From: Armatimonadota bacterium
Lineage (GTDB): Bacteria > Bacillota > Desulfotomaculia > Desulfotomaculales > Nap2-2B
Assembly (NCBI GenBank): GCA_023511535.1
Contig: JAIMBK010000009.1
Span: forward strand, 643-64,642
Length of the DNA: 64,000 nucleotides
Direction of reading: 5' to 3'
Shown: piece after piece, positions 1 through 64,000 of the stretch
How the letters are laid out: each line of letters begins with the position of its first letter
Position numbering within the stretch: position 1 is the stretch's first letter
Notes under the pieces: generated by a model
What the model was told of the DNA's origin: nothing
Database searches by the model: none
What the model saw: the letters and a program-made list of their open reading frames with translations, nothing else
Translations under genes and position numbers: made by a program

Positions 1-1058
1 CCTATGCAGTCGACGGGGACGTCTATTTTGACATCAGCTCCTTTCCCGCCTACGGCAAACTTTCCCGGCGGTCTCCGGACGAAATGCTGGCCGGGGCGCG
101 GGTGGAGGTGAACCCCCGGAAAAAGAACCCCCTGGACTTCGCCCTCTGGAAGGCGGCCAGGCCTGGCGAACCTTCCTGGCCCAGTCCCTGGGGGCCGGGG
201 CGGCCGGGCTGGCACATCGAGTGTTCGGCCATGTCCTTAAAATACCTGGGGGCTAATTTTGACATCCACGGCGGAGGCATGGACCTCATTTTCCCCCACC
301 ACGAAAATGAAATCGCCCAGTCCGAAGCGGCCACCGGGCAGCCTTTCGTGCGCTACTGGATGCATAACGGTTTCATCACCGTCAACCAGGAAAAAATGTC
401 CAAGTCCCTGGGGAACTTCTTCCTGGTGCGGGACGTCCTGAAAAAATTTTCGCCGCTGGTGGTGCGCTTCTTTTTGTTATCGACGCACTACCGCAGCCCG
501 CTGGATTTCGACGACGAAAAAGTGGAGTCCGCCGGCCGGGGCCGGGAACGCCTCAAAAACAGCCTGCAACTGGTCGGCGAGGCCCTTCGCGGGCAGCAAC
601 GGACAGAAATGACCGACCGGGACCGGGACTGCCTGGCCAGGCTGGAGACCCTCCGCCGGCAATTTGAAGGAGCCATGGACGACGATTTCAACACCGCCCT
701 GGCCTTAAGCTACTGCTTTGAGCTGGCCAGGGAAGCAAACAGCTACCTGCAGGAAGAAACTGCTCCCGCCAGGGACGTGCTGGCCAAAATTTCCGGACTG
801 TTTGCGGACTTCAACGAAGTGCTGGGGCTGTTCAAAACCGGTGCGCAAGGGGAAATCGTGCTCGCGGAGCGGCCCGGAGCGGATGCGGAAGCGGGGGAAC
901 TGGTGCAGTCCTTAATCGAACTGCTTCTCCAGGTCAGGCAGGAGGCCCGGGCCAAAAAAGACTGGACTACCGCCGACCGGATCAGGGACGGCTTAAAAGG
1001 GCTGGGGATCGTCATAGAAGACACCCCCCAGGGCCCCCGCTGGAAAAGCAGGGGTTAG
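1..1058 (+). CDS. cysS: cysteine--tRNA ligase, C-terminal part (5' end outside window)
   Basis: Frame is open from the window edge to TAG 1056-1058. Class I aaRS signatures [28 protein letters not shown] and KMSKSLGN. Confidence 0.95.
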
Positions 1059-1147
1059 GGATTAGGAGTTAGGGTAGATACTCTTGTATATATCTTTATG
1101 AAGAGGAAGTAAGTCATTGTGAACAGTTCCCGGATATTGTCGAAATT

Positions 1148-1555
1148 ATGAAGATAACCGCTTCACCTACAAGCAACGACCTGAAACCGGAAGAATTGCC
1201 GGTCCTGGTCCTGGCGTACCTGGGGGACGCCGTTTACGAGCTGCTCGTCCGCCAGCGCCTGGTTAGCATCGGGCTGGTCAGGATGGACCAGTTGCACAAA
1301 GAAACGGTCAAATACGTCCGGGCGGATTTTCAGGCCGCGATAATGCGCCGGCTGGCAGCCGGCGGCCTCACCGAAGCCGAAGCGGCTGTCGCGCGGCGCG
1401 GAAGAAACGCCAAAATTACCCACCCGCCCAAAGGGGCCAGCCCGGAAAATTATCATTACAGCACGGCGTTCGAAGCGTTGATCGGGTTTTTATATCTCAA
1501 GGAAGAATACGAGCGCCTGAACGAGCTGATGGAAATGATTTTTGAAGGCGCGTAG
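1148..1555 (+). CDS. mrnC: mini-ribonuclease 3
   Basis: 135 aa. RNase III-like LAYLGDAVYELLVR motif. Conserved position after cysS in Firmicutes. Confidence 0.85.
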   Translation: MKITASPTSNDLKPEELPVLVLAYLGDAVYELLVRQRLVSIGLVRMDQLHKETVKYVRADFQAAIMRRLAAGGLTEAEAAVARRGRNAKITHPPKGASPENYHYSTAFEALIGFLYLKEEYERLNELMEMIFEGA

Positions 1556-2335
1556 GTGAGGATTTTCTTGAAACCAGCCAACGTGGTTGCAGGCCGGAAC
1601 CCCGTGCGGGAAACCTTGCGCGGGGGCCGCCCCGTCAACAAGCTGCTGCTGGCCCGGGGGGCCACCGGCGGCGCGATTCAAGAGATCTGCCGGCTGGCCC
1701 GGGAAAAGGGCATTCCCATCCAGCAGGTGGAACGGGTTTACCTGGATAAGCTGGCTCCCGGGACGGTGCACCAGGGCGTGGCCGCCCTGGCGGCGGAAAA
1801 AGAATACGTCACGGTGGACGACCTCCTGGCCTGGTGCAGGGAAAAAGAAGAGGATCCTTTTTTTCTTCTTTTGAACGGCATCACCGATCCGCATAACCTG
1901 GGCGCCATTATGCGTACCGCGGAAGCTGCCGGCGCCCACGGCATCGTCATCCCCGCCCGCCGCTCCGCTTCCCTTACGCCGGCGGTCCTGAAGGCGGCGG
2001 CGGGGGCCGCGGAATACCTGCCGGTGGCGCGGGTGACCAATCTGGCCCGGACGATCCGGTATCTTCAGCAAAAAAACCTCTGGGTGGTGGGGGCGGAAAG
2101 TTCCGCCGGGGATCTATTCTGGGAAGCGCGGTTGGATGGGCCGCTGGCCCTGGTCGTCGGCAGCGAAGGGAAGGGGCTGGGCCCGCAGATCCGGAAAATT
2201 TGCGATGCCCTGGTCCGCCTGCCCATGGCGGGGCGGATCACCTCCTTAAACGCTTCTGCAGCGGCCGCCGTCCTGGCCTACGAAGTTTTCCGGCAAAGGA
2301 GAAGGGCCGCCCATGAAAGAGTACCTGATCGTTGA
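1556..2335 (+). CDS. rlmB: 23S rRNA 2'-O-ribose methyltransferase, SpoU/TrmH family (RlmB-like)
   Basis: SpoU motifs ITDPHNLGAIMRTAEAAG, LVVGSEGKGL, SLNASAAAAVLAYE. The GTG start at 1556 is uncertain. Confidence 0.85.
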   Translation: MRIFLKPANVVAGRNPVRETLRGGRPVNKLLLARGATGGAIQEICRLAREKGIPIQQVERVYLDKLAPGTVHQGVAALAAEKEYVTVDDLLAWCREKEEDPFFLLLNGITDPHNLGAIMRTAEAAGAHGIVIPARRSASLTPAVLKAAAGAAEYLPVARVTNLARTIRYLQQKNLWVVGAESSAGDLFWEARLDGPLALVVGSEGKGLGPQIRKICDALVRLPMAGRITSLNASAAAAVLAYEVFRQRRRAAHERVPDR

Positions 2336-2825
2336 CGGCTACAACATCATCTTTGCCTGGCCGCATTTCGAGGAGCTGCGCAAATCCGGCCTGGAACACG
2401 CCAGGCTGAAACTCATCGACATCCTGGTTAACTACGCAGCCCTCACCGGCCGGCAGGTCATCCTGGTTTTCGACGCCTACCGGGTGAGAGAATCCGCGGC
2501 CCGCACGGAAGAAATGCCGGGTTTGCAGGTGATTTACACCGCCTTCGGGGAGACGGCCGACTCCCTCATCGAAAAGCTGGTTGGGGAGTTGTCCAGGGAA
2601 GGCGCCGTTTACGTGGCCACTTCCGACTGGGCGGAGCAGCGCATGGTTTTGGGACAGGGAGCCTGCCGCCTGACCCCGCAGGAACTGCTGGACAGCATCC
2701 GGCAGGAAGCCAAAGCAGGGAAGCGTTTTTGCAGTCCGGAACGGCCCGCCGACGCCTACCTGGAGAACCGTTTAAAAGGAAAAATCCGCGTTTTTTTAGA
2801 GAACTGGCGGCGAAAAAAAACATGA
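2313..2825 (+). CDS. yacP: NYN/PIN-like ribonuclease, YacP (Rae1) family
   Basis: N-terminus MKEYLIVDGYNIIF is typical of the YacP family. Synteny cysS-mrnC-rlmB-yacP-sigH. Confidence 0.75.
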   Translation: MKEYLIVDGYNIIFAWPHFEELRKSGLEHARLKLIDILVNYAALTGRQVILVFDAYRVRESAARTEEMPGLQVIYTAFGETADSLIEKLVGELSREGAVYVATSDWAEQRMVLGQGACRLTPQELLDSIRQEAKAGKRFCSPERPADAYLENRLKGKIRVFLENWRRKKT

Positions 2826-2827
2826 TC

Positions 2828-2856
2828 TTGACGTTATTTTAACCCTAAGTTATAAT
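2828..2856 (+). promoter_or_regulatory. sigma-A type promoter upstream of sigH
   Basis: TTGACG (2828-2833), 17-nt spacer, TATAAT (2851-2856). Confidence 0.6.
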
Positions 2857-2939
2857 AGGCTTGTATTTGCCTTTCCCGTTCCTTCGAATGATCTGGTTGG
2901 TTGATTATAAAGGCGGAGATTTTAGGCGGGAGGGATAGC

Positions 2940-3596
2940 GTGAACCCGAATGTCAATGTAAATGTCCAAATGGAGGTTCCGGGTTGTTATCAATTCATGG
3001 TCGACGAGGAAGTAGTGGAGTACGCCAGGGAAGGAGATGATGCCGCCCTCGAATATTTAATCAATAAATATAAAAATTTTGTCCGTTCCAAGGCCCGTTC
3101 GTACTTTCTAATCGGGGCCGACCGCGAAGATATCATCCAGGAAGGGATGATCGGTTTATATAAGGCAATTCGTGATTTCCGGCTGGACAAGTTGTCCTCC
3201 TTCCGGGCCTTTGCAGAATTATGCATCACCCGGCAAATCATCACCGCCATCAAGACGGCCACCCGGCAAAAGCATATCCCGCTGAATTCCTACATCTCGC
3301 TCAATAAGCCCATTTACGACGAAGAATCCGACCGCACGCTCATGGATATCGTTTCCGGCGCGAAAGTAACCGATCCCGAGGAGCTGATCATCAGTCGGGA
3401 GGAGTTTTTTGATATTGAGGAAAAAATGGGGGAGATTTTGAGCTCCCTGGAGTGGAAGGTACTCATGTCCTATCTGGAGGGAAAGTCCTACCAGGAGATT
3501 GCCGAAGATTTAAAGCGGCACGTGAAGTCCATCGACAACGCGCTGCAAAGAGTGAAACGGAAACTGGAGAGGTATCTGGAAAGGCGCGAAGAATAA
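2940..3596 (+). CDS. sigH: RNA polymerase sporulation/stationary-phase sigma factor SigH
   Basis: Sigma-70 region 2 (DREDIIQEGMIGLYKAIRDF) and region 4 (SYQEIAEDLKRHVKSIDNALQRVKRKL). GTG 2940 follows GGGAGGGA; the maximal ORF starts at 2901. Confidence 0.85.
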   Translation: MNPNVNVNVQMEVPGCYQFMVDEEVVEYAREGDDAALEYLINKYKNFVRSKARSYFLIGADREDIIQEGMIGLYKAIRDFRLDKLSSFRAFAELCITRQIITAIKTATRQKHIPLNSYISLNKPIYDEESDRTLMDIVSGAKVTDPEELIISREEFFDIEEKMGEILSSLEWKVLMSYLEGKSYQEIAEDLKRHVKSIDNALQRVKRKLERYLERREE

Positions 3597-3622
3597 GGCA
3601 ATTTCATTAATTAATTGATCGG

Positions 3623-3651
3623 TTGACAGGGGCTTTCTTTTCTGTTATTAT
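3623..3651 (+). promoter_or_regulatory. sigma-A type promoter of the trp operon
   Basis: TTGACA (3623-3628), 17-nt spacer, TATTAT (3646-3651). Confidence 0.65.
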
Positions 3652-3668
3652 TTATTCGGACAATTGAA

Positions 3669-3717
3669 TAGATGAGATGAGTTGAGTTTTAGGTTAGGCG
3701 AGATCAGTTGAGATGAG
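3669..3717 (+). promoter_or_regulatory. TRAP-type (G/U)AG triplet array in the trp leader
   Basis: TAG at GAG at GAG tt GAG ttt TAG gt TAG gc GAG at CAG tt GAG at GAG. Ten triplets (nine canonical) with 2-3 nt spacers. Confidence 0.7.
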
Positions 3718-3742
3718 CGGGGGTTTGTTTTTTGCAAGCATC

Positions 3743-3775
3743 ACCGGCGTTCGTCTACAACGCCGGTTTTTATTT
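3743..3775 (+). terminator. intrinsic terminator (attenuator) in the trp leader
   Basis: Stem ACCGGCGTT (3743-3751) / AACGCCGGT (3759-3767), 7-nt loop, then TTTTTATTT. It lies 15 nt before the trpE start. Confidence 0.8.
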
Positions 3776-3789
3776 GGGAATCGGAGGAG

Positions 3790-5313
3790 ATGTTTTTGGA
3801 TACCCCTTCGCAAAAAGAATATCTGGCGTTAAGCAAACATTTCAACCTGATTCCGGTAAGCTACGAGTGTTTTGCCGATACGCAGACGCCGATCACCGTT
3901 TACTGGAAGGTTTCCGGGGGGCGCCCGGGCTGCCTGCTGGAGAGCGTCGAGGGGGGCGAAAGGGTGGCCCGCTACTCCTTTCTCGGTATCGATCCTTTCC
4001 TTGCCTACAGTCACCGGGGAAAGACGGGCCGGGTGTGGAAGCAGGAAGGCGGCGCCGTTCAGAAGGTGGCCGGAAATCCCTTTGAAATTTTGGAAAACCT
4101 GATCTCCTCCTTCCGGGTGCCCGAATTGGAACTGCCCAGGTTTTTCGGCGGCGCCGCCGGGTATTTCGGGTACGATTTAGTGCACTGGCTGGAAAAGCTG
4201 CCTTCCGGAAACAAAAATGATTTGCCTTTCGACGACTGCTCCTTCCTGTTTTGCGGTACGGTGCTGATTTTCGACCACGTCCGGCACACGCTGCGCATTG
4301 TGGTAAACAGCTTTCCGGGAGATTCCCCGCAGCGGGCTTATACCCGGGCCGTCCGGAAAATCGAAGAGGTTTTGCGCGTTTTAAACGGCCCGGAACGGGA
4401 AAGTATTCCGTTATTAAACGGCGGCGCAAACTGCCGGGGGAGCCCGGACCCGCATTTTTCGCCGGCCGGATCCAATTTCACCCGGGAGAGTTTTCTAGAC
4501 GCGGTAAAAAGGGCCAAGGAATACATCCGGCAGGGAGAAATTTTGCAGGTTGTGCTTTCCCAGCGCTTTTGCCGGCCTTTTGCCGGGGATCCCTTTTTGG
4601 CTTACCGCCGCCTGCGCGCTGTGAACCCGTCTCCTTATTTATATTTCTTGAACTTCGGGGAGCTGGCGGTGGCGGGCTCTTCCCCGGAAATGCTGGTGCG
4701 GGTGGAGGGGGAAGACGTGGAAACCAGGCCGATTGCCGGCACCCGCCCGCGGGGCGGGACAAAGGATGAAGATGAGCGGCTGGCCCGGGAATTGCAGGCC
4801 GACCCCAAGGAAAGGGCCGAGCACGTCATGCTGGTTGACCTGGGACGGAATGATCTGGGGCGGGTCTGCGCGGCCGGAAGCGTTGAAGTTCCGCAGTTTT
4901 TAACGGTAGAAAAGTATTCCCACGTCATGCACCTGGTGTCTTCCGTCAAGGGCCGCCTGGCGCCCGGCCGGACGGCTTTTGATGCCTTGAAAGCCTGTTT
5001 TCCGGCAGGAACCGTCTCCGGCGCGCCAAAGGTGCGGGCCATGGAAATTATTGCCGAACTCGAACCGGCCGCGCGCGGCCCTTATGCGGGGGCCATCGGC
5101 TATATCGGCTTTAACGGCAACCTGGATACGGCCATTACGATCCGGACCGTGCTTTTTTCCCGGGGTAGCGCGTATGTCCAGGCCGGCGCGGGGATCGTCG
5201 CCGATTCCGACCCGGCCGGAGAATACGCGGAGACGGTGAAGAAAGCGCAGGCTTTGCTGGAAACCCTGGAAAGAATGCAAGGGGGTGGTTCAGTTGCTGG
5301 CCATGATCGATAA
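3790..5313 (+). CDS. trpE: anthranilate synthase component I
   Basis: Chorismate-binding family motifs [54 protein letters not shown]. The start may be TTG 3796, which has better spacing to GGAGG. Confidence 0.95.
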
Positions 5314-5872
5314 CTACGACTCCTTTACTTACAACCTGGTTCAATACCTGGGCCGGCTGGACGCGGAGGTGCGGGTCTGGCGCAACGACCAGATCAGCGT
5401 GCTGGAACTGCTGGCACTCAATCCTGCCCGGGTGGTGATTTCCCCGGGGCCGGGGACGCCGGACAGGGCGGGGATCACCCTGGAGACCGTCCGGCGGCTG
5501 GCCGGCAGCGTCCCGATCCTGGGCGTTTGTTTGGGCCACCAGGCCATCGGCCGGTGTTTCGGCGGCCGGATCGTCCAGGCCGCCCGCCTGATGCACGGCA
5601 AAACCTCGCTGATTTACCACGACGGCCGGGGCATTTTCCGGGGGATTCCCTCCCCTTTTAAGGCCGCCCGCTACCATTCGTTAATTGTGGAGAAGGAAAG
5701 CCTGCCTTCCTGCCTGGCGATCTCGGCCTGGACGGCGGAAGGGGAAATCATGGGTTTGCGCCACCGGGAGTTCACCGTGGAGGGGGTCCAGTTTCACCCG
5801 GAATCAATTTTAACGGAACACGGTTTGCAGTTGCTCCGGAACTTTCTCGCTTACCAAAGCGGCAGATGGTGA
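5285..5872 (+). CDS. trpG: anthranilate synthase component II (glutamine amidotransferase, TrpG/PabA)
   Basis: [16 protein letters not shown], catalytic GVCLGHQ, FHPES. The true start is probably TTG 5294 or ATG 5303, overlapping the trpE stop. Confidence 0.92.
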
Positions 5873-5895
5873 AAAGGGGAAAGGAGGAAAAGTTT

Positions 5896-6948
5896 ATGCA
5901 GCACGATCCGGAAATAATCAAGCAGGCCATTGCCCGGGTGGTCGGCGGCGGCGATTTATCAGAAACGGAGGCCGAACAGGCGATGGAATTGATCATGGAA
6001 GGCCAGGCCAGTCCGGCCCAAATCGCCGCTTTGCTCACCGCCCTGCGTTTAAAAGGGGAAACGGTGGAGGAAATTACCGGTTTTGCCCGGGTGATGCGCC
6101 GCAAGGCCATTCCCATCCGTTCCCGGCAGCCCCTGGTGGTGGATACCTGCGGAACGGGCGGGGACGGCGCCCACACTTTTAATATTTCCACCACTGTTGC
6201 CTTCGTCGTGGCCGGGGCGGGAATCCCGGTGGCCAAACACGGGAACCGCTCCGTTTCCAGCCGGTGCGGCTCGGCGGACTTGCTGGAAGCCATGCAGGTG
6301 CGCGTGGATCTGGAGCCGGGACAGGTGGAGGCCTGCCTGGAGGAATTGGGGATTGCCTTTTTGTTTGCCCCCGTTTTGCACGGGGCGATGAAGTACGCCG
6401 CCGGCCCCCGGCGGGAAATCGGAATCCGCACCGTTTTCAACGTCCTGGGTCCGCTGACCAATCCGGCGGGAGCGGGCGCCCAGATAGTGGGGGTTTACAG
6501 CACCGGATTGACGGAGAAGCTGGGGGCGGTGCTGTTGCGGCTGGGAACGCACCGTTCCTTCGTGGTGCACGGGGACGGCGGCCTGGACGAAATCTCTTTG
6601 TCCGGCCCGGCCGATGTCTGCGAGGTTTGCCGGGGGGAAGTCCGGAATTACCGCGTGGACCCGGCGGATTACGGCTTCCCGAGAGTGCCGGTTGACGCCT
6701 TAAAAGGCGGCCTTCCGAAAGAAAACGCGGCCATTACGCTGGAGATCTTAAAAGGCGCCCGCGGACCGCGGCGGGACGCCGTTTTAATCAACGCCGCCTT
6801 TGCCTTTCTGGCCGCCGGGGCCGCCGGCAGTGTGGCGGAAGGCCTGGAAAAGGCGGCGCAGAGCATTGACGAAGGTTTGGCCCTGGCCAAACTGGAGCAG
6901 TTAAGGGAGTTTACCAAAAGGGCGAAAAAGCTGGTGGCCGCGCTGTGA
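5896..6948 (+). CDS. trpD: anthranilate phosphoribosyltransferase
   Basis: DTCGTGGDGAHTFNISTT, KHGNRSVSS, FNVLGPLTNP. ATG 5896 follows GGAAAGGAGG. Confidence 0.93.
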   Translation: MQHDPEIIKQAIARVVGGGDLSETEAEQAMELIMEGQASPAQIAALLTALRLKGETVEEITGFARVMRRKAIPIRSRQPLVVDTCGTGGDGAHTFNISTTVAFVVAGAGIPVAKHGNRSVSSRCGSADLLEAMQVRVDLEPGQVEACLEELGIAFLFAPVLHGAMKYAAGPRREIGIRTVFNVLGPLTNPAGAGAQIVGVYSTGLTEKLGAVLLRLGTHRSFVVHGDGGLDEISLSGPADVCEVCRGEVRNYRVDPADYGFPRVPVDALKGGLPKENAAITLEILKGARGPRRDAVLINAAFAFLAAGAAGSVAEGLEKAAQSIDEGLALAKLEQLREFTKRAKKLVAAL

Positions 6949-7754
6949 TCCTGGACGAAATCGTCTCCTGGAAGCGGCGGGAAGTGGCCCGCCGAAAAGA
7001 GTTGTTTCCCCTGGCCGAGATGGAGCGGCGGCTGGCCCGAATGCCGCCCTGCCGGCCGCTCGCCGAAGCCATCCGACGGGAAAAGGAAATTGCTTTGATC
7101 GCCGAAATCAAGCGCGCTTCTCCTTCCAAAGGGGTGATCAGGCAAGCGCCGTTCGATCCGGCGGAGTTTGCCCGCGTGTACACGGAGGCGGGCGCGGCGG
7201 CAATTTCCGTGGTGACGGAAGAAAAATTTTTCGCCGGCCGGCTTGAATTTTTGCCGGCGGTGCGGCAAGCAACCACCCTGCCCGTGCTGCGGAAGGATTT
7301 CCTGATCGATCCGTACCAGCTCTTGGAGAGCCGTTTTTGCGGCAGCGACGCCGTTCTGCTGATCGCGGCTGTTTTAAGCGACCGCGAGCTGGCGGCATAC
7401 CAGCGGCTGGCCGCCGGACTGGGTTTAAGCTGCCTGGTCGAGGTGCATACCCGGGAGGAATTAACGCGCGCCCTGGATTCGGGCGCAGCGATCATCGGGA
7501 TCAACAACCGCGATTTGCGCACCTTTCAAACCAACCTGAACACCACCTTTTCCTTGAGGCGGTACATTCCCGGCCGCGGAGTCGTTGTGGTCAGTGAAAG
7601 CGGCATCAGCAGCCGCGCCCACATGCTGGCGCTGCAGGAACATGAGGTAGACGCCGCCCTGGTCGGCGAAGCCCTGATGCGCAGCCCGGACGTTGCCGGA
7701 AAGGTCAGGGAGTTGCTGGGGATGGAGAGGGAAGCACCACCATGGTCTGGGTGA
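6945..7754 (+). CDS. trpC: indole-3-glycerol-phosphate synthase
   Basis: IAEIKRASPSKG, LRKDF, IGINNRDL, SESGI. The GTG start overlaps the trpD stop (GTGA). Confidence 0.93.
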   Translation: MILDEIVSWKRREVARRKELFPLAEMERRLARMPPCRPLAEAIRREKEIALIAEIKRASPSKGVIRQAPFDPAEFARVYTEAGAAAISVVTEEKFFAGRLEFLPAVRQATTLPVLRKDFLIDPYQLLESRFCGSDAVLLIAAVLSDRELAAYQRLAAGLGLSCLVEVHTREELTRALDSGAAIIGINNRDLRTFQTNLNTTFSLRRYIPGRGVVVVSESGISSRAHMLALQEHEVDAALVGEALMRSPDVAGKVRELLGMEREAPPWSG

Positions 7755-8353
7755 AGATTTGCGGTATTCGGGACCTGGAAACCGCTCTTTTTGCCGCCCG
7801 CGCCGGCGCCGACGCGCTGGGGTTCGTTTTCGCCCCCGGCCGGCGGCAGGTCGCCCCGGTGCAGGCGAAAGCGATTATCCGGGCCTTGCCCCCGGGGATT
7901 GTGAAGATCGGCGTGTTTGTCGATGCGCCCCTGCATGAGGTGCAGGAAATCGCCCGTTTTTGCGGACTGGACGCCGTCCAGCTGCACGGTTCGGAATCGC
8001 CCCGGTATTGCCGCCTGGCCGGTCTGCCGGTGATTAAGGCTTTTCGCGTGGGGGCAGGGGACCTGACAGGAGCGGTGGGCAGTTACGACGCTGCGGCCAT
8101 TTTGCTGGATACCTACGTACCCGGGCGGGCGGGAGGGACCGGAAAATCTTTTGACTGGCGCCTGGCCGGGAAACTAAAGTTGAACTACGCCGGAAGAATT
8201 ATTCTGGCCGGCGGCCTGAACGCGCAAAACGTTCAGGAAGCCATCCGGATTGCCCGGCCTGATGGCGTGGACGTAAGCAGCGGGGTGGAAACGAACGGGC
8301 GCAAGGACCGGGAAAAGATCAAAGAATTCATTAAAAAAGCCAAAGAGGGATGA
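7742..8353 (+). CDS. trpF: phosphoribosylanthranilate isomerase
   Basis: VKICGI, GADALGFVF, LHGSESP, LAGGL. Overlaps the trpC stop. Confidence 0.9.
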   Translation: MVWVKICGIRDLETALFAARAGADALGFVFAPGRRQVAPVQAKAIIRALPPGIVKIGVFVDAPLHEVQEIARFCGLDAVQLHGSESPRYCRLAGLPVIKAFRVGAGDLTGAVGSYDAAAILLDTYVPGRAGGTGKSFDWRLAGKLKLNYAGRIILAGGLNAQNVQEAIRIARPDGVDVSSGVETNGRKDREKIKEFIKKAKEG

Positions 8354-8356
8354 AAA

Positions 8357-9559
8357 ATGCCGTCAGCAACAGCCCAATTACCGGATGAACGGGGTTATTT
8401 CGGGCGTTTCGGCGGGCGCTACGTGCCGGAAACGTTGATGAGCGCCCTGGAGGAGCTGGAAAAAGGGTACCTGGCCGCGCGCGCGGAGCCGGAATTTCAG
8501 CGGGAACTGGACTACTACTTGCAAAATTACGTTGGGCGCCCCTCGCCTTTATATTTTGCCGGGCGGCTGACCAAAGCCCTCGGGGGCGCCGGGATCTATT
8601 TGAAGCGGGAAGACCTCAACCATACCGGGGCCCATAAAATCAACAACACCCTCGGGCAGATCTTGCTGGCCCGCCGGATGGGAAAGCGGCGGATTATCGC
8701 CGAAACGGGGGCGGGGCAGCACGGGGTGGCCACCGCTACGGCAGCCGCCCTTTTCGGAATGGCGTGCGTCGTTTACATGGGGGAAGAAGATATGGCGCGG
8801 CAGGCCTTGAACGTTTTCCGAATGCGGCTGCTGGGCGCGGAGGTGCGCCCCGTGGCGACCGGCAGCCGGACGCTGAAAGACGCCATGAACGAAGCCCTGC
8901 GCGACTGGGTGACCAACGTGGAGACCACTTATTATCTGATCGGTTCGGTGGCCGGCCCGCATCCCTACCCCATGATAGTGAGAGATTTTCAAAAAATTAT
9001 CGGCGAGGAAACCAGGGAACAGATCCTGGCCTGCGCCGGCCGCTTGCCCGATTACATCCTGGCCTGCGTAGGCGGGGGGAGCAACTCCCTGGGAATCTTT
9101 TACTCTTTTCTGGAAGACGAAGAGACGCAGCTCATCGGGGTGGAAGCGGCCGGGCAGGGGCTGGCCTCCGGCCGGCACGCGGCGACTTTAAATTGCGGGC
9201 GGCCGGGCGTGCTGCACGGTTCGCTCAGCTACGTTTTGCAGGATGAGGACGGCCAGATCAAGCTGGCCCATTCCATTTCCGCCGGTCTGGACTACCCCGG
9301 GGTGGGGCCCGAACACAGCTACTTAAAAGAAAGCGGCCGGGTGGTCTATACGGCCGTGACCGATGCGGAAGCCCTGGCCGCCTTCCGGCTGCTGGCCCGG
9401 ACGGAAGGAATCCTGCCCGCCCTGGAAAGCGCCCACGCCCTTGCGCAGGCGGTCAAAATGGCGCCCCGCCTGGATGCCGGGAAGATCATCGTGGTGAATC
9501 TTTCCGGCCGGGGGGATAAGGATGTGGAAACGGTAAGCAAAGTTATGGAGGTTGAATAA
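8357..9559 (+). CDS. trpB: tryptophan synthase beta chain
   Basis: [16 protein letters not shown] (PLP lysine), [16 protein letters not shown]. Confidence 0.97.
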
Positions 9560-10357
9560 ATGGCTTCTCTTCACCGGATTGCCGCCAAGTTTGCCGAACT
9601 GGCCGCCCGGAACGAAAAGGGACTGATCACTTACCTGACGGCCGGCGACCCCGACCTGGACACGACTGCCCGCCTGGCCGAAGCAATGGAAAGGGCGGGG
9701 GCGGACTTCCTTGAGCTGGGCATCCCCTTTTCCGACCCCGTGGCCGACGGCCCCGCCATTCAAAAGGCTTCCTTCCGGGCTTTAAAAAAGGGGGTGCGCG
9801 TGGCCGCGATTATCCGGACGGCGGCCCAAATCCGCTCCCGGACCGGCGTCCCCCTGATTTTCATGACCTATTACAACCCGGTTCTGCAGTACGGCCTGGA
9901 AAAGTTCGCCTGCGATGCGGCCGGGGCCGGCGTGGACGGCCTGATCGTTCCCGATCTTCCTTGTGAAGAGGCCGGACCGCTGCTGGAAATAATGGATTCT
10001 TGCGGGCTGGCCTTGATTCCCCTGGCGGCGCCGACCACCACGGAAAGCCGCTTGCAGAAAATCGCCGCCGGCGCCCGCGGGTTTGTTTACTGCGTTTCCG
10101 TCACGGGAGTGACCGGGGCGCGGGAGCGCATCGACACCGATCTGGGGCAGTTTACCGGCCGGGTCCGGAAATATACCCGCTTGCCGGTGGCCGTTGGTTT
10201 CGGCATCGCCGGGCCGCCCCAGGCCGCGCAAACCGCTCCTTTTTGCGACGCCGTGGTGGTCGGCAGCGCAATTGTCCAGATCGTCACCGAACAGGGTTCC
10301 TCGGCGGTGGACGCCGTGAGCAAATTTGTGCGCGAAATAAAATCTGCTTTAAAATAG
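9560..10357 (+). CDS. trpA: tryptophan synthase alpha chain
   Basis: LELGIPFSDPVADGPAIQ, GFVYCVSVTGVTG. The start abuts the trpB stop. Confidence 0.95.
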   Translation: MASLHRIAAKFAELAARNEKGLITYLTAGDPDLDTTARLAEAMERAGADFLELGIPFSDPVADGPAIQKASFRALKKGVRVAAIIRTAAQIRSRTGVPLIFMTYYNPVLQYGLEKFACDAAGAGVDGLIVPDLPCEEAGPLLEIMDSCGLALIPLAAPTTTESRLQKIAAGARGFVYCVSVTGVTGARERIDTDLGQFTGRVRKYTRLPVAVGFGIAGPPQAAQTAPFCDAVVVGSAIVQIVTEQGSSAVDAVSKFVREIKSALK

Positions 10358-10596
10358 TTCCGGAAAAAATAGTGATCAAAACGAGGGAAACAGGGGGTTG
10401 CCCCCGGGTTTGGATTATGTTAACATATAAAAATGCAGGATGGTTGGTTTTGCCGGAATCAGCCAGGGAAGAGCCGGCGGAGAATAACCGGCAGGATAAC
10501 AGTGAGGAAGAACCGGCGAGGAAGATGCCGGCGTGAGGGCCGGCGAAGCATGGTAGAACGGCAGAGGAGGCGGTTAACGGTGCTTTTCCACACCAA

Positions 10597-10630
10597 GGGC
10601 ACTCCCCTGTGAGTGCTTTTTTGTTTTTTT
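10597..10630 (+). terminator. intrinsic terminator inside the aroF 5' leader
   Basis: GCACTC (10599-10604) / GAGTGC (10611-10616) stem, then TTTTTTGTTTTTTT. It lies 38 nt before the aroF start. Confidence 0.7.
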
Positions 10631-10667
10631 AAACCGTAAAATACTCACCGAAAGGAGCACAGGACTG

Positions 10668-11684
10668 ATGGTGGTTGTAATGGATCATCACGCTGACGAA
10701 AAGCAGATTAACGCCGTGATCCGGCGGCTGGAAAAGGCCGGCTTCCAGATTCATCTTTCCCGGGGGGTAGAAAGGACCATCATCGGCGCCATCGGGGACC
10801 GGACGCGGGCCGGCGACCTTGGTTTGGAAGCCATGGACGGGGTGGAAAAAGTTGTCCCGATCCTTCAACCTTTTAAACTGGCCAGCCGAATATTTAAGCA
10901 GGAAGATTCTGTCGTCAAGGTAGGAAATTTGGCGATTGGCGGCGAAATAATCCACATCATGGCCGGACCCTGCGCGGTGGAAAGCCGCGAGCAGCTGCTG
11001 GAGGTGGCGCACCAGGTAAAAGAAGCGGGGGCGACCATTTTACGCGGGGGGGCATATAAACCGCGCACTTCTCCCTACTCCTTCCAGGGGTTGGAAAAAG
11101 AAGGCCTCGAGCTCCTCGCCGAGGCCCGCGCGGCTACCGGTCTGTACATTGTAACCGAGGTCATGGACACCCGGGCCGTTCCTTTGGTGGCCGAGTATGC
11201 CGACATTTTGCAGATCGGCACGCGCAACATGCAGAATTTCAACCTGCTCAAAGAAGTCGCCGCGGTGAACAAGCCGGTTCTTTTGAAGCGGGGGCTTTCC
11301 GCCACCATCGAGGAGTGGTTGATGGCCGCCGAGTACATCATGGCGGGGGGAAACCACCAGGTAATCCTGTGCGAAAGGGGCATCCGGAGTTTTGAAACCT
11401 ATACGCGCAACACCCTGGACCTCTGCGCCGTTCCGGTGGTGAAACACTTAAGCCACCTGCCGGTGGTGGTCGATCCCAGCCACGCCATCGGGAAATGGCG
11501 CTACGTTCCGGCGATGGCCCGGGCCGCCCTGGCCGCCGGAGCGGACGGGCTGCTCGTAGAAGTTCACCCCAACCCGCAGGAAGCTTTGTGCGACGGTCCC
11601 CAGTCGCTGACCCCGGACAACTTTGCCGCCATGATGGCGGACCTGCGCAAAATGGCCGCCCACCTGGGCAGAAAACTGGAGTGA
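10668..11684 (+). CDS. aroF: 3-deoxy-7-phosphoheptulonate (DAHP) synthase, type I-beta with N-terminal ferredoxin-like/ACT-like regulatory domain
   Basis: N-terminal roughly 70 aa regulatory domain ([40 protein letters not shown]) as in the Thermotoga-type enzyme. Catalytic motifs [28 protein letters not shown]. Confidence 0.9.
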
Positions 11685-11815
11685 AGTGCGGTCGAATTGC
11701 ATTTTGCAGCGCTGCCTGGTTCGTCCCGAAAGCAGCGGAACGACGGCGAATCAGCGGCAGGCTAAGCAGCGGCGGACAGGCGAACGCCAGGCGAGAAAGG
11801 GGGGTTAAAGAGACC

Positions 11816-12229
11816 GTGAACCAGGAAGGACAACTGGTCATCTTCCAGCTGAACGATCAGCAGTACGCCTTGCCCATTCACCAGATCCAGGAAATCGTCA
11901 AAATGACCGCCATCACCCGCGTACCAAACACCAGGCCTTACGTGGAAGGAATTATCAATCTCAGGGGAAACATCATCCCGGTGATCAACATGAACAGGCG
12001 CCTGAATTTGCCGGTCAGCGGGTACGACGACGCCACCCGCATCATCGTGGTGGAATTGAAGGGTCAAAAAGTAGGCATCATCGTTGATAACGTAACGGAA
12101 GTGGGGCGCTTCACGGAAAACGAGGTGGAGCCGCCGTCCGTGGTGGGTGACGACGTGGATTATCTAAACGGTGTAGTGAAAAAGGAAAATAATTTGTGGC
12201 TGCTCTTAAACCTGGAAAAAGTTCTGTGA
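11816..12229 (+). CDS. cheW: chemotaxis coupling protein CheW (single-domain)
   Basis: LVIFQLNDQQYALPIHQIQEI, INLRGNIIPVINM, GIIVDNVTEV. GTG 11816 follows AAAGGGGGG. The upstream part of the 11495 ORF overlaps aroF and looks non-coding. Confidence 0.85.
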   Translation: MNQEGQLVIFQLNDQQYALPIHQIQEIVKMTAITRVPNTRPYVEGIINLRGNIIPVINMNRRLNLPVSGYDDATRIIVVELKGQKVGIIVDNVTEVGRFTENEVEPPSVVGDDVDYLNGVVKKENNLWLLLNLEKVL

Positions 12230-12283
12230 ATTAATTAGTTAGTACCTTCGTTATATCCGGCTTAAAATAATGATTTCAACTAT

Positions 12284-12415
12284 CCTGAAAGATCAGGCAC
12301 AAAGTTCCCAGGCACAGAGGCACAAAGTAAAATATTCAATTTCCTGGTCACCTCGTTGTTTCTTTGCGCCTCTGGGCCTTTGGGCCTCTGTACCTTGCTG
12401 CTTTTATCCTGAAAA
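12284..12415 (+). repeat. MITE-like inverted-repeat element, copy A1 (GGCACAAAG family)
   Basis: Begins CCTGAAA and ends CCTGAAAA. The left arm (GATCAGGCACAAAGTTCCCAGGCACAGAGGCACAAAG) is imperfectly complementary to the right arm (CTTTGCGCCTCTGGGCCTTTGGGCCTCTG). About 88% identical to the reverse complement of 30166-30281. Confidence 0.7.
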
Positions 12416-12550
12416 TAACCTTCGCTAATTTTCATCCTCTGCTGGTGCTGTGTTTGCAGCATGGGTGTCTATTTCCGAAAATTGCTTTCTTCCCGGGGCC
12501 TGTTTGAAAATTCAGCGGGCCGGCGGGGTTTTTGTTTTGTTCAGCTTTTC

Positions 12551-12579
12551 TTGTTCTGAACCGGACTGTGGAGTATAAT
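12551..12579 (+). promoter_or_regulatory. sigma-A type promoter upstream of miaB
   Basis: TTGTTC (12551-12556), 17-nt spacer, TATAAT (12574-12579). Confidence 0.55.
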
Positions 12580-12646
12580 AAAAGGGACGGCGAGAAAAAG
12601 GCAAAGGCGAAGGCAAAAAGCGTGCCGCCGGCCGCGAAGAGGTGAC

Positions 12647-14059
12647 ATGGTGAAGGATCACCGGGAGCAGGTGCAGGAACACGAACGGGTACAAAGGCAA
12701 GAACAGGAAAAGGAACAGGAACGGGAACGGGAACGGCAGCCGGGACAGAAATATCTCGTTTTGACCTACGGCTGCCAGATGAACGAACACGATTCCGAAG
12801 TAATGGCCGGGATTCTGGAAGAAATGGGCTACCGGCCGGCAAAGCGCAGGGAAGAGGCGGACGTTATCCTGGTCAATACCTGCTGCGTGCGGGAGACGGC
12901 CGAAAACAAAATTTACGGATTGCTCGGGGAGTTCCGCCGGCTGAAAATGAACCGGCCCGGCCTGCTGATCGGCGTAGGCGGCTGCCTGACCCAGCAGGAA
13001 GCGGCGGCCAAAAAAATCCGGGACCGCTTCCCTTACGTCGACCTGATTTTCGGCACGCATAATCTTCCCCGCCTGAGAGAATTGATCGAACAGGCAAAAG
13101 AGAGCCGCCGGACGGTGGTGGAACTGCTGGACCGCTCCGAACCGGCGCCGGAGGGCCTGCCCATCCGGCGGGCCAGCGGCGTTAAAGCCTGGGTAGTGAT
13201 CACCTTCGGCTGCAACAATTTTTGCACCTACTGCATAGTTCCGTACGTCCGCGGCCGGGAGTGCAGCCGGCCACCGGAGAACATCCTGGCCGAGATCAGG
13301 GACCTGGCGGCGCAGGGGTATAAAGAAGTGACGCTGCTCGGTCAAAACGTTAATTCTTACGGCCGGGATCTCCCGGGGAACGTGGATTTTGCCGGACTTT
13401 TAACGGAAGTCAACCAGATTAAAGGGATCGAACGCATCCGGTATACCACTTCCCACCCCCGGGACTTTTCCCCCCGCCTGATCGAAGCGATTGCCCGGGG
13501 CGAAAAGATTTGCGAGCACGTCCACCTGCCCGTGCAGGCGGGAAGCAACCGCGTTTTGCGCATGATGAACAGGGGTTACACCCGCGAAGACTACCTGGCG
13601 CTGGTGGAAAAAATCCGGGAGGCCATTCCGGGAGCAGCGCTTACCACCGACATCATGGTCGGCTTTCCCGGCGAAACGGACGAAGATTTTGCGCAAACCC
13701 TCGATCTGGTGGAAAGGGTCCGCTTTGACAGCGCCTTTATGTTTATTTACAACATCCGCCCGGGTACGCCGGCCGCGCGCCTGCCCAACCAGGTGAAAGA
13801 CGAAGTAAAAAGAGCCAGGATTAAAACGCTGATCGAAAAGCAAAATCAAATCACCAAAGAGATCAATATAAATGAAGAAGGGAAAATTTACCGCCTCCTG
13901 GTGGACGGCGAAAGCAAGACCAACCCCCGGATGTTAAGCGGGCGAACCCGCACGAACAAGCTGGTCATTTTCCCCGGCCCGCCGGAATTGGTGGGAAAGT
14001 TCGTTGATGTAAGGATCACCAGGGGGAAGCTGACTCATTTAGAAGGGATTAGTGAATAG
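12647..14059 (+). CDS. miaB: tRNA-2-methylthio-N6-dimethylallyladenosine synthase
   Basis: UPF0004 N-domain [12 protein letters not shown], radical SAM cluster [14 protein letters not shown]-terminal TRAM domain. The N-terminal roughly 33 aa are low-complexity ([12 protein letters not shown]). Confidence 0.9.
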
Positions 14060-14077
14060 GGAGTAGTGAATAGGGAT
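14050..14077 (+). repeat. tandem 14-nt duplication (two heptamer pairs) spanning the miaB stop codon
   Basis: TAGTGAATAGGGAG (14050-14063) then TAGTGAATAGGGAT (14064-14077). The miaB TAG is at 14057-14059. Confidence 0.8.
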
Positions 14078-14205
14078 TATCTGTTTTTCAATGAAATTTC
14101 TAGAAATATTTTATTTCCGGCAGGATTTCCGGAGTTATTGGAGAATTCCATTTTTCAAAAGATTATTACGAGTTGGCTGATTGGCAACCGGGCAAACTTT
14201 TTGGG

Positions 14206-15924
14206 GTGAAAACCTTTACGGGGGTGAAGACTTTGTATATCGGGGTGGATGTAGGGGGTACTTACACGGACGCGGTTCTCCTGGAGAAGGGGCGCGTGCG
14301 CGCAACGGCGAAGGTTCCAACGCGGACGGACCTGCTTTCTTCTCTTTTAGAAGCGTTCGACAAAATCATTATGCAGGGATTTCCCACGGAGCTGATCAAA
14401 AAGGTTGTCTTCAGCACAACCATGATTACCAATCTCATTGCCGAGAAGAAGTACGACCGCGTCGGCCTTCTGGTTATGCCCGGCCCCGGCTTATGCTCCT
14501 CTGCGTATAACTTCCCGGCGGATACCCGGATCGTTTCCGGGGCGATCGATTACCGCGGAAGGGAAATTGTTCCGGTGGATTTAGCCGGGGTGGATCAGGC
14601 CCTGACCGGTTTCGCCGCGAAAAATTTACGCAAAATAGCGATCGTCGGGAAGTTTTCCTCCCGGAACAACGCCCACGAGGTGCAAGTCGAAAAACACGTT
14701 CAAAAAAAATTTCCTGACTGGCATTGTGAAGTTGGCCACAAGGTGGCCGGTCAGTTGAACTTTCCCCGGCGGGTGATCTCGACCTACCTGGCCGCCGCAA
14801 CCAGGGAAAAATACCAGAACTTTATCCGTTCGGTGCAGGAAGCCCTGGCGAAACGCCAGATCACAGCTCCGGTCTTCATTTTGAAGGCCGACGGCGGTAC
14901 GCTCCCCCTTTCCTATTCTTCGGAAACGGCCATCGAAACCATTTTCAGCGGGCCGGCGGCCAGCACCCTGGGGGTCCAGGCCTTAACGCCCGCCGGCGAA
15001 ACTTCGGTGGTGGTGGACATCGGCGGAACGACCACGGACCTGGCTTTGATTTTAAGCGGAGTACCCCTGCTGTCCTCGAAAGGGGCGCGGGTAAACGGTT
15101 ACCTTACGCACGTCCGCACCCTGGCGGTAAAATCGGTCCCCATCGGCGGGGACAGCGCCGTGGACCGGGTGGGCAGGGATATTATCGTTTATTCGGAGCG
15201 GGTGGGTCAGCCCTACTGCCTGGGCGGCCCCGTCCCGACGCCCACCGATGCGCTGCGGGTGCTCGGCCTGGTGATGCTGGGTGACGGGGAACGGGCCGGG
15301 GAGGCGATGCGGATGCTGGGGGAACCGCTGGGAATCAGCAACGAAGAAGTGGCCGGGCGCATCATTTCCTTTGTTTGCGACACCATCGCCCGGGAAATCC
15401 GGTTAATGTTTGCGCAGTGGGAGCAGGAACCCGCCTACCGGGTGTGGGAAGTTCTTCAGAAAAAAAAGGTCCGGCCAAACACGGTGGTCGGCGTGGGCGG
15501 CGGAGCCGCCGGCTTGATCACGCAAATCGCCGCCCGGCTGGGCGCCTCCCCGATTATTCCGCCCTACGCGCCCGTCGCCAACGCCATCGGGGCTGCGGTG
15601 GCCCGGCCCACCCTGCAGGCGAGTTTAAGGGCGGATACCGAACAGGGCACCTACACGATTTTGGAGGAAGGCTATCAGGATCAGCTGCCCGCAGAGCATT
15701 TTGACGAGGGCAAGGCCGTCGAACTGGCCAAAAACTGGCTTTTCAAACGCATTACCAGGTACGGCCTGGAAAAAGACCTGAAGGAAGTCGAGGTAACCAG
15801 GCGGGAAGTTTTCAACGTGGTGAGGGACTGGGTGACGGTGGGACGGCTGTACGATGTAGTGGTGCAGTCCCAGCGGGGAATCACCTACCACGTCGGGATC
15901 GAGGTGAACGAGGATGACGCTTAA
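14206..15924 (+). CDS. hydantoinase/oxoprolinase-family (ASKHA-fold) protein, HyuA-like, no HyuB partner
   Basis: IGVDVGGTYTDAVLL phosphate-1 motif and DIGGTTTDLALI second ASKHA motif. Start is uncertain (TTG 14173, GTG 14206 or 14224). Confidence 0.8.
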   Translation: MKTFTGVKTLYIGVDVGGTYTDAVLLEKGRVRATAKVPTRTDLLSSLLEAFDKIIMQGFPTELIKKVVFSTTMITNLIAEKKYDRVGLLVMPGPGLCSSAYNFPADTRIVSGAIDYRGREIVPVDLAGVDQALTGFAAKNLRKIAIVGKFSSRNNAHEVQVEKHVQKKFPDWHCEVGHKVAGQLNFPRRVISTYLAAATREKYQNFIRSVQEALAKRQITAPVFILKADGGTLPLSYSSETAIETIFSGPAASTLGVQALTPAGETSVVVDIGGTTTDLALILSGVPLLSSKGARVNGYLTHVRTLAVKSVPIGGDSAVDRVGRDIIVYSERVGQPYCLGGPVPTPTDALRVLGLVMLGDGERAGEAMRMLGEPLGISNEEVAGRIISFVCDTIAREIRLMFAQWEQEPAYRVWEVLQKKKVRPNTVVGVGGGAAGLITQIAARLGASPIIPPYAPVANAIGAAVARPTLQASLRADTEQGTYTILEEGYQDQLPAEHFDEGKAVELAKNWLFKRITRYGLEKDLKEVEVTRREVFNVVRDWVTVGRLYDVVVQSQRGITYHVGIEVNEDDA

Positions 15925-17284
15925 AAAAACCGGCATCGTCTTTTTTCCGGCTTTCGACTGGGCTATTTCGCCCACGCACCCGGAAAGGGAGGAAAGGCTG
16001 CTGTACACCAGGGACCAGATCTTCGAGGAAGGTGTTTTCGATCTGCCGCAAATCCTGGAATATCCTCCCCGCCTGGCCACCCTGCACGATATCAGCCGCG
16101 TCCACTTTTGCGTTCCCCGGGTGCAGAGCAGGATTACGGAAGCCCATTTAATCGCCGCGGGAGCAACCATGCTGCTGGGCGACCGCATCATCGCCGGGGA
16201 AATCAAAAACGGCTTTGCCCTGGTGCGCCCGCCGGGCCACCACGCCATGCGCGTGGTGCACGGCAACCGGGGCTTCTGCAACATCAACAACGAAGCCATT
16301 CTGGTAGATTACCTGCGCCGCCGCTACGGGATCAAAAGGGTGGCCATCGTTGATTCGGACGTTCACCACGGGGACGGCACGCAGGATATTTTTTACCACG
16401 ACCCGGACGTGCTGTTTATTTCCTTCCACCAGGATGGCCGGACGATTTACCCGGGGTCGGGTTTCCCCAACGAACTGGGCGGTCCCCGGGCCTTTGCCCA
16501 CACGTTGAATATTCCGCTTCCCCCCGGCATGACGGACGAAACCTTTCATTACGTGGTCGACAACCTGGTCCTGCCCGTTCTGAAGGATTTCCAGCCGGAT
16601 TTTATCATCAACTCGGCGGGGCAGGACAACCACTACACCGACCCGCTGGGCAGTATGCGCTTTACCGCGCAGGGGTACGCGGAGTTTACCAGGAAGCTCA
16701 ACCCTCACCTGGCGGTGCTGGAAGGGGGTTACGCCATTGAAACGGCCCTGCCGTACGTAAATCTGGGCATTTTGCTGGCCCTGGCCGGCGTAGACTTCTC
16801 CAATGTGCGCGAACCGGATTACTGGCCCGGCCGGCTTTCCGAGAACGCAGAGCGGGCGGCCAAAGTCCGCCAGATGGTTGACCAGCTAAGGGAAATCTGG
16901 GACGGCAGGGATCAGGTGGATGTAGAAAAATTGTTTGGCACCGGCCGTTTTTACCAGCGCAAAAAGCGGATTTATTACGATACCGATTACATTGACGAGG
17001 AGCAGCTTGAAAAATTAAGGTTATGTCCTTCCTGTCCGGGGTTTTTGATTATCGACTCGCGGGCCGACCATGGGTTTGGCCACCCCACGCGGGCCTGCTG
17101 CGTTTCTGTTCCCTTCAACGCCTGTGCAGCGTGCCACCAGGAGGCTTACGACGCGTACGAGGAAGGGAAACAAACCCCGGGTTTCCAGTACGTTTACCTG
17201 CAGGATAAGGCCACCGATGTCTACTACGCCTTTGACCGCGAAAAGGGGCAGGAGTGGGTATCGGAAGGACCGAAAAATGAATAA
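15914..17284 (+). CDS. histone deacetylase/acetoin-utilization (arginase-deacetylase fold) family protein with Cys-rich C-terminal extension
   Basis: RPPGHHA, DSDVHHGDGTQDIFY, EGGY catalytic/zinc motifs. The ATG overlaps the upstream stop by 11 nt. The C-terminal roughly 110 aa contain CPSCP ... CC ... CAAC. Confidence 0.85.
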   Translation: MTLKKTGIVFFPAFDWAISPTHPEREERLLYTRDQIFEEGVFDLPQILEYPPRLATLHDISRVHFCVPRVQSRITEAHLIAAGATMLLGDRIIAGEIKNGFALVRPPGHHAMRVVHGNRGFCNINNEAILVDYLRRRYGIKRVAIVDSDVHHGDGTQDIFYHDPDVLFISFHQDGRTIYPGSGFPNELGGPRAFAHTLNIPLPPGMTDETFHYVVDNLVLPVLKDFQPDFIINSAGQDNHYTDPLGSMRFTAQGYAEFTRKLNPHLAVLEGGYAIETALPYVNLGILLALAGVDFSNVREPDYWPGRLSENAERAAKVRQMVDQLREIWDGRDQVDVEKLFGTGRFYQRKKRIYYDTDYIDEEQLEKLRLCPSCPGFLIIDSRADHGFGHPTRACCVSVPFNACAACHQEAYDAYEEGKQTPGFQYVYLQDKATDVYYAFDREKGQEWVSEGPKNE

Positions 17285-17314
17285 ATCAGGTGAAATGTGG
17301 GAAATAATGGCTGT

Positions 17315-18268
17315 ATGAGCGGGTTGCTGCCGCTGCTGGTGATTGTGGGCCCTACGGCGACCGGGAAAACGGCCGTGGCCGTGGAAGTGGCGAAACGGTT
17401 GAACGGGGAAATCGTTTCGGCCGATTCCATGCTGATTTACCGCCAGATGGATATCGGGACGGCCAAGCCGGATGCCAAAGAACGGCAGGGCATTTCCCAC
17501 TACATGATTGACATTATTGATCCCGACGAACCGTATAGCGTCGCTCTCTACCAGGAGCAGGCCGAAAAGCACATCCGGGAAATAGCCGGCCGCGGCAGGC
17601 TTCCCATGCTGGTGGGCGGCACCGGGTTATACGTCCGTTCCGTCATCGACCGTTATAATTTTCCGCGTCCGGGGTTCGATGCGGAGCTGCGCCGGAAGTT
17701 GCAGGAGGAGGCAGCAGCATCCGGCCGGGAGGCGGTTTACCGCCGGCTGGAGGAAGTGGACCCCGAAACCGCCCGGAAAATCCACCCGCACAATTTAAAA
17801 AGGGTGATCCGGGCCCTCGAAGTTTATTATCTCACCGGCGTACCCGTTTCCCGGCGGCAGGAGCAAAAGGCGGGTCCGAAATACAACCTGGCCATGTTCG
17901 GCCTGATCATGGAAAGGGCGCTTCTCTACCGCCGGATTGAAGAACGGGTGGACAAAATGCTGGCCGCGGGGCTGGTGGAAGAGGTCCGGCGGCTGTTGAA
18001 CAGCGGCTACGGGCCGGAACTGGTTTCCATGCAGGGACTGGGTTACAAGGAGGTGGCCCAATATTTAACCGGTCAAGCCACCCTGGAGGAAGCGATTTAC
18101 CTGCTCAAGCGGAACACGCGCCGCTTTGCCAGGCGCCAGCTGACCTGGTTCGGCCGCGATCCACGCGTTAAATGGATCGACGTCACGCAGCTTTCCGATC
18201 CCAAAGATGTTGCCGGGGAAATTGTTCGATCGGCAGCAGGAGTATTTGAAGATACGTCGAAGACTTGA
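17315..18268 (+). CDS. miaA: tRNA dimethylallyltransferase
   Basis: P-loop VGPTATGKT, DSMLIYRQMDIGTAKP, RQLTWF. The maximal ORF starts at GTG 17297. Confidence 0.92.
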   Translation: MSGLLPLLVIVGPTATGKTAVAVEVAKRLNGEIVSADSMLIYRQMDIGTAKPDAKERQGISHYMIDIIDPDEPYSVALYQEQAEKHIREIAGRGRLPMLVGGTGLYVRSVIDRYNFPRPGFDAELRRKLQEEAAASGREAVYRRLEEVDPETARKIHPHNLKRVIRALEVYYLTGVPVSRRQEQKAGPKYNLAMFGLIMERALLYRRIEERVDKMLAAGLVEEVRRLLNSGYGPELVSMQGLGYKEVAQYLTGQATLEEAIYLLKRNTRRFARRQLTWFGRDPRVKWIDVTQLSDPKDVAGEIVRSAAGVFEDTSKT

Positions 18269-18302
18269 GTAAAGAAAAAAATTCCAACGGAGGGGCCATT
18301 GC

Positions 18303-18539
18303 ATGACCAAAACCCAGTTAAATCTCCAGGACGCTTTTTTAAACCAGGTGCGCAAGGAAAATTTGCCGGTCACAATCTTTTTGGTTAACGGGTTTCAACT
18401 GAAGGGAATAATCAGGGGCTTCGATAATTTCACGGTCATCCTGGAAAGCGACGGCAAACAGATGATGGTCTACAAGCATGCCATTTCCACGATCAGCCCG
18501 GTTAAACCTGTTAATCTGGCGGAAAACAAACCGGCGTAA
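18303..18539 (+). CDS. hfq: RNA chaperone Hfq
   Basis: Sm1/Sm2 motifs [28 protein letters not shown] ... [10 protein letters not shown]. Confidence 0.95.
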
Positions 18540-18559
18540 GGCGGGCAAGTTCCCGGCGG

Positions 18560-18590
18560 CCTCTCCATCGTCGAGAGGTCTCTTTATTTC
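18560..18590 (+). terminator. intrinsic terminator after hfq
   Basis: CCTCTC (18560-18565) / GAGAGG (18573-18578), then a T-rich TCTCTTTATTTCATTT tract. Confidence 0.55.
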
Positions 18591-18632
18591 ATTTCCAGGT
18601 CTGGCAGGTGTTCCTGGGGCGTATAGTTTAAA

Positions 18633-19589
18633 GTGAAAACACCTGCCCGAGGTGACCTGGATGTGGTAAAAATTAGAATGTGGCCGGATAACGGCACAAA
18701 ACTTTCCCCAAAACCGTCCCCAAAACTGTCTGAGAAAAATAAAACCGAGCCGAAAAAAGACAGTTTGGCCGGCCTGAATGTCCAGGAAATCTTAAGCGAA
18801 TTAAACTCGTTGATCGGGCTGCGGGAAATTAAAAAGCTGATTGGCGAAATCTACGCCCTGGTGGAGATTCAAAAAAGGCGCCAAAAAGAAAAGCTGCCGG
18901 TGGAGCCCCAGGTGCTGCACATGATTTTCAAAGGAAACCCCGGCACGGGAAAGACGACGGTGGCCAGGATTATCGGCCGCCTTTTTAAAGAAGTGGGCGT
19001 GCTGCCGAAGGGGCACCTGGTCGAGGTGGAAAGGGCCGATCTGGTCGGCGAGTATATCGGACATACGGCGCAAAAAACGCGCGAGCAATTAAAAAAGGCC
19101 CTGGGCGGCGTTTTGTTTATTGACGAAGCCTATTCGCTGGCCCGCGGCGGAGAAAAGGATTTCGGCAAAGAAGCGATCGACGTCCTGGTGAAAGGTATGG
19201 AAGACAATAAGGACAACCTCATTTTGATTCTGGCCGGCTACCGGGACGAGATGGACTGGTTCATCGAAAGCAACCCCGGCCTGCGCTCCCGCTTTCCCAT
19301 TCATTTGAGTTTTCCCGATTATACCATTGACGAATTGCTGGCGATTGCCGATTTAATGCTGTTCAGGAGGCATTACGTTTTCTCCCCGGGAGCCAGGGAA
19401 GAACTGCGCCTGCTCCTGGAAAAGGAGGCGGTTACCCACCGCCACAACGGCAACGCCCGGCTGGTCCGCAACTTTATCGAAAAGTCCATCCGGCAGCAGG
19501 CGGTCCGGCTGGTCCAAAAGAAAGAGGTTACCCGGGAAGAACTGATGACTATTACGCGGGAGGATATTTTGCAGGCAAAATTAAATTAG
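18633..19589 (+). CDS. spoVK: stage V sporulation protein K-type AAA+ ATPase
   Basis: Walker A GNPGTGKTT, Walker B VLFIDEAYSL, CbbX/SpoVK-type GYRDEMDWF and NPGLRSRF. Start is uncertain. Confidence 0.8.
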   Translation: MKTPARGDLDVVKIRMWPDNGTKLSPKPSPKLSEKNKTEPKKDSLAGLNVQEILSELNSLIGLREIKKLIGEIYALVEIQKRRQKEKLPVEPQVLHMIFKGNPGTGKTTVARIIGRLFKEVGVLPKGHLVEVERADLVGEYIGHTAQKTREQLKKALGGVLFIDEAYSLARGGEKDFGKEAIDVLVKGMEDNKDNLILILAGYRDEMDWFIESNPGLRSRFPIHLSFPDYTIDELLAIADLMLFRRHYVFSPGAREELRLLLEKEAVTHRHNGNARLVRNFIEKSIRQQAVRLVQKKEVTREELMTITREDILQAKLN

Positions 19590-19668
19590 GAATTGGGGGG
19601 TGGGAATTAGGAATTGGGGTTTGTATTGTACCCCCAATTCCTGGTTCCTGATTCCCAATTCCCAATTA
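19588..19668. repeat. long imperfect hairpin built from GGGAATT / AATTCCC heptamer units
   Basis: G-rich arm GGAATTGGGGGGTGGGAATTAGGAATTGGGG, loop TTTGTATTGTA, C-rich arm CCCCCAATTCCTGGTTCCTGATTCCCAATTCCCAATT. The inner stem AGGAATTGGGG/CCCCAATTCCT is perfect. Confidence 0.8.
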
Positions 19669-19682
19669 CTATCTGTTCAGGG

Positions 19683-20933
19683 GTGAATACACTTTTGACC
19701 GATCATAACCTGCTGGACCTGGCCGAAGAGGTGGAAAAAGAAGCCCGGCCCATTTACCAAAAAATTGAGAAAACGGCTTTCTGCAACCAGCAACGGGTGC
19801 TGGACGCCTTCCGGCGGGCCAGGGTGAGCGACTTCCACCTGAAGGGGTCGACGGGCTACGGATACGGCGACCAAGGGCGGGAAACCCTGGAAAGGGTGTA
19901 CGCGGAAGTTTTCGGCGCCGAAAAAGCACTGGTCAGGGGCCAGATTGTCAGCGGGACGCACGCGCTGGCGCTGTGCTTTTTCGGAATCCTGCGCCCGGGG
20001 GACGAACTGCTGGCCGTCCAGGGCCAGCCGTACGATACGCTGCAGGCAATCATCGGCACGGCAAAAAAGGCGCCGGGGAACCTCCGGGAATGGGGCGTAT
20101 CCTACCGCCAGGTAGAACTTTTGCCGGACGGAACCCCGGATTGGGCAGGAATTGCCGGCGCCGTCAGCGACCGGACGAGGATGGTTTTCCTGCAGCGCTC
20201 GCGCGGATATACAAACCGGCCTTCCCTGAATCTGCAGGAAATGAAGAAATTGATTTCATTTCTCAAAAGTCGCAAACCGGACGTTGTGGTGTGCGTGGAC
20301 AACTGCTACGGTGAATTTGTGGAAGACGCCGAACCGCCGGCAATCGGCGCCGACCTTGCCGCGGGGTCTTTAATCAAAAATCCCGGCGGGGGGCTGGCTC
20401 CCGGCGGAGGTTACGTCGTTGGACAGGCCCGCTATGTGGAGATGGCCGCCAGCCGCTGGACCGCCCCGGGGATCGGCGGTGAAGTAGGCCCCGCCCCGGA
20501 ATTTCAACGGCTTTTGTTCCAGGGGCTGTTTATCGCCCCCCACGTGGTGGCCGAGGCCCTGAAGGGGGCGGTTTTTGCCGCCCGCTTCTGCGAGCGCCTG
20601 GGCTTTGCCGTGTCACCTTCGTACCGGGAAGAACGCACCGACATCATCCAGGAGATCACCCTGGGCTCCCGGGAGCGCCTGCTGGCCTTTTGCCGGGGGA
20701 TTCAAAGCGCCTCGCCGGTGGACGCCCACGTTCGCCCCGAACCGGCGCCCCTGCCGGGGTACAGCGACCCCGTGATTATGGCGGCCGGCACGTTTGTCCA
20801 GGGGGCTTCTTTAGAACTCAGCGCCGATGCGCCCGTAAAGGAACCGTACCGGGTTTACCTGCAGGGGGGCTTAACGAAGGAGCACGTGACACTGGCGGTA
20901 ATTTCGGCGGCTAAAGAAATGCTGGGGAAATAA
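19683..20933 (+). CDS. PLP-dependent Cys/Met-metabolism family protein (YnbB / aluminium-resistance-protein-like)
   Basis: N-terminal region (FHLKGSTGYGYGDQGRETLERVYAEVFGAEKALVR) and length resemble the YnbB family. The start was placed after the hairpin. Confidence 0.7.
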   Translation: MNTLLTDHNLLDLAEEVEKEARPIYQKIEKTAFCNQQRVLDAFRRARVSDFHLKGSTGYGYGDQGRETLERVYAEVFGAEKALVRGQIVSGTHALALCFFGILRPGDELLAVQGQPYDTLQAIIGTAKKAPGNLREWGVSYRQVELLPDGTPDWAGIAGAVSDRTRMVFLQRSRGYTNRPSLNLQEMKKLISFLKSRKPDVVVCVDNCYGEFVEDAEPPAIGADLAAGSLIKNPGGGLAPGGGYVVGQARYVEMAASRWTAPGIGGEVGPAPEFQRLLFQGLFIAPHVVAEALKGAVFAARFCERLGFAVSPSYREERTDIIQEITLGSRERLLAFCRGIQSASPVDAHVRPEPAPLPGYSDPVIMAAGTFVQGASLELSADAPVKEPYRVYLQGGLTKEHVTLAVISAAKEMLGK

Positions 20934-20944
20934 AGGTGACAGCG

Positions 20945-21844
20945 ATGAACTTAAGGCAGCTCGAAGTATTTTTGTGGGTGGCCGAACTGAAAAGCTTTAC
21001 CGGGGCGGCTAAGCACCTGTTTATGAGCCAGCCGGCGGTCAGCTTCCAGATCCGTGCCCTGGAGGAAGAACTGGGGGTTAAACTGTTCTGGCGCAACGAA
21101 AAGAACGTCACCCTTACCGAAGCCGGGCGCCTGTTGTATCCGGAGGTCCGGCAGATGGTCGGCCACTTCTATAAACTCAAGTCCGGGCTGGAAGATTTAA
21201 AAGGCCTGCGCACGGGCCGCCTGGAGATCGGAGCCAGCACCATCCCCGGCGAATACGTGCTGCCGCTTCTGATCGGAGATTTCCGCCGGATCTACCCGGG
21301 CATTCAGATCAGCCTGCGGATCGGCGGCAGCGGGGAAGTGGAAAAGTGGCTCCTCGACCGGGAAATCGATCTGGGCTTTACCGGCGTTTTCGTCGCCGGC
21401 AAAGATGTTCAGTGTCTGCCCTGGATCGACGACCGCCTCGTCCTGATCGTCCCCCCCGACCACCCCTGGGGACTGAAGAAGAGCGTGGAACTTTCCGAAC
21501 TGATCAAAGAACCACTTATTTTACGCGAGCCGGGTTCCGGCACCCGGCGGACCTTTGAAGCCAAACTGGCGGGCAAAGAGATTACCCTGGCGCAATGCAA
21601 CGTTGCCATGGAACTGGGCAGCACGCGGGCAATCATCACAGCGGTCCAGGCCGGCCTGGGGGTGGGGGTGGTTTCCTTTTGGGCCGCGCAGGAGCCGTTG
21701 CTTCTGGAACGGGTGCGGGAAGCGGTTTTAAAAGACCTTGACCTGCAAAGAAAATTATACGTTGCCCGCAGCAAGAACCGGATTAACAACTACGCCGCTG
21801 ACGCCTTTTTCGAATTTATTTTTCAGCAAGCGGAGGTTTTTTGA
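20945..21844 (+). CDS. LysR-family transcriptional regulator
   Basis: N-terminal wHTH MNLRQLEVFLWVAELKSFTGAAKHLFMSQPAVSFQIRALEEELG plus a substrate-binding domain. Confidence 0.88.
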   Translation: MNLRQLEVFLWVAELKSFTGAAKHLFMSQPAVSFQIRALEEELGVKLFWRNEKNVTLTEAGRLLYPEVRQMVGHFYKLKSGLEDLKGLRTGRLEIGASTIPGEYVLPLLIGDFRRIYPGIQISLRIGGSGEVEKWLLDREIDLGFTGVFVAGKDVQCLPWIDDRLVLIVPPDHPWGLKKSVELSELIKEPLILREPGSGTRRTFEAKLAGKEITLAQCNVAMELGSTRAIITAVQAGLGVGVVSFWAAQEPLLLERVREAVLKDLDLQRKLYVARSKNRINNYAADAFFEFIFQQAEVF

Positions 21845-23445
21845 TGGCCTTACCCAAAACAAGGTACTTTCCCCTCCGCCACAAGCTGGCCCTGCTTTCT
21901 TTCGTTTCCGCGGCCCTCGCCGTGTTGATCGGCGGGCTGATCATCACCGTAAAAATCTCGGGGATGCTGGAGGCGGAGATGGGCAACCGCGCCCTGGCCA
22001 TCGCCCGCACGCTGGCCCAGATGGAAATCATTCAAACCAATGTGGGCCGGGCGGGCGGGGAAAAGGCGATTCAGCCCATTGCAGAAAAAACCCGGCTGGC
22101 GACGGGCGTTGATTATATCGTGGTTGTTGATCTGCAAAGAATCCGCTATTCCCACCCCGTAGCGGAGCGGATCGGAAAACTATTCGAGGACGAAGACATC
22201 GGCCCCGCCCTGCACGATCACGAATACGTATCCTATACGGCGGGCGTCATGGGCCCTTCGGTGCGCGCCTTTGTACCCGTGAAGACCGACGAAGGAACCC
22301 GGCAGGTGGGGGTGGTGGTGGTCGGCGTGCTTACCCCTTCGGCACGGGAATTGCTGGGGGCCATCCAGCCGCAGATCTATCCTTCCCTGGCGGTGGGCCT
22401 GCTGGTGGGCGTAATCGGCTCCCTTTTTTTAGCCAACCGGATTAAAGGTGCCATGTTCGGGATGGAACCGGAGGAAATCGGGCGTCTTCTGGAGGAGCGC
22501 AATGCCACTTTTCAGGCTATGGGGGAAGGAATTATTGCCATTGACAACCGGGAAAACATCACCCTGGTGAACCACGAGGCGGGACGCCTCTTGGGGATTG
22601 ACGAAACGGTGGTGGGCCGCCCCGCCGGCGAAGTGTTCGCCAGGGACTTCCTTTCCCAGGTTTTAAAGAGCGGGGAGCCGGAATTAAACCAGGAAATCGC
22701 CTTCAACGGCGCAACGGTGATCAGCAACTGCGTCCCCATCAAGGTGGGGGGCGCGGTGGTGGGAGCGGTGGCTACCCTGCGGGATAAAACGGAGTTAAAC
22801 CGGCTGGCGGAAGAACTGACCGGCGTGAAAACATTTATTGAAGCTTTGCGGGTTCAGAACCACGAGTACATGAATAAACTGCACACCATTGCCGGGCTGA
22901 TCCAGCTGAACAAGCCGGACCAGGCGCTGGACCTCATTTTTCAGGTAACCGAAGAACAGGAAGAGATGACTAACTTTTTAACGCGCCAGATCCGGGAGTA
23001 CAGCATCGCCGGGCTCTTGCTGGGAAAATACAGCCGCGCCAAAGAACTGCAAATCAACATGACCATCGACCGCCGGAGCCGGCTGCCGGCCTTGTCCCCG
23101 GTAACCGGCGCCGCGGACCTGGTAGTTATTTTGGGCAATTTACTGGAAAACGCCATGGATGCCGTTAAAGAGCTGCCCCCTCCCCAAAGGCACATTTACC
23201 TGGGCATTTTTGACCAAAAAAACGAACTGCAGATTATTGTCCGGGATTCCGGGGCGGGCATCCCGGAAGAACTGCAGGAGCGGATTTTCGAGCGGGGGGT
23301 CTCGACCAAAGCCCAGGGGCGCGGCCTTGGGCTGTACCTGGTCAAGGCGCACCTCAACCGCCTGGGCGGCGCCCTGGAGATCCAATCCCAACCGCAGCGG
23401 GGGACGGAGATTAGAATCGGTATTCCAAAGGAGGCCCGCTTCTAA
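21844..23445 (+). CDS. sensor histidine kinase, CitA/DcuS (DctS) family
   Basis: Two TM segments flank a periplasmic PAS-like domain, followed by a cytoplasmic PAS. SpoOB-like HisKA region (NHEYMNKLHTIAGLIQL), then N, G1 and G2 boxes (LGNLLENAMDA, DSGAGI, GRGLGL). Confidence 0.82.
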   Translation: MALPKTRYFPLRHKLALLSFVSAALAVLIGGLIITVKISGMLEAEMGNRALAIARTLAQMEIIQTNVGRAGGEKAIQPIAEKTRLATGVDYIVVVDLQRIRYSHPVAERIGKLFEDEDIGPALHDHEYVSYTAGVMGPSVRAFVPVKTDEGTRQVGVVVVGVLTPSARELLGAIQPQIYPSLAVGLLVGVIGSLFLANRIKGAMFGMEPEEIGRLLEERNATFQAMGEGIIAIDNRENITLVNHEAGRLLGIDETVVGRPAGEVFARDFLSQVLKSGEPELNQEIAFNGATVISNCVPIKVGGAVVGAVATLRDKTELNRLAEELTGVKTFIEALRVQNHEYMNKLHTIAGLIQLNKPDQALDLIFQVTEEQEEMTNFLTRQIREYSIAGLLLGKYSRAKELQINMTIDRRSRLPALSPVTGAADLVVILGNLLENAMDAVKELPPPQRHIYLGIFDQKNELQIIVRDSGAGIPEELQERIFERGVSTKAQGRGLGLYLVKAHLNRLGGALEIQSQPQRGTEIRIGIPKEARF

Positions 23446-24131
23446 TGGATCTTATCGACGTAGTTATTGTCGAAGACGACCCCATGGTGATCGAAATTAA
23501 CCGCAGCTTCGTCAACGCCGTCCCCGGCTTTCGGGTGACCGGGGTGGCCAAAACGGGCGGGGAAGCCCTGGCCGTCATCAAAGAACTGGTCCCCGCCCTG
23601 GCCCTCCTGGACGTTTACCTGCCCGACATCAACGGCGTGCTCACCCTGCAGGAAATCAGGAAGCAGGGTCTGCCGACCGATGTGATCCTGGTGACCGCGG
23701 CCCACGACGCCGAAACGATCCAAAATGCTTTCCGCTACGGCGCCGTCGACTACATTATTAAACCGTTTAAATTTAACCGGCTCCAGGCGGCCCTGGAAAA
23801 TTACGCTCTGTTAAGGAAGCGCCTCAGCAAAAAAACCCATTTCCAGCAAGAGGACCTGGACGGCCTGCCGCTTAACCGGAGAAACGCCGGCAGCCCGGAC
23901 AGCCCGGACGACCTGCCCAAGGGGTTGAATAAATTAACCCTCCGGCAGATCTTGCTTTACCTGCTCAAGCAAAAGCAGCCCCTCTCGGCGGAAGAAATCG
24001 CCGCCGAACTGGGCCTGGCGCGGGTAACCGCCAGGCGCTACCTGGAATACCTCTTCCTGCAGAAGAAGGTTGATCTGGAACTGCAGTATGGGTCCGTAGG
24101 CCGCCCGGTCAAAAAATACCGGGCCCTTTAA
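23445..24131 (+). CDS. response regulator, CitB/DcuR (DctR) family
   Basis: Receiver domain (VVIVEDDP, LLDVYLPD, KPF) plus a C-terminal HTH. The ATG overlaps the kinase stop (TAATG). Confidence 0.82.
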   Translation: MDLIDVVIVEDDPMVIEINRSFVNAVPGFRVTGVAKTGGEALAVIKELVPALALLDVYLPDINGVLTLQEIRKQGLPTDVILVTAAHDAETIQNAFRYGAVDYIIKPFKFNRLQAALENYALLRKRLSKKTHFQQEDLDGLPLNRRNAGSPDSPDDLPKGLNKLTLRQILLYLLKQKQPLSAEEIAAELGLARVTARRYLEYLFLQKKVDLELQYGSVGRPVKKYRAL

Positions 24132-24207
24132 GACCAAAAAGACCATAAATACAAATATGGTCAGAATATTGTAATTTTTAATTAGCTAAACTAAAATATA
24201 TTTGGTC
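24132..24207. promoter_or_regulatory. cluster of four GACCA/TGGTC half-sites (candidate response-regulator operator)
   Basis: GACCA at 24132 and 24141, TGGTC at 24158 and 24203. The central GACCATA-n8-TATGGTC is a 7-bp inverted repeat in an AT-rich spacer upstream of the binding-protein gene. Confidence 0.4.
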
Positions 24208-24295
24208 TATTTTCAGAATAATTAATCTAAAATCTTCCAAAAAAAGCGAAAATAATCGTCTTCAGGACAAAGTATCTTCCTTAATTTAATTCCTG

Positions 24296-24320
24296 CCCCC
24301 TCATCCCTCATCCCTAATCC
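24296..24320. repeat. CCCTCAT/CCCTAAT heptamer triplet
   Basis: CCCTCAT CCCTCAT CCCTAAT at 24298-24318. This is the reverse complement of the ATTAGGG/ATGAGGG family. Confidence 0.75.
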
Positions 24321-24347
24321 ATACTCTTAGGGGGAGTTTTTGTCAAA

Positions 24348-25376
24348 GTGAAGCACCTGTATTTTTTTCTGGTCATTTGCGCAGCGGCGGCGGTGTTGGC
24401 CGGCTGCGCGAAAAGAGCGCCCGACCGCGAGCAGGTAAATCCCGGCGAAAAAATTGTGATCAAGTTTTCGCACGTGGTTGCGGAGGATACGCCGAAAGGG
24501 CTGGCGGCATTACGCTTTGCCCGGCTGGTGGAGGAGCGTACCAACGGGCGGGTGGAAGTGCAGGTTTTCCCAAATTCAGTATTGTACAAGGACGGGGAGG
24601 AACTGACCGCCCTGGAAGAAAACAAGGTTCAGCTGATTGCCCCGACCACTTCGAAACTCGGTGAAATGTTCCCGGAAATGCAACTGTTTGACCTGCCGTA
24701 CGCTTTTGCCGACACCGCCCAGGTGCACCGGGCCACGGACGGTGAAATAGGAAAAAAGCTGGCCGCTGTAATGGGCAAAAACAACCTTCTGCCCCTGGCC
24801 TACTGGGACAACGGTTTTAAGCAGATGACCAGCAGCCGGCGGCGGCTGATTTATCCCGCCGATTTTTACGGGTTGACTTTCCGGGTGATGATCAACAGCA
24901 AGGTGCTGGAGGAGCAGTTTCGCGCCTTTGGAGCCAAAACGGTGCAGCTGCCCTTCAACGAAGTTTATCAGGCCCTGGCCAGCGGGGCGGTGGAAGGGCA
25001 GGAAAACACCATGTCCAACATCCTGTCCCAAAAATTTTACGAAGTCCAGCCCTACATGACAATCAGCAACCACGGTTTTATGTGCTACGTGGTTTTAACC
25101 AACGCCCAATTCTGGAATTCGCTGCCCGGGGATATCCGGAAAATTTTAGAAGAAACGATGGCCGAAGTAACGGCCTGGGAAAGGAAAAAGGCGGAGGAAT
25201 TAAACGACCGCGACCTGGCCAAGATTAAGACTTCCGGCAAGGTGCAAATCCACGTCCAGACGGAAGAGGAAAGAAAGATCTGGAAAAAAGTATGGGATCC
25301 GCTCTACGACCGGTTTGCACCTGTTGTCGGAACTGACCTAATTCAAGCCCTCCGCGATCTCCAGCAGCAGTCTTAG
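24348..25376 (+). CDS. TRAP-transporter-type (DctP family) solute-binding lipoprotein, orphan (no DctQ/DctM adjacent)
   Basis: Lipoprotein signal MKHLYFFLVICAAAAVLAGC. DctP-family features (FSHVVAEDTPKG, WDNGFKQMT, QENTMSN). Confidence 0.85.
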   Translation: MKHLYFFLVICAAAAVLAGCAKRAPDREQVNPGEKIVIKFSHVVAEDTPKGLAALRFARLVEERTNGRVEVQVFPNSVLYKDGEELTALEENKVQLIAPTTSKLGEMFPEMQLFDLPYAFADTAQVHRATDGEIGKKLAAVMGKNNLLPLAYWDNGFKQMTSSRRRLIYPADFYGLTFRVMINSKVLEEQFRAFGAKTVQLPFNEVYQALASGAVEGQENTMSNILSQKFYEVQPYMTISNHGFMCYVVLTNAQFWNSLPGDIRKILEETMAEVTAWERKKAEELNDRDLAKIKTSGKVQIHVQTEEERKIWKKVWDPLYDRFAPVVGTDLIQALRDLQQQS

Positions 25377-25534
25377 CAGCGTTGCAGCCGCCAGCCCTGG
25401 AAACATTGCCGCAAGTGAAGATAATCCAAAAGGGGGTGGGAAAAGAAAAGGTGAGGTTCCCGGATGAAGGGTGAGCAGACAAATCTTGCGGAAGGAGTTT
25501 TGGGAAAATTAGAAAATTGGGAAGGAGTGAAACA

Positions 25535-26773
25535 ATGAAGAAAACCTTGAGCATTTCAGCAGTTGCGTTAATGTTGATCGGAGCGCTGATCATCGCCGGC
25601 TGCGGCGGAGGAAAGCAACAGGCGCCAAAAACAGAAGCGAAAAAGGAAACCGTTAAAGTGGGGGTAATTCTTCCCCTGACCGGCAGCGAGGCCATGTTTG
25701 GAGCCATGGAGAAAAATTCCATGGAAATGGCCTACGAGGAACTGAAGGCGGCCGGCAAAACGACCGTCGGCGGCAAGGAAATCGAGCTGAAGTTTGAAGA
25801 CGACCAGAGCAAACAGGACGCCGCAAAAGCAGCCGCGGAAAAGTTGATTAACCAGGACAAGGTGGCCATGCTCAGCGGCGGCTACAGCAGCGCCAATACC
25901 AACGTCATCGCCGGGACGGCCCAATCCAAGGGAATCCCCTTTCTCATTGTGACCGGTTCCGCGGATAAAATCACCCAGCAGGGGTGGCAATGGATCTTTA
26001 GAGGCACCGCCGCTCCGGCCAGCAAATATACCGGAGCGCTCTGGGATTTAATAGACAAGGTGATTAAGCCCAAGAGCGTGGCGATCATTTACGAAAACAC
26101 CGATTTCGGCACCAGTTCGGCCGAAGGATTTCGGAAGGTTTGCAAAGAAAAGGGAATCAACATCGTTTTCGACCAGGCTTATGAAAAAGGCGCCATCGAT
26201 TTTAAGCCCATGCTGGCGAACATGAAGAAAACCAATCCGGACGTGGTTTTCGCGGTGTCCTACGTGATGGACGCTTCCCTGATCGCCAAGCAGATGAAAG
26301 AGCTTGACTTCAACACTAAGCTGTTCATCGGCGGCGCCGCCGGCTACACCATGCCGGAATTCAAGGAAAACGCCGGGGACGCTTCTGAATACGTGGCCTC
26401 GACGACCCTCTGGATCCCCAACGTAGCCTGGAAAGGAGCGGCCGATTACTTTAAGAAGTATAAAGAAAAATACGGCAAAGAACCCGACTATCACGGCGCC
26501 CAGGCTTACGCCACCATGTATATCATTGCGGACGCTTTAGGCCGGGCGAAGGATTTCACTCCTGCGGGAATCCAGAAAGCCCTGAAGGAAACCGACCTGA
26601 TGACCATTATGGGACCCATCAAGTTTGAGGACTGGGAAGGTTATACCAACCAGGACAAGCCGACTACTTATGTAGTGCAGTGGCAGAAAGGTAAACTGGA
26701 GGTCGTGTGGCCCGAGGAAGCAGCCTCCGCGAAGCTGGTTTTCCCGGTGCCGAACTGGAAGGAAAGAAAATAG
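25535..26773 (+). CDS. ABC transporter substrate-binding lipoprotein, Leu/Ile/Val-binding (HAAT) family
   Basis: Lipoprotein signal MKKTLSISAVALMLIGALIIAGC. Type I periplasmic binding fold motifs (VKVGVILPLTG, DDQSKQDAA). Confidence 0.85.
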   Translation: MKKTLSISAVALMLIGALIIAGCGGGKQQAPKTEAKKETVKVGVILPLTGSEAMFGAMEKNSMEMAYEELKAAGKTTVGGKEIELKFEDDQSKQDAAKAAAEKLINQDKVAMLSGGYSSANTNVIAGTAQSKGIPFLIVTGSADKITQQGWQWIFRGTAAPASKYTGALWDLIDKVIKPKSVAIIYENTDFGTSSAEGFRKVCKEKGINIVFDQAYEKGAIDFKPMLANMKKTNPDVVFAVSYVMDASLIAKQMKELDFNTKLFIGGAAGYTMPEFKENAGDASEYVASTTLWIPNVAWKGAADYFKKYKEKYGKEPDYHGAQAYATMYIIADALGRAKDFTPAGIQKALKETDLMTIMGPIKFEDWEGYTNQDKPTTYVVQWQKGKLEVVWPEEAASAKLVFPVPNWKERK

Positions 26774-26843
26774 CCAGGAATTTCGCCGAACGGATGGGGG
26801 AGGCCTTCCCTTCCCCCATCCTTTCCGCACAGGAGGTATTTAG

Positions 26844-27719
26844 ATGTCTTTATTCGGACAGACAGTGATCTGCGGCATCCTGCTGGGCGGTATGTACGCC
26901 TTGATCGCCATCGGGATGACCCTGATCATGGGCGTGATGAAGATCATCAACCTCGCTCACGGGGCCCTGGTGATGGTAGGGATGTACATTACTTACGTTT
27001 GCTATAAATCGTGGGGCCTCGATCCATACATCGGCATGTTGATTGCCATGCCCGCCTTGTTTTTGATCGGCTGCCTGATTCAAAGGTACATGATCAACCG
27101 CCTGGTGGAAGTTGATTCGATTTTGCCGGAAAACCAGGTTTTGTTGACGGTCGGCATCATGCTCGTCCTAACGGAACTCGCGCGGCTCATTTTTAAATCC
27201 GATTACCGTTCGGTAACCACCGGCTATTCCAGCAGTACCTTCTTCGTCGGCGATATGTCCATCAGCATCCCGATGACCGTCGGCTTTTTCATTGCCATGG
27301 CCTTTACCTATTTACTGCACCTTTTCCTGACCCGTACCGATCTGGGCCGGTCGATCCGGGCCACCGCGCAGGACCGCAACGCCGCCATTTACATGGGGGT
27401 AAACGCCCCCCGGGTCACCGTGATCACGTTCGGGATCGGTTCCGCACTGGCCGCCGCCGGGGGATCGCTTTTGCTCCCCCTGTTTTACCTCTGGCCGGAC
27501 ATTGGTCACCTGTTCACGGCCAAAGCATTTATCATTACCATTCTGGGCGGAATGGGGAGCACCATGGGGGCCATCTTCGGCGGGCTCACCCTGGGAATTG
27601 CGGAATCCCTGGGCGCCACCTACATTTCCATGGGGTATAAAGACGTCGTCGGCCTGGTGATCTTTTTGCTCGTTCTGCTCTTTCTCCCCGGCGGTTTTAA
27701 GAGTTTAACAAAGAGGTGA
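26844..27719 (+). CDS. livH: branched-chain amino acid ABC transporter permease (LivH-like)
   Basis: Polytopic membrane protein with the IINLAHGAL motif typical of LivH. Confidence 0.85.
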   Translation: MSLFGQTVICGILLGGMYALIAIGMTLIMGVMKIINLAHGALVMVGMYITYVCYKSWGLDPYIGMLIAMPALFLIGCLIQRYMINRLVEVDSILPENQVLLTVGIMLVLTELARLIFKSDYRSVTTGYSSSTFFVGDMSISIPMTVGFFIAMAFTYLLHLFLTRTDLGRSIRATAQDRNAAIYMGVNAPRVTVITFGIGSALAAAGGSLLLPLFYLWPDIGHLFTAKAFIITILGGMGSTMGAIFGGLTLGIAESLGATYISMGYKDVVGLVIFLLVLLFLPGGFKSLTKR

Positions 27720-28684
27720 AGCTGATGACCGCAAAAAGCTGGCTAACGCCAACCATCATTGCCGTCGTGGCGCTCGTCCTTCCCTTCCTCTTGCGGGACC
27801 CTTACCCCCAGCACATTTTAATTATGATTCTGATCTGGGCCACGCTGGGGACGGCCTGGAATCTTTTAGGCGGTTACGCGGGGCAGGTATCCTTTGGACA
27901 CGCGGCTTTTTTCGGCCTGGGTGCTTATTCCGCCGGATTGTTGTTTTTGCACCTAAAAATTTCCACCTGGTGGGGGATGCTGCTGGGTCCGTTTGTAGCT
28001 ACGGCGGTGGCCGTTCCCATCGGTTTAATCTGTTTTCGCCTAAGAGGTCCCTACTTTGCGCTGGCTACCCTGGCTTTGGGGGAGATCTTCCGCCTGGTTT
28101 TTACCAACTGGGTAAAGTTCACCCACGGGGCACAAGGGATCTTAATTTTAAGCACCTTTCCCACCAAACTGCCGTACTATTACATCGCGCTGGCCATTTG
28201 GGGGCTGGCCATGTTTACGCTGAACCGGCTGATTAACTCCAAGCTGGGTTATTATTTCGTTTCCATCCGCGAGGACCAGGACGCCGCCGAGTCACTGGGC
28301 ATTCCTACCACCCGGTACAAAATGTACGCCTTTTTGCCCAGCGCTTTTTTAGCGGGGCTGACCGGCGCTTTTTACATGAACTACATCGCCTTTATCGATC
28401 CCCACGTGGTCTTTTCCCTGGGTGACATTTCGGTGATGGTGATCCTGGTCGTGATGATGGGCGGCGTGGCCAACCCGTGGGGGGCGCCGGTGGGCGCGGC
28501 CATTTATATCGCCCTCAACGAAATTTTCCGCGCCTGGCTGGGATCGGCGAACGTACTGGCTTTCGGCATCCTCGTCTGCCTGGTCATTTTGTTTTTGCCC
28601 AACGGTGTGATGGGCGAACTGGGCCAGATTCGGCGGACAGCCTTCCGGCAGAAACCTGCCGCGGCGGGAGGGGGGCAAAAATGA
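27716..28684 (+). CDS. livM: branched-chain amino acid ABC transporter permease (LivM-like)
   Basis: GYAGQVSFGHAAFFGLGAY motif. Overlaps the livH stop. Confidence 0.85.
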   Translation: MKLMTAKSWLTPTIIAVVALVLPFLLRDPYPQHILIMILIWATLGTAWNLLGGYAGQVSFGHAAFFGLGAYSAGLLFLHLKISTWWGMLLGPFVATAVAVPIGLICFRLRGPYFALATLALGEIFRLVFTNWVKFTHGAQGILILSTFPTKLPYYYIALAIWGLAMFTLNRLINSKLGYYFVSIREDQDAAESLGIPTTRYKMYAFLPSAFLAGLTGAFYMNYIAFIDPHVVFSLGDISVMVILVVMMGGVANPWGAPVGAAIYIALNEIFRAWLGSANVLAFGILVCLVILFLPNGVMGELGQIRRTAFRQKPAAAGGGQK

Positions 28685-29400
28685 GTTTTTTTGAAGTGAA
28701 AAATATCGTAAAAAATTTCGGCGGCCTCACTGCCGTAAACAACGTTAGTTTTACCGTGGAGAAGGGAGAAATTTTCGGCCTGATCGGCCCCAACGGGTCG
28801 GGCAAAACCACCATCTTTAACCTGATCAACCGTTTTTATCCTTTAACTTCCGGAGAAATCTACTTTCAGGGGCAGCGGATCGACGGCCTGCCCACCCATA
28901 AAATTTGCGAACTGGGGATCGGCAGAACCTTTCAAGTGGTCAAGCCGCTCCGGCGCATGACGGTCCTGGAGAACGTGATGGCCGGCGCGTTTTTGCACAC
29001 CGGCAGCATTGCCCGGGCCCGGGCGAAGGCTTTAGAGGTGCTGGATTTCTGTGCGCTGGCGCACCGCAAAGACGTGGAAGCGAAGAGCCTGACCATCGCC
29101 GACCGGAAGCGGCTGGAAATCGCCCGGGCCCTGGCGACGGAGCCCAAACTGCTGTTACTGGATGAAACAGCGGCAGGATTAAACCCAAAAGAACAAGAGG
29201 AGGCCATCGCCATTATTCAAAAAATACGGGATGCCGGGATTACGATTATTATCGTGGAACACGTGATGAAAGTCATCATGGGCATTTCCAACCGCATTCT
29301 GGCCATTAATTTCGGCCGGGAAATCGCCCGGGGCACGCCCCGGGAGATTGCCAATCATCCGGAGGTAATTAAAGCATATCTGGGTGATGCCTATGCTTAA
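28681..29400 (+). CDS. livG: ABC transporter ATP-binding protein (LivG-like)
   Basis: Walker A GPNGSGKTT, signature/Walker B LLLLDETAAGLNP. ATG 28681 overlaps the livM stop (ATGA). The longer 28477 ORF overlaps livM. Confidence 0.9.
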   Translation: MSFFEVKNIVKNFGGLTAVNNVSFTVEKGEIFGLIGPNGSGKTTIFNLINRFYPLTSGEIYFQGQRIDGLPTHKICELGIGRTFQVVKPLRRMTVLENVMAGAFLHTGSIARARAKALEVLDFCALAHRKDVEAKSLTIADRKRLEIARALATEPKLLLLDETAAGLNPKEQEEAIAIIQKIRDAGITIIIVEHVMKVIMGISNRILAINFGREIARGTPREIANHPEVIKAYLGDAYA

Positions 29401-30097
29401 AGTAGAGAATATCGACGTGGCTTACGGCGACTTACAGGTACTGTGGGACGTTTCTTTTACGGTGCAGGAAGGGGAGCTGCTGGCCCTGCTGGGGGCCAAC
29501 GGTGCGGGAAAAACCACTATTTTGAATACCATCTCCGGCCTGCTCCGCCCGCGCCGGGGGAGCATCCGTTTTTTGGGCGAAGAGATTAGCCGGGTGCCAG
29601 GACATAAACTGGCCGAACTGGGCATTGCCCACGTCCCGGAAGGGAGAAGACTTTTTCCCGAAATGACGGTGAAAGAAAACCTGGAAATGGGCTCTTTGTC
29701 CCCGGAAGCGAAAAAGAAAAGAAAAGAAACCATGGAATGGGTCTACACGCTTTTCCCCATCCTCAAGGAAAGGCAGAACCAGGAAGCGGGTACTTTGAGC
29801 GGCGGACAGCAGCAAATGCTGGCCATCGGGAGGGGTCTGATGGCCCTCCCGAAGCTTTTGATGCTCGACGAACCCTCTTTGGGGCTGTCGCCGCTGCTGG
29901 TCAGCCAGGTCTTTGAGATTATCCAGGACATCAACCGGCAGGAAATTACGGTTCTGCTGGTGGAGCAAAACGTCATGCACGTTTTGAAAATGTGCTCGCG
30001 GGCCTACGTGCTGGAAAACGGCCGGCTTGTCCTGCAGGGAAGCGGGCCGGAACTGCTCAACAACCAGCATGTGAAGGAAGCGTATTTGGGAATTTGA
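29387..30097 (+). CDS. livF: ABC transporter ATP-binding protein (LivF-like)
   Basis: Walker A GANGAGKTT, signature LSGGQQQMLAIGRGL, Walker B LLMLDEPSLGLSP. Confidence 0.9.
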   Translation: MPMLKVENIDVAYGDLQVLWDVSFTVQEGELLALLGANGAGKTTILNTISGLLRPRRGSIRFLGEEISRVPGHKLAELGIAHVPEGRRLFPEMTVKENLEMGSLSPEAKKKRKETMEWVYTLFPILKERQNQEAGTLSGGQQQMLAIGRGLMALPKLLMLDEPSLGLSPLLVSQVFEIIQDINRQEITVLLVEQNVMHVLKMCSRAYVLENGRLVLQGSGPELLNNQHVKEAYLGI

Positions 30098-30103
30098 GAG
30101 ATA

Positions 30104-30162
30104 GGGATTAGACCCTCATGCCGTTTTTCGGGGCATCAACAGATGGCGAAAATAATCGAATG
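30104..30162 (+). repeat. direct repeat, left copy (flanks MITE-like copy A2)
   Basis: GGGATTAGACCCTCATGCCGTTTTTCGGGGCATCAACAGATGGCGAAAATA matches 30303-30358 (GGAAATTAGACTTGCATGCCGTTTCCGGCAGCATCATAGAGATGAAAATA). Each copy contains a small ATGCC/GGCAT-type hairpin. Confidence 0.7.
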
Positions 30163-30165
30163 CTG

Positions 30166-30281
30166 TTTTCAGGGCAAAGGTATAAAGGGGGTACAGAGGC
30201 ACAAAGAAACAGGTGTAACCAGAGAATATTTTTACTTTGTGCCTTTGTGCGTGGGATACTTTGTGCCTGATCTTTTCAGGG
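30166..30281 (-). repeat. MITE-like inverted-repeat element, copy A2 (GGCACAAAG family)
   Basis: Bounded by TTTTCAGGG at both ends (30166-30174, 30273-30281). Its reverse complement aligns with copy A1 along its full length, including the 18-nt identical core AAGATCAGGCACAAAGT. Confidence 0.75.
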
Positions 30282-30302
30282 TACAGGGTAGGGTTGGAGG
30301 TT

Positions 30303-30358
30303 GGAAATTAGACTTGCATGCCGTTTCCGGCAGCATCATAGAGATGAAAATACAGATG
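30303..30358 (+). repeat. direct repeat, right copy (flanks MITE-like copy A2)
   Basis: See 30104-30162. Confidence 0.7.
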
Positions 30359-30428
30359 CCGGACGGTTGCCTGCCCGGTAGTTGGCGGAGCCGGACGGCA
30401 TTAATTTTGTGTTCGGGCAGGAATTATC

Positions 30429-30458
30429 TTGCGCGACAGGAATTTACTATGGTATAAT
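30429..30458 (+). promoter_or_regulatory. sigma-A type promoter (extended -10) upstream of rplS
   Basis: TTGCGC (30429-30434), 18-nt spacer ending in TGG, TATAAT (30453-30458). Confidence 0.6.
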
Positions 30459-30526
30459 AACTCCTGTTGATCAGAAGTGGTCGAGCACCGGAAGAAGAAG
30501 CGCCGGAGAAAGGGGGTCAACAGGCA

Positions 30527-30867
30527 TGCATCTCGTGCAATCTTTGGAACAGGAACAGACGAAAACCGGTCTCCCCGATTTCAGGCCCGGAGATACGGTC
30601 CGTGTTCATTTTAAGGTAACTGAGAGCGGCCGGGAACGGATCCAGGTTTTTGAAGGAACAGTGATCAGACGCCGGGGCGGCGGCCTGGGGGAAACTTTTA
30701 CCGTGCGTCGCGTGTCATACGGGGTGGGCGTCGAAAGGACGTTTCCCCTTCATTCCCCGAAAATTGAACGCCTGGAGGTGGTTCGCCGGGGCCGCGTCCG
30801 GCGAGCCAGGCTGTATTACCTGCGCAAGTTGCGGGGGAAGGCTGCGCGCATTCAAGACAGGCGATAG
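30527..30867 (+). CDS. rplS: 50S ribosomal protein L19
   Basis: [55 protein letters not shown] 30527 follows AAAGGGGG. Confidence 0.94.
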
Positions 30868-30884
30868 CTGTTTTTTCGCCTGAA

Positions 30885-30912
30885 AAAGGGACTGCAGGGC
30901 AGTCCCTTTTTG
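30885..30912 (+). terminator. intrinsic terminator after rplS
   Basis: AAAGGGACTGC / GCAGTCCCTTT stem with AGG loop, then TTTTTG. Confidence 0.7.
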
Positions 30913-30931
30913 CCATCCGGAGGTGAATTTG

Positions 30932-31498
30932 ATGCCCGCGGTTGAACAGGACCGTCACCCGGTCCAGCCTGCTTCCGGCCGGACAAAAGATAAATCCACG
31001 GCGGTAGAAATCATCGAATCCATTGTCATCGCCGTATTGCTGGCCGCCTTAATCAGAATGTTTATTCTGGCCCCCTTTTACATCCCTTCGGGCTCGATGA
31101 TTCCCACCCTTTTAGAGGGCGACAGGATTATTGTAAGCAAAATAACCTACCGTTTCCGGGCGCCGCAAAGGGGGGACATTGTGGTTTTCAAGTACCCGCG
31201 CGATCCCAGCCGGGACTACGTCAAGCGATTGATCGGTTTGGGCGGGGAAACGGTGGCCTTAAAAAATAACCGCCTGTATATTAACGGCGAGCTTGTGCCC
31301 GAAAATTACCTTCCTTCCGGTTTGCGCTTCAGCGACTACGGTCCCGTCCGCGTTCCGGAAGGGCACTACCTGATGCTCGGGGACAACCGCAACGTCAGCG
31401 AGGACAGCCGCTACTGGGGTCCCTTGCCGGAAAAAAACGTCATCGGCAAGGCGTTAATGATTTACTGGCCGCTGAACCGGATCAGGCTTTTGAACTGA
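30932..31498 (+). CDS. lepB: signal peptidase I
   Basis: Catalytic serine box IPSGSMIPTL, lysine box DYVKRLIG, GDNRNVSEDSRYWG. Confidence 0.9.
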   Translation: MPAVEQDRHPVQPASGRTKDKSTAVEIIESIVIAVLLAALIRMFILAPFYIPSGSMIPTLLEGDRIIVSKITYRFRAPQRGDIVVFKYPRDPSRDYVKRLIGLGGETVALKNNRLYINGELVPENYLPSGLRFSDYGPVRVPEGHYLMLGDNRNVSEDSRYWGPLPEKNVIGKALMIYWPLNRIRLLN

Positions 31499-31556
31499 AA
31501 GCACAAAGGCAGAAGGACAAAGGCACAAAGTTAACAGGCATAAAGGGACAAAGCTT
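31499..31556 (+). repeat. degenerate tandem 7-8-mer array (GNNCAAAG type)
   Basis: GCACAAAG GCAGAAG GACAAAG GCACAAAG TTAACAG GCATAAAG GGACAAAG, starting 1 nt after the lepB stop. A partially complementary CTGTGCCCTCTGCGGCTTTGTC lies at 31593-31614. Confidence 0.75.
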
Positions 31557-31631
31557 ACAGCTGCAGAGGCGTTTCATTCTTTCTCAGGTCTTCTGTGCCC
31601 TCTGCGGCTTTGTCAGGTGGGTGGGGGAAAA

Positions 31632-32587
31632 TGGAGAGCCAGTGGTTTGCCGGCCACATGGCCCGCGCGAAAAGGGTCATCAGGGAAAAGCTAAAATTAG
31701 TCGACGTGTTGATTGAGCTGGCTGACGCCAGAATTCCTTTGAGCAGCCGCTGCCCGGCGATTGCAGGCGTGCTGAAGGTCAAGCCCGGCCTGCTCGTTTT
31801 AAATAAGGCCGACCTTGCCGACCCGGAGTGGACCGGGCAATGGGTCAAATGGTTCCGCGCCCGGGGGGTAACTGCCATCCCATGCAATGCAGTGACCGGG
31901 CAGGGCGTGGCAGAAATCCTGCGGGAAATTTCCCGTTTAGCTTCCAGGAAAAAGAAAGAGAAAAAAGCCGGGAAATTCTCCGGACGAAACGATAATCTAC
32001 CATCCCCCGGTTTCCGGCCTCCCGCCGGCGGCCTCAGGTTCCCGACCTCCAACCTCCGACCTCCAACCTCCGACCCCCGGCCTCCAACCTCCATGATCGT
32101 GGGCATCCCCAACGTAGGCAAATCCACGCTGGTCAACCGTCTTGCCGGGAAAAGGGCGGCGCGCACCGGTCAGCTTCCCGGCTTGACCAGGGGGGAGCAG
32201 TGGATCAGGATTGCCGGGAAGCTGGAACTGCTGGATACCCCGGGGGTGCTGTGGCCGAAGCTGGCGGACCGGGAGGTTGCCCTTAAGCTGGCCGTTACGG
32301 GGGCCATTAAAGAGGAGTTGTTCGACGCCGGGGAGGCAGCCGCCTGGGTGCTGCAATGGCTGCTGGAGAACAAAAAAAGCGACCTTGCCGGGCGTTTCGG
32401 TCTGGCGGAGGAATTTTTGGAAATTGAACCCCTTTTGGAAGCGATTGGCAGAAAAAGGGGGTTTCTTGCCATCGGCGGGGTCGTAGACCGCCGGAAAACA
32501 GCTTTGCACATCTTGAAGGAATTCCAGTCCGGCAAGCTGGGCAGGCATACCCTGGAATATCCAGTAAATACAGGGGATAGGGGATAA
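31632..32587 (+). CDS. rbgA: ribosome biogenesis GTPase A (circularly permuted GTPase YlqF/RbgA) with repeat-encoded insertion
   Basis: WFAGHMARAKR, G4 LNKADL preceding G1 GIPNVGKST, DTPGVLWPK. Codons at about 31975-32092 are a Pro-rich low-complexity insert. Confidence 0.88.
32044..32092 (+). repeat. seven tandem RACCTCC heptamers inside the rbgA reading frame
   Basis: GACCTCC AACCTCC GACCTCC AACCTCC GACCCCC GGCCTCC AACCTCC, immediately before the ATG codon of MIVGIPNVGKS. Confidence 0.9.
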
Positions 32588-32625
32588 ATGATAGAGAATG
32601 GGGATGGGGATTTTGGTTTTGGGTG
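32573..32625 (+). repeat. GGGGATA/GGGGATT-type degenerate heptamer array spanning the rbgA stop
   Basis: GGGGATA GGGGATA AATGATA GAGAATG GGGATGG GGATTTT GGTTTTG GG. The rbgA TAA is at 32585-32587. Confidence 0.75.
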
Positions 32626-32769
32626 TTTTTAGCCGCAGGTGGTTGTTTTTTTCTTTCTGTAAGGAAGCGGAACGTTTACCCGGGCAAATCCAGCCGGAAA
32701 AATTCTTTCTGGTTAGCAGGGATTTGGACTTTCAGCTCGAAAAAATACTTATGGAGGATTAAACCCGCC

Positions 32770-33382
32770 ATGCCGGATCTCTTTCGTTACGAAAATGAGC
32801 TGCGCGCGCAGGGTTTTGCTTTAATTGCCGGGGTGGACGAGGCGGGGCGCGGCCCTCTGGCCGGTCCGGTGGTGGCCGCGGCAGTCATTTTACCGGAAAA
32901 AGAAAAGATAAATGAGGTAAATGATTCCAAAAAACTTTCCGCCGGGATGCGGGAAAAACTGGCGGCCTGCATCAAAAGGCTTGCCGTTGATTGGTCAATC
33001 GGTCTGGCAACCGTTCAGGAAATAGAGCTGCTCAACATCCACGGCGCGTCGCTGCTGGCCATGCGGCGGGCGGTGCAATCCCTGGGGATCGCCCCCCACT
33101 GCGTGATTGTGGACGGCCGTTTTGCGATTCCCGGTCTGAGCGCCGCCCAGTACGCCGTTACCGGGGGGGATGGTCTTTAGCGCTTCCATCGCGGCGGCTT
33201 CCATTCTCGCGAAGGTGACCAGAGACCACTTGATGCAGCTTTTCCACCAGCTTTACCCGGATTATGGCTTTGCACAGCACAAAGGTTACGGTACGGCCCT
33301 GCACCTGCAGAAGCTGTCCGCCCACGGCCCGTGCCCGCTCCACCGGGCGGGCTTCGGCCCGGTGAAGAAAATCAGGGGATAA
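32770..33382 (+). pseudogene. rnhB: ribonuclease HII, interrupted by a 1-nt frameshift near 33163-33173
   Basis: The N-terminal part (GVDEAGRGPLAGPVVAAAV ... DSKKLS ... VTGGD) ends at TAG 33178-33180. The C-terminal part ([16 protein letters not shown] ... HKGYGT ... HR) continues in the +1 frame from 33170. The shift lies in GGGGGGGATGG. Confidence 0.8.
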
Positions 33383-33478
33383 GACACAGAGGCAGAAGAG
33401 ACAAAGGCCCAAAGGTAAAAAGGGACAAAGGAGAGAGGGCCAAAGGCACTGAGAAAGAAAGAGAGAAAGAAAAGTTAA
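33383..33478 (+). repeat. degenerate tandem 8-mer array (purine-rich, ..AAAG/..AGAG units)
   Basis: GACACAGAG GCAGAAGAG ACAAAG GCCCAAAG GTAAAAAG GGACAAAG GAGAGAG GGCCAAAG GCACTGAG AAAGAAAG AGAGAAAG. It starts right after the rnhB stop. Confidence 0.75.
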
Positions 33479-33556
33479 TAGAGGTAAGCTAACTTCACGA
33501 GAAAACAGGTTATTTAATTCACATGGGCCTATTTTTTAAGAAAGGAGGGGAGAGGC

Positions 33557-33913
33557 TTGCTTTCGGATTGGGGAGCGGTGCTCATTTTCCTGGTTGTTGG
33601 TCTTGGCGTCGGAATCGGGGGGGTGGCCGTCAACCTTTTGCTCAATCCGCGCCGGAAATTTGCCCAAAAATACGAAACGTACGAATGTGGCGTGGATACC
33701 ATCGGCCCCACCTGGGTTCAGTTCAAGACCAGTTACTTTTTATACGCCCTGCTGTTTGTCATCTTTGACGTGGAAACAATTTTCCTGTACCCCTGGGCCG
33801 TGCAATTTCAAAGGCTGGGTTTGTTCGCCTTTATTGAGATGATTATTTTCATCTCTCTTTTAGTGATCGGCCTGTGGTACGCCTGGAAGGAAGGAGCGTT
33901 AGAATGGAAGTAA
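33557..33913 (+). CDS. nuoA: NADH-quinone oxidoreductase subunit A
   Basis: Three-TM protein with YECG and FDVE motifs. TTG start after AAAGGAGGGGAG. Confidence 0.88.
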
Positions 33914-34443
33914 AGAACGATGCTCACCCGGTGGATTCCCTGACCAGAGATCCGGTGGTCGCCGGCGAATTAAAGCGCCTGATCCACATCGCCCCGCTGG
34001 AAAAGCTTTTCAACCTGGCCCGTGCCCACTCCCTCTGGCCCCTGGGTTTCGGGCTGGCCTGCTGCGCCATCGAAGGCCTGATGGCGGCCAATATGTCGCG
34101 CTTTGACCTGTCCAGGTTCGGTTACGAAGTGATGCGCGCCACCCCGCGGCAGGCCGACGTCATGCTGGTGGCCGGAACGGTGACCAAAAAAGCGGCTCCC
34201 TTCGTGGTGAAGCTCTACGAACAAATGGCGGAGCCCAAGTGGGTGATTGCCATGGGCAGCTGCGCCATTTCCGGCGGACCTTTTGTGGACTCCTATTACG
34301 TGGTGCCTGGAGTGGACAAACTGATCCCGGTGGACGTCTACATCCCGGGCTGCCCCCCGCGCCCGGAGGCGGTGATCGAGGGTTATTTAATGTTGCGGGA
34401 CAAGATTAAAAACCCGAAGGTGGTGGAACTGGCCCGTGGCTGA
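33904..34443 (+). CDS. nuoB: NADH-quinone oxidoreductase subunit B
   Basis: N2 cluster ligands [26 protein letters not shown]. Confidence 0.93.
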
Positions 34444-34891
34444 TTACCAGTTGCCTGCAGAACTGCTCGAACAACTGAAAGAAAAGTTTCCGGCTCTCGA
34501 AATTACCGGCGATCAGGTGATGATCGCGCCGGCCGGGGACTTGTTCGCCCTGATGCAGGAGTTAAAGAATACTTACGGCTTTGATTTCTTAACCAACGTT
34601 ACGGCGGCCGACTACGCGGACCGTTTTGAAGTGGTGTACAACCTGATTTCCCTGGCGAACGGCTGCCTGCTGATGGTCAAGGTGCCCCTTCCGGACAAAG
34701 AAAATCCCGCCGTGCCTTCCCTTTGCCCGCTGTGGGCGGGGGCCGAATGGCAGGAAAGGGAAGTGTACGACTTGCTGGGAATTAACTTTACCGGGTACCC
34801 GGGCCACCCGACGCGCATCCTGCTGGACGACGGCTTCCAGGGACACCCGCTGCGCAAAGATTTTCAGTGGGAGGGCGGCCGAGAGCCCTAA
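34436..34891 (+). CDS. nuoC: NADH-quinone oxidoreductase subunit C
   Basis: 30-kDa subunit motif [18 protein letters not shown]-like ([22 protein letters not shown]). Confidence 0.88.
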
Positions 34892-34916
34892 AATTAAAAG
34901 AATGAGGATAAGTGTT

Positions 34917-34984
34917 GGAATTAGGGAGTTACTGCCTTTCCCTAACCCCCAATCCCCAATCCCCAATCCCCAATCCCTAATTCC
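34917..34984 (+). repeat. hairpin with (CCCCAAT)n heptamer array between nuoC and nuoD
   Basis: GGAATTAGGGA (34917-34927) pairs with TCCCTAATTCC (34974-34984). The loop carries CCC TAA CCCCC AAT CCCC AAT CCCC AAT CCCC AAT CCC. The complementary strand is a G4-capable GGGGATT array. Confidence 0.85.
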
Positions 34985-35010
34985 TGCTTTTATATGGGAG
35001 AGGTGAAAAA

Positions 35011-36111
35011 ATGGCAATTCAAACGCAAACGTATTTTTTGAACCTGGGACCACAGCACCCCAGTACGCACGGGGTTTTCCGGGTAATTCTGGAGCTGGAC
35101 GGGGAAGTGGTGGTGCGGGCCATTCCGGTGCCGGGCTACCTGCACCGGGGAGTGGAGAAGCTGGCCGAAGCGCGCACCTATACCCAGGTGATCCCGTATA
35201 CGGACCGGCTGGATTACCTGGCCAACATGCTGATGAACTGGGGGTACGTGGAAGCGGTCGAAAAACTGATGGGCATTGAGGTGCCGGAAAGGGCCCAGTA
35301 CATCCGGGTGATCGTGGGTGAGCTTTCCCGGATCGCCAGCCATCTGATGGCCATCGGTTCCTATGCGGGGGACATCGGCGGCTTAACCGGCTTTTTATAC
35401 ACCTTCCGGGACCGCGAGCGGATCCTGGACCTTTTTGAAATGCTCACCGGGTCCCGCATGACCGTCAGCTACTTCCGGATCGGCGGCGTGGCCGACGATT
35501 TGCCGGAGGGGTTTATTCCCCTGCTCCAAAAATTCCTCGCCGACTTGCCGGGGCTGTGCGATGAATACGACGGCCTGATTACCGGCAACGAAATTTTCCA
35601 GGCGCGCACCAAGTTCGTGGGCGTCATCCCACCGGAAAAGGCGATTAACTACAGCTTAAGCGGGCCGAATTTAAGAGGCAGCGGCGTGAATTTCGATTTG
35701 CGGAAAAACCGCCCCTACGGCATTTACGACCGTTTCGACTTCGAGGTGCCGCTGGGGAAAAACGGGGACTGCTTCGACCGGTTCGTCTGCCGGATGAAAG
35801 AGATGCGCCAGTCCGCCCGGATTATCCAGCAGGCGCTGGACGGCCTGCCGGAAGGGCCGATCCAGGCCAAGGTGCCCAAGGTGATCAAGCCGCCTGTCGG
35901 CGAGGCGTACACAGAGATCGAAAGCTCAAAAGGTATCTTTGGCTGCTACGTGGTGAGCGACGGCAGCAACAAACCCTACCGGGTGCACTTCCGCCGCCCG
36001 TCCTTCATCAACCTGGGGTGCCTGGCGGAACTGTGCGTGGGCTGGAAGATCGCCGACGTGATCGCCATCCTGGGCAGCCTGGATATCGTCCTCGGCGAAG
36101 TGGACTGCTAG
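35011..36111 (+). CDS. nuoD: NADH-quinone oxidoreductase subunit D
   Basis: 49-kDa subunit motifs [27 protein letters not shown]. Confidence 0.95.
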
Positions 36112-36133
36112 CGCAAGGGGGGAGAGAAGAGGT

Positions 36134-37186
36134 ATGGGTGAAAATATTTTTCTCAATATTGCTTCCTGGATCAGAGGTTTGCTGGACTCTATCGGGGTGC
36201 CTTTGCTGGCCAGCGACATCATCATGATGATCGTCAAGGCCTCGGCGATTATAGTTTTCATTTCGCTCAACGTCATCTGGCTGGTGCTGATGGAGCGGAA
36301 AATCAGCGCCTACATCCAGTGCCGGATCGGACCCAACCGGGTCGGCCCGAAGGGCACATTGCAGACCGTGGCCGACGTAATCAAATTAATGACCAAAGAG
36401 TTTTTGATTCCCCGTTCGGCAGATAAAGTGATTTATCTGCTGGCGCCGCTGGTTGTTTTTGCGCCCCCCACCCTGGCCTTCGCGGTGGTGCCGTGGGGAG
36501 ACGGCATGGCCGCCATCGACATGGGCATCGGGGTGTTTTACTTGATTGCCGTGACCTCCCTTTCCACCATCATTTTCTGGATGGGCGCCTGGGGTTCCGG
36601 CAACAAGTATTCTTTAGTGGGCGGCATGCGCGTGGTGGCCCAGATGGTCAGTTACGAGCTGCCGCTGGTGCTGGCCCTGCTGGGCGTGATTATGATCACC
36701 GGCACGCTGAACATGTCGGAAATCGTGGAGGCGCAGAAAAATGTCTGGTTTATCTTTACCCAGCCGCTGGCCTTTTTAATTTACTTTATCGCCGGCGTTT
36801 CGGAAGCGAACCGGACGCCTTTCGACCTGGTGGAGGCGGAATCGGAAATTATCGCCGGCCCCTACACCGAGTACAGCGGGATGGGCTACGCGATGTTTAT
36901 GCTGACGGAGTACGCCAGCGTGCTGGTTATTTCCATCATGTGCACGATTATGTTTTTGGGCGGCTGGCTGGCCCCCTTCGGCTGGACGTTTTTGCCCTCC
37001 TGGTTCTGGTTTTTCCTGAAAGTGTACGTAATGATCTTCCTCTTCATGTGGATCCGCTGGACGTATCCCCGGATTCGGGTTGACCAGTTGATGGGCTTCG
37101 GCTGGAAGGTGCTGGTGCCGCTGTCGCTGGCCAATATTTTTGTGACCGGGATCGGTATGTACGTCTACCGGTCAATAGGGTGGTGA
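36134..37186 (+). CDS. nuoH: NADH-quinone oxidoreductase subunit H
   Basis: ND1 family motifs RIGPNRVGPKG, SYELP, EAESEI. Confidence 0.93.
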   Translation: MGENIFLNIASWIRGLLDSIGVPLLASDIIMMIVKASAIIVFISLNVIWLVLMERKISAYIQCRIGPNRVGPKGTLQTVADVIKLMTKEFLIPRSADKVIYLLAPLVVFAPPTLAFAVVPWGDGMAAIDMGIGVFYLIAVTSLSTIIFWMGAWGSGNKYSLVGGMRVVAQMVSYELPLVLALLGVIMITGTLNMSEIVEAQKNVWFIFTQPLAFLIYFIAGVSEANRTPFDLVEAESEIIAGPYTEYSGMGYAMFMLTEYASVLVISIMCTIMFLGGWLAPFGWTFLPSWFWFFLKVYVMIFLFMWIRWTYPRIRVDQLMGFGWKVLVPLSLANIFVTGIGMYVYRSIGW

Positions 37187-37190
37187 AAAC

Positions 37191-37682
37191 GTGTTTGGCA
37201 AGGGATTAATCAAAGGTTTGCAGATTACCTGGCGGGAAATGCTGGCCCAGAAGGTGACGGTGCAGTACCCGGACGAGCAGATTCCGCTGCCCGACCGCTA
37301 CCACGGGCGCTTTGAACTGGACGCGGATAAATGCATCGCCTGCATGCTCTGCGCCAACGCCTGCCCCAATAAGGTCATCCAGATTGAGCGCACCCGGGTG
37401 GGCAAGAAGCAGTACCTGACAAAATACGTGATGCGCATTGAATACTGCATGTTCTGCGGGCTTTGCGTTGAATCGTGCAACCAGGACGCCCTTCGTTTCA
37501 GCAAGGTTTTCAACATGAACCAGTACTTCCGGTCCAGGGTGCGCCTGACCCTGGCCGACCGCCCCGCTCCCGCGGAGGAACCGGCGGAAGAAGCGGGAAG
37601 CGAGCAGGAAGCGAAGAAAAAAGCCCCGGCGCCGAAAAAACCCGCGGGCGCCGGAAGCGAAGCGGCCGCAGGCAAGTCTTAA
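37191..37682 (+). CDS. nuoI: NADH-quinone oxidoreductase subunit I with low-complexity C-terminal tail
   Basis: Two 4Fe-4S motifs, CIACMLCANACP and CMFCGLCVESC. The last roughly 42 aa are an Ala/Pro/Glu/Lys-rich tail. Confidence 0.9.
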   Translation: MFGKGLIKGLQITWREMLAQKVTVQYPDEQIPLPDRYHGRFELDADKCIACMLCANACPNKVIQIERTRVGKKQYLTKYVMRIEYCMFCGLCVESCNQDALRFSKVFNMNQYFRSRVRLTLADRPAPAEEPAEEAGSEQEAKKKAPAPKKPAGAGSEAAAGKS

Positions 37683-37700
37683 GGCAAAGGAGGGTGAACG

Positions 37701-38270
37701 ATGATCGATTTAATCGGCCGGGAGGTTGTCGATGTCTTTTTGAGCAATTTCTGGAGCATCGGCGCTTTTTACACGCTGGCCCTGGTGATTGTAGCCTCCG
37801 GAATTCTGGTCGTCTTGATGAAAAACATCGTCCATTCCGTGCTCTGGCTGGCGGTGTGCTTCATCGGCATGGCGGGGCTGTTCCTCACCCTGGACGCCGA
37901 TTTCCTGGCCGCCGTACAGGTTCTGGTGTACGCCGGGGCGGTTTGCATCATGGTGGTCTTGGGTATCATGGTCATCCGCCGGGCCGATATGAAGTTTTCC
38001 AATCCGTTTAACACCCAGGTTTACGCGGCCGCCGGCGTGGTGGCGCTGGTCCTGGCCGTGTGCACTTTTCTGGCCGTGAAAACGGAGTGGATGGTTTCAC
38101 GGGCGCGCGTCCCCGAAAATACGGTGGAACCGATCGCAACTTTGCTGCTCAGCAAGTACGTGGTTCCTTTTGAAGTGGCCGCCGTTTTGCTGCTGGTCGC
38201 TTTAATCGGCGCCCTGCTGATTGCCCGGGAGGTGAAGACAGATGCAAATACCGGTAGTCAAGCTGATTGA
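37701..38270 (+). CDS. nuoJ: NADH-quinone oxidoreductase subunit J
   Basis: ND6-like 5-TM protein with the QVLVYAGAV motif. Confidence 0.88.
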   Translation: MIDLIGREVVDVFLSNFWSIGAFYTLALVIVASGILVVLMKNIVHSVLWLAVCFIGMAGLFLTLDADFLAAVQVLVYAGAVCIMVVLGIMVIRRADMKFSNPFNTQVYAAAGVVALVLAVCTFLAVKTEWMVSRARVPENTVEPIATLLLSKYVVPFEVAAVLLLVALIGALLIAREVKTDANTGSQAD

Positions 38271-38280
38271 CCCGGTGACC

Positions 38281-38595
38281 ATGCTTTCCATCGGCCCGGC
38301 CCACTACGTAATTCTTTCGGCTGTTTTATTCTGCATCGGTTTGTTTGGCGTCCTGGCGAAAAGAAACGCCATCATGGTGTTAATCTGCATCGAACTGATG
38401 CTCAACGCCGTGAATATCAACCTGGTGGCTTTTAGCAAGTACGTCACGCCGGCAGACTTTATCGGCCAGATTTTCGCCATCTTCGTGATCACCGTCGCGG
38501 CGGCGGAAGTCGGCCTGGGCCTGGCTATCATCATCGCCATTTACCGCAACAAGGTATCGGTAAATCTGGACGACTTTGATCTGCTGAAGTGGTAG
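38281..38595 (+). CDS. nuoK: NADH-quinone oxidoreductase subunit K
   Basis: ND4L-like, roughly 100 aa, with IELMLNAVN and AAAEVGLGLAI motifs. The maximal ORF starts at 38242 and overlaps nuoJ. Confidence 0.9.
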   Translation: MLSIGPAHYVILSAVLFCIGLFGVLAKRNAIMVLICIELMLNAVNINLVAFSKYVTPADFIGQIFAIFVITVAAAEVGLGLAIIIAIYRNKVSVNLDDFDLLKW

Positions 38596-38872
38596 AATAA
38601 TTATTCAGGGACATAGGCATTGAGGCACAAAGGTATAAAGATCAGAGCAGAAAAGTACAGACACTCCAGGGTTGGATTTGCAAAGCAGGGTTGGCAAGTT
38701 CAACCTGGAATTAACAAGTTAGGTTTTCGGTACGGATAGTTAAATCAGGAGTCAGGGAGATCAGGAGATTGCGATGCGAATATCTTTCCGACTGTAAAAG
38801 ATTTCCGGCTAAGGCCCTCCGACCTCCGACTTCTGACATCCGACTTCTGATCATGGAGGTGTTATAAGCTAA
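38596..38872 (+). repeat. 277-nt repeat-mosaic spacer inside the nuo operon (nuoK-nuoL)
   Basis: Contains TTCAGGGACATAGGCATTGAGGCACAAAGGTATAAAGATCAG (related to the left end of copy A2), GGGTTGGA units, and heptamers GACCTCC GACTTCT GACATCC GACTTCT (38821-38848). Confidence 0.8.
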
Positions 38873-40795
38873 ATGGTTGAGTATGCAATGAACCATGCCT
38901 GGCTGATTCCGCTACTGCCAACCCTGGCTTTTGTTGCCATCATCTTTTTGACCAGGCCATGGCCTTTGTTAAGCGCCTTGATTGCCGTCGGCGCCATGCT
39001 TACCTCCTGCTTTTTCGCCACTTTCACGGCCATCGGGGTTTTCACCAGCCCGGAATTGACGGAAAAACCCCTGGTTTACGCCGTAAACTGGTTTAACATG
39101 CCGGGGATGGAAATCAACGTGGGGATTTTGCTGGACCCCGTTTCCGCCATGATGATGTTTATGGTCACCCTGGTGGGTTCGCTGATCTTCATTTACGCCA
39201 TCGGTTACATGCAGGACGATCCCGGCTACTCCGTCTTTTTCTCCTACGTCTCCCTGTTTGCCGCCTTTATGCTTTTGCTGGTGGCTTCCAGCAGCCTGGT
39301 GGAGATGTTTGTGGGGTGGGAAGGCGTCGGCCTGTGCTCGTACCTGTTGATCGGCTTCTACCAGCACAAGATCTCGGCCCGGGAGGCCGCCAAAAAGGCC
39401 TTCATCACCTGCCGGGTGGCTGATTTCGGCCTGCTTTTGGGCATGCTGCTGCTCTTCTGGAACTTCGGCACGCTGGACTTCGCGGCGCTGGCCGAAAAAA
39501 TCCCTCACTTCCAGCAGTACAACGTTTCGGCGGCCACTCTGGCGCTGATTGCCTTCCTGGTGTTCTGCGGGCCGATCGGCAAATCCGGGCAGTTTCCGTT
39601 GCACGTCTGGCTGCCGGACGCCATGGAGGGTCCCACCCCGGTCAGCGCGCTGATCCACGCGGCGACCATGGTCGTGGCCGGGGTTTACCTGGTGGCGCGG
39701 GTAATGTTCCTTTTCCACGAGGTTCCTTCCGTCATGCAGCTGGTGGCCGTCACGGGCGGCTTTACGGCCCTGTTTGCCGCCACCATTGCCGTCACCCAGC
39801 GGGAGATTAAGCGCATCCTGGCCTACTCCACGATCAGCCAGATCGGTTACATGATGCTGGCCCTGGGGGTGGGCAGCCTGACCGCGGGCATGTTCCACCT
39901 GTGGACGCACGCTTTCTTCAAGGCGCTCCTCTTTTTAGGCGCCGGCAGCGTGCTGGTGGCCCTGCACCACAAGGCGGACGTCTGGGAAATGGGCGGTTTG
40001 CTTAAAAAGATGCCCATCACCGGCTGGACCTTCCTTGTCGGCTGCATCGCCATCGCCGGGATCCCGCCCTTCGCCGGCTTCTGGAGCAAAGACGAAATCC
40101 TGCTGGCTACCCTGGAATCCGGCCATTACGTGCTTTTCGCCATGGCGGCCTTTACCGCCTTTTTGACCGCCTTTTACATGTTCCGGCTGTTCTTCCTGGC
40201 TTTCACCGGGGCGGAAAACCCGGCCAACCACCCCAAAGAGTCGCCCTGGGTGATGACCGTTCCGCTGATTTTCCTGGCTATATTTTCCCTTGTCGGCGGC
40301 TGGGTGGGGACCCCCTGGGCGAACGTCTGGAGCGAATGGATTTTCTTCGGCCACCCGCACCATGGGGAGCCCAACTATATGGTGATGATCGGCTCGGTTG
40401 TGCTGGCCGGACTGGGAATTTACCTGGCCTACTACTTCTACTGCGCGGACCGGGAAAAAGTGAAGGTCAGGGAACTGGCCCGGCGCTACCAGGGTATTTA
40501 CACCTTGCTTTACAATAAATATTACATCGACGAAATCTACCTGTGGCTGAACCACACGCTGGTGGACGGCGCCGCCAAAATCTTTTACCTGTTCGATATT
40601 TACGTGGTGGACGGCATCATCGTCAACGGCGTGGCGGCCATCACCGGGCTTTTCGGCGAAGGCCTGCGGGTCACCGCCACCGGCCGGCTGCAGAATTACG
40701 CCCTGGTCTTCTTCCTGGGCGTGCTGGCCGTTTTCGTGGTGCTGGCATTTACCAGCCCGCTCCTGGCCGGCCCGATTTGGGGAGGTGTGCGGTAA
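38873..40795 (+). CDS. nuoL: NADH-quinone oxidoreductase subunit L
   Basis: ND5/Mrp antiporter-like family (WEGVGLCSYLLIGF, AMEGPTPVSALIHAATMV). ATG 38873 lies about 14 nt after GGAGG. Confidence 0.93.
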   Translation: MVEYAMNHAWLIPLLPTLAFVAIIFLTRPWPLLSALIAVGAMLTSCFFATFTAIGVFTSPELTEKPLVYAVNWFNMPGMEINVGILLDPVSAMMMFMVTLVGSLIFIYAIGYMQDDPGYSVFFSYVSLFAAFMLLLVASSSLVEMFVGWEGVGLCSYLLIGFYQHKISAREAAKKAFITCRVADFGLLLGMLLLFWNFGTLDFAALAEKIPHFQQYNVSAATLALIAFLVFCGPIGKSGQFPLHVWLPDAMEGPTPVSALIHAATMVVAGVYLVARVMFLFHEVPSVMQLVAVTGGFTALFAATIAVTQREIKRILAYSTISQIGYMMLALGVGSLTAGMFHLWTHAFFKALLFLGAGSVLVALHHKADVWEMGGLLKKMPITGWTFLVGCIAIAGIPPFAGFWSKDEILLATLESGHYVLFAMAAFTAFLTAFYMFRLFFLAFTGAENPANHPKESPWVMTVPLIFLAIFSLVGGWVGTPWANVWSEWIFFGHPHHGEPNYMVMIGSVVLAGLGIYLAYYFYCADREKVKVRELARRYQGIYTLLYNKYYIDEIYLWLNHTLVDGAAKIFYLFDIYVVDGIIVNGVAAITGLFGEGLRVTATGRLQNYALVFFLGVLAVFVVLAFTSPLLAGPIWGGVR

Positions 40796-42313
40796 ATGGG
40801 TGAATTTCCCGTGCTGTTAACGATTTTACTGGCTCCCGTGGCGGCGGCGTTGATTATGGCTTTTCTTCCCCGGGAAGAAAAGCTGCTGATCAAGTGCGTT
40901 GCCGCTGCCGGTACGTTTACGTCCATGGCGCTGGCGTTTTACACCTACTTCACCTACGACACCGGCACCGGGGGAGTGCAGTTCGTCCAGCAAATTCCCT
41001 GGATTAAGGATCTGGGGGTGACGTTCTATCTGGGGGTGGACGGCGTCAGCCTGCCGCTGATGCTGCTGATCAGCATTTTGGGCTTTTCGGCGGTGTTTGC
41101 CTCGTGGAACGTCGACCACCGGCCGCGGGACTTCTTCATCCTGCTGTGCCTTTTAATCACCGGGGTAATGGGCACCTTCGTCACGCAGGATCTGTTTATC
41201 TTCCTGCTGTTCTACGAAATGGTGGTCATCCCCATTTACATTTTAATCATCATCTGGGGCAGCACCAAGCGGGTCACCAAGGAATACGCCGGCATGAAGC
41301 TGACCATCTACCTTTTGATCGGGTCCGCCTTCCTGCTGGTCGGCGTCGTTGCCCTGTTTATGAAGACCGCGGGCATCCTGGGCGCTCCCGACATGAGCTT
41401 TGCGGGGCTGGCCCGGGCGGCTAAATCCTTATCCCAGTTCGACCAGATCTGGATGTTTGCGGTGATGCTGTTCGGCTTCGGCTCGCTGATTTCCATGTGG
41501 CCGTTCCACTCCTGGTCGCCCGACGGTTACGCCGGCGCGCCTACGGCGGTGAGCATGATCCACGCCGGGGTGTTAAAGAAAATCGGCGGCTACGGTTTGA
41601 TCCGCATCGCCCTTTACGTTTTGCCCGTCGGCGCGCAGTTCTGGGCACCGGTAATGGCCTTCCTGGGCGTTTGCGGGGTGGTCTACGCGGCCATGGCGGC
41701 GCTGGCCCAAAAGGATCTGAAGTACATCGTGGGGTATTCGAGCGTCAGCCACATGGGCTACGTCATGCTGGCCGTGGGGAGTTTGAGCGTAATCGGCTTA
41801 AACGGCGCCATCGCCTACATGTTTGCCCACGGGATCATGGCGGCGCTGTTCTTCTCGATGATCGGCTTTATTTACGAAAAGACCCATACCCGGTGGGTTC
41901 CCGACCTGGGCGGCCTGCACCGGCAGATCCCGAAGATTTCGGCCGGGTTTATGCTGGCGGCCCTGGCCACCCTGGGCCTCCCCGGTTTGATCAGCTTCAT
42001 TCCGGAATTCACCATTTTCATCGCCGCGTTCAACAAATACGGCGGACTGGCGGTGGCGGCCATCGCCGGCGTGATTGTGACCGCCCTGTACGCTTTAAGG
42101 GCCGGTGCGTACGCTCTGTTCGGCCCGCCCCGGGAGGAATACGACCACCTGCAGGACATCAAGGGGCCGGAGCTGGTGCCGCTGGTGGTTTTGGGCACCG
42201 TACTGGTGGTCGGCGGCCTGCTGCCGTCTTTGCTGTTTAACGTCATCAACTGCGGCACGATTCCTTTAATGGCGGAAATAAACGCGGCCCTGCAGATAGG
42301 GGGGAAGTTCTAA
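40796..42313 (+). CDS. nuoM: NADH-quinone oxidoreductase subunit M
   Basis: ND4 family (FYEMVVIPIY, PDGYAGAPTAVSMIHAGVLKK). Confidence 0.92.
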   Translation: MGEFPVLLTILLAPVAAALIMAFLPREEKLLIKCVAAAGTFTSMALAFYTYFTYDTGTGGVQFVQQIPWIKDLGVTFYLGVDGVSLPLMLLISILGFSAVFASWNVDHRPRDFFILLCLLITGVMGTFVTQDLFIFLLFYEMVVIPIYILIIIWGSTKRVTKEYAGMKLTIYLLIGSAFLLVGVVALFMKTAGILGAPDMSFAGLARAAKSLSQFDQIWMFAVMLFGFGSLISMWPFHSWSPDGYAGAPTAVSMIHAGVLKKIGGYGLIRIALYVLPVGAQFWAPVMAFLGVCGVVYAAMAALAQKDLKYIVGYSSVSHMGYVMLAVGSLSVIGLNGAIAYMFAHGIMAALFFSMIGFIYEKTHTRWVPDLGGLHRQIPKISAGFMLAALATLGLPGLISFIPEFTIFIAAFNKYGGLAVAAIAGVIVTALYALRAGAYALFGPPREEYDHLQDIKGPELVPLVVLGTVLVVGGLLPSLLFNVINCGTIPLMAEINAALQIGGKF

Positions 42314-43747
42314 ATGCCTGTTCCGGTTGTAGATCTTTCTCTGTTAGCCCCGGAAATAGCGCTGGCGGTCCTGGCCACGGCGATCCTGATTTTGGGGTTG
42401 ATTGTCCCCAAGGGTTCCCGGTTTGGGCTGAGCTGGCTGGCCATCGTCGGTCTGGCGGGCGTGCTGGGGATCACCCTGGCGGGCTGGGAGAACCAGGGCA
42501 CGCTCTACGAGGGATTGTTCATCGTGGACCAGTACGCCATCTTCTTCAAAATTACCTTTTTGGTGGCGGCTTTCCTGGTGGCTTTGGGCTCCCAGCGCTA
42601 CATCGAGCGAATCGGCGACCAGAGCGAGTACTACAGCGTTTTGCTTTTTGCCGCCCTGGGCATGCTGGTGATGGCGTCCGCGGGCGATTTTATCACGCTT
42701 TACCTGGGGCTGGAGCTGATGACCATTGCCTTTATCATCCTGGTCTGCTTTAACCGTACGAGCGCCCGCTCCCTGGAGGCGGGGATCAAGTACATCCTGC
42801 TGGCCGGGATGTCTTCGGCGGTGCTCCTCTACGGCTTGAGCCTGGTTTACGGCTTAAGCGGTTCCGTCCTGATTCCGGAAGTGGCGCAGGCGGTGGCCCG
42901 GCATCCTTCGCCGGCGCTGATCCTGGGCATGGTGATGCTGGTGGCCGGGCTGGGCTTTAAAATTTCGGCCGTGCCTTTCCACATGTGGGCGCCCGACATT
43001 TACGAAGGCGCGCCTACGCCGATCACCGCCTTTTTAGCGGCCGGCTCCAAGGCGGCTTCCTTTGCCATTCTGCTCCGGATCTTCGTAGCGGCCCTGCCGG
43101 GCGTCTGGGCCTACTGGACGACCCTGGTGGCCATTCTGGCGGCGGTAACGATCATCGTGGGGAACCTGGTGGCCATTCCCCAGACGAACATCAAGCGGCT
43201 GCTGGCCTATTCCAGCATCGCGCAGGCGGGCTACATCCTGGTGGGCCTGGTGACCGCCGAAGCGACGGGAGTGAAGGCCGTCATGTTCTACGCCTTCCTC
43301 TACGTTTTCGCCACCGTGGGCGCCTTTACCGTGGCCTCTTGCTTTTACTCGGTTACGGGCAGCGACGAAATTAAGGATTACGCCGGCTTGAGCCAGCGCT
43401 CCCCCTTTATGGCGGCGGTCATGGTGGTCTGCATGCTTTCCATGGCGGGAATTCCGCCGCTGGCCGGGTTCGTCGGCAAATTCTACCTGTTCGCCACCGT
43501 GGTGAACGACTACCTGTGGCTGGTCTTTATCGGCCTGGTGATGAGCATGGTGTCGGTCTACTACTATTTGAAGGTGACCCTGGTGATGTACCGGGACGAG
43601 CCCGTGGACAACACCCCCATTAAATTAAGCGGGCCGGTGGCGGTGACGCTGCTGATTACCATGGCGGCCACGCTGTTGATCGGCATTTGCCCGGGGCCGC
43701 TTTCCGAGGCGGTCAACGCGGCGGCAAACACGTTTTTCCTGCACTAA
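42314..43747 (+). CDS. nuoN: NADH-quinone oxidoreductase subunit N
   Basis: ND2 family (LGLELMTIAF, FHMWAPDIYEGAPTPITAF). Confidence 0.92.
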   Translation: MPVPVVDLSLLAPEIALAVLATAILILGLIVPKGSRFGLSWLAIVGLAGVLGITLAGWENQGTLYEGLFIVDQYAIFFKITFLVAAFLVALGSQRYIERIGDQSEYYSVLLFAALGMLVMASAGDFITLYLGLELMTIAFIILVCFNRTSARSLEAGIKYILLAGMSSAVLLYGLSLVYGLSGSVLIPEVAQAVARHPSPALILGMVMLVAGLGFKISAVPFHMWAPDIYEGAPTPITAFLAAGSKAASFAILLRIFVAALPGVWAYWTTLVAILAAVTIIVGNLVAIPQTNIKRLLAYSSIAQAGYILVGLVTAEATGVKAVMFYAFLYVFATVGAFTVASCFYSVTGSDEIKDYAGLSQRSPFMAAVMVVCMLSMAGIPPLAGFVGKFYLFATVVNDYLWLVFIGLVMSMVSVYYYLKVTLVMYRDEPVDNTPIKLSGPVAVTLLITMAATLLIGICPGPLSEAVNAAANTFFLH

Positions 43748-43771
43748 CAAGATAGAGCTGAAATAAACAGG

Positions 43772-43806
43772 AAAGCCTATCCCGAACAGGGGTAGGCTTT
43801 ATTTAT
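43772..43806 (+). terminator. intrinsic terminator after nuoN
   Basis: AAAGCCTATCCC / GGGGTAGGCTTT 12-bp stem (one G-U pair), GAACA loop, then ATTTAT. Confidence 0.75.
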
Positions 43807-43902
43807 GATACCACTTCCAAAATTCTTCAGAAGTAATTTCAAGGTGTTTTAATATTTTGGCCAGCTTTTGCGGAGTAACCCGCCGGCTGGGATGATGATG
43901 AA

Positions 43903-44007
43903 CTCAGAAAATACCAGGCACATAGTTTCCCAGGCGCAAGGGCACAAAGTAAATATTCCCGGTCGTCTTTACATATCTTTTTGTGCCTTAGTGCCTCTAT
44001 TTTCATG
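43903..44007 (+). repeat. MITE-like element, diverged copy A3
   Basis: CTCAGAAAATACCAGGCACATAGTTTCCCAGGCGCAAGGGCACAAAGTAAATATTCC ... CTTTTTGTGCCTTAGTGCCTCT aligns with A1 at roughly 80-85% by eye. Confidence 0.65.
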
Positions 44008-44061
44008 CTTTATGGAGGGAACGTAAGTTTCCATAAGCAACTCCCTGGGAAGTTGTTATGT

Positions 44062-45216
44062 TTACACCCCCAGGTACCTGGAGATCACGATCCGCTGGAT
44101 CTCCGAGGTACCTTCGCCGATTTCCAGGATTTTTTGGTCGCGGTAGAATCTCTCCACGTCGTATTCTTTCATCAGGCCATAACCGCCGTGGAGCTGAACG
44201 GCGTGGTTCGCGACGCGGTGGAAAACTTCGGAGCAGACCAGCTTCGCCATGGCGGCTTCCCTGGCAAACGGCTTTCCCTGTTCCCGGAGCCAGCAGGCTT
44301 TATACAGAAGGAGCCTGGCCATTTCGATTTCCGTGGCCATGTCGGCCAGTTTAAAGGCGTTTACCTGGAACTTGCCGATCGGCCGGCCGAACTGGATTCT
44401 TTCCTGGGAGTATTTCAGGGCTTTTTCAAAAGCTCCCTGGGCTCCGCCCAGGCCCATGGCGCCGATGCTCAATCTGCCCCCGTCCAGGGTGGCCAGCATC
44501 TGGTGGAACCCTTCGCCCTTTTTGCCCAGCAGGTTTCCCGCCGGCACCCGGCAGTCTTCGAAGTACAGTTCGCTGGTATTAGAGGCCCGCCACACCAATT
44601 TGCCGTGCATCGGCTTCTGGATAAAACCGGGGGAGCCTTTGCTCACCAGGATGCAGCTCAATTCGTTTTTGCCGTCCGGCCTTTTACCCGTCACCGCCTG
44701 CACTGTGACCACTTCGCTGATGTCTGTGGAGGCGTTGGTAATAAAAATTTTACTGCCGTTGATCACCCACTCGTTTCCTTCCAGCCTGGCGGTGGTCCGG
44801 GAAGCCCCGGCGTCGGAGCCGGCATTGGGTTCGGTGAGACCGAAGCCGGCCAGGATTTCGCCCCGGCACAGCCTGGGCAGCCATTTTCTTTTTTGCTCTT
44901 CGTTGCCGAAATAATAGATGGGGGCAATCCCCAGGGAATTGCCGGCGGCAATGGTAGCCGCCTGGGAACCGTCCACTCTGGCCAGTTCTTCTACGGCGAT
45001 GATATAAGAGATGTAGCCGACATTGGAGCCCCCGTATTCTTCGGAAACAAACATGCCAAACAGGCCGAGTTCGCCCATTTTTTTGGTCAACTCGTAGGAA
45101 AATTCCTCTTTTTCGTCCAGTTCTCTGGCCACCGGGGCGATTTCTTTTTCGGCAAACTCCCGCACCGTTTTTCTTAATAATTCTTGTTCCTCAGTTAATT
45201 CAAAACACAGCGCCAT
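44062..45216 (-). CDS. acyl-CoA dehydrogenase (short/butyryl-CoA type)
   Basis: GLTEPNAGSD, FITNA, C-terminal QLHGGYGLMKEYDVERFYRDQKILEIGEGTSEIQR. Confidence 0.93.
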   Translation of the reverse strand: MALCFELTEEQELLRKTVREFAEKEIAPVARELDEKEEFSYELTKKMGELGLFGMFVSEEYGGSNVGYISYIIAVEELARVDGSQAATIAAGNSLGIAPIYYFGNEEQKRKWLPRLCRGEILAGFGLTEPNAGSDAGASRTTARLEGNEWVINGSKIFITNASTDISEVVTVQAVTGKRPDGKNELSCILVSKGSPGFIQKPMHGKLVWRASNTSELYFEDCRVPAGNLLGKKGEGFHQMLATLDGGRLSIGAMGLGGAQGAFEKALKYSQERIQFGRPIGKFQVNAFKLADMATEIEMARLLLYKACWLREQGKPFAREAAMAKLVCSEVFHRVANHAVQLHGGYGLMKEYDVERFYRDQKILEIGEGTSEIQRIVISRYLGV

Positions 45217-45423
45217 TGAAAAAGTCTCCTTCCGGGGATTAATTCTGGATTAATCCTTTAAGGTTGCCTTTGCCTTTAGTTTATGCAACTTGTAACTTAT
45301 GCAATTTTTGTACCAGGAGATAATATTTATTTTGAGGCAAGCCGGGCGGGGTGATTGTTTACCTTTTCCGGGGGGTATATATTTACCGGATGTTTAAGTG
45401 TATACCCCTGTTAGCATTTAAGT

Positions 45424-45465
45424 TAAAGATCAGGCACAAAGTTTCGCAGGCACAAAGTTATTCCC
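45424..45465 (+). repeat. MITE-like element, partial copy A4
   Basis: TAAAGATCAGGCACAAAGTTTCGCAGGCACAAAGTTATTCC. A 19-nt run, AAAGATCAGGCACAAAGTT, is identical to 12288-12306. Confidence 0.7.
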
Positions 45466-45677
45466 GGGATAATTCCCTTTGTCAATTAGATGTGAGCCTC
45501 TCAAACTTTAGGAGACGCTTTGTGTTCCCCGTTTCTTCCCGTTTCCTCCGGGAGTGTCACAATATTCGCTCCGTGGCCCGATTGGCTCACACCCCCTGTG
45601 CCTTACTACCGCAGTGTTTTTTGGTTTTAATCACCTGTTGGTGCCGTGAATAAGTGGCATCAGGGTTTTTTCCAACC

Positions 45678-46919
45678 CTACTTTTCCTTTATTTGAAACA
45701 GGTGAAACACGGTGGTACGGTCCCAGCCGATATCCCAGGGGCAGTGGTAGCGATCAGCGGTGTGGGCGTTGACCAGCGGGTAGCCCCTGGAATCGAAGCC
45801 GGTGACCACGGCGAAATGCTGGATGTCGTGCTTTTCTTCGTAAGCGATGAGGTCCCCCGCTTGCAATTCCCGGACGGCGCTCCGCGGAAATTTCGGGCCG
45901 GGCAAACCCACCTCCGGAAAGGTTCCTTTGGCCAGGCGAACGGCACGCCCCCCGGACAAAAGCCAGAAGGCAAAGGAGTCGGTCTGAACCCAGGCGGTAC
46001 TTCCGCAACCCCCGCGCCCGTCGTAGCGATAATACCAGACGGAATCCATCGGCAACTTCCCCCCCTCCCGGTCGCCCAGCACCTGGGAAACGAAATTCGT
46101 ACAATCGCCGCCGCGGCCGTTTAAGTCCCGGTAGCGGGGATTGTATTTTCTCTCTCCGTCAATGACGGCCAGACCGGCAAATCGATCCGCGTACCGGACG
46201 GCCCCGGCGCGGTCGTAAACCAGGTTTGGGGAGGCGCTGGTATTGGAAGGGGTGCCGTTGTTGGGATCGTTGCTCAAAACAATGTTTAAATCGGCGCTGC
46301 CGTCGGCCGGAAAGGGCTTCGGAACGAGCGTGTCGTCACCCAGGGGATCCGTGTACCAGTCCCGTTGAACAAGCCAGAGACCGTTTTTCTTCACCAGCCG
46401 GACGGAGTGGCGCGTGCCGATGCCGAAGCGGTTTACCCGGTCTTTCTCATCGGGGTACTGGTAGCCGAGGACAAGGGTTTGCCAGACATTAAATTCGGCT
46501 GATTCTTTTTGCAGTTTCGACCATTTCACGTCCAGGTTCACTTTTGCTTCTCCAATCCGGACGCCGCGTTTTTTTGCCCAGTTTTGCATGTAGGCGATTT
46601 TGGTTTGTTCGTGGGAAAGCGCCCACCGGCCGAGCCTGGCTTCCTGGTCGTAAAGGGGGACGATCTTTTCCGGATCGGCTCCCGTGAGAAGAGCATTTGC
46701 CCTGGTTACATAGATCTCCTGCAGCCTGGGCAGGAGACTTTCCAGGGAAGGGGCTTCTTTTTCCTTGCTCCCGGCGGCCGGTTTTCGTTCGGAGGTTTCG
46801 GCAATGAAAAAAGGGGCGGCGGAAGGAGGGACCGCCGGCAGGGGAAAAAATAAAAAGTTGCCCAGCGCAAAAATCACGGAGAGAACGACGAGAAAAAAAG
46901 ATAACCCGGACATTTTCAC
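45678..46919 (-). CDS. membrane-anchored putative amidase-domain protein (Amidase_6-like)
   Basis: N-terminal TM helix. The C-terminal region with GGDCTNFVSQVL ... GDLIAYE ... HFAVVTG ... HTADRY resembles the papain-like putative amidase domain. Confidence 0.6.
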   Translation of the reverse strand: MKMSGLSFFLVVLSVIFALGNFLFFPLPAVPPSAAPFFIAETSERKPAAGSKEKEAPSLESLLPRLQEIYVTRANALLTGADPEKIVPLYDQEARLGRWALSHEQTKIAYMQNWAKKRGVRIGEAKVNLDVKWSKLQKESAEFNVWQTLVLGYQYPDEKDRVNRFGIGTRHSVRLVKKNGLWLVQRDWYTDPLGDDTLVPKPFPADGSADLNIVLSNDPNNGTPSNTSASPNLVYDRAGAVRYADRFAGLAVIDGERKYNPRYRDLNGRGGDCTNFVSQVLGDREGGKLPMDSVWYYRYDGRGGCGSTAWVQTDSFAFWLLSGGRAVRLAKGTFPEVGLPGPKFPRSAVRELQAGDLIAYEEKHDIQHFAVVTGFDSRGYPLVNAHTADRYHCPWDIGWDRTTVFHLFQIKEK

Positions 46920-47106
46920 ATCGCAGCCTCTTTCTTTTTGCTCATATTATTTCCGGGCGGAACAAAGACCTTGCCAGGAACTAAAAGGCAAGGCAGGCAG
47001 CTGTTTTCACCCGGCGGAGCGGGCAGTACCGGGTGATGAAAATTTAAACGCCCGGTTTCCTTTTTCTGTCTTCAAAATTAAAATTTTTTCATTCACAGTA
47101 CATTGC

Positions 47107-47135
47107 TTGTTATTTTTTTGTATCTATGCTATAAT
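47107..47135 (+). promoter_or_regulatory. sigma-A type promoter (extended -10) of the rpsF-ssb-rpsR operon
   Basis: TTGTTA (47107-47112), 17-nt spacer ending in TGC, TATAAT (47130-47135). It is followed by a roughly 120-nt GC-rich structured leader. Confidence 0.6.
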
Positions 47136-47256
47136 CTCCTCGTCAGTTTTCACCCTGCTCTACTGATTGTTTTATCCCTTGCCGGCGGCAGGTGCGGCGC
47201 CGGCCGGCAGCTGTTGCAGTAGGGCCGTTTAGTCCAGAGGGGGAGGTGCAGGCAAT

Positions 47257-47544
47257 TTGACGAACTACGAGGCCATGTTCATTTTGCGGCCTGACCTGGA
47301 GGAGGAGAAAGTTGCCGAAATCATGGACAGGTTCAGGACGCTGGTGGAAAATCGCGGCGGGGAAGTCACCAGGCTGGAAAAATGGGGAAAGCGCCGCCTG
47401 GCCTACGAGATCCAGCACCTGCGGGAAGGTCTGTATATTATTCTCAGGTTCAAGGGAAATACCGAAATCGTGCAGGAGCTGGACCGCGTCTTTAAAATCA
47501 GCGACGAAGTAATCCGCCACATGATCGTCCGCACGGCGGCCTGA
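47257..47544 (+). CDS. rpsF: 30S ribosomal protein S6
   Basis: YEAMFILRPDL ... WGKRRLAYEI. TTG start. Confidence 0.94.
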   Translation: MTNYEAMFILRPDLEEEKVAEIMDRFRTLVENRGGEVTRLEKWGKRRLAYEIQHLREGLYIILRFKGNTEIVQELDRVFKISDEVIRHMIVRTAA

Positions 47545-47597
47545 AAAAGAAGGGACGAAGAGACAAAGAAAAAAGAACAAACCAAGGCGGTGAAAAA

Positions 47598-48008
47598 ATG
47601 CTGAACAGGGTTATTTTAATCGGCCGGCTGGCCAGAGAACCCGAACTTCGCTACACCCCGAACGGAACGGCGGTAACCAGGCTGGTTATTGCGGTGGACC
47701 GGCCTTTTACCAACCGGCAGGGAGAGCGCGAGGCAGATTTCATCGACATCGTGGTTTGGCAAAAGCAGGCGGAAACCTGCGCAAATTATCTGGGCAAGGG
47801 GAGGCTGGTTGCCGTTGAAGGGCGCCTCCAGATTCGCTCTTACGACGACAGCCAGGGCATCCGCCGGCGGGTGGCGGAAGTAGTGGCGGACAACGTCCGC
47901 TTTCTGGACCGCCCGAAAGAGGGCTCCGGAGGAGAGCAGCCGTCCACGCTGGCCGAAGGAAGCCTGGGCGAAGATATTCCTTTTAACGAAGATGAAGTGC
48001 CATTTTAA
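47598..48008 (+). CDS. ssb: single-stranded DNA-binding protein
   Basis: OB-fold [23 protein letters not shown]. Acidic C-terminal tip [11 protein letters not shown]. Confidence 0.94.
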
Positions 48009-48031
48009 GCAGCAGGGGGTGGAACGTAAAA

Positions 48032-48268
48032 TTGGCTGGAAAACGGGAGAAAGGCCGGAAGGGCAAGAAACGTATCTGCAGTTTTTGCGTGGATAAAATT
48101 GCCCTGATCGATTATAAAGACGTGCCGCGCCTGAAAAAATACATCACTGAGCGGGGGAAAATCCTGCCCCGGAGGATTTCCGGCAATTGTGCCTGGCACC
48201 AGCGGATGCTGACCACGGCCATTAAAAGGGCGCGGATCATGGCTTTGTTGCCCTTTACCGCGGAATAG
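48032..48268 (+). CDS. rpsR: 30S ribosomal protein S18
   Basis: [43 protein letters not shown]. Confidence 0.94.
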
Positions 48269-48458
48269 TCTGTTTTAACCGGGTGCCCAATCAGAAGGTT
48301 GATAAAAAGGGGGACGTCAGTTCCCCTTTCTCGTTTCCTGCAGGCGTTCTTTAATCAGCCAGACGGGCCAACAAATAACAGCATATTCCGCAGCAGGAAA
48401 ACGGGGGCGCCTTGCCGAATTAAAAAGTGGCTACCTGAAAACGAAAGGTGAAAGATCG

Positions 48459-48776
48459 ATGCACCCGCTTGAACAGGATACGGGCATTGCGAAAAATATC
48501 CGGGTAGTGGAATGGCTGAAAGCAGATCTGCTGACCTCCGTTTCAGCGCTTTTTAAAAGCATGCTGCGGGGCAGCGAGGAGTACATCCAGGATGCCCTGG
48601 CCAGCCTGATTATTACCTGCTACGTTTTGGGCCGGCGCCTGGGGGTGAGCTTTTCCCGGCTGGAACTGAAAATGGAATCCAAGCTCAGACAAAGTATCGG
48701 AGAGGATCATGAACTGGAAAGGTGGTATTCCGATCTTTCGACTCTGCTCAGTCACCTGTTAGAAAAAAAGAGGTGA
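48459..48776 (+). CDS. small conserved hypothetical protein (possibly MazG-like family)
   Basis: 105-aa ORF with coding-like composition, upstream of yybS. The family assignment is from memory of clostridial annotations only. Confidence 0.4.
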   Translation: MHPLEQDTGIAKNIRVVEWLKADLLTSVSALFKSMLRGSEEYIQDALASLIITCYVLGRRLGVSFSRLELKMESKLRQSIGEDHELERWYSDLSTLLSHLLEKKR

Positions 48777-48780
48777 TCCT

Positions 48781-49746
48781 TTGTCCGCCCAAGGGAAAAA
48801 CCAGGCCCTGGCGCAAGGGGCTTTTTTTGCAGCCGGCATGGCCGCCGCCGGCTTGCTGGCAATCCTGGTGCCGCCCTTATTTTTCCCGGCTGTTCTGTTT
48901 ATTCCCTTGCCCCTGGTGGTCCTGGTGCGTTGTTACGATCTCAAGACGGGGCTTTTTGCGGTCGTCATTTTTTGCGCACTGCTGTTTTTATTTGCCGGAT
49001 TTAATCCGGCCGGAATAATCCTGGTGCTGCAGACCGTCCCGCTGGGGCTTTTGCTGGGGCTGCTCTTGAAAAACCACGTCTCGCCGGGCGTCAGCATCGC
49101 TCTCGGCGCCCTCACGCTGACCGCCTTTGCCATGCTCGGGCTGGCCGTCTCCTTCTGGGCAACCGGGAACAATCCGCTGGCGGCCGGAGAGGAAATGGAG
49201 CAGGTCATGGAGAGGGCGGCGGATTGGTACACCCGCCTGGGCCTTACGGAGGAACTGCCCCGGAGCGAAGTGGAGCAGATCATTGCCCAAACGGCAAAGT
49301 TCGTCAGTCAGTTATTCCCCGCCCACCTGGTTACCCTGTGTATCTTAAGTGCTTTGTTTACGTATTTGCTGGCGAGGAAGGCGCTGCAGAAAATTGCCTG
49401 CCCGCTGCCGCCCCTGCCGCCGTTTGTCCGGTGGCAGTTTCCGTGGCAGACCAGTTGGGGCCTGATTGCCGGCCTGGTTTTAACTTTAGGCGGAGACGCC
49501 TTACATATATTACCAGCCGCCGTCCTGGGAAAAAATATTCTTTACGTTTCTGTTTTCCTTTACCTGATTGCCGGGCTGGCCGTCGCTGGCTTTTACCTGA
49601 CAAAATGGAAAGTTCCCGGACTGCTGAAGTTCTTTCTGCTCTTTTTTGCCTTTTTCTACCTGCCGCTGGCTGCCGCCGTGATCGCCCTGCTCGGTGTAAT
49701 GGATTCCTTTCTTAATTTGCGACGTTCAATGGAGGGGAAAAAATGA
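48781..49746 (+). CDS. yybS: DUF2232-family integral membrane protein (YybS-like)
   Basis: Polytopic membrane protein. Conserved position upstream of rplI in Firmicutes. Confidence 0.7.
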   Translation: MSAQGKNQALAQGAFFAAGMAAAGLLAILVPPLFFPAVLFIPLPLVVLVRCYDLKTGLFAVVIFCALLFLFAGFNPAGIILVLQTVPLGLLLGLLLKNHVSPGVSIALGALTLTAFAMLGLAVSFWATGNNPLAAGEEMEQVMERAADWYTRLGLTEELPRSEVEQIIAQTAKFVSQLFPAHLVTLCILSALFTYLLARKALQKIACPLPPLPPFVRWQFPWQTSWGLIAGLVLTLGGDALHILPAAVLGKNILYVSVFLYLIAGLAVAGFYLTKWKVPGLLKFFLLFFAFFYLPLAAAVIALLGVMDSFLNLRRSMEGKK

Positions 49747-50189
49747 AGGTTATTTTAATGGCGGACGTGAAAAATTTAGGCAAAAAGGGAGACCTGGTCC
49801 AGGTTGCCGATGGGTACGCGCGCAATTACCTTTTGCCCAGGGGGCTGGCTTTGGTAGCCACGGAAGACAAAGTAAAACAGCTCGCCCGGCAGCGGGACGG
49901 CGCAGCCCGAAGGAAGATGAAGGAAGAGGAAAGATCCAGAGAACTGGCGGCCCGCCTGGACGGCCTGACGGTACGGGTTTACGGCAAAGCAGGCGAGCGG
50001 GGCAGGCTCTTTGGTTCGGTCAACAACAAGGACATTGCCGAAGCCCTGCAAAAGGAACACGGTATCGAAGTTGACAAAAGGAAGATTATCTTAAAGGAAC
50101 CAATTAAACAGTTGGGTACTTATCCTGTACAGGTCAGGCTGTACCCGCAGGTGGAAGCGCGCCTGACTGTTCAGGTGCTGGCAGGATAA
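49743..50189 (+). CDS. rplI: 50S ribosomal protein L9
   Basis: MKVILMADVKNLGKKGDLVQVADGYARNYLLPRGLA. Confidence 0.94.
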   Translation: MKVILMADVKNLGKKGDLVQVADGYARNYLLPRGLALVATEDKVKQLARQRDGAARRKMKEEERSRELAARLDGLTVRVYGKAGERGRLFGSVNNKDIAEALQKEHGIEVDKRKIILKEPIKQLGTYPVQVRLYPQVEARLTVQVLAG

Positions 50190-50252
50190 GCCGGGTAACT
50201 CCGGTCGCCAGGGCTGGTTCAAATTAAAATTTGCAGCAAGGAGATTTGACTG

Positions 50253-52160
50253 ATGAAATCATTGATGAAGAAGTTTAAATATACCGGCGAAGAACCCGGC
50301 TCCCGGTATCAGGGCGAGAAGCAGTTGGAGCGCCAGGTCAATGCTCTTTACGGCCTGGTCGCCAATTTATACGGCACCGATAAGCTGGTGCTAAGGGCGG
50401 GAAAGGTCAACGCGTTACAGCTGATGCGCTCGGAACACCTGGGGGAGCGCGTGCTGGCTTTGCAAAGGCTGGTTTTTGAAGATCCCACCATCGAGCAAAT
50501 TCCTGCGGCGAGGGAAATCCCGTCAATTTTAGGGTTGATTGAAGAAGAAATTGCCGAAATTCTAGCCCGGCGAACGGTGGAAGAGGAACTGGAAAGAAAG
50601 ATCAACGAGAAATTGCAGCAAAGGCATAAGGATTACGTACAGGAAATAAAAAACCAGGTACTGAAGGAAAACAGCGGCCCGGAAAACGCCCAAACGTTAA
50701 AAAAGCTGGCTATTTTTGAAAAGATGGAGCAAAAAAAGCTGGCCTGTTCGGCCATGGCCGTTTTGCGCCCGGCCAGTTTTGCGGAAATCGTGGGCCAGGA
50801 GAGAGCGGTAAAGGCCCTTTTGGCGAAAATGGCCTCTCCGTTCCCCCAGCACATCATCCTTTACGGCCCGCCGGGAGTAGGAAAAACAACCGCCGCCCGG
50901 CTGGCCCTGGAGGCGGCAAAAAAAATGGCCGCTTCCTCCTTCCGCGAGGACGCCCCCTTTGTGGAAGTGAGCGGGGCGACTCTGCGCTGGGACCCCCGGG
51001 AAGTTACCAATCCCCTGCTGGGCTCCGTTCACGATCCGATCTACCAGGGGGCCCGTCGCGATCTGGCCGAAAGCGGCGTACCCGAGCCGAAACCGGGCCT
51101 GGTTACCGAAGCCCACGGCGGGGTTCTGTTTATTGACGAAATCGGCGAAATGGACCCCCTCCTGCAGAACAAACTTTTAAAAGTCCTCGAAGATAAACGG
51201 GTATTTTTTGAGTCGTCGTACTACGACCCGCACGATCCCAATGTCCCCCAGTACGTCAAGAAATTATTTGAAGAAGGGGCACCGGCGGATTTCATTTTAA
51301 TCGGCGCCACCACCCGCGACTGCGAAGACATTAATCCCGCCCTGCGCTCCCGGTGCGCGGAAATCTTTTTCGAACCGCTGACCCCGCGGGACATCCGGCA
51401 GATCGTCGCCCAGGCGGCCCAAAAGCTCGGCGTCGCTCTGGAGGAAAAGGTTCCCCAGGTCATCAGCCAGTACACAATCGAAGGCCGCAAGGCCGTGAAC
51501 ATCCTGGCCGATGCCTACAGCCTGGCCTGGTACCGTCAGCAGGGGGAGCAAGCGATCCGGATTACAGTCGATGATGTCTACGAAGTGATCCAGTTGAGCC
51601 GCCTGGTCCTTTGCAATATCCGGAAAGTGTCGGCCGCCCGGGAAGTGGGCCGGATCTTCGGTCTGGGCGTGGCCGGCTACCTGGGTTCTCTAATTGAAAT
51701 TGAGGCCGTTGCCTTTCCCGCCCGGGAAGCGCGGCGGGGGAATCTGCGCTTTAACGACTCTGCCGGGTCGATGGCAAAGGATTCGGTCTTCAATGCTGCT
51801 TCCGTAATCCGGAAAATTTCCGGAAAGGACCTGGCGGATTACGACATCCACGTCAACGTGGTGGGCGGCGGGCGAATCGACGGACCTTCGGCCGGCCTGG
51901 CAATTTTCCTGGCCATCTTAAGCGCTCTGGAGGAGCGTCCGGTTCCCCAGGACCTCGCCGTGACCGGGGAATTGTCCATCCAGGGCCGGGTCCGGCCGGT
52001 GGGCGGCATTCCGGAAAAGATTTACGGGGCGCGCCAGGCGGGGATTAAGAAAGTGCTTGTTCCGGCCGAAAATTTACCCGAGGTGCCTTCTGATTTGACC
52101 GATCTGGAGGTCGTTCCGGTGGCCGCCGTGGAAGAAGTGCTGGCCCATGTTTTAAATTAG
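50253..52160 (+). CDS. Lon-family ATP-dependent protease (LonB/LonC-like, no N-terminal LAN domain)
   Basis: Walker A GPPGVGKTT, Walker B VLFIDEIGEM. C-terminal Lon proteolytic domain with DGPSAGLAIFLA (Ser) and GIKKVLVP (Lys). Confidence 0.82.
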   Translation: MKSLMKKFKYTGEEPGSRYQGEKQLERQVNALYGLVANLYGTDKLVLRAGKVNALQLMRSEHLGERVLALQRLVFEDPTIEQIPAAREIPSILGLIEEEIAEILARRTVEEELERKINEKLQQRHKDYVQEIKNQVLKENSGPENAQTLKKLAIFEKMEQKKLACSAMAVLRPASFAEIVGQERAVKALLAKMASPFPQHIILYGPPGVGKTTAARLALEAAKKMAASSFREDAPFVEVSGATLRWDPREVTNPLLGSVHDPIYQGARRDLAESGVPEPKPGLVTEAHGGVLFIDEIGEMDPLLQNKLLKVLEDKRVFFESSYYDPHDPNVPQYVKKLFEEGAPADFILIGATTRDCEDINPALRSRCAEIFFEPLTPRDIRQIVAQAAQKLGVALEEKVPQVISQYTIEGRKAVNILADAYSLAWYRQQGEQAIRITVDDVYEVIQLSRLVLCNIRKVSAAREVGRIFGLGVAGYLGSLIEIEAVAFPAREARRGNLRFNDSAGSMAKDSVFNAASVIRKISGKDLADYDIHVNVVGGGRIDGPSAGLAIFLAILSALEERPVPQDLAVTGELSIQGRVRPVGGIPEKIYGARQAGIKKVLVPAENLPEVPSDLTDLEVVPVAAVEEVLAHVLN

Positions 52161-52180
52161 GGGTTAGGGGTCAGACCTCC
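52157..52180 (+). repeat. heptamers TTAGGGG TTAGGGG TCAGACC TCC overlapping the protease stop codon
   Basis: TAG 52158-52160 is part of the first unit. Two repeat families (TTAGGGG and GACCTCC) are juxtaposed. Confidence 0.75.
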
Positions 52181-52305
52181 GCAGCGCTTTTTCGCGGCAC
52201 CAGCAGAGGATGTTTTTGTATATTGCAGAGGGTTTCTCATTGGGCCGACGTCCTTGAGCACGGTCCGGCCCGGCCCGACTTGCGAAAAATGATCGGGTGA
52301 AAAGT

Positions 52306-53679
52306 ATGCCGGAGGATAGGGAGAGGCTTCTTCCTCAAAATATCGACGCGGAGCAATCGGTCCTGGGCGCTCTTTTTATCGATCCCGGAGCCGTCTATAA
52401 GGTTGCGCGCTTTTTGCGCCCCGAGGATTTTTACCTGGAGGGCCACCGGCTGATTTACGAAGCCATGCTCAGTTTAGAAGAAGAAGGCCGGCCGGTGGAC
52501 TTGATCTCGGTCACGAACTGGTTAAGCGATCAAGGCGTTCTGGAAAAAATCGGCGGGGCCACTTACCTGGCTTCGCTGGCCGGCCTGATGCCCACCGCCG
52601 CCAACGTTGAGCACCACGCCCGCATCGTGGAGGAAAAGGCGCTTTTGCGCAGCCTCATTCAGATTGCTACGCGGATCGCGGGAATGGGGTACGAGGGAAC
52701 GGAGGACGTGGACCGTCTGATCGACGAGGCCGAAAAAATGTTGCTGGAATTGACGGCCCGGCGGTCTTCAGAGCTTTTTAGTTCCCTCCAGGATCTTTTG
52801 CTCCTGGTCTTAAAGCAGATCGAAGAGAGGTACCGCAACAAAGGCGCCATCAGCGGCGTGGCCAGCGGTTTTATCGATTTGGACCGGCTGTGCTGCGGCA
52901 TGCAGCCGGGCGACCTGATCATTGTCGCCGGCCGCCCGGCGATGGGCAAAACCAGTTTCGCCCTGACCATCGCCCACCAGATTGCCCTCCAGCAGCAGGT
53001 GCCGGTAGCTGTTTTCAGCCTGGAGATGTCCCGGGAACAGCTGGTGCAGCGGATTCTCTGCGCCGAGGCGATGGTGGACCAGCAAAAAGTGCGCAGCGGA
53101 TACCTCACGGATGGGGATTGGGCGCGGCTTACCCAGGCGGCCGCCCGGCTGGCCGGGGCTCCCCTGTACATCGATGATTCGGCACTCCTTTCCGTGCGGC
53201 AGGTCAGGGCAAAGGCCCGCCGTCTGCAGGCGGAAAAAGGCCTGGGTCTGATTGTAATTGATTATTTGCAGTTGATGCAGGCCGCCCGGCGGGCCGAAAA
53301 CCGCCAGCAGGAAATTACGGAAATCTCCCGTTCATTAAAGGGGATGGCCAAGGACCTGAACGTCCCCGTCCTGGCCCTGGCCCAGCTCAGCCGCCAGGTA
53401 GAGAGCCGAATGGATAAAAGGCCAATTATGTCAGATTTGAGAGAATCTGGATCACTTGAACAGGACGCGGACGTGGTGATGTTTATTTACCGCGACGAAT
53501 ATTACCGCCCGGATACGGAAAAAAGGGGGATTGCCGAAATTATTGTGGCCAAACAAAGAAACGGCCCCACCGGGGTGGTGGAGCTGGCTTTCTTGAAGGA
53601 ATTTACCCGCTTTATGAACCTGGCCAAACCGGAGGACTTGCCCGCAGGAGCAGGAAAACAGGACGACGTGCCGTATTAG
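52306..53679 (+). CDS. dnaB: replicative DNA helicase
   Basis: PQNIDAEQSVLGA, Walker A GRPAMGKTSFAL, IVIDYLQLM, ALAQLSRQVE, RNGPTG. Confidence 0.95.
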   Translation: MPEDRERLLPQNIDAEQSVLGALFIDPGAVYKVARFLRPEDFYLEGHRLIYEAMLSLEEEGRPVDLISVTNWLSDQGVLEKIGGATYLASLAGLMPTAANVEHHARIVEEKALLRSLIQIATRIAGMGYEGTEDVDRLIDEAEKMLLELTARRSSELFSSLQDLLLLVLKQIEERYRNKGAISGVASGFIDLDRLCCGMQPGDLIIVAGRPAMGKTSFALTIAHQIALQQQVPVAVFSLEMSREQLVQRILCAEAMVDQQKVRSGYLTDGDWARLTQAAARLAGAPLYIDDSALLSVRQVRAKARRLQAEKGLGLIVIDYLQLMQAARRAENRQQEITEISRSLKGMAKDLNVPVLALAQLSRQVESRMDKRPIMSDLRESGSLEQDADVVMFIYRDEYYRPDTEKRGIAEIIVAKQRNGPTGVVELAFLKEFTRFMNLAKPEDLPAGAGKQDDVPY

Positions 53680-54272
53680 CTTCCGCTATTATGAAGTACT
53701 CGGGAAAATATTTCTTCCGCTTCTACCGTAAAACCATCCAAAAGAAGAGATTTGACCTCGCCTTTTTGCTCAACCCGCTGGTTGAGCTTATATTTTCCTT
53801 CTGCTTCTTGATGCACCTCAATACTGTGGTCCTCCGGATCGACGATCCAGTATTCTTTAACTCCGTGACGGGCATAAACAATGGCTTTTTTCTTTAAATC
53901 GTAATAAGCGGTGGAAGGAGATAAAATTTCGATAATCAGATCAGGCGCTCCTTTAACTTTTTCCCGCTCAATGATCTGCAATCTGTCTTTAGCAATGAAA
54001 ACAATATCCGGCTGGTAAGTTTCTTTTTCTTCGAAATACACATCGACGGGAGCCACCAAAACCTGGCCTGACTTTTCTTTTGCCGTATAGAGCAGAAGTT
54101 TTTCCAGGAGCCTGACCAGGATAATTTGATGAAAAGTGGTTGGGGCCGGGGTCATGACAAGCTTTCCTCCAATCAACTGGTAGGGAGCCCCCTCGGGTAA
54201 CATGACATAATCCGCATAAGTGTAAACTTCTTTTTGGGGAATTGTTATTTCCTTTGCCGGCAGGCTCACCAT
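53676..54272 (-). CDS. Uma2-family (DUF820) endonuclease
   Basis: YQLIGGKLVMTPAPTTFHQ ... QPDIVFI ... PDLIIEILSPST ... KEYWIVDP, the PD-(D/E)xK Uma2 pattern. The region is AT-richer than its flanks. Confidence 0.8.
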   Translation of the reverse strand: MVSLPAKEITIPQKEVYTYADYVMLPEGAPYQLIGGKLVMTPAPTTFHQIILVRLLEKLLLYTAKEKSGQVLVAPVDVYFEEKETYQPDIVFIAKDRLQIIEREKVKGAPDLIIEILSPSTAYYDLKKKAIVYARHGVKEYWIVDPEDHSIEVHQEAEGKYKLNQRVEQKGEVKSLLLDGFTVEAEEIFSRVLHNSGS

Positions 54273-54352
54273 ACATCGGCCTCCTGTTTTTCGCTTCCTG
54301 CTATTTCTGCTGTGAACGGCCAAGGTGGACGATTAAAGCCGTTTCAAAGTGG

Positions 54353-55666
<1,314 letters not shown>

Positions 55667-57052
55667 CTAAGAAACCCTGTTCAGGATCTCGCGGGCGACG
55701 ATTACTCCCGAGATGGACGACTGGGCCAGGCCCCGGGTTACGCCGGCGCCGTCGCCGGCGGCGAACAGATTTTGGATCTGCGTCTCCAAAGAGTTGGTCA
55801 GGGCCAGGCGGGAGGAATAAAATTTTACCTCCACACCGTAAAGCAAAGTATAGCGGGAATACACACCCGGGGCGACCTCGTTCAGCGCTTTAAGCATTTC
55901 CACGATGGCCACCAGATGGCGGTACGGGAAGACCAGGCTCAAGTCTCCCGGCGTCGCCTGGGCCAGCGTGGGAGTGGTCAGGCACTTTTTCATCCTTTCC
56001 GGCGTGCTCCGGTGCCCTTCAATCAAATCGCCCAGCCGCTGAACGATCACCCCGCCGCTCAACAGGTTGGCCAGGCTGGCCACGTAGCGGCCGTAGGCGA
56101 TAGGCTCCTTAAACGGCTCGGTGAACGTTTTGCTGACCAGCACGGCAAAGTTGGTGTTGTTCGTCTTTTTATAAGCGTGGCTGTGGCCGTTGACCGTCAC
56201 CAGCCCGTCGATGTTTTCCAGCACCACTTCCCCGTACGGATTCATGCAAAAAGTGCGCACTTTATCGTCAAAGGCCCGGGAATAGTAAATAAACTTGGAT
56301 TCGTAGAAAACATTGGTCAGCGGCTCCATTACCGCGGCGGGAACTTCCACCCGCACCCCGATATCCACCGGGTTGACCTCCGTGCGCAGCCCCAGCCGCT
56401 GCGCTTCCCGGGCCAGCCATTCGGCTCCCTCGCGGCCGGGCGCCAGGACGACGTGCCTGGCGGAAATTTCTTCTCCTCCGGCGGTGACTACCCCTTTCAC
56501 CCGGCCCGTCTCTGTCCAAACCGATTCCACCGGGCAGGAAGTACGGATTTCCACGCCGCGCTCCGTTAAATAATCCTGCATGCGCTGTAAAATTTCTTTG
56601 CAGCGCCCGGTGCCCAGGTGGCGGATGGCCACCGGAATTAACTTTAGTTCGGCCTGCGCCGCCTTGTGTTGAAATTCGCGGATTTTTTCGGTTTGCTCCA
56701 GTCCGTAGATGTTTTTGGGGGCGCCGAACTGGAGGTAAAGATCGTCGATATAATTAATTAATTCTTGCAGCGACGATTCGCCGATATATTGCTCCAGGCT
56801 CCCGCCGATTTCCGGAGACAGGGTCAGCTTCCCGTCGCTGAAGGCGCCGGCGCCGCCCCACCCGCAAATGGTGGCGCAGGGGTTGCAATGGAAACAGTTA
56901 TTCTTCTTTTCTCTGGCCAAACAAATCCTTTTCTCCAGCTCCTTCCCTTTTTCCAGGATGAGCACGCTTAAGTTTTGTTTATTTTTAACCAGTTCGAGGG
57001 CCGTAAAGATGCCTGCCGGCCCCGCTCCGGCGATAATCACGTCGTAGGTCAA
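55667..57052 (-). CDS. FAD-dependent oxidoreductase (COG2509-like uncharacterized dehydrogenase)
   Basis: N-terminal dinucleotide fold YDVIIAGAGPAGIF. C-terminal FAAGDGAGVTRG. Confidence 0.75.
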   Translation of the reverse strand: MTYDVIIAGAGPAGIFTALELVKNKQNLSVLILEKGKELEKRICLAREKKNNCFHCNPCATICGWGGAGAFSDGKLTLSPEIGGSLEQYIGESSLQELINYIDDLYLQFGAPKNIYGLEQTEKIREFQHKAAQAELKLIPVAIRHLGTGRCKEILQRMQDYLTERGVEIRTSCPVESVWTETGRVKGVVTAGGEEISARHVVLAPGREGAEWLAREAQRLGLRTEVNPVDIGVRVEVPAAVMEPLTNVFYESKFIYYSRAFDDKVRTFCMNPYGEVVLENIDGLVTVNGHSHAYKKTNNTNFAVLVSKTFTEPFKEPIAYGRYVASLANLLSGGVIVQRLGDLIEGHRSTPERMKKCLTTPTLAQATPGDLSLVFPYRHLVAIVEMLKALNEVAPGVYSRYTLLYGVEVKFYSSRLALTNSLETQIQNLFAAGDGAGVTRGLAQSSISGVIVAREILNRVS

Positions 57053-57204
57053 AGGGAAATTCTCTCCCCGTCAAAAAGATAGCATTTTTCTGGATTTGTG
57101 CCATCCTGATCTTAACAAAGGCGCCCCTTCCTGTCAAGGCGCGCACCCGGACGGATTGCCGGGCGCGGGCGCTAAAAACAAAAGGGGGTGGCGGCTATAG
57201 ACGG

Positions 57205-57840
57205 CTATCTACGGCGAAAGGGGTATTCCGGCCAGCAAAGCACGAGAAAGCTGTACAGGATTTTCGCCGTAATCCCCCAGATAAAATATTTGCCGTATTC
57301 AAAGTAATAGACGGGAAACGACCAGCGCTTCTGCCACTGGGGCCGGTAACCCGGAGGGGCTTTCGCAAAAGGAAAGTCGCCGCTGTACCGGGTGGCCACC
57401 TCGGTGGTGGCAACGCCCGGGGGATGAGTCAAGAAAAATTCGACCGGAACTGTAAAAACTTCAGCTACTTCTTCCGGATTGGGGTTGAATTTCCCGGTCA
57501 AAATTTCCCCTACGTAAGGGTAAACCAGCCTTCCCTGGGGGGTGGGAAGGATGTCCAGCTGGCCGAGCACCCGGACGTGTTTCGTCGGGATGCCCAGTTC
57601 TTCCACCGTTTCCCGGACGGCGGCGACCTGTGGATTTCGGCGCTCCTCAGGTTCCACGCGGCCGCCGGGAAAACAGATCTCCCCCGGTTGAATTTTCAAG
57701 TTTTCGGCGCGCACTTCAAAAAGGACGTGGAGACCGCTTTCTTTTTCAATTAAAGGCAGCAACACCGCCGAAACAAAAAAATTGTCCTCATCCATAATCC
57801 CGGGCTTTCGGTTGGCCAGCCGGTCGAGAATGAATTGCAT
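57205..57840 (-). CDS. NUDIX hydrolase, CoA pyrophosphatase-like
   Basis: Nudix box GGRVEPEERRNPQVAAVRETVEELGI. C-terminal IWGITAKIL is typical of the NudL/CoA pyrophosphatase group. Confidence 0.78.
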   Translation of the reverse strand: MQFILDRLANRKPGIMDEDNFFVSAVLLPLIEKESGLHVLFEVRAENLKIQPGEICFPGGRVEPEERRNPQVAAVRETVEELGIPTKHVRVLGQLDILPTPQGRLVYPYVGEILTGKFNPNPEEVAEVFTVPVEFFLTHPPGVATTEVATRYSGDFPFAKAPPGYRPQWQKRWSFPVYYFEYGKYFIWGITAKILYSFLVLCWPEYPFRRR

Positions 57841-58274
57841 GTGGGCTCCCTGCACTTTTCTCTTTCCCTTCTGATATTGTATTTCGACTTGCGAAGATAA
57901 AATCCTGTCAAATTTTCCGGGTCAATCAAAAAGCAAAAGAAAAAAAGCCCTCAGGCGTACAGGCTTTTCCCTCCTGGCTAAATTTAAGCACTGCCGCTTC
58001 AGAGCTTCTGGTAAATAGAACGGCGGGCCGGAGGAGCAGTGGTGGTGGAGGCGGACCAGTACGGGGTGAGGGGGCAGTACCTGTCCATTCTCGATCCCCG
58101 GCCAAACCTGGTGGAGTGGCGGGAAGAACCGGAAACCCTCGTGACTTACGGAACTTAATGATCAGCGCAGCTTTCCCGGCGCTGATTCAAAATCTGCACC
58201 ATTACCGGATAATGCACATAAAATAGATCAGATCCGTCTCTTTTTGACTAAATGCAAGAGAAGGAGTGAAAGCA

Positions 58275-58703
58275 ATGGCGTATCAGTTAACCAGTTTTGA
58301 TCTGGTGGCTGCGCAAAATAGCGGCGTCCCACAGCAGCACGATTTCTTTTTATTGCCCGAGTCGCGCGTTCTGATCAGCGGCGTGGTCAGGCGCCCGGAC
58401 GGGTTGCCGGCGCACGGTGCTGTAGTGCAATTCTTTCAAAAAGAAGGCAACAATTTAGGCCGTTTGATCGGACATACCTTTACCGATGAAGATGGCCATT
58501 TTTTGTTTGGACCGCTGGCGCCCGGAACGGAATTTAAGGTAAAGATCTTTTACTGGGACGTTATGCAACATGAAAACCAGGGAGAAGTAAAATCTTCCGG
58601 GATTTTTCCGCCGGTTATCCTTCCCCCGGTGGCCCCTTTGCCTCCGATCGCTACTTTACCCCCGGTGGCCCCTTTTTCAAGATCGGGAGATAATTCCACG
58701 TAA
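58275..58703 (+). CDS. hypothetical protein with carboxypeptidase-regulatory-like beta-sandwich and Pro-rich tail
   Basis: ISGVVRRPDGLPAHGAVVQFF ... TDEDGHFLFGPLAPGTEFKVKI resembles CarboxypepD_reg. The tail is PPVILPPVAPLPPIATLPPVAPF. Confidence 0.45.
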   Translation: MAYQLTSFDLVAAQNSGVPQQHDFFLLPESRVLISGVVRRPDGLPAHGAVVQFFQKEGNNLGRLIGHTFTDEDGHFLFGPLAPGTEFKVKIFYWDVMQHENQGEVKSSGIFPPVILPPVAPLPPIATLPPVAPFSRSGDNST

Positions 58704-58719
58704 TATCCGGGAGGAATAT

Positions 58720-58995
58720 ATGCGCCAGAGGTTTATAGTTTCACTGATCATCCCCTGTCGTAACGAGGGTTCTTATCTTCAGCACACTCTCCGTTCGCTG
58801 ATCGAAGCAAAAACAGAACTTTCTTACGAGATTATTGTTGTTAACGACGGGTCAACTGATGGCTGCTGCAATTTTCTGGAACAGAACAATTCAGGAAGCC
58901 GCCCGGGGCAAAACCAAGAAATGTTTAACATTAACCGTTGTTTTCTAAAGCAACATGGTATTACCATTAAAACCTTAAATAGCCACCTTCCGTAA
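58720..58995 (+). pseudogene. family 2 glycosyltransferase, N-terminal fragment only
   Basis: SLIIPCRNEGSYLQHTLRSLIEAKTELSYEIIVVNDGSTDG is a GT2 N-terminus. The ORF stops after 91 aa without the DxD or acceptor half. The sequence is AT-richer than its surroundings. Confidence 0.6.
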
Positions 58996-59139
58996 TATAT
59001 GATCATGATAATCAGGATGTGCTTTTATTTGGTGTCGTTTCCTGGTATAATTTCGTCAGTCGAAGACGAACGAAATAATTCCCTTTTTCCTCCTTTGCTG
59101 CAACAGAATCATTCAGGCGGTGAAACAGGGGGTGGCGGA

Positions 59140-60054
59140 ATGATGTTTTCCTGGGATGCCCTTTTGATTCCTTTCACGGACTGGCTGGTGACCACAGGGC
59201 TGCGCATTTTCCTCGTGCTCGCCGGGACGTTTATTTTTGTCCGTTTAATCGTTACCGCCCTGAAAAGGTTTGAGCGGGTACTGATCGACAAGGCGGGGGG
59301 TTCCGGAGAGCAGGAAAAGCGGATCCGGACCCTGATCGGTCTGCTCCGCAAGATTGCCTGGATCGGTTCAGTTGTGGTGGCCATCGTGATTATTCTGGGC
59401 ATCCTGGACATTGATATCAGGCCGATCATTACCGCGGCGGGCATCGGCGGGCTGGCCCTGGGCTTCGGTGCCCAAAGCCTGGTGCGGGACGTGATCAGCG
59501 GCTTCTTTATGCTCCTGGAGGACCAGATCCGGGTCGGCGACGTGGTGGTCTTAAACGGAACGGCGGGAGAAGTGGTGGAAATGAACCTGCGCACCACCGT
59601 CCTGCGGGATTTAAGCGGCACCGTACACATTTTCCCCAACGGGAACATAACCTCGGTTTCCAATATGACCAAGGACTGGTCGCGCTACGTCATTGACGTG
59701 GGGGTCGCCTACAAAGAAGATGTCGATTACGTCATGGAGGTACTCAAAGAAATCGGCACGGAACTGTCCGCCGATCCTGAATTCGGCCGGTATATTTTAA
59801 AGCCGCTGGAAGTTTTGGGGGTTGACAATTTCGGCCCCTCGGAGATAGTAATTAAAGTGATGATTACCACCGTACCCCTCAAGCAATGGTACGTGGGCCG
59901 GGAACTGCGGCGCCGGATCAAAAAAAGGTTTGACGAGTTGGGCATCGAAATCCCTTTCCCGCACACGACCGTCTACTGGGGGGAAGCCAGCCGGCCTTTC
60001 TCCATGCGGGTGAGGTACGAGGACGGGCGTCCCCCGGAGAAGCAGGAAAAATAA
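59140..60054 (+). CDS. mscS: small-conductance mechanosensitive channel (MscS family)
   Basis: Three TM helices, then GFGAQSLVRDVISGFFMLLEDQIRVGDVV and a beta domain. ATG 59140 follows GGGGGTGG. Confidence 0.85.
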   Translation: MMFSWDALLIPFTDWLVTTGLRIFLVLAGTFIFVRLIVTALKRFERVLIDKAGGSGEQEKRIRTLIGLLRKIAWIGSVVVAIVIILGILDIDIRPIITAAGIGGLALGFGAQSLVRDVISGFFMLLEDQIRVGDVVVLNGTAGEVVEMNLRTTVLRDLSGTVHIFPNGNITSVSNMTKDWSRYVIDVGVAYKEDVDYVMEVLKEIGTELSADPEFGRYILKPLEVLGVDNFGPSEIVIKVMITTVPLKQWYVGRELRRRIKKRFDELGIEIPFPHTTVYWGEASRPFSMRVRYEDGRPPEKQEK

Positions 60055-60063
60055 AAAAAGAAA

Positions 60064-60402
60064 ATGGGAGATACGATCACTTTTTTACAGGAACTGAAAG
60101 ATTTGATCGCCGGTTTTGTCCGGGAACGGGATTGGGAGCAGTTCCACACCCCGAAAAACCTGGCCATGTCCATTGCCATCGAAGCCGCAGAGCTGATGGA
60201 AATTTTCCAATGGGGACCGGAAGCAGCGGAAATGGTTCCGGATGACCTGGCGAAAGTCCGGGAGGAACTGGCCGACGTGGTGATTTATTGCCTGGCCATG
60301 GCCAACCGGCTGGGTATCGACTTATCTTCGGCGGTCAAGGAAAAGGTGGCGAAAAACAGCCGCAAATATCCAAAAGAAAAATATTCCGGCCGGTATAAGT
60401 AA
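60064..60402 (+). CDS. MazG-like nucleotide pyrophosphohydrolase (all-alpha NTP-PPase, DCTPP1-like)
   Basis: RDWEQFHTPKNLAMSIAIEAAELMEIFQW ... EELADVVIYCLAMAN. Confidence 0.8.
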   Translation: MGDTITFLQELKDLIAGFVRERDWEQFHTPKNLAMSIAIEAAELMEIFQWGPEAAEMVPDDLAKVREELADVVIYCLAMANRLGIDLSSAVKEKVAKNSRKYPKEKYSGRYK

Positions 60403-60433
60403 GTCGTCGGACGTCAGACGTCAGTCGTCGGAC
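60403..60433. repeat. heptamers GTCGTCG GACGTCA GACGTCA GTCGTCG GAC directly after the stop codon
   Basis: Starts 1 nt after TAA 60400-60402. The reverse complement belongs to the GACNTCY family seen at 38821-38848. Confidence 0.75.
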
Positions 60434-60502
60434 AGGAAAAGGAAACTAAATCCGGGTAAGTGATAGGGCCTTCAAAATTACGCTGTTTTTATCAAATCAG
60501 GT

Positions 60503-61507
60503 GTGCCGATGGGTACCAACTATATTGATGTCGCCTGTTCTTACGTACCTGTTGAAATTATTCATGCCGCGGGATTTATTCCCAGGCGGCTTATCCCGCC
60601 GGCGCCGGGCGAGGCGGCCCTGCTGCCCCGGAACTTCTGTTCCTACGCCCGCGCCTGCGTGACCACTGCTGACCGGGCGGTTCCGGCTGTCTTTACCACC
60701 TGCTGCGACGGGTTGCGCCGCTGTTACGACGTGCGCAAAGAGCAGGGGGATATGGTGTTTATTTTAGATCTCCCCCGCCAGGCAAAGGATTCCGCCGTCC
60801 GGCACTACCGGCAAGAGTTGATCAGAATGGGGGAGTGGCTCGCCGAAATTTCCGGCCGTCCCGTTCCGGCCGGGGCGTTGCGCGATTCCTTTCGGGTTTA
60901 CCAGGAAGTTCGCCGGCAATTAAAAACGGTGGAAAGATTTGACGGGATCAACGGGAAATTTTGGGAATTGCTTTGGGCCGCTTTAACCGGACCCCCGGAA
61001 GATGCGCTGAAGTTGGGCACGGAATTCCAGGCCGGTTTTGCTCCGGATGGGCAAAAGAAACGGCGGGTTCTGCTGGCCGGTACGGTTTTACCAGACCCGC
61101 GGATCCTGGAACTGGCCGAACAGTACTGTACAGTGGTAGCTTTTGCCGATTTTTGCCTGGGGGGGCGTTTTTATCCGGACTTCAGTTACCCCTCCCGGGA
61201 AGGCCCCTCCTCCGACGACCCCTGGCTGGCCCTGGCCGGGACTTACCTGGCGAAACCCCCGTGCCCCCGGATGGCTGGAAAAAGCGGGCGCGCCCCGTAC
61301 ATTCAAAATATCCTGGAGAGCGTCCGTCCCGCCGGAGTCATCTTTTACGGCTTGAAATTTTGCGATCACGGCCTCTACGAAGTGCCCCTGTGGCGTTTGT
61401 TTTGCGGCCGGCGGGAAATCCCTTTTCTGCACCTGGAAGGCGAATACCAGAGCGGCGTCCCGGCCCAACTGCACACCCGCCTGCAGGCATTTCTGGAAAC
61501 GATTTAG
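60503..61507 (+). CDS. 2-hydroxyacyl-CoA dehydratase / BcrC-BadD-HgdB family protein
   Basis: N-terminal VACSYVPVEIIHAAGFIPRRL and scattered Cys (FCSY, TCCDG, FCDHG) are typical of the family. Confidence 0.72.
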   Translation: MPMGTNYIDVACSYVPVEIIHAAGFIPRRLIPPAPGEAALLPRNFCSYARACVTTADRAVPAVFTTCCDGLRRCYDVRKEQGDMVFILDLPRQAKDSAVRHYRQELIRMGEWLAEISGRPVPAGALRDSFRVYQEVRRQLKTVERFDGINGKFWELLWAALTGPPEDALKLGTEFQAGFAPDGQKKRRVLLAGTVLPDPRILELAEQYCTVVAFADFCLGGRFYPDFSYPSREGPSSDDPWLALAGTYLAKPPCPRMAGKSGRAPYIQNILESVRPAGVIFYGLKFCDHGLYEVPLWRLFCGRREIPFLHLEGEYQSGVPAQLHTRLQAFLETI

Positions 61508-61523
61508 GGGGAAGGTCAAAAGC

Positions 61524-62783
61524 GTGGATTTAAGGGAATACATCCGCCGGCGAACCCGGCGGAACAAATGGGAAAAATACGTAACCTCCCCGCAGACATA
61601 CTTATTTTTGGAATTGTTGAGTACCTTCTGGCGCCCCGGCAAACTGGTCCGCCCCACCAAGGCGGCCCTGCTTTTCGGGATCAGGCTGATGCGGCAGGCC
61701 TGCCGGGGCAAAAGGCCGGTGGTTTGGACAAACGTCTATACGCCGCCGGAATTAATCTGGGCCTGGGGAGGCGTTCCTTTCCTGCCGGAAGTGGCTGCGG
61801 CGGTGGCCGCCAGCCTCGGCTGGAGCACCCGTTTTCTAAAAGTCGCGGAAGGAGCCTGGTATTCCACGGACTTATGCAGCTTTCACCGCTGCGCCCTGGG
61901 GATGGCCCTGGAAAGGGTGCTGCCCCGGCCCGACCTGGTGATCGCCACCACCCATTTATGCGACGGGGCGGTCAAGTTTTTAGAGATGGCCGCCGGGATC
62001 TACAACTGTCCGTATTACCTGCTGCAGGTCCCTTATCAGGATACCCCGCAGTCCCGCTCCTGGCTGGCGGAAGAGATCCTCGCCCTGCAAAAGGAATTAA
62101 AACCTCTTTTGCCTGCCCGGCCGGAGGAAATCGAGCGGGTAATGGGCAATCTCAACGCCGCGCGCCGGCACATGACGGCGGTTAATGACTTGCGCAAAAG
62201 TGTCCCGGCCCCCTGGCGGGGCAACGAGGCACTGACCCAGGTGGTGATTTTCTTTAACGGCCTGGGCACTGGGGAGGCGTTGAGTTTTTACCGCAAACTG
62301 GAACAGGTGCTGCGCTACCGGGTGAGTAAAAACGCCCCCGCGGTGGCGGAGCAGGAACGCCGCCTGCTCTGGCTTCATTTCAAGCCTTTTTATCCCAACC
62401 CGCTGATGGATTTGCTGGAGTCCGGCTTAAAAAGCGTCATTGCTTTCGAGGAGGTAAGTGAAGTATTCTGGGAGGAAATTCCCCGGGACAACTACGCCGG
62501 GGGGATAGCCGCGAAAATTTTGGCCAACCCCCTCTGGGGCCCCGCCGAGAGGCGGGTAAAACAGGCCCTGAAATTGGCCCGGGAGTATCATGTGCAGGGG
62601 GTGGTCCATTTTGCCCACTGGGGCTGCCGCCAGAGCACGGGAAGCGCAGCCCTCCTGCGGGCCGCCCTCGGCAAGGAGGGAATTCCCTTTTTAAACCTGG
62701 ACGGCGACTGCATCGATCCGCGCAATTTTATGGAGGGCCAGACGATCACCCGGGTGGAAAGCTTTCTGGAAATGCTGCGCTAA
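61524..62783 (+). CDS. 2-hydroxyacyl-CoA dehydratase family protein (larger subunit-like)
   Basis: VWTNVYTPPELIWAWGGVPF, LCSFHRC, HLCDG, HWGCRQS motifs of the HgdA/BcrB-type family. Confidence 0.72.
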   Translation: MDLREYIRRRTRRNKWEKYVTSPQTYLFLELLSTFWRPGKLVRPTKAALLFGIRLMRQACRGKRPVVWTNVYTPPELIWAWGGVPFLPEVAAAVAASLGWSTRFLKVAEGAWYSTDLCSFHRCALGMALERVLPRPDLVIATTHLCDGAVKFLEMAAGIYNCPYYLLQVPYQDTPQSRSWLAEEILALQKELKPLLPARPEEIERVMGNLNAARRHMTAVNDLRKSVPAPWRGNEALTQVVIFFNGLGTGEALSFYRKLEQVLRYRVSKNAPAVAEQERRLLWLHFKPFYPNPLMDLLESGLKSVIAFEEVSEVFWEEIPRDNYAGGIAAKILANPLWGPAERRVKQALKLAREYHVQGVVHFAHWGCRQSTGSAALLRAALGKEGIPFLNLDGDCIDPRNFMEGQTITRVESFLEMLR

Positions 62784-62935
62784 AAGCACGTTGCCGCCGG
62801 TCGTTTCCGATCCCGCCCCTGGCATCGCTATTTTTTTAACCCCGCCACAGGCAAGCGCACGCTTTTCCCGGGCCCGGCCCGGCCTCTTTTGCTTTTGGGA
62901 GCAGCCGGAATTACCGGGAGACCGGGGGCGGGGGG

Positions 62936-63892
62936 CTACCAGGGGGGCGGGGTGTGCTCGTCAACCACAGCAAAGGTATATCCTTTGGACTCCAACAGTT
63001 CAATGATTTTGGGCAAAGCGTCAACGACGCTTTTTCTGTTTTGGATGTACCTTCCCAAAGGGGAATTGGGCGCGGCCTCGATGGTCTCCACCTGCGTTCC
63101 GTCGTGGAGCAGGATAATCGGAGGAAGACGCATTCTCTCCACCCTGGCCAGGCCCCGGGCCACATTTTCGTAGACCTGCTCCGGGGTCACTCCTTTGGGG
63201 TCGGAATCACCGCCGGTAATATTCCAGCCAACTGACTGGTAACCTTTTTCATTCAGCCTTTGGCAAAATTTTTTGGATAAATTGCCAGGCCCGCCCGGAG
63301 GCCGGAAAATTTTAACGGGGTGGCCGATAATTTTTTCCAGAACCCGGCTTGCCCGATCAAGGTCGGCAACCAGGGCGTCCGGCGAGGAATAAATTTTTTT
63401 ATAGTTGTGGGTGTACGTATGGTTGATCACCGCGTGGCCTTCGGTGACCATTCTTTTGATCAGTTCAGGATTTTTTTCGGCATTGCTGCCGACCACCATA
63501 AAGGACGCCTTTACGTGCCGTTTGGCCAGGATATCCAAAACCTGTCCGGTGAAAAAGGTGTTTGGTCCGTCGTCAAAGGTTAAGTAAACGTATTTCGCTT
63601 GCCCGGGAGCGGGTTTATAGACCCGGCCCGCCGTTGATTCGTCCGCCCGGGCTTCGGGAAGGGAAATGACCGGGCCAGGCCGGCTGCTCCCGCTCTCGTT
63701 TCCGGCGTCCGTTTTTTCTGTCTGACCGGCTTTTGGAACGTCCGCAGGCGGCTTATTTATTTCCGGGGGCGGGTTGCCTTTTTGCGCATTTTGAACCGGG
63801 GCGGGGGCGGCAGAGGGGCGGCAACCGGCTAAGGGGAGCGCGAGGATGAGGATTATGATGCAGAGGATGGCGATTTGTTTGCATTTAAACAT
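62936..63892 (-). CDS. polysaccharide deacetylase (NodB homology) lipoprotein
   Basis: Lipobox LALPLAGC. NodB motifs LTFDDGP, HTYTH, RPPGG, LLHD. Confidence 0.85.
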   Translation of the reverse strand: MFKCKQIAILCIIILILALPLAGCRPSAAPAPVQNAQKGNPPPEINKPPADVPKAGQTEKTDAGNESGSSRPGPVISLPEARADESTAGRVYKPAPGQAKYVYLTFDDGPNTFFTGQVLDILAKRHVKASFMVVGSNAEKNPELIKRMVTEGHAVINHTYTHNYKKIYSSPDALVADLDRASRVLEKIIGHPVKIFRPPGGPGNLSKKFCQRLNEKGYQSVGWNITGGDSDPKGVTPEQVYENVARGLARVERMRLPPIILLHDGTQVETIEAAPNSPLGRYIQNRKSVVDALPKIIELLESKGYTFAVVDEHTPPPW

Positions 63893-64000
63893 TTTTTCCC
63901 GCCCCCGGACAGGTCCGGTTATGCCGGCAGTGCCGTTGGTGCCGGTTTATTCCTTTCCTGGTTTGGCTTTCGCCTTTTTCATTATCTGCTGGTGCCGCTG

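Follow-up and report, generated by a model that had tools for sequence, protein, structure and literature searches.

A CCCCAAT heptanucleotide array between nuoC and nuoD in an uncultured member of the Desulfotomaculia: a probable slippage product resembling cyanobacterial STRR1 repeats

Background

Among the closest described counterparts of the repeat considered here are the STRR1 sequences of cyanobacteria, in which one and the same unit is dispersed over the genome at roughly a hundred sites. Bacteria have an excess of simple sequence repeats (SSRs) with a seven-nucleotide unit, which is commonly attributed to slipped-strand mispairing. Enterobacteria, in turn, possess intergenic palindromes known as REP and BIME. 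The STRR1 unit, CCCCA(A/G)T, was reportedly described by Mazel et al. in 1990 from Calothrix PCC 7601 and Nostoc PCC 7120. In the genome of Nostoc PCC 7120, Rehm et al. (2015) found 89 such SSRs, one of them between pecE and pecF, and assigned no function to them (PMC4692102). An excess of heptameric SSRs in bacteria is a known kind of phenomenon (Mrazek): such repeats are over-represented, their length and sequence vary among close relatives, and no function has been found for them (PMC4692102, PMC4679880). For example, TAACTGA direct repeats occur in marine Beggiatoaceae, cyanobacteria and Bacteroidetes (MacGregor 2015, PMC4679880). The STRR1-type unit also has structural potential, as (GGGGATT)4 and (GGGGATT)3GGGG form antiparallel G-quadruplexes (G4) in K+ with T1/2 values from above 74 °C to above 95 °C, and CCCCAAT-containing strands form i-motifs under acidic conditions only (PMC4692102). 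For genomes of the Desulfotomaculum type, nothing specific on heptamer repeats was found in the literature.

In this paper we examine a heptamer array with the unit of STRR1 in the nuo operon of an uncultured member of the Bacillota (Desulfotomaculia). The window is the whole stretch of DNA that was analysed, 64 kb in length, and all positions refer to it. A sequence-only reading of this stretch had noticed a (CCCCAAT)n array in the spacer between nuoC and nuoD and had proposed that it could be a structured element acting in regulation, RNA processing or pausing. We compare the spacer with those of related genomes, with the other heptamer arrays of the window and of the clade, and with the repeat systems named above.

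Results

The nuoC-nuoD spacer and its parts

Direct reading of the sequence places the nuoC-nuoD spacer at 34892-35010, and its length of 119 nt, as noticed in the sequence-only reading, agrees with the ORF boundaries of both genes. The (CCCCAAT)n array is likewise present, as four perfect units (34947-34974) flanked by degenerate ones, and the identity of its unit with that of cyanobacterial STRR1, or GGGGA(T/C)T, holds at the level of sequence. The locus comprises the following parts:

34436-34891, + strand: nuoC ORF (Pfam Complex1_30kDa, E = 1e-37)
34886-34891, + strand: CCCTAA, the last codon (Pro) and stop codon of nuoC; relatives with short alleles have it, in register, as their first heptamer unit
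34892-34938, + strand: left segment (47 nt), rich in purines and containing the decayed G-rich heptamers GAATGAG GATAAGT GTTGGAA TTAGGGA
34940-34946, + strand: degenerate 5' unit CCCTAAC
34947-34974, + strand: array core, CCCCAAT in four perfect copies; the minus strand reads (GGGGATT)4
34975-34988, + strand: degenerate 3' units CCCTAAT (34975-34981) and TCCTGCT, common to the short alleles
34989-35013, + strand: nuoD translation-initiation region, composed of TTTATAT, the Shine-Dalgarno (SD) sequence GGGAGAGGTG (34996-35005) and, after a further 5 nt, the ATG (35011)
35011-36111, + strand: nuoD ORF (Pfam Complex1_49kDa, E = 2e-98)

The left segment opens with AAAATTAAA (34890-34898), which overlaps the stop codon of nuoC, and includes the left arm GGAATTAGGGA (34917-34927) of an 11-bp inverted repeat, the right arm of which, TCCCTAATTCC, is located at 34974-34984. 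This inverted repeat had been recognized before, at a position that was off by one base. Its right arm ends 11 nt before the SD GGGAGAGGTG and 26 nt before the ATG, so the earlier figure of about 25 nt to the nuoD ribosome-binding site (RBS) has to be corrected.

Tandem Repeats Finder (TRF) delimits the array at 34939-34981, with period 7, 6.1 copies and a score of 65. The 14-mer CCCCAATCCCCAAT, which is the doubled unit, has eight matches with up to two mismatches where 1.8 are expected, a count reached in none of 100 shuffles. With its four perfect and about three degenerate units, the array consists of head-to-tail heptamers beyond chance. It is no assembly artefact, since nuoC and the array are identical to the window in an independent assembly (Logan SRR15214128, L147). 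An exact-protein look-up with NuoC returned one short contig that carries the identical allele and ends at the array; in the corresponding look-ups for population variants with NuoD and NuoB, neither protein was on record.

Allelic series among relatives

The best matches of NuoD are found in uncultured Bacillota (L001, L002, L067 and L070; 97-99% identity), further matches being Desulfovirgula sp. (94%) and Desulfofundulus (about 84%), and the gene order ylqF-rnhB-nuoABCDHIJKL is common to the relatives. That nuoC and nuoD usually lie close together elsewhere, as the sequence-only reading had remarked, is borne out by 78 related loci, in which the median spacer is about 28 nt; 59 of these spacers measure at most 36 nt, and only one (126 nt) exceeds that of the window. 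Among close relatives the spacer is polymorphic in both length and sequence:

L001, L002, L067 and L081: 44 nt, three degenerate units of CCCTAAT/TCCTAAT type
L070: 48 nt, G-rich, with GGAAAATGGGGGGTAGG, a sequence similar to the left arm of the 19577 element of the window (see below)
L003 and L085: purine-rich, no C-rich array
Desulfofundulus-type genomes (more distant): 22-29 nt, no array

The 44-nt alleles, of which L081 was the only additional close one to emerge from a metagenome scan, start from the CCCTAA of nuoC and continue with TCCCTAA, TTCCTAA or TCCCTGA, then with TTCCTAA, TTACTAA or CCCCTAA, and finally with TTCCTG and the conserved TTTTTATATGGGAGAGGTG-RAARA-ATG. Their beginning reads GAG-CCCTAA-TCCCTAA/TCCCTGA-... 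in L001, L067 and L081, and GAG-CCCTAA-TTCCTAA-... in L002. Relatives that lack an array likewise end nuoC in CCN-TAR (REP*). The RBS block is nearly invariant among the window, L081, L001, L002 and L067, and the terminal unit together with this block is conserved in five genomes.

Comparison with relatives, as suggested by the earlier reading, thus sets the 119 nt of the window against 44 nt with three degenerate units in four of them, and the window allele can be described as the short allele plus four extra (C/T)CCCCAA units and the purine-rich segment of 47 nt. These extra units differ from the resident CCCTAA by one T-to-C transition (TAA to CAA), and the perfect core is flanked by degenerate units, which is a signature of recent slippage. 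The expanded CCCCAAT core is absent from every close relative (four with three degenerate units, one with no C-rich array), and no CCCCAAT tandem was found in 1.8 Mb of related loci. As sister species possess CCCTAAT/TCCTAAT at the very site and the relatives have no CCCCAAT tandem, we infer that the CCCCAAT array arose locally and that its identity with the cyanobacterial unit is convergent.

The 47-nt left segment, which the alleles of L001, L002, L067 and L081 lack, can be aligned loosely to the purine-rich spacers present in L070, L003 and L085, and no close copy of it was found in the window and 146 loci (1.8 Mb). It may be an ancestral sequence that the L001 group has lost by deletion. 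The polarity of the length difference may be that of an expansion in the window or of a deletion in the relatives.

Period-7 arrays in the window and in the clade

Arrays with period 7 occur at seven places in the 64-kb window, compared with 0.0 in shuffles, and 10 of the 57 rows obtained with TRF have this period, which makes about ten such arrays in all. Besides the nuoC-nuoD array and the element at 19577, they are:

1050-1074: AGGGGTT
14044-14076: 14-nt double unit
24298-24320: CCCTCAT
32040-32093, + strand: ACCTCCA/ACCTCCG, in frame inside ylqF/rbgA
32572-32611, + strand: AGGGGAT, overlapping the ylqF stop codon, with the G-rich strand in mRNA sense
38813-38850, + strand: CCTCCGA/CTTCTGA, between nuoK and nuoL, 23 nt upstream of the nuoL ATG
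52157-52171: TTAGGGG
60399-60434: CGTCAGA

The array in ylqF/rbgA, together with adjacent sequence, represents an insertion of about 30 amino acids, and that of the nuoK-nuoL spacer is identical in L002. Only one array of the window is a perfect CCCCAAT array, and about six others use related C3-4W3 units. Such a favoured unit family (C3-4 plus W3, about seven arrays) is not what purely local and independent slippage would predict. Nearly all arrays are located in spacers or across stop codons, several of them overlapping the stop codon of the upstream gene. The genes that flank them all lie on the + strand, and the mRNA-sense strand is G-rich in about half of the cases and C-rich in the other half. 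Judged by sequence, period-7 arrays are a property of the genome and not a device specific to nuo.

Among 80 related loci (about 1.4 Mb) period-7 arrays are distributed patchily. Some MAG lineages have many of them, the maximum being 7 per 21 kb in L078, and none were present in the same survey in cultured Desulfofundulus, Desulfovirgula thermocuniculi and Desulforamulus. The favoured units differ between lineages (GAATTCT, GACTTCT, CAGGAGA, GTGAGAG), and most heptamer arrays of the genome and of the clade contain no G-runs. Of the 66 arrays in the window and the 80 related loci together, at least 52 lie outside coding sequence, which is a lower bound in that greedy ORF calls label some arrays, including the one between nuoC and nuoD, as coding via spurious antisense ORFs. 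About half of the clade's arrays have a reverse-complement partner within 300 nt, a sequence pattern that would count against a simple slippage reading. A mobile-element origin was also considered for a 1.8-kb segment of the window that is absent in L002 (43811-45592), and was rejected, as this segment encodes an acyl-CoA dehydrogenase and not a transposase.

A sister element at 19577-19672

One further element of the window belongs to the same unit family as the nuoC-nuoD element:

19577-19672, + strand: palindromic pair of heptamer arrays (arrays at 19585-19667), GGAATTG/GGAATTA ... CCCAATT, a near-perfect palindrome

Its predicted hairpin of about 35 bp reaches -48 kcal/mol (z = -5.9). The element opens with AAAATTAAA, which ends 2 nt before the TAG of the upstream gene (19587-19589), and this 9-mer has only three copies in 64 kb. 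A stretch of 17 nt, CCCCAAT(T/C)CCTAATTCC, is common to this element and to that of nuoC-nuoD, and the colinear alignment of the two scores 57 against 17.6 +/- 3.1 for shuffles, a null that ignores the repeat structure. By its sequence, the nuoC-nuoD element looks like a degenerate inverted pair in which the G-rich arm decayed and the C-rich arm recently expanded. The common 5' AAAATTAAA and the same order of parts hint at the copying of a discrete element.

Predicted structure, signals and G-quadruplex potential

The sequence-only reading had the mRNA present a C-rich loop on the 11-bp stem, which the folding predictions do not support. This stem is the minimum free-energy fold only in an isolated 68-mer (-14 kcal/mol), and in contexts of 146 nt and 301 nt its predicted probability is about 0 at both 37 and 60 °C, a proximal 8-bp hairpin, UUAGGGAG/UUCCCUAA, being preferred instead (probability about 0.8). 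The spacer RNA with its flanks (146 nt, 34880-35025) has a folding energy no better than that of shuffles (z = -0.48), and the value for the minus-strand DNA (91 nt, 34905-34995) is z = -0.57. With these scores, and with the stem unused in its native context, a structured RNA or DNA element was rejected as the main reading. The earlier proposal of a dedicated regulatory, processing or pausing structure is not supported, given the missing fold signal, the absence of the core from close relatives and the many arrays present genome-wide.

Scanning 34892-35010 for an intrinsic terminator or a promoter (-35/-10) gave no site. Rfam had no match in the 64-kb window at gathering score, and in E-value mode the sole match was a chance lncRNA (E = 0.21). 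The long allele has a predicted SD accessibility of 0.44, compared with about 0.2 for the short alleles, a small and model-dependent effect, and folding of the nuoK-nuoL array detected neither SD pairing nor excess structure (z = +0.5). The idea of an anti-SD function was rejected on the weakness of the accessibility difference at nuoD and on the failure of the CCUCC-containing nuoL array to pair with an SD.

The canonical G4 motif that had been recognized on the opposite strand does exist. The minus strand at 34946-34971 reads GGGGATTGGGGATTGGGGATTGGGGG, with G5/G4/G4/G4 runs and ATT loops, and thus consists of four runs of at least three G with loops within 1-7 nt. Just one other motif in the 64 kb has four G-runs that are all four or more nucleotides long. 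For the window as a whole, the number of G4 motifs shows no enrichment (7 vs 4.6 +/- 2.0). At nuoC-nuoD the G-rich strand is the template of transcription and the mRNA carries the C-rich strand, so that no RNA G4 is possible. To judge from the positive GC skew, the G-rich strand would be the leading-strand template, i.e. the less exposed strand. Nowhere in the nuo operon does C exceed G more strongly than in the spacer (29 C vs 7 G in 78 nt), the C-rich stretch of which is mostly unpaired in predicted folds.

Discussion

Origin of the array and competing explanations

We consider the nuoC-nuoD array to be a slippage-driven, STRR-like heptanucleotide SSR that has no dedicated function and is tolerated owing to the conserved SD of nuoD itself, and put the probability of this reading at about 0.7. 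The spacer would be filled by two inverted, degenerate heptamer arrays, of which the present array is the C-rich arm, the starting point being a three-unit CCCTAAT/TCCTAAT array in register with the CCC-TAA end of nuoC, as is present in the sister species. In the lineage of the window, a unit variant with TAA changed to CAA would have come to stand in four perfect copies between older degenerate units, probably by slipped-strand mispairing during replication. The array would be transcribed as a largely unpaired, C-rich part of the nuo mRNA, and would be tolerated because nuoD starts from its own strong SD 11 nt downstream. Its identity with STRR1 would reflect convergence on a heptamer made of a C-run and A/T, not common descent. 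The short array has exactly the same length in four species, which could point to constraint.

A tentative alternative, considered possible and clearly less probable, derives the locus from a dispersed palindromic element built of heptamer arrays (REP/BIME- or MITE-like), one copy of which would have entered the spacer by insertion or gene conversion, with slippage lengthening one arm only later; unequal decay would then have left both arms in the window, only the C-rich arm in the L001 group and only the G-rich arm in L070. The shared architecture and unit family of the strongly folding element at 19577-19672 argue for it, as do the AAAATTAAA adjoining the upstream stop in both copies, the colinear alignment, the common stretch of 17 nt, the resemblance of GGAAAATGGGGGGTAGG in L070 to the left arm of the 19577 element, and the commonness of inverted pairs in the clade. 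However, the alignment score was obtained against a null that lacks repeat structure and could result from similar architecture alone, the left part of 47 nt has no close copy in 1.8 Mb, and the loose alignment of this part to the spacers of L003 and L085, which are ancestral and rich in purines, argues against an insertion. Moreover, terminal inverted repeats or a target duplication are not evident, no transposase or RAYT was identified, and the comparison involves two copies only. More doubtful still is the view that the heptamer arrays of this Desulfotomaculia lineage, instead of being passive microsatellites, make up an actively propagating, unit-family-specific repeat system, a Firmicute counterpart of the cyanobacterial STRRs, the module of which would be a palindromic pair of arrays at the 3' ends of genes, and of which the nuoC-nuoD copy would alter the ratio of NuoABC to NuoD-N via RNA structure, Rho loading or a thermostable G4 on the template strand.

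Explanations that ascribe a function to the spacer are improbable as well. A Rho-utilisation site is an untranslated, unstructured, C-rich and G-poor stretch of about 70-80 nt, and it is in this capacity, or as a platform bound by a single-strand RNA-binding protein, or as an anti-SD reservoir, that the array might act as a cis-acting element of the nuo mRNA that tunes nuoD-N relative to nuoABC. We regard this as unlikely. The pronounced and mostly unpaired C excess of the spacer is consistent with it, the last unit UUCCUG can pair weakly with the SD, with predicted accessibility varying by allele, the terminal unit and RBS block are conserved in five genomes, and in Nostoc heptamer repeats near start codons affected reporter expression (bioRxiv 10.1101/2022.06.06.494920). 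Yet none of the close relatives has the expanded array, the short alleles do not have the C-rich, G-poor stretch, a G-rich mRNA strand is about as frequent as a C-rich one among the arrays of the genome, the nuoL array displays neither SD pairing nor structure, and the differences in accessibility are small and depend on the model. The earlier idea of a DNA G4 on the template strand that would pause RNA polymerase or the replisome inside the operon appears decidedly improbable. It can draw on a canonical motif with 3-nt loops, on the thermal stability of the (GGGGATT)4 oligonucleotide in K+, which would survive thermophilic temperatures (T1/2 above 74 °C; PMC4692102), and on the preferential location of the repeats upstream of ORFs and on the non-coding strand in the species studied by Rehm et al. 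(PMC4692102). Against it stand the lack of G4 enrichment in the window, the scarcity of G-runs in the clade's heptamer arrays, the absence of the G4-capable core from close relatives and the presumably less exposed position of the G-rich strand, and Rehm et al. identified no regulatory role (PMC4692102). Finally, a true STRR1 acquired horizontally from a cyanobacterium is hardly conceivable: the four core units do match CCCCA(A/G)T, but the flanking genes and the synteny ylqF-rnhB-nuoABCDHIJKLMN are those of Desulfotomaculia, foreign flanking DNA is lacking, and the site in the sister species carries CCCTAAT/TCCTAAT, one transition away from CCCCAAT. With Desulfovirgula, Desulfofundulus and other Bacillota as neighbours, the allelic series effectively refutes descent within, or transfer from, cyanobacteria.

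Significance

Taken by itself, the single locus matters little, being a tolerated microsatellite in an operon spacer. The analyses gave no sign of a regulatory role for the nuoC-nuoD array. It provides an evolutionary snapshot, in which the three-unit precursor of sister species can be set against the amplified single-transition variant of the window beside a decayed inverted arm. Under the slippage reading, uncultured and probably thermophilic Bacillota would acquire STRR-like arrays by convergence, including those with the unit of Nostoc and Calothrix. Related Desulfotomaculia possess heptamer families of their own lineage, often in inverted pairs. This widens the taxonomic base for two old questions, namely why the units have 7 nt and why lineages have unit families of their own.

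Comparison with known repeat systems

Several features are shared with STRR1. The unit is identical (CCCCAAT = GGGGATT), the arrays are tandem, mostly intergenic and found on either strand, with some located in ORFs, arrays occur within operons (the longest perfect array of Nostoc lies between pecE and pecF), and both have the potential to form G4 and i-motifs. Unlike STRR1, the repeat resides in an uncultured member of the Bacillota (Desulfotomaculia), in which the unit would have arisen locally from CCCTAAT, and a single perfect CCCCAAT array is present in 64 kb, the other arrays of the window using different units.

With the GGGAATC repeats of Xanthomonas (Rehm et al. 2015), the arrays of the clade have in common that they are intergenic heptamers of a G-run plus A/T, are highly variable among close relatives and frequently form inverted pairs able to fold into hairpins; indeed, the relative L078 carries a GGGAATT/GGGAATC array upstream of nuoA. 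Here, by contrast, the phylum is another one and the units are mixed. Similarly, TAACTGA repeats are heptamer direct repeats in spacers that adjoin start or stop codons, and their close relatives have shorter, repeat-free spacers. The TAACTGA unit contains a stop codon, three copies closing all reading frames, and CCCTAAT does likewise. TAACTGA, however, is one dominant unit that is strongly oriented upstream of starts, whereas here there are many units in mixed orientation. REP and BIME sequences are comparable in their position between genes of one operon and in their inverted-repeat architecture, as exemplified by the strongly folding sister element. They differ from the present repeats, which have no consensus common to many copies, build their arms of tandem heptamers, have no identified RAYT transposase and, in the nuoC-nuoD copy, no predicted stable hairpin. 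The kind of repeat is already known; what is new is the lineage that hosts it and the reconstruction of how a CCCCAAT array came into being.

The nuoC-nuoD junction

The array of the nuoC-nuoD spacer is crossed by a 34-codon open reading frame (ORF; window 34902-35006), which starts 11 nt 3' of the nuoC stop codon and ends 4 nt 5' of the nuoD ATG. This ORF is probably fortuitous, since it lacks an obvious SD and does not occur in the short alleles, i.e. the 44-nt spacers of the related loci L001, L002, L067 and L081. An independent short contig (L147 1-1095, from Logan SRR15214128) contains a nuoC and an array that are both identical to those of the window, and its terminus coincides exactly with the array's 3' edge; this could be due to heterogeneity in copy number or to low coverage.

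Other repeats have been gained independently at this junction in five loci from related genomes:

L017, L023 and L026, approximately 9892-10000
L073 and L075, upstream of 10001

Desulfocucumis-type genomes possess a heptamer-like, GC-rich insert of 100 nt at the junction, and two Clostridium genomes carry the hairpin GCTGAACAATTNATAATTGTTCAG in one or two tandem copies.

Repeats in the window

Short repeats, among them families of period 7 and period 8, are associated with the following window positions:

Repeat-associated features of the window
1050-1058, 14057-14059, 32585-32587, 34889-34891, 52158-52160 and 60400-60402: sites where a heptamer array meets a stop codon
19577-19672: palindromic pair of heptamer arrays
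32040-32093: heptamer array ACCTCCA/ACCTCCG
12300-12400, 30200-30260, 31499-31553, 33413-33450, 38600-38640 and 43930-43960: period-8 family, GGCACAAAG / CTTTGTGCC
38596-38872: nuoK-nuoL spacer, with repeats of GGCACAAAG type, ATCAGGAG and CCTCCGA/CTTCTGA

The palindromic pair occupies the spacer 3' of an AAA-ATPase gene and is predicted to fold into a hairpin of -48 kcal/mol (z = -5.9); it shares both its 5' start, AAAATTAAA, and its unit family with the nuoC-nuoD element. The ACCTCCA/ACCTCCG array lies inside a gene, that of YlqF/RbgA (31595-32587), where it encodes most of an insertion (...PSPGFRPPAGGLRFPTSNLRPPTSDPRPPTS) that keeps the reading frame, measures about 30 aa and lies immediately N-terminal to the P-loop. 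Among the relatives compared, L070 has a shorter form of this insertion, which is missing from L003, L005, L009 and L018.

The second family, of period 8, is present in many spacers, including those 5' of nuoA and between nuoK and nuoL, and some of its copies form inverted pairs. The nuoK-nuoL spacer (277 nt) is dense in short repeats, and its heptamer array is identical in L002. This relative, colinear elsewhere, lacks a 1.8-kb segment (43811-45592) whose minus strand encodes an acyl-CoA dehydrogenase; the left edge of the segment is matched in reverse orientation by a 92-nt piece of L002.

Several heptamer arrays of the window overlap or directly adjoin the stop codon that ends the preceding gene; their units contain TAA or TAG, so that three copies block every reading frame. 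Period-7 arrays are also found in L078, the locus of a Peptococcaceae MAG (seven in 21 kb); one of these, located 5' of nuoA (8294-8336), consists of GGGAATT/GGGAATC, the unit described for Xanthomonas.
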